From NCBI GenBank assembly GCA_049967655.1, contig JBMFSH010000056.1, positions 1-13,523 of the forward strand: a DNA stretch of 13,523 nt. Direction: 5' to 3'. This DNA comes from Acidobacteriota bacterium. GTDB lineage: Bacteria > Acidobacteriota > UBA4820 > DSQY01. Each line of letters begins with the position of its first letter. Position 1 is the first letter of the stretch. The position numbers were made by a program, and so were the translations under genes. Positions 1 to 13,523 of this stretch are shown here, piece by piece. The notes beneath the pieces were generated by a model. That model was given only the letters and a program-made list of their open reading frames with translations. It was not told where the DNA came from and did not search any database.

Positions 1-45
1 GTGTGACACCCTTTTCCACTGTGCGTGATCTGTCCCGCCTTCCAC
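1..45 (-). CDS. Possible 5' end of a divergent gene truncated by the window edge (MEGGTDHAQWKRVSH...)
   Basis: GTG at 45-43 with a GGAGGAGGGG Shine-Dalgarno-like tract 7 nt upstream; frame is open to the edge. Too short to identify; ATG at 64 in another frame is an alternative. Confidence 0.25.
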   Translation of the reverse strand, partial: MEGGTDHAQWKRVSH

Positions 46-90
46 GATTATTCCCCTCCTCCATCGCGGGATTGGGGACGCCGGCCGCCG

Positions 91-119
91 TTGCGGATGT
101 GAGGCGCTCTGGTTAGAAT
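91..119 (+). promoter_or_regulatory. Putative sigma70 promoter for acp-coaD-aminotransferase
   Basis: TTGCGG (91-96), 17 bp spacer, TAGAAT (114-119), about 22 nt before the ACP start. Confidence 0.5.
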
Positions 120-141
120 GCCCTCTCGAAAGGGAGGAGCC

Positions 142-405
142 ATGGAGGAGCTGAAGGACCGCATCCGGAAACTCATCGTGGAGAAACTCCGGCTGGAAAA
201 CGTGAAGCCCGAGGAGATCCACGACGAGATGCCCCTCTTCGGAGAGGGGCTGGGACTGGACTCCATCGACGCCCTGGAGCTGGTGGTCGCCCTGGAGAAG
301 GAATTCGGGATCAAGATCACCGACGAGGAGGTGGGCGTGAAGGTCTTCCAGAACCTCAACGCGCTGGCTGCCTTCATCCAGGAGAAGGGGGAGGCCGCGC
401 CATGA
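142..405 (+). CDS. Acyl carrier protein / phosphopantetheine-binding protein (87 aa)
   Basis: Acidic small protein with LFGEGLGLDSIDALELVVALEKEFGIKI (DSI Ser is the phosphopantetheine site). GGGAGGAG RBS precedes ATG 142, preferred over ATG 118. Confidence 0.93.
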   Translation: MEELKDRIRKLIVEKLRLENVKPEEIHDEMPLFGEGLGLDSIDALELVVALEKEFGIKITDEEVGVKVFQNLNALAAFIQEKGEAAP

Positions 406-884
406 CCTCGACGGCCATCTGCCCCGGCTCCTTCGATCCCATCACCAACGGCCACCTGGATATCATCCACCGGGCCGCCGCCATGTTCGACCACCTGGTT
501 GTGGCGGTGCTGCGCAACACGGAGAAGAATTGCCTTTTCAGCATCGAGGATCGGGTCACCCTCATCCGCGAGAGCCTCCAGGGGGTGCCGAACGTAGAGG
601 TGGACGCCTTTGACGGCCTGCTCGTGGAATACGTGCGGGCGAAGGGGGCGCGGCACATCCTTCGGGGCATCCGGGCCCTGAGCGACTTCGAGTACGAATT
701 CCAGATGGCCCTCATGAACCGGCGCCTGGCCCCCGAGGTGGACACGGTCTTCCTCATGCCGCGCGAGGAGTACACCTACCTCTCGTCCCGGCTCGTCCGG
801 GAGGTGGCCCGCCTCGGCGGTCCGGTGGAGGGGCTCGTGCCCGCCCCCGTGGCCCGCCTGCTGAAGGAGCGAATGCAACCATGA
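402..884 (+). CDS. coaD: Pantetheine-phosphate adenylyltransferase
   Basis: AICPGSFDPITNGHLDII, RGIRALSDFEYEFQMALMNR and YLSSRLVREVA motifs; 160 aa; ATGA overlap with acp. Confidence 0.98.
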   Translation: MTSTAICPGSFDPITNGHLDIIHRAAAMFDHLVVAVLRNTEKNCLFSIEDRVTLIRESLQGVPNVEVDAFDGLLVEYVRAKGARHILRGIRALSDFEYEFQMALMNRRLAPEVDTVFLMPREEYTYLSSRLVREVARLGGPVEGLVPAPVARLLKERMQP

Positions 885-2053
885 TCGCCGACCGCATGCG
901 CAGGGTGGAGTCTTCCCGTCTGCTCGAGCTCATTGTGGAGGGCCAGCGGATGCGGAAGGAGGGGGCGGATTTCATCGACCTGGGGCCCGGCCAGCCGGAC
1001 TTCCCCGTGCCGGAGCCGATCCTTCAGGCCACGGCGCGGGCACTCCGTGAGGGCCACACCTACTACAGCCCTCCCATGGGCATCCCCGACCTGCGCGAGG
1101 CCGTCGCCCAGCGGTACAACCGCCGCTACGGCGCCAAGTACGGCCCCGCCAACGCCATGGTCACGGCCGGGGCCAAGGGGGCGCTCTACCACATCATCGG
1201 CGCGCACATGGACGAGGGGGGCGAGGTGATCGTCCCGGCCCCCTACTACGTCTCCACGCCGGAGATCGTGAAGCTGTGGGGAGGGACGCCGAGGTTCCTG
1301 CCCTGCCGGATGGAGAACGGCTTCCAGCCGGATCCCGACGAGCTGAGGGCTATGATCTCGCCCGCTACGTGGGGCATCGTCCTCAACTCGCCCTGCAACC
1401 CGACGGGCGCGGTCCTCTCCCGATCCCTCCTCTCCTCGATCCTGGAAATCGCCGATCAAAACCGGCTCTTCGTGATCATGGACGAGTGCTACGACCGCTA
1501 CGTCTACCCGGGGGTGGAGTACGCCACCATGCCGCACTTCGATCCCGAGGCGCGCCGGTCCTTCTTCATCGCGGGCTCCTTCTCCAAGACCTTCTCCATG
1601 ACGGGCTACAGGATGGGGTACGCCATCGGCCCCGCGGAGGGCATCGCCGCCGCGGGGAAGATTCAGTCGCACTCCATGAACGGTCCCACCACCTTCGCCC
1701 AGTTCGGGGCGCTGGAGGCCCTCCGACGCGAGGAGGAGCTCTTCGCGCCGGTGCTGGAGCAGTTCACGCGCAGGCGGCAGGCGATCTGCGATGGGCTAGC
1801 CCAGATCCCTGGGCTTCCCTTCTGCCAGCCACAGGGGGCCTTCTACGTCTTTCCCGACGCCAGGGAGCTGATGAGGAAGATGGGCATCGAACGCACGGAT
1901 GTGCTGGCCTCCACCCTGCTGAAGCAGGCGGGGGTAATGGTCATCCCGGGCTCGGCGCTAGGGCAGGAGGGCTTCGTCCGCATCTCCTTCGCGGTGGACG
2001 AGGAGAAGATCCGGGAGGCCGTGGCGAGGATCCGCAAGGCCGCCGGCGCCTGA
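881..2053 (+). CDS. PLP-dependent aminotransferase class I/II (aspartate aminotransferase-like)
   Basis: GQPDF, LNSPCNPTG, MDECY, SFSKTFSMTGYRMGY (PLP lysine) and GAFYVF motifs; ATGA overlap with coaD. Confidence 0.95.
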   Translation: MIADRMRRVESSRLLELIVEGQRMRKEGADFIDLGPGQPDFPVPEPILQATARALREGHTYYSPPMGIPDLREAVAQRYNRRYGAKYGPANAMVTAGAKGALYHIIGAHMDEGGEVIVPAPYYVSTPEIVKLWGGTPRFLPCRMENGFQPDPDELRAMISPATWGIVLNSPCNPTGAVLSRSLLSSILEIADQNRLFVIMDECYDRYVYPGVEYATMPHFDPEARRSFFIAGSFSKTFSMTGYRMGYAIGPAEGIAAAGKIQSHSMNGPTTFAQFGALEALRREEELFAPVLEQFTRRRQAICDGLAQIPGLPFCQPQGAFYVFPDARELMRKMGIERTDVLASTLLKQAGVMVIPGSALGQEGFVRISFAVDEEKIREAVARIRKAAGA

Positions 2054-2062
2054 ATGGCCGAC

Positions 2063-2095
2063 TGAGAGACGGCGTCTCGCCCCTTTGGGGGCTCA
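2063..2095. terminator. Twin hairpins between convergent genes; possible bidirectional terminator
   Basis: GAGAC-GGC-GTCTC (2066-2078) next to GCCCC-TTTG-GGGGC (2079-2092), between stops at 2053 and 2093; no clear U-tract. Confidence 0.35.
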
Positions 2096-2818
2096 CTCTT
2101 CGGATGGCGGGGTGGGTGCGATCAGACCGTTGCGGGTGGCCCAGAGGAGGGCCTGGGTGCGGTCTGAGACGCCGATCTTCTTGAACAGGTGGTAGAGGTG
2201 GGATTTGACGGTGGCGATGGAGAGCCCTAGAACGCGGGCCATCTCCTGGTTCTTCTGGCCGTCGGCGAGGAGGCGCAGGATGTCCATCTCCCGCGCCGAG
2301 AGAGAGGGATCCGCGCGACGGGCGGAGAGGTAGAATCCTTCCTGGGTCCTGGCCAGCCCCTGGAGGGCGTGCAGGAGGTTCTCCGGCCTCATCACGTCCT
2401 CACCGTCCGCCAGCGCCATGACGAGGTCAAGCAGGTCCTGGCTCGATGCGCCCTTGAGCATATAGCCGGCGGCCCCTCCGGCCACGGCGCTCATCAAAAA
2501 GGCGGGGTCGTCGTAGTTCGTGAGCATGAGCACGGCCGTCGCCGGGCAGCGCTCCTTGATGATGCGGAGGGCTTGCAGCCCGTCCATCTTGGGCATCTTG
2601 ATGTCGAGGATCGCTACGTCGGGCTTGAGTCTCCGGACGACCTGGACGGCCTCCGCCCCGGAAGCCGCCTCGCCGACCACCTGAATTTCGGGGACGGCGA
2701 GGACGCTCCTCAGCCCCTCCCGCACGACGGGATGATCGTCCGCGATCACGACCCGGATGGGCCTGCGGCCTTCGTGCCTTGGCGCGGGGTTCCCGATCGG
2801 AGGTTTCCTCTTATTCAC
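2093..2818 (-). CDS. NarL/FixJ-family response regulator (REC + LuxR HTH)
   Basis: IRVVIADDHPVVREGL, phospho-acceptor ILDIKMP, GYMLK, and HTH LSAREMDILRLLADGQKNQEMARVLGLSIATVKSH. Start uncertain: GTG 2818 has GGAGG 10 nt upstream; the longest ORF starts at 2863. Confidence 0.93.
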   Translation of the reverse strand: MNKRKPPIGNPAPRHEGRRPIRVVIADDHPVVREGLRSVLAVPEIQVVGEAASGAEAVQVVRRLKPDVAILDIKMPKMDGLQALRIIKERCPATAVLMLTNYDDPAFLMSAVAGGAAGYMLKGASSQDLLDLVMALADGEDVMRPENLLHALQGLARTQEGFYLSARRADPSLSAREMDILRLLADGQKNQEMARVLGLSIATVKSHLYHLFKKIGVSDRTQALLWATRNGLIAPTPPSEE

Positions 2819-2830
2819 AGGGTGCAAGCC

Positions 2831-2872
2831 TCCACTCTTCACGCTCCACCCTCCACCCTCCACCCTCCACCA
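2831..2872. repeat. Heptamer tandem repeat (TCCACCC)n, 6 units
   Basis: TCCACTC TTCACGC TCCACCC TCCACCC TCCACCC TCCACCA, between the ftsK stop and the regulator start. Confidence 0.9.
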
Positions 2873-2873
2873 T

Positions 2874-5141
2874 TTAAGCCAGGTCGTCGGGGGAAAGGAA
2901 GACCTCGCGGGGCTTGGCCCCGTCCGCCGGGCCCACCACGCCCTTCTGCTCCATGACGTCCAGCAGCCGGGCCGCGCGGGCGTAGCCGATCCTCATCTTG
3001 CGCTGGAGGTTGCTGGCCGAGGCCACGCCGGTCCTCACCACGAGCTGGAGGGCATCCTCGTAGAGGGGATCTTCGTCGGAGGAGGCGCTCTCTGCGGCTG
3101 CCCCCCCTTCCTCCGCGGCGGGGGCGTCCTTGAGGATGTCCACGTCAAAGGAGGGCTCGCCCTGCCGGGAGAGGTACTGCAGGACCCTCTGCGTCTCCGC
3201 GTTGGAGAGGTAGCCGCCGTGTACCCGCACGAGGCGACCGGAGCCGGGCGGCAGGTAGAGCATGTCCCCCTTGCCCTCCAAGGTTTCAGCCCCGTTCTGA
3301 TCGAGGATGAGCCGGCTCTCGAGCTTCTCCCGCACCTGGAAGGCGATGCGGCTGGACAGGTTGCTCTTGATCACGCCCGTGATCACGTCCCGGGACGGGC
3401 GCTGGGTGGCGAGGATGAGGTGGATGCCCACGGCCCGAGCCATGGCCGACAGGCGGGCGATGGCCGTCTCCACCTCCTTCGCGACGGCCGCCATTAGGTC
3501 GTAGAGCTCGTCGATGACGATCACGATGTAGGGCAGGGGCCGGTTCACGTCGAGCACACCATCGGCCGAGCTGGGGGTCAGGCTCCGGACGTAGGCGTTG
3601 TACTGGTCGATGCTCCGTACCTTGGCGGCCGCCAGGTACTTGTAGCGCTCGGTCATCTCGCGGACCGCCCAGTTGAGGGCGTTGGCCGCCTTCTTGACGT
3701 CGGTCACCACCGGCGTCATGAGGTGGGGGATCTCCTCGTAGACCTTCAGCTCCACCTGCTTGGGGTCGATGAGGATGAACTTCACCTCGTCGGGGCTCGA
3801 CCGGAAGAGGATGCTGTGGATCAGGGCGTTGATCCCCACGCTCTTGCCCGAGCCGGTGGTTCCCGCCACGAGGAGGTGCGGCATCTGGTCGAGGGTGGTG
3901 ATGAAGGGCTCGCCCTCGACGGTCTTGCCCAAGGCGATGGGCAGACGGCCCGGGGTCTCGGCGAAGGCCCTCGATTCGATCAGCTCGCGGAAGGAGATGA
4001 TCTCGCGCTGTTCATTGGGCACCTCGATGCCGATGTGGGACTTGCCGCTCACGCGGTCCACGCGGATGTGGTCGGCCTTGAGCGAGAGGGCCAGGTCCTC
4101 CTCCAGGGAGATGATCCGCGTGTACTTCACCCCGGGGGCGGGCTTGAACTCGAAGATCGTGACGACGGGGCCGGGGTGGATCTCCACCACCTCCCCGGCG
4201 ATGTCGAATTCCATCAGGCGAGCCTCGATGCGGGCGGCCCTCTCGCGAAGGCGCTGCTCGTTGACGGGCGGGCGGGGCCTGGGCGGGTCCAGGAGGTCAC
4301 TGGGGGGCAGGCGGTAGCGGCCGTGGTCGGGTGGTGGTTCCAGGGGCAGCGCCGGCATCGTGGCGGACCGCTCGGAGATGCGCGCGTCCCTCCGGTCCGC
4401 CTGGCGCACCTCCTCCCGCTGGAGCCTCTCCTGCTGCTTCTGGCGGACCTGCTCCATCACCTCCTCGCGGTTCACGCTCTGACGCTTGCGCTCCTTCTTC
4501 AGCTCCCAGTTTGCCCGCATGCGCTGGAAGGGGACGCCGAGTTTTCTGATGGAGCCCAGGAATGAGATCTGCCAGAAGAGCATGAGTGTGAGGAGGACCC
4601 AGACGGGCAGCAGGACCGCCGTACCTCCCGAGCCCAGCGCGCGCTCGATGAGCTCGCCGAGGATGATGCCCACCACGCCTCCCGTGGCGGTGGGGGCGCT
4701 CTGCCCGCACAGGCTGAAGGTCAGGTTTCCGAAGGCCCACTGGAGCAGGGTGGCTTGGCTCAGGACCAGAGACACCCAGAGAAGCAGGCGGCTCGCGCTC
4801 AAGAGCGGTCTTCTCAGCAGGATGAGCACTCCGATGCGTGCTGCCAGGATGGGAATCCAGATGGCTACCATGCCGAAGAGGTGGACCAGGAGCGAGGCCC
4901 AATTGGCCCCCAGGATGCCCACCCAGTTGTTGGGCCTGACCGAGACGTTCCCGAAGGAGAAGGAGCCGGGGTCGTAAGGGTGGTAGGAGAGGAGCGCCAG
5001 AGCCGTGAGGAGGGAGACCGTGAGCGTGAGGATGGCCGAGATCTCCCTGCCGAGCGATAGTCCTTCCGCGCGCTCCACCGGAGAGATGGGCAGCGAACCT
5101 CCCTCGCTGGACGCCTGTTCCCCCTTCGCCGCGCGGCTCAC
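2874..5141 (-). CDS. ftsK: DNA translocase FtsK/SpoIIIE
   Basis: N-terminal TM region (NWVGILGA), GPVVTIFE, PHLLVAGTTGSGKSV Walker A, IDPKQVEL, IDE Walker B, ARAVGIHLILATQRPS and gamma domain LQRKMRIGYARAARL. GTG start with GGAGG RBS. Confidence 0.97.
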   Translation of the reverse strand: MSRAAKGEQASSEGGSLPISPVERAEGLSLGREISAILTLTVSLLTALALLSYHPYDPGSFSFGNVSVRPNNWVGILGANWASLLVHLFGMVAIWIPILAARIGVLILLRRPLLSASRLLLWVSLVLSQATLLQWAFGNLTFSLCGQSAPTATGGVVGIILGELIERALGSGGTAVLLPVWVLLTLMLFWQISFLGSIRKLGVPFQRMRANWELKKERKRQSVNREEVMEQVRQKQQERLQREEVRQADRRDARISERSATMPALPLEPPPDHGRYRLPPSDLLDPPRPRPPVNEQRLRERAARIEARLMEFDIAGEVVEIHPGPVVTIFEFKPAPGVKYTRIISLEEDLALSLKADHIRVDRVSGKSHIGIEVPNEQREIISFRELIESRAFAETPGRLPIALGKTVEGEPFITTLDQMPHLLVAGTTGSGKSVGINALIHSILFRSSPDEVKFILIDPKQVELKVYEEIPHLMTPVVTDVKKAANALNWAVREMTERYKYLAAAKVRSIDQYNAYVRSLTPSSADGVLDVNRPLPYIVIVIDELYDLMAAVAKEVETAIARLSAMARAVGIHLILATQRPSRDVITGVIKSNLSSRIAFQVREKLESRLILDQNGAETLEGKGDMLYLPPGSGRLVRVHGGYLSNAETQRVLQYLSRQGEPSFDVDILKDAPAAEEGGAAAESASSDEDPLYEDALQLVVRTGVASASNLQRKMRIGYARAARLLDVMEQKGVVGPADGAKPREVFLSPDDLA

Positions 5142-5162
5142 CAGACGGGACCTCCGGGCCTA

Positions 5163-5192
5163 AGAATAACGCGCGGACGCGGTTTTCGGCAA
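5163..5192 (-). promoter_or_regulatory. Putative sigma70 promoter for ftsK
   Basis: Minus strand TTGCCG (5192-5187), 18 bp spacer, TATTCT (5168-5163). Confidence 0.35.
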
Positions 5193-5203
5193 GGGCGTTA
5201 GGG

Positions 5204-5261
5204 CGGTGGAGGGTGGAGAGGGGGGCGTCTCCTTCAATCCCCAATTCCCAAGCCCGGCCCC
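5204..5261. repeat. Degenerate heptamer repeats (GGGTGGA-type, then CCAATYC-type)
   Basis: CGGTGGA GGGTGGA GAGGGGG (5204-5224) is the reverse complement of the 2831-2872 unit; it is followed by TCAATCC CCAATTC CCAAGCC CGGCCCC (5234-5261). Confidence 0.5.
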
Positions 5262-5264
5262 GGA

Positions 5265-6167
5265 TCACCCCCTCTTCCGCCCCAGCCGGCAGTGGGGGCG
5301 GAGAGAGCAGGCCCGGCAGAGCTCCTCCACCTGGCGGCGCGGGCACGCCCCCAGGATGCCCAGGCGGGCCAGTCCGAAGTCATACCGGGTGGGGTCCTCT
5401 GGGCAGAAGCGGGCCAGGGAAGCCGTCACCTCCTCGGCGAACCGGCGGTCGGGCGTCCGGCGGCGGGTGAGGCCCAGGGCGTAGGCGATGCGGGCCAGGT
5501 GGGTGTCGATGGGGATGACCAGCTCGGAGGGGGAGAGGCAGTGCCACAGGCCCAGGTCCACCCCGTCGTCCGGCCGGACCACCCAGCGCAGGAACATCCA
5601 CCAGCGCTTGCACGCGGAACCTCCCGAAGGGAGGGACAGGAGCTGCCTCAGCCCCCGGCTGAGCGGGGCGGCCTCGGCTCGGAGGATCGCGGCGAGGGCT
5701 TCGATGCGGTCCCACGGCGAACCCGGAGCCGCCAAGAAGGCCTCCTCCAGCGAGCCGAACCGCCCCAGGACGGCGCCCACGGCCTCCAGAAACCTCCGCA
5801 CGTCGGCCGCAGTCTGGAATCGGTAGGCGGGAGCGGCGAACCCCTCGGGAATCCCCCGCGCGAGGCGCGCCGCGGGCTCGGGGCCGAGCTCGTCCAGCAA
5901 GGCTTTCAGGAAAGCCCCCATGGCCTTCACGTTGCCGTAGGCGAAGAGGGAGGCGATGAGCGCCGCCGCCTCCCGGTCGGCGGGAGAGGCATAGCGCCGC
6001 GCGAAGGCGATGGGGTCGGAGTGCAGGAAGCGCGGACCGTACTGGCCCGCTATCCCTTCGAGCAGTTGGCCGAGAGGCAGGGGGCTCGCCTCGCGGCTCT
6101 GCCCGCGTCCCGATGCGCGTCGGCCTGTTCGGTGGGGGCCCTGGCTCCCAGTTCTTTCCCGCGTCAC
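5265..6167 (-). CDS. TIGR02757/DUF2400-family protein (HhH-GPD-like) with a C-terminal 4-Cys motif
   Basis: Family-like motifs SDPI, FAYGNV, SACKRWWMFLRWVVR, DGVDLGLW, LVIPIDTH and PEDPTRYDF. The true start may be downstream of GTG 6167. Confidence 0.88.
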   Translation of the reverse strand: MTRERTGSQGPHRTGRRASGRGQSREASPLPLGQLLEGIAGQYGPRFLHSDPIAFARRYASPADREAAALIASLFAYGNVKAMGAFLKALLDELGPEPAARLARGIPEGFAAPAYRFQTAADVRRFLEAVGAVLGRFGSLEEAFLAAPGSPWDRIEALAAILRAEAAPLSRGLRQLLSLPSGGSACKRWWMFLRWVVRPDDGVDLGLWHCLSPSELVIPIDTHLARIAYALGLTRRRTPDRRFAEEVTASLARFCPEDPTRYDFGLARLGILGACPRRQVEELCRACSLRPHCRLGRKRG

Positions 6168-6171
6168 ACGC

Positions 6172-6882
6172 TCAGGCGAAGCGGTTGGTCAAAAAGTTGA
6201 TGAGGTCGAGGGCGAACTGCTCCATGTAGGCGTTGAAGGCCTTGAGGCGGCGGCCCAGCAGGTTGTAGCCGATGAGGGCGGGGATTGCGGCGAAAAGGCC
6301 GGCGGCGGTGGTGATGAGGGCCTCCGAGATGCCGGGGGCCACCGAGGAGAGCGTGGCGCTGCCCGAGAGGCCGATGGCCTGGAAGGCCTCCATGATGCCC
6401 CAGACGGTTCCGAAGAGGCCGATGAAGGGGGTGGAGGCCGCGGTGGTGGCCAGGAAGGCCATGCCCGATTCCAGCATGATGGCCTGGTCGCGCATCACCC
6501 GCTGGAGGGTGCGCTCGATGTTCTCCGTGTGGCGGAGCTGGGGGCGCGCCTCCGGGCCGCCGGCCGCGACGGCGCCCGGCGCCAGCTGGTCCTTCACCTG
6601 ATCGTGCAGCTCCCGGTAGGTCTCCATGAACATCTCGCGCAGCGGCGAATCCTTGGCGGTCTTGGCGGAAGCGAGCATGTCGGCCACGCGCTGGGAGCGG
6701 CGGAGGGTTTCGTAGAACTCCTTGGACCGGGCCCGGAGCCGGCGGAGGTTGATGATGCGGTCGATGATGATGCTCCAAGAGACGAGGGAGAAGAGCAGGA
6801 GCACCAAGAGTACGCACTTGGCTATCCAACCGGAGTGGCTCAGGAGTCCCGAAACGCTGGTCGCCGCCAGAGCAAGATACAT
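6172..6882 (-). CDS. tolQ: MotA/TolQ/ExbB proton channel family protein, TolQ-like
   Basis: LFSLVSWSII, FLATTAASTPFIGLFGTVWGIMEAF and VAPGISEALITTAAGLFAAIPA. AGGAGG lies 5 nt before ATG 6882. Confidence 0.88.
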   Translation of the reverse strand: MYLALAATSVSGLLSHSGWIAKCVLLVLLLFSLVSWSIIIDRIINLRRLRARSKEFYETLRRSQRVADMLASAKTAKDSPLREMFMETYRELHDQVKDQLAPGAVAAGGPEARPQLRHTENIERTLQRVMRDQAIMLESGMAFLATTAASTPFIGLFGTVWGIMEAFQAIGLSGSATLSSVAPGISEALITTAAGLFAAIPALIGYNLLGRRLKAFNAYMEQFALDLINFLTNRFA

Positions 6883-6902
6883 CGACACCTCCTACGGCGC
6901 GC

Positions 6903-6931
6903 ATTATAGCGGGCACGGGCTTGGCGAGCAA
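6903..6931 (-). promoter_or_regulatory. Sigma70 promoter for tolQ
   Basis: Minus strand TTGCTC (6931-6926), 17 bp spacer, perfect TATAAT (6908-6903). Confidence 0.65.
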
Positions 6932-7015
6932 GGGCGGGGAAGGGCATGGCGAATCGGGCTCAGGACGGGAGCCTCTACGAGAAAGGGCGGTGCCCCGAGG
7001 AGCGCTCTCCCGAGC

Positions 7016-7132
7016 GCGAAGGGTGGAGAGGAACCGGCACATCGGTCTCTGGAGAGGTCTCCCATCCGCCCCATTTGGGCCTCCACGGCCCACATTGGGC
7101 CCCTCGGGTCTCGCTTTCTCTCCACCTTCCGC
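7016..7132. repeat. 18-bp imperfect inverted repeat in the tolQ / DHS-like divergent intergenic region
   Basis: GCGAAGGGTGGAGAGGAA (7016-7033) pairs with TTTCTCTCCACCTTCCGC (7115-7132): 15/18 Watson-Crick plus 2 G-U. Internal hairpin GGCCCA-CAT-TGGGCC. Confidence 0.55.
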
Positions 7133-7188
7133 CCTTCCTTCCGGCGAATCTTGCCGGTAAAATACCCGCGCACTGGAGAGGAGCCGCC

Positions 7189-8301
7189 ATGCCCAAGAAA
7201 TCGCGCTTTCTGGCGGGAGAGGTCATCTCGCCCAAGCCCATCGTGAAGGGAGCCAGCGTCGTCCGCCTCGTGGAGGAGACCTTCCTGGCCTACAACGCCG
7301 GCCGCCTGCACGAGGGCTGCCGCCTGTTCGCCGAGAAGATGGTCCGCCCGCAGGTCACCGTGGGGATGAGCCTCACGGGGGCCCTCACGCCCGCCGGCGT
7401 GGGGCGCTCGTGCATCGTCCCCCTCATCCAGGCCGGCTTCGTGGACTGGATCGTCTCCACGGGAGCCAACCTCTACCACGACGCCCACCACTCGCTGGAC
7501 CTGGCCCTCCACCGCGGCTCGCCCTTCCTCGACGACACGAGGCTCCGGCAGGAGGGGGTGGTCCGGATCTACGACATCCTCTTCGACTACACGGTGCTGC
7601 TCAAGACCGACGCCTTCTTCCGCAAGATTTTGGAGCAGAATGAATTCCAGCGCTCCATGTCGAGCGCCGAGTTCCACCACCTCGTGGGCAGGTACCTCCG
7701 GGAGCGCGAGAAGGCCCTCGGCGTGGAGCAGCTCTGCACCCTGACCGCGGCCTACGAGGCGGGAGTGCCCATCTTCACCTCCTCGCCCGGCGACTCCTCC
7801 ATCGGCATGAACGTGGCCGCCATGGCCCTCCAGGGCAGCGCCTTCCGCTTCGACGTGAGCGCCGACGTGAACCTCACGGCGGCCATCGTCTGGGAGGCCA
7901 AGCGAAAGGGCGGCCAGTCGGCCGTCGTGATCGCCGGCGGCGGCTCGCCCAAGAACTTCATGCTCCAGACCGAGCCCCAGATCCAGGAGGTTCTGGGCCT
8001 CCCCGAGAAGGGCCACGACTTCTTCCTCCAGATCACCGACGCCCGCCCCGACACGGGGGGCCTCTCCGGCGCCACCCCCTCGGAGGCCGTCTCGTGGGGC
8101 AAGGTGGACCCGAGCCAGCTCCCCGACACGGTGGTCGTCTACACGGACTCCACCATCGCCCTGCCCATCCTCACCGCCTACGCCCTCTCAAAAGCCAAGC
8201 CACGCAAGAGCAAGCGGCTCTACGACCGGCTCGACGGTCTGCACGAGGAGCTGAGGGCCACCTACCTGAAGGGGCTCAAGGCAAGCCGCAAGAGGGGCTG
8301 A
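7189..8301 (+). CDS. Deoxyhypusine synthase-like protein (probable homospermidine/polyamine biosynthesis, SpeY-like)
   Basis: [39 protein letters not shown] and [18 protein letters not shown] (catalytic Lys retained). GAGAGGAG RBS before ATG 7189; 370 aa. Confidence 0.93.
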
Positions 8302-8330
8302 GGCCGAACGGGTGGGATCACCTTCCCCTT

Positions 8331-8370
8331 GCCGCAGCGCCGCTCCCCGTGGGAGCCGGTGCCGGGCGGC
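8331..8370 (+). terminator. GC-rich stem-loop after the DHS-like gene
   Basis: GCTCCC-CGT-GGGAGC core (8342-8356), extended by GCGCC/GGTGC and GCCGC/GCGGC; no U-tract. Confidence 0.35.
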
Positions 8371-8412
8371 GCGCTCCTGCCCGCACAGCGGAACCGGAGA
8401 GAACTCCCGGGC

Positions 8413-8440
8413 TTGAAAAGAGCGGGTTCCCGTGTATAAT
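8413..8440 (+). promoter_or_regulatory. Sigma70 promoter of tRNA-Pro
   Basis: TTGAAA (8413-8418), 16 bp spacer, TATAAT (8435-8440), 13 nt before the tRNA. Confidence 0.75.
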
Positions 8441-8453
8441 CTCAAGGCTTGGT

Positions 8454-8530
8454 CGGGGCGTAGCGCAGCCTGGCAGCGCACTTGGTTCGGGACCAAGGGG
8501 TCGGTGGTTCAAATCCACTCGCCCCGACCA
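8454..8530 (+). tRNA. tRNA-Pro (anticodon CGG)
   Basis: 77 nt; acceptor stem CGGGGCG/CGCCCCG plus ACCA; D arm GCGC..GCGC; anticodon stem CTTGG/CCAAG with loop TTCGGGA (CGG at 8488-8490); T arm GGTGG-TTCAAAT-CCACT. Confidence 0.98.
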
Positions 8531-8544
8531 GATAAATCCTCCAG

Positions 8545-8557
8545 AATCAGGTGGTTA
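8545..8557 (+). promoter_or_regulatory. IHF-binding consensus site at the att junction
   Basis: AATCAG-GTGG-TTA matches WATCAR-N4-TTR, 14 nt from the tRNA end. Confidence 0.6.
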
Positions 8558-9803
8558 CGGAAGCCTCCGAAGCCGGGCTGAGGTTGGAGTCCGCCCGATT
8601 GCAACTTTTTTGCAACTTTGGTTCGAGAATCGTCACCGCCTCCCTCAAACGCGACGGGTGAAGGTGGGCGTAACGCAGGGTCATGGTGAAGTCGGAGTGG
8701 CCCAGAAGTTCGCGGAGAACGGCGAGATCGACGCCGGCGGAAACGAGACGGGAGGCGTAGGTGTGCCGCAGGTCGTGAAAATGAAAGTTCTCGATTCCGG
8801 CGATGGCCAGGGCCACATTCCAGAGGCGCTTGAGATTGTCCTGCCTGCCTGCCGCACTGTTGCCGAAGACGTAGGCCTGTCGGTCCATCGGGCGGGGCAG
8901 TTCGTTGAGAACGGACATGGCCACGGAGTTCAGCGGGATGCACCGGTCCCTCTTCGATTTGGAGCGTGAGGCTGGCACGATGGCCACGGAATTGTGGAAG
9001 TCCACGTCGCTCCAGCGCAAGCCGAGGATCTCGCCCTTCCGCATGCCGGTGTGCAGGGCGAAGAGGACGATCCGCTTCAGGTAGGGCGTGCAGACGTCGA
9101 GAAGGGCCTCCTCCTCTTCCTCGGAGAGATACCGGTATCGCCGATCATCCACGCGGAACAGCTTGATCCGCCCTGCCGGGTTGTACTCGCAGAGGCCCCA
9201 CTCGATGCAGAGGTTGAAGAGTCTCTTCAGCCTGCCGATGACCTCGTCCAGCGCCTTGCGCGAGAGGAACTCCTTCTCTTTGATTCCGGCAAGGGCCTTC
9301 TCGAGTTTCTTTCGCGCCTCCTCTTCGGTGGCAACCACGTGGCGGTGATAGGATCCTTTGAAAGACCAAGTCACCTGCCACTTCCCGTTGGGCAGCTTCT
9401 TCAAACCGCCTCGGTTCCGCTTGCGCGGGACCTTGGAAAGCTCTTGGCGGAACCTTTCCACGTCGCCGCCGGTGATCTTGTCGAGCGCCTTGCCCTTGAA
9501 ATAGTGCGAGGCAAGCCAGTAGCGCGATGCCCAGATGTCGGTCTCCTGTCCGTTCACGCGCATGTGAAGGGCGCTCCATTCCAGGAAGCGCTTCACCGCA
9601 TCTTCGAACTTGGTCTTGACCTCCTTTCTGCGGTCGAGGTAACGGCCTTCCCGCATTTGGGTGTGCACCTTTTCGAGATATGACCGCGCCTCGGTCTTGG
9701 TACGAGCGATATGCCGGGAGTAGCGTCCTTCCGGGTCCTTGTAACTCCACTGCCACCGTCCGTCGGGAAGTTGTTTCAACCCGCGTTCTTTGCGTGTCTC
9801 CAC
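8547..9803 (-). CDS. Tyrosine recombinase / phage-type integrase (418 aa) with a duplicated arm-binding-like domain
   Basis: Catalytic set HTGMRKGE (R), SKSKR (K), FHDLRH (HxxR), LLGH (H), TLRYAH (Y). GTG 9803 has AAAGGAGG 6 nt upstream, preferred over the ORF start at 9899. Confidence 0.96.
8599..8619. repeat. Tandem direct repeat TTGCAACTTT x2; putative integrase arm-type sites
   Basis: Perfect 10-mers at 8599-8608 and 8610-8619 (11-bp period), AT-rich in a GC-rich context, about 70 bp from the tRNA end. Confidence 0.7.
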
Positions 9804-9873
9804 AGATTTCCTCCTTTCTTCGCGGGAACCGAACGGTCCCACTATGGCTCTTTTGGCGAGCCGATTTCCAGTC

Positions 9874-11799
9874 TCAGAGGGGCCTCGTGAGGTCCACAAG
9901 GATGGGCTTGGGACTGTACTTAGAGAGCTGGAGCCAGGCGCCGCGATCGAGGCCTCCGGTGAGGGTGATCTCCCTGGGCCTGAGGACGGGCACGAAGTCC
10001 TCCCGGGCGCTGAGGCTCCCGGTCTCGCTGACGTGGCGAGGGCCGTGCGAGGTGGTGGCCGAGACGGAGCGGGTCCAGAGGCGGCGCTCCCCCAGGCTGC
10101 CGGAGAGCCATCCCGCCGTGCCGGCGCTCGCTCCGTGCAGGATGTATCGGTCCTGGCAGTTGCCCCAGATGCTCGTGCGGGTCGCGGGGTGGAGCTGGTC
10201 CATGTCCTGGAGGATGATCACCGACACGGCGCCGGCGGAGCGCGAGACGCTGATGAAGCGCTCGGTCTGGTGGTGGTCCATGGCCAGCTTGCTGAACTCG
10301 TCCAGGATGAGAAAGAGCCGCGCGCCCCTGTGGCCGTAGCGCCGGTGGAGCTGGTGCTGGAGCAGGCGCACGGCCATGGCCGCGAGGGTCTCTCCCGCGA
10401 GGCCCATGCGCATGGGCGCCGTGAAGACGAGGCACGAGGGCTGCTCGAAGAGGCGCGAGAGCTTGAAGTCGGCCTCGCTCCCCGTCACCCGCTGGATGGC
10501 CGGGTGGGCGAAGGCGTCCAGCTTGTTCCGGACTCCCTGGATGCGCTCGGTGAAGGTGTACTTCTTGCTGTCCGTGGCGGCCTTGAGGTCGGCCTTGATG
10601 CGGGCGAAGGCTTCCTGATCCGCCGAGTCCTTGATCCGGTCCAGGACCTCCTCCAGCTGCTCCTGCGACAGGAAGAGGTCGTGCAGGGCCTTCAGGCTGG
10701 GTGCTTCGAGTTGGGCCACGACCCTCACTCCCGCCTTGAGGAGGCGCAGGTCGAGCAGGTCGAAGTACTGGTAGGCCCCGCCGTTGACCTCGCCGAAGAG
10801 GGCTTCGGCGATGGCGTCCAGCCCTTCGTGGTAGTCCTCGCTCCCGGCCTCCGGCTCCAGCAGGGGGTTCCAGTGGACCGAGGCCCTGCTCAGCGGATTG
10901 AAGACCCAGAGCTTGGGGGCGGGATATCCGGCGCGCCCGAGCCGGATGTGCTGGGCCATGTCGCCCTTGAAGTCCAGGACGAAGACCGACTGTCCCTTGC
11001 CCGGCAGCTCGCGGCTCCAGGGCAGCGCGAGCGAGGTGGTCTTGCCCGAGCCCGTGGGGGCCACCACGACCGTCTGCTGGAGCTTGGCGATCTCAGGCGC
11101 GACGAAGTAGTTTGTGACGCGGCCTTCATCGTAGAGACGCCCGATGCAAAGCCGGCCGCGGAGCGGCTTAGACTCCGGCGCGGGCCAGGAGGACGCCCTC
11201 ACGAGCAGTCCCGTGCGCTTCAGATCCGAAAGCCTCGCCGCGCCCGAGAGGTCCATGAGGTCATAGGCGTGAGGGTTGCGCAGGATGTCCTCCGTCTTCA
11301 GGTTCGCCCGAGAGACGCGGACCAGCCCCGCGAGAAACAGAACCACCGCCGAGCCGCCGAGCGCCGTGACCTTCCACCAGACCAGAGTGAAGCGCGCCGT
11401 GGCGACGGGGAGGATCACGTCGGGGAGAAAGTACGCCAGACCCAGCACGAAGGCCGAGCCGATGGCCCAGAGGGCAGCACCCTGCCCAGGCCGCCAAAGG
11501 CGGCGGCTCATGCCGTAGACCAGTGGGCTGAAAGCGAGCGCCGAGGCCCCCAAAAGGAAGAGCGCGGGGTGGGCGAGATAGGGGTTCAATACGACTTTGA
11601 TCAGGACGTTGTGGTCCCACGCGAGAAGCCGCCCGATGATGAAGGGCCGCGTACCCCTGGCGGCGTGGAGGTAGGGGGCCAGCTCAAAGGCCCCGCCTAT
11701 CCACAGGGCCACGGCGAAGACCACTGCCCCCGCGATGATAAGGTTCCGTTCAAACTCTTCCGATGGGTGCTCCAGCCTGGGCTGGGATGTGTTGGCCAT
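9874..11799 (-). CDS. Type IV secretion coupling protein (VirD4/TraD/TraG-like)
   Basis: Several N-terminal hydrophobic segments, Walker A VVAPTGSGKT, VLDFKGD, WNPL, Walker B FLILDEF, SRSAG..IILQDMDQL and IWGNC. GGGAG RBS; adjacent to a relaxase. Confidence 0.9.
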   Translation of the reverse strand: MANTSQPRLEHPSEEFERNLIIAGAVVFAVALWIGGAFELAPYLHAARGTRPFIIGRLLAWDHNVLIKVVLNPYLAHPALFLLGASALAFSPLVYGMSRRLWRPGQGAALWAIGSAFVLGLAYFLPDVILPVATARFTLVWWKVTALGGSAVVLFLAGLVRVSRANLKTEDILRNPHAYDLMDLSGAARLSDLKRTGLLVRASSWPAPESKPLRGRLCIGRLYDEGRVTNYFVAPEIAKLQQTVVVAPTGSGKTTSLALPWSRELPGKGQSVFVLDFKGDMAQHIRLGRAGYPAPKLWVFNPLSRASVHWNPLLEPEAGSEDYHEGLDAIAEALFGEVNGGAYQYFDLLDLRLLKAGVRVVAQLEAPSLKALHDLFLSQEQLEEVLDRIKDSADQEAFARIKADLKAATDSKKYTFTERIQGVRNKLDAFAHPAIQRVTGSEADFKLSRLFEQPSCLVFTAPMRMGLAGETLAAMAVRLLQHQLHRRYGHRGARLFLILDEFSKLAMDHHQTERFISVSRSAGAVSVIILQDMDQLHPATRTSIWGNCQDRYILHGASAGTAGWLSGSLGERRLWTRSVSATTSHGPRHVSETGSLSAREDFVPVLRPREITLTGGLDRGAWLQLSKYSPKPILVDLTRPL

Positions 11800-11836
11800 G
11801 AGTCATCTCCCTGCTTCGAGTGGTTGGCCTTCCGGG

Positions 11837-13141
11837 TTACCAGTGTTCAGTTCCGTCCTCGTGGCCCTCGCGGTGCCGGGGCCGTTCCTGCCTCAGATCC
11901 TCGCGGGTGGGAAGTCCCTCGGTGCCCCGCGCGCCGTGCGGGTCCCGCGTCGCGGACTCTACTTGGCGCATGAGGGCCGTGACGAGGCCTCCCGCTTCTC
12001 GCCCCGCTGCCCGGGTGACGCTGGCCGCGACGGCCACCTCATGGAGCTCGGCGTTCTCCTGGAGGCGGCTGGAGATTCGGTCGGGCGCGCCTTGGTAGAG
12101 CCGCTGGGCGGAGACGTCCTGGTGCATGAGTCCCTGATGGTCTTTGAAAGAGAAGCGGTAGAGACCGTCCTCGCCTAACTTCGCCGCCACACCCTTGCCC
12201 TCGAGGGTTTCACGGAAGGCCTCATGGTGCTTGGAGGTCCGGAGGGCCTCGATGATCCGGCCCCGAAGGTCTCGCTGCCAGGAGTAGCGGCCACTCTGCT
12301 CCTCCTTGAGGCGCTTGCGGTACCCTTCCGGGTCCTGCCGCAATTGCTCCTTCTGCTGCGCGAACTTCTCCACCAGGTGGACCCGCTGGTAACTCTCGCC
12401 AAGCCTGGCTTCGCGTGAGGCGTGATGTTTCCCGCCCCGGTCGGTCATGCTGTAGCTGTACTTCTGACCCCGGATGCGAAGCTCCACGCCTCGCTCCTTG
12501 AGCCGTGCCTTGAACTCCTCCTCGGAGAACGCCCGCCTCCCCGCCTCGCGGATGCGGTCCTGCATGTCCAGCTTCCACGAGTATCTGCTCCCGCCCCGCT
12601 CGGCCTGGCGGATGAAGTTGTCCGAGGGCCGGTGCGGGTCTCTCACCCGGTCCAGCTCCCGCTGGATACCGTGGGCCCTGGCCAGCCGGTCGTTCACGTC
12701 CCGGAGACGGTCGATATTCCGGCTGTCGCTGTTGTACTTTCGCCCGTCCAGCCCCGTGGCGTTCCAAACCACGTGGGCGTGGGGGTGGCCTTTCTCGCCG
12801 TGGACGACCACGAGAACGTCATGGCGGTCCGCGATACCCGCCTCCTTCGCCCACGCTTCGCCGTAGTCGCGAATCTTGGCGTGGTCCGGGGTGCCGTCCG
12901 GCTTGGCCAGATCCCCCAGGTCGTGGCGCTCGAAGCTCAAGGCCACGTGGTAGTATTGGCGGGCCCCGTCCCTGGCGTAGAAGTCCCGCGTCTCCCGGAA
13001 CTCCCGCTCGATGGACTCGGCGTCCCGGCCGACCACGTTGCCGCCCACCATCTGGACCCGGTCGCCGGCTTGGTTTTGGTTCAAGAGGTAGGAGATCATT
13101 TTGGAGCTGTCGCCTCCGACGGAGATCTTTAGGATGGGCAT
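11837..13141 (-). CDS. Relaxase / mobilization nuclease (MOB_P, VirD2/MobA-like), 434 aa
   Basis: Motif I MISYL (catalytic Tyr), motif II YYHVALSF, motif III VHGEKGHPHAHVVWN (HUH). ATG 13141 is 2 nt after the mobC stop. Confidence 0.92.
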   Translation of the reverse strand: MPILKISVGGDSSKMISYLLNQNQAGDRVQMVGGNVVGRDAESIEREFRETRDFYARDGARQYYHVALSFERHDLGDLAKPDGTPDHAKIRDYGEAWAKEAGIADRHDVLVVVHGEKGHPHAHVVWNATGLDGRKYNSDSRNIDRLRDVNDRLARAHGIQRELDRVRDPHRPSDNFIRQAERGGSRYSWKLDMQDRIREAGRRAFSEEEFKARLKERGVELRIRGQKYSYSMTDRGGKHHASREARLGESYQRVHLVEKFAQQKEQLRQDPEGYRKRLKEEQSGRYSWQRDLRGRIIEALRTSKHHEAFRETLEGKGVAAKLGEDGLYRFSFKDHQGLMHQDVSAQRLYQGAPDRISSRLQENAELHEVAVAASVTRAAGREAGGLVTALMRQVESATRDPHGARGTEGLPTREDLRQERPRHREGHEDGTEHW

Positions 13142-13143
13142 GC

Positions 13144-13461
13144 TCAGCCCAGAAGGATCTTCATGAGGGACTCGACGCCGCTCCGGATGGCCGCCGTCTC
13201 GCGCAGGTCCACCCGGCCCATGTTGGCCTGGTGGGTGAGCTGGTTGAGGTTTCGCCCGAAGCCCTTGATGGTCCGGTGCACGTCCGCGGGGAACCGGGGG
13301 ACGGCCTTCAGGCACGACCCCATGGCCAGTTCCCTCAGCAGGCGAGCCGGCTTCATGTTCGCGATCGCGGCCTGTTGCCGGATGTGCCCCAGCTCCTCAG
13401 CCGAAAGACGGAGGGTAAGCCGGTGGGGACGCCTTCTCTGGATGCGTTCGATGGGACTCAT
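13144..13461 (-). CDS. mobC: Relaxosome accessory protein MobC (ribbon-helix-helix)
   Basis: RLTLRLSAEE..IRQQA..ARLLRELA RHH pattern and GRNLNQLTHQAN signature; AGGAG RBS; directly upstream of the relaxase. Confidence 0.9.
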   Translation of the reverse strand: MSPIERIQRRRPHRLTLRLSAEELGHIRQQAAIANMKPARLLRELAMGSCLKAVPRFPADVHRTIKGFGRNLNQLTHQANMGRVDLRETAAIRSGVESLMKILLG

Positions 13462-13483
13462 GGGTCAACTCCTGGTTCCAAAA

Positions 13484-13507
13484 GGGTGTCGGGGCGAAGC
13501 CCTGACA
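13484..13507. other. Putative oriT inverted repeat
   Basis: GGGTGTCGGGGCGAAGCCCTGACA; arms TGTCGGGGC / GCCCTGACA (8/9) around GAA, immediately upstream of mobC; resembles the ColE1-family bom motif. Confidence 0.7.
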
Positions 13508-13523
13508 GGTGGCCGCCGCCAGG

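Follow-up and report, generated by a model that had tools for sequence, protein, structure and literature searches.

Can a tyrosine integrase carry a second arm-binding (AB) domain inside its own core-binding (CB) domain, and what would such a domain do? The question is raised by int, a gene in a 13,523-nucleotide stretch of an Acidobacteriota genome (the window; positions 1 to 13,523 of contig JBMFSH010000056.1, assembly GCA_049967655.1). An original prediction, made from the letters of the window, held that the N-terminal AB-like segment of this integrase recurs within the CB domain, giving two arm-DNA readers per monomer. Here, we confirm that int holds an internally inserted duplicate of its own AB domain.

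A duplicated arm-binding domain in int

The integrase gene (8547..9803, minus strand) encodes 418 amino acids from a GTG at 9803, the likely start, at which homologues also begin; an AGGAGG ribosome-binding site (9810..9815, minus strand) lies 6 nt before it, and this site, the GTG and the homologue starts speak against a longer open reading frame from a TTG at 9899. The protein matches PF00589 (E=1.6e-33; 116 bits for the catalytic domain, tyrosine recombinase family) and, by fold, the Tn1549 and lambda integrases (Z 19.8). Its catalytic (CAT) domain (8634..9140, minus strand) holds R255, K282, H343, R346, H369 and Y378, all in one frame as originally proposed, and all invariant or nearly so among homologues. 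The CB domain comprises helices A to C (residues 64 to 122; 9438..9614, minus strand; from the model and matches to 2kd1, 3nrw, and 3lys) and helix D with the domain's end (residues 180 to 212; 9168..9266, minus strand; from alignment and model). It is four-helical in the model (helices 66-80, 83-98, 112-122, and 182-201), with Z 14 to 15 against isolated CB domains. By its catalytic residues and four-helix CB domain, int is a tyrosine recombinase of the phage integrase family; its domain order is AB-CB-CAT, and the model aligned to lambda Int from residue 1. In RNA sequencing, just 169 bases of int were covered, which says nothing about its expression.

The N-terminal AB-type domain, AB1 (residues 7 to 52; 9648..9785, minus strand; predicted three strands plus helix), recurs as AB2 (residues 131 to 172; 9288..9413, minus strand), both within one intact frame and where the original prediction had placed them. 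BLASTP aligned them with 23/47 residues identical (49%; E=1e-13), their local score was 125, whereas shuffled sequences averaged 29 and never exceeded 53 (0/5000 shuffles as high), and int gave two AB profile matches (107 and 53 bits); the earlier hand count of 19/38 was the same on recount. Two AB-type domains per monomer are thus borne out.

AlphaFold2 (68-sequence alignment; mean pLDDT 85, AB1 and AB2 blocks 86 to 93) modeled AB1 as strands 9-11, 17-22, and 28-33 with helix 36-52 (pLDDT 87 to 93) and AB2 as strands 132-136, 142-148, and 151-157 with helix 160-172. AB2 is homologous to AB1 and is predicted to share its three-strand-plus-helix fold (pLDDT about 90 for both segments), in line with the original prediction. 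The model places AB2 between CB helices C (112-122) and D (182-201), with the insert ends paired (bridges at 126 and 179). The whole insert in this αC-αD loop, linkers included, spans residues 123 to 179 (9267..9437, minus strand) by loop comparison and model. A single-sequence model, although poor (pLDDT 44.5), shows the same two units.

Single contigs in 3/3 DNA runs (one study) cover both copies without joints. These contigs and the 26 homologue clusters with AB2 rule out an assembly artefact, and a recent duplication is likewise rejected. Over 27 AB2 copies, identity to the AB1 of the same protein was 33% and to other AB1s 34%, which gives no hint that the domain has been copied anew again and again.

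Against Pfam, neither AB1 alone nor AB2 alone matched any family, AB families included; PHROGs gave weak matches only for AB2 and none for AB1, and AB2 scored 0.79 against the Atlas, near PF02920 clusters. With the low-confidence single-sequence model, AB2 reached a best Z of 5.1 or lower against solved structures, the AP2/GCC-box structure 2gcc matched residues 3-55 (Z 5.2), the tandem AP2 domains of Plasmodium SIP2 (6sy0) matched across both copies (Z 4.6), and a wide fold search gave no Z above 5.9. The 2gcc and 6sy0 values lie within the range of common arrangements and are leads only.

In three close pairs, dN/dS of AB2 was 0.096, 0.063, and 0.093 (catalytic domain, 0.07 to 0.08; AB1, 0.02 to 0.06); in three distant pairs near saturation, it was 0.28, undefined, and 0.50. 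The close-pair values (0.06 to 0.10) indicate purifying selection on AB2, as had been argued for the second copy. Net charge is +7.5 in AB2 and +7.8 in AB1. Among the 27 AB2 copies (AB1-style numbering), R30 is present in 26, K/R10 in 23, K/R16 in 24, and S/T20 in 24; W17, A39, and L43 occur in 27/27, and the hydrophobic core is kept. Compared with the AB1 consensus, one sheet face of AB2 is 56% identical, its helix end and tail 17%; AB2 has kept the basic sheet residues and lost AB1's helix tail. The sheet face would be the DNA-reading one in AB1 and AB2, as in Tn916 and AP2 structures; a literature search for an AB sheet face reading DNA gave nothing usable. Q18 and Y28 hardly vary in AB1 but differ from one AB2 subclade to another; both are kept in the window's AB2, whose putative reading face is almost unchanged (K134, L136, K140, Q142, T144, Y152, and R154). 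The stretch of the lambda arm domain that corresponds to the helix tail has regulatory contacts, according to the accessible text of PMC9791396.

The αC-αD loop across the integrase family

Homologues were surveyed for presence or absence of the insert. Out of 73 clusters, 26 had AB2 (one being the window's own), 5 had an unrelated helical domain of about 78 amino acids in the same αC-αD loop, and 42 had a short loop. Loop lengths in the family are 4 to 23, 56 to 64, and 92 to 94 amino acids; the longer of the short loops are often basic. The original view that this position is normally a short loop is right for most relatives (4 to 23 amino acids, 42/73 clusters) but not for the family as a whole, in which the loop is a variable slot accepting AB2, the helical domain, or neither.

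The same genome also has a helical-insert integrase (L002:483-1925; G000:C24:483) at tRNA-Arg. Integrases with this insert occur at L002, L012, L091, L124, and L177 and in P0019 and P0084; those with a called tRNA lie at tRNA-Arg. The helical insert is conserved among the relatives that have it and had no match in Pfam or PHROGs, with a best E of 0.13 among PDB sequences and a best score of 0.82 in the Atlas. A likeness to DnaD-type C-terminal domains was considered, to which the searches lent no support.

Among 146 further, distant representatives, 0 had two AB matches, 78 lacked any AB match, which points to low sensitivity at this distance, and 1 had the helical insert, the loop being measurable in 55. 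Queried by itself, the AB2 region retrieved 5 proteins, none of them new. Genome searches (cut-off, E<=1e-12; at most 7 candidates scored per genome) found the integrase family in 17/24 other genomes of the host's family and in 0/376 other genomes of the phylum; the named relatives are Acidobacteriota metagenome-assembled genomes.

In a tree generated by a quick method (73 rows, loop omitted; 8 outgroups, P0020 and P0074 left out), AB2 proteins form several well-supported subclades that are interspersed with short-loop and helical proteins inside one larger group. The tree requires four insert-state changes, two of them forced by well-supported branches, and short-loop proteins (P0045, 47, 48, 54, 57, 58, 72, and 73) are nested among AB2 clades; a single AB2 clade was not rejected (p-AU, 0.066). 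All 27 AB2 copies have the short hairpin form. The simplest reading would be one old AB duplication followed by losses or swaps.

Three unusual sequences came up in the searches: a broken AB2 integrase at tRNA-Arg(ACG), interrupted by a stop codon within AB2 and shortened by a large deletion (L014:4295-4997); a 4111-amino-acid protein with 10 stretches matched to the N-terminal query (P0110); and a 390-amino-acid protein in which the integrase is preceded by an unrelated N-terminal region of about 185 amino acids (P0179).

The mobile element, its arm sites, and adjoining genes

The 3' end of int lies just downstream of a tRNA-Pro(CGG) gene (8454..8530, plus strand), the integration target. A 118-bp direct repeat (8486..8603, plus strand), beginning in the anticodon loop at 8486, has an exact second copy at positions 4174-4291 of contig C3, the element's other end, and run X2 contains the same junction sequence as a loose end at 8486. 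From the tRNA 3' end, the repeat (L001:4174-4291; G000:C3) continues for 73 bp, reaching the C-terminal part of int, and ends inside the first arm repeat; it is probably what remains of an earlier element copy. Upstream of int, profile searches identified a TraG/VirD4-like type IV coupling protein (9874..11799), a MobA/VirD2-like relaxase (11837..13141), and a MobC/NikA relaxosome accessory protein (13144..13461), all on the minus strand. Besides int and its two att ends, the element has the relaxase, MobC, and the coupling protein, the middle between C56 and C3 being unassembled; it would fit an integrative mobilisable element whose arms follow a P2-like two-plus-two layout. The far end on C3 (L001:219-3964) carries as cargo an HTH_3 gene, a ParA-type ATPase accompanied by a small partner, and an AbiEii nucleotidyltransferase whose partner gene lies upstream. 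Positions 1-8301 of the window hold host genes, among them a homospermidine biosynthesis gene before the tRNA (NF001980, above cut-off) and an FtsK-like gene; judged by their translations, other genes there probably encode CoaD, acyl carrier protein, a TolQ-like protein, an aminotransferase, and a response regulator.

A tRNA was called at 42 of the 50 distinct loci in the family, leaving 8 without. Insert-bearing loci were at tRNA-Pro or tRNA-Arg in 15/15 cases (11 AB2, with two near-duplicates, and 4 helical), compared with 1/27 short-loop loci. The exception, P0070, sits at tRNA-Pro with a short loop (23 amino acids), so the insert is not strictly needed at tRNA-Pro/Arg. The association may be clade history, for which one ancestral target shift would account.

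Two arm-type repeats stand in tandem, at a period of 11 bp, inside the 3' end of int (8597..8619, minus strand), their arm function being suggested by position and family-wide conservation. A matching pair lies at about 4022-4044 of contig C3, one pair on either side of the core, so that arm-type direct repeats appear to flank the core on both sides, as in heterobivalent integrases. The strict arm motif occurred 5 times in 3.1 Mb; reversed-pattern controls gave 0 in 9/10 genomes. Because the int-side pair lies inside the coding sequence, it is seen in the protein as the family's conserved C-terminal KLQxxCN motif. Between the tRNA and the arm pair is an IHF-like site (8545..8557, plus strand; one mismatch to the consensus). 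The same genome has two further family arm pairs (G000:C5:111779 and C57:481), one of them beside tRNA-Ser with no intact int seen.

The same arm consensus at the 11-bp period was found in 10/10 AB2, 4/4 helical, and 22/26 short-loop loci. The distance from int-side arm to anticodon was 111 to 114 bp in insert loci and 91 to 92, 114 to 116, or 135 to 139 bp in short-loop loci; taken together, these distances step by about two helical turns (91-92, 111-116, and 135-139 bp; L007, L008, L016, L088, and others). On the far side (P arm), where loci other than this genome's own were assigned to insert class via tRNA target alone, the core-to-arm distance was 126 to 130 bp in 20/24 arms of both kinds (others: 120, 120, 137, and 149), and the best extra arm-like score averaged 3.3 in 10 Pro/Arg arms versus 4.4 in 12 others (true sites, median 14.3). 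In the arms examined (10 Pro/Arg and 12 others for sites; 24 P arms for spacing), neither extra arm-like sites nor AB2-specific spacing was found, so AB2 has no detectable site of its own. The suggestion that one two-reader monomer binds both tandem repeats found no support, since 22/26 short-loop loci have the same pair, with no spacing or extra sites peculiar to AB2.

It had also been suggested that AB2 substitutes for an excisionase, which we now regard as very improbable. As the idea would have it, no xis-like gene adjoins the window's int, nor could one be assigned to this fragmented element; an HTH_17 gene on contig C77 of the same genome may belong to another element. HTH_17 is a class used for identifying excisionases, in the accessible text of PMC8138268. 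However, the AB2 element L009 encodes an HTH_17 protein in its replication module (E=4e-12), HTH_17-like genes are present in loci of other insert classes, and the P arms are alike across classes. In one query over all classes, an HTH_17-like gene lay directly upstream of int in only 3/29 family loci, so a missing xis next to int (26/29) is the family norm. At L097, L100, and L102, from a short-loop subclade, an HTH_17 gene stands directly before int; some AB2 elements have a free arm-domain gene at that place.

This free arm-domain gene (61 amino acids) lies directly before int in L009 (9361-9546), L083 (about 2214-2399), and L187 (G006:C25:33869-34054), AB2 loci from two subclades. It has its own ribosome-binding site, and its last codons supply that of int. 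Six clusters (61 to 73 amino acids) are similar to its product, and L009 and L187 differ by a pN of 0.076 versus a pS of 0.41, indicating purifying selection. The window's element has no such gene before int.

Role and significance of the second domain

We give a probability of about 0.5 to the reading in which AB2 is an auxiliary DNA grip of relaxed specificity, held in a swappable slot, while AB1 does the usual arm reading. Tethered in the loop before CB helix D, AB2 would take an extra hold of DNA and stabilise the recombination complex, and AB1 alone would likely read the four arm repeats; for AB2, we infer DNA binding, low specificity, closeness to core DNA, and a gain in recombination. 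Judged by the anatomy of its element, int would otherwise work as heterobivalent integrases of the lambda/P2 type do, its carrier being an integrative mobilisable element at tRNA-Pro. An auxiliary grip is supported because dN/dS of AB2 resembles that of the catalytic domain in close pairs and because the basic sheet is kept and the AB1 helix tail lost; relaxed specificity is suggested because Q18 and Y28 vary and mean pairwise AB2 identity in the family is 38% (AB1, 71%) while the arm repeat is constant. Accessible text of PMC5871717 has N150 and R153 of Tn1549 Int touching DNA at the crossover boundary; by extrapolation from the match range, the helix after AB2 would correspond roughly to that segment. 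Given the helical insert, viewing the slot as DNA-facing is partly an argument by analogy. As far as the accessible text of PMC11631766 goes, insertion of a DNA-binding domain inside engineered Cre-type recombinases works. With 42/73 clusters lacking any insert, the insert is not generally needed.

Against an auxiliary grip, the near-unchanged reading face of the window's AB2 would equally fit true arm recognition. AB2 might then be a second arm reader that takes the same repeats in an alternative register, making the enzyme trivalent, with competition between AB1 and AB2, perhaps joined by the free arm-domain protein, helping to set integration versus excision. R30 in 26/27 copies agrees with this, as do the selected free arm-domain gene in L009, L187, and L083, its six similar clusters, and the capacity of lambda's free N-terminal domain to modulate the catalytic part (PMC9791396, accessible text). 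Yet each element yielded only two arm pairs, like relatives without AB2, and neither extra sites nor changed spacing; other AB2 subclades alter Q18 and Y28 under an unchanged arm repeat, and the window's element lacks the free gene before int, all of which leaves a second arm reader a doubtful though tenable alternative. It is unlikely, in our view, that these are naturally trivalent integrases in a wider sense, the loop being a plug-in slot for a second DNA reader needed at tRNA-Pro/Arg, with inserted and free arm-domain copies forming an undescribed control of recombination direction.

The much faster drift of AB2 than of AB1, the short-loop proteins nested among AB2 clades (four tree changes), which suggest losses or swaps, and the fit of an unrelated helical domain to the same loop would agree with AB2 being a tolerated passenger, conserved because it must fold inside a host domain, or else a protein-contact module docking on a subunit or accessory protein. 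We hold this to be quite unlikely: a passenger would be free to disappear, yet AB2 persists in 26 clusters over deep divergence with dN/dS <=0.1 in close pairs, and its surface Arg and Lys residues are kept while it has lost the helix tail, which would be the more probable place for protein contacts.

Among known systems, int resembles lambda Int (whole-chain fold match: Z 19.8, rmsd 12.3, 320 aligned) and P2/HP1-type integrases in its AB-CB-CAT order, RKHRHY residues, tRNA target, and two arms each with two direct repeats, a layout described for P2-like phages in the accessible text of PMC3931495. HP1 Int has the closest catalytic domain by identity (32%; Z 17.4, rmsd 2.9, 160 aligned), the P2/HP1 comparison being one of identity and fold similarity of catalytic domains. 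Unlike in lambda, P2, and HP1, the second AB here lies inside CB, the carrier is a mobilisable element rather than a phage, and relatives have a helical domain in its place or an additional, free AB gene. With Tn916/Tn1549 Int it shares the three-strand-plus-helix AB (CB plus CAT: Z 19.8, rmsd 3.3, 271 aligned) but differs in being site-specific at a tRNA, in its second AB, and in lacking a CAT β-hairpin insertion in the model: the accessible text of PMC8138268 gives the IntTn916 subgroup a β-stranded insertion between CAT strands 2 and 3, where our model has only strands 273-276 and 287-290. RitA recombinases also show natural duplication of a DNA-binding domain, but of CB and in series (PMC8138268, accessible text); here AB is duplicated and inserted within CB. 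Zinc-finger insertion recombinases (PMC11631766, accessible text) likewise carry a DNA-binding domain inside a tyrosine recombinase, but an engineered one, at Cre residues 278/279 in the catalytic domain, whereas here it is natural and in CB.

PMC8138268 describes, in its accessible part, six AB-containing integrase subgroups, each with one N-terminal AB; int departs from this rule of one N-terminal AB per chain and is still within the wider AB-containing group. The main text of that paper contains neither 'duplicat' nor 'two AB', and its appendix or datasets might show such proteins. In the open literature, subscription papers being outside our scope, we found no description of a natural integrase with AB inside CB, which agrees with the original impression; the architecture is real, under selection, and restricted to a narrow clade, and it is apparently undescribed. 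Its spread is narrow, with one family of Acidobacteriota-type genomes among those searched.

Published accounts give arm-binding integrases a single arm domain at the N-terminus, and models of the intasome take four of these as their basis. Here, a loop beside the core-reading helix accepts folded domains of 45 to 80 amino acids, which may help the design of integrases that carry further DNA readers. The clade offers a comparison series for the role of the arm domain: on the same arm sequence and spacing, its members have up to two additional AB copies (inserted and free), none, or another domain in that loop.
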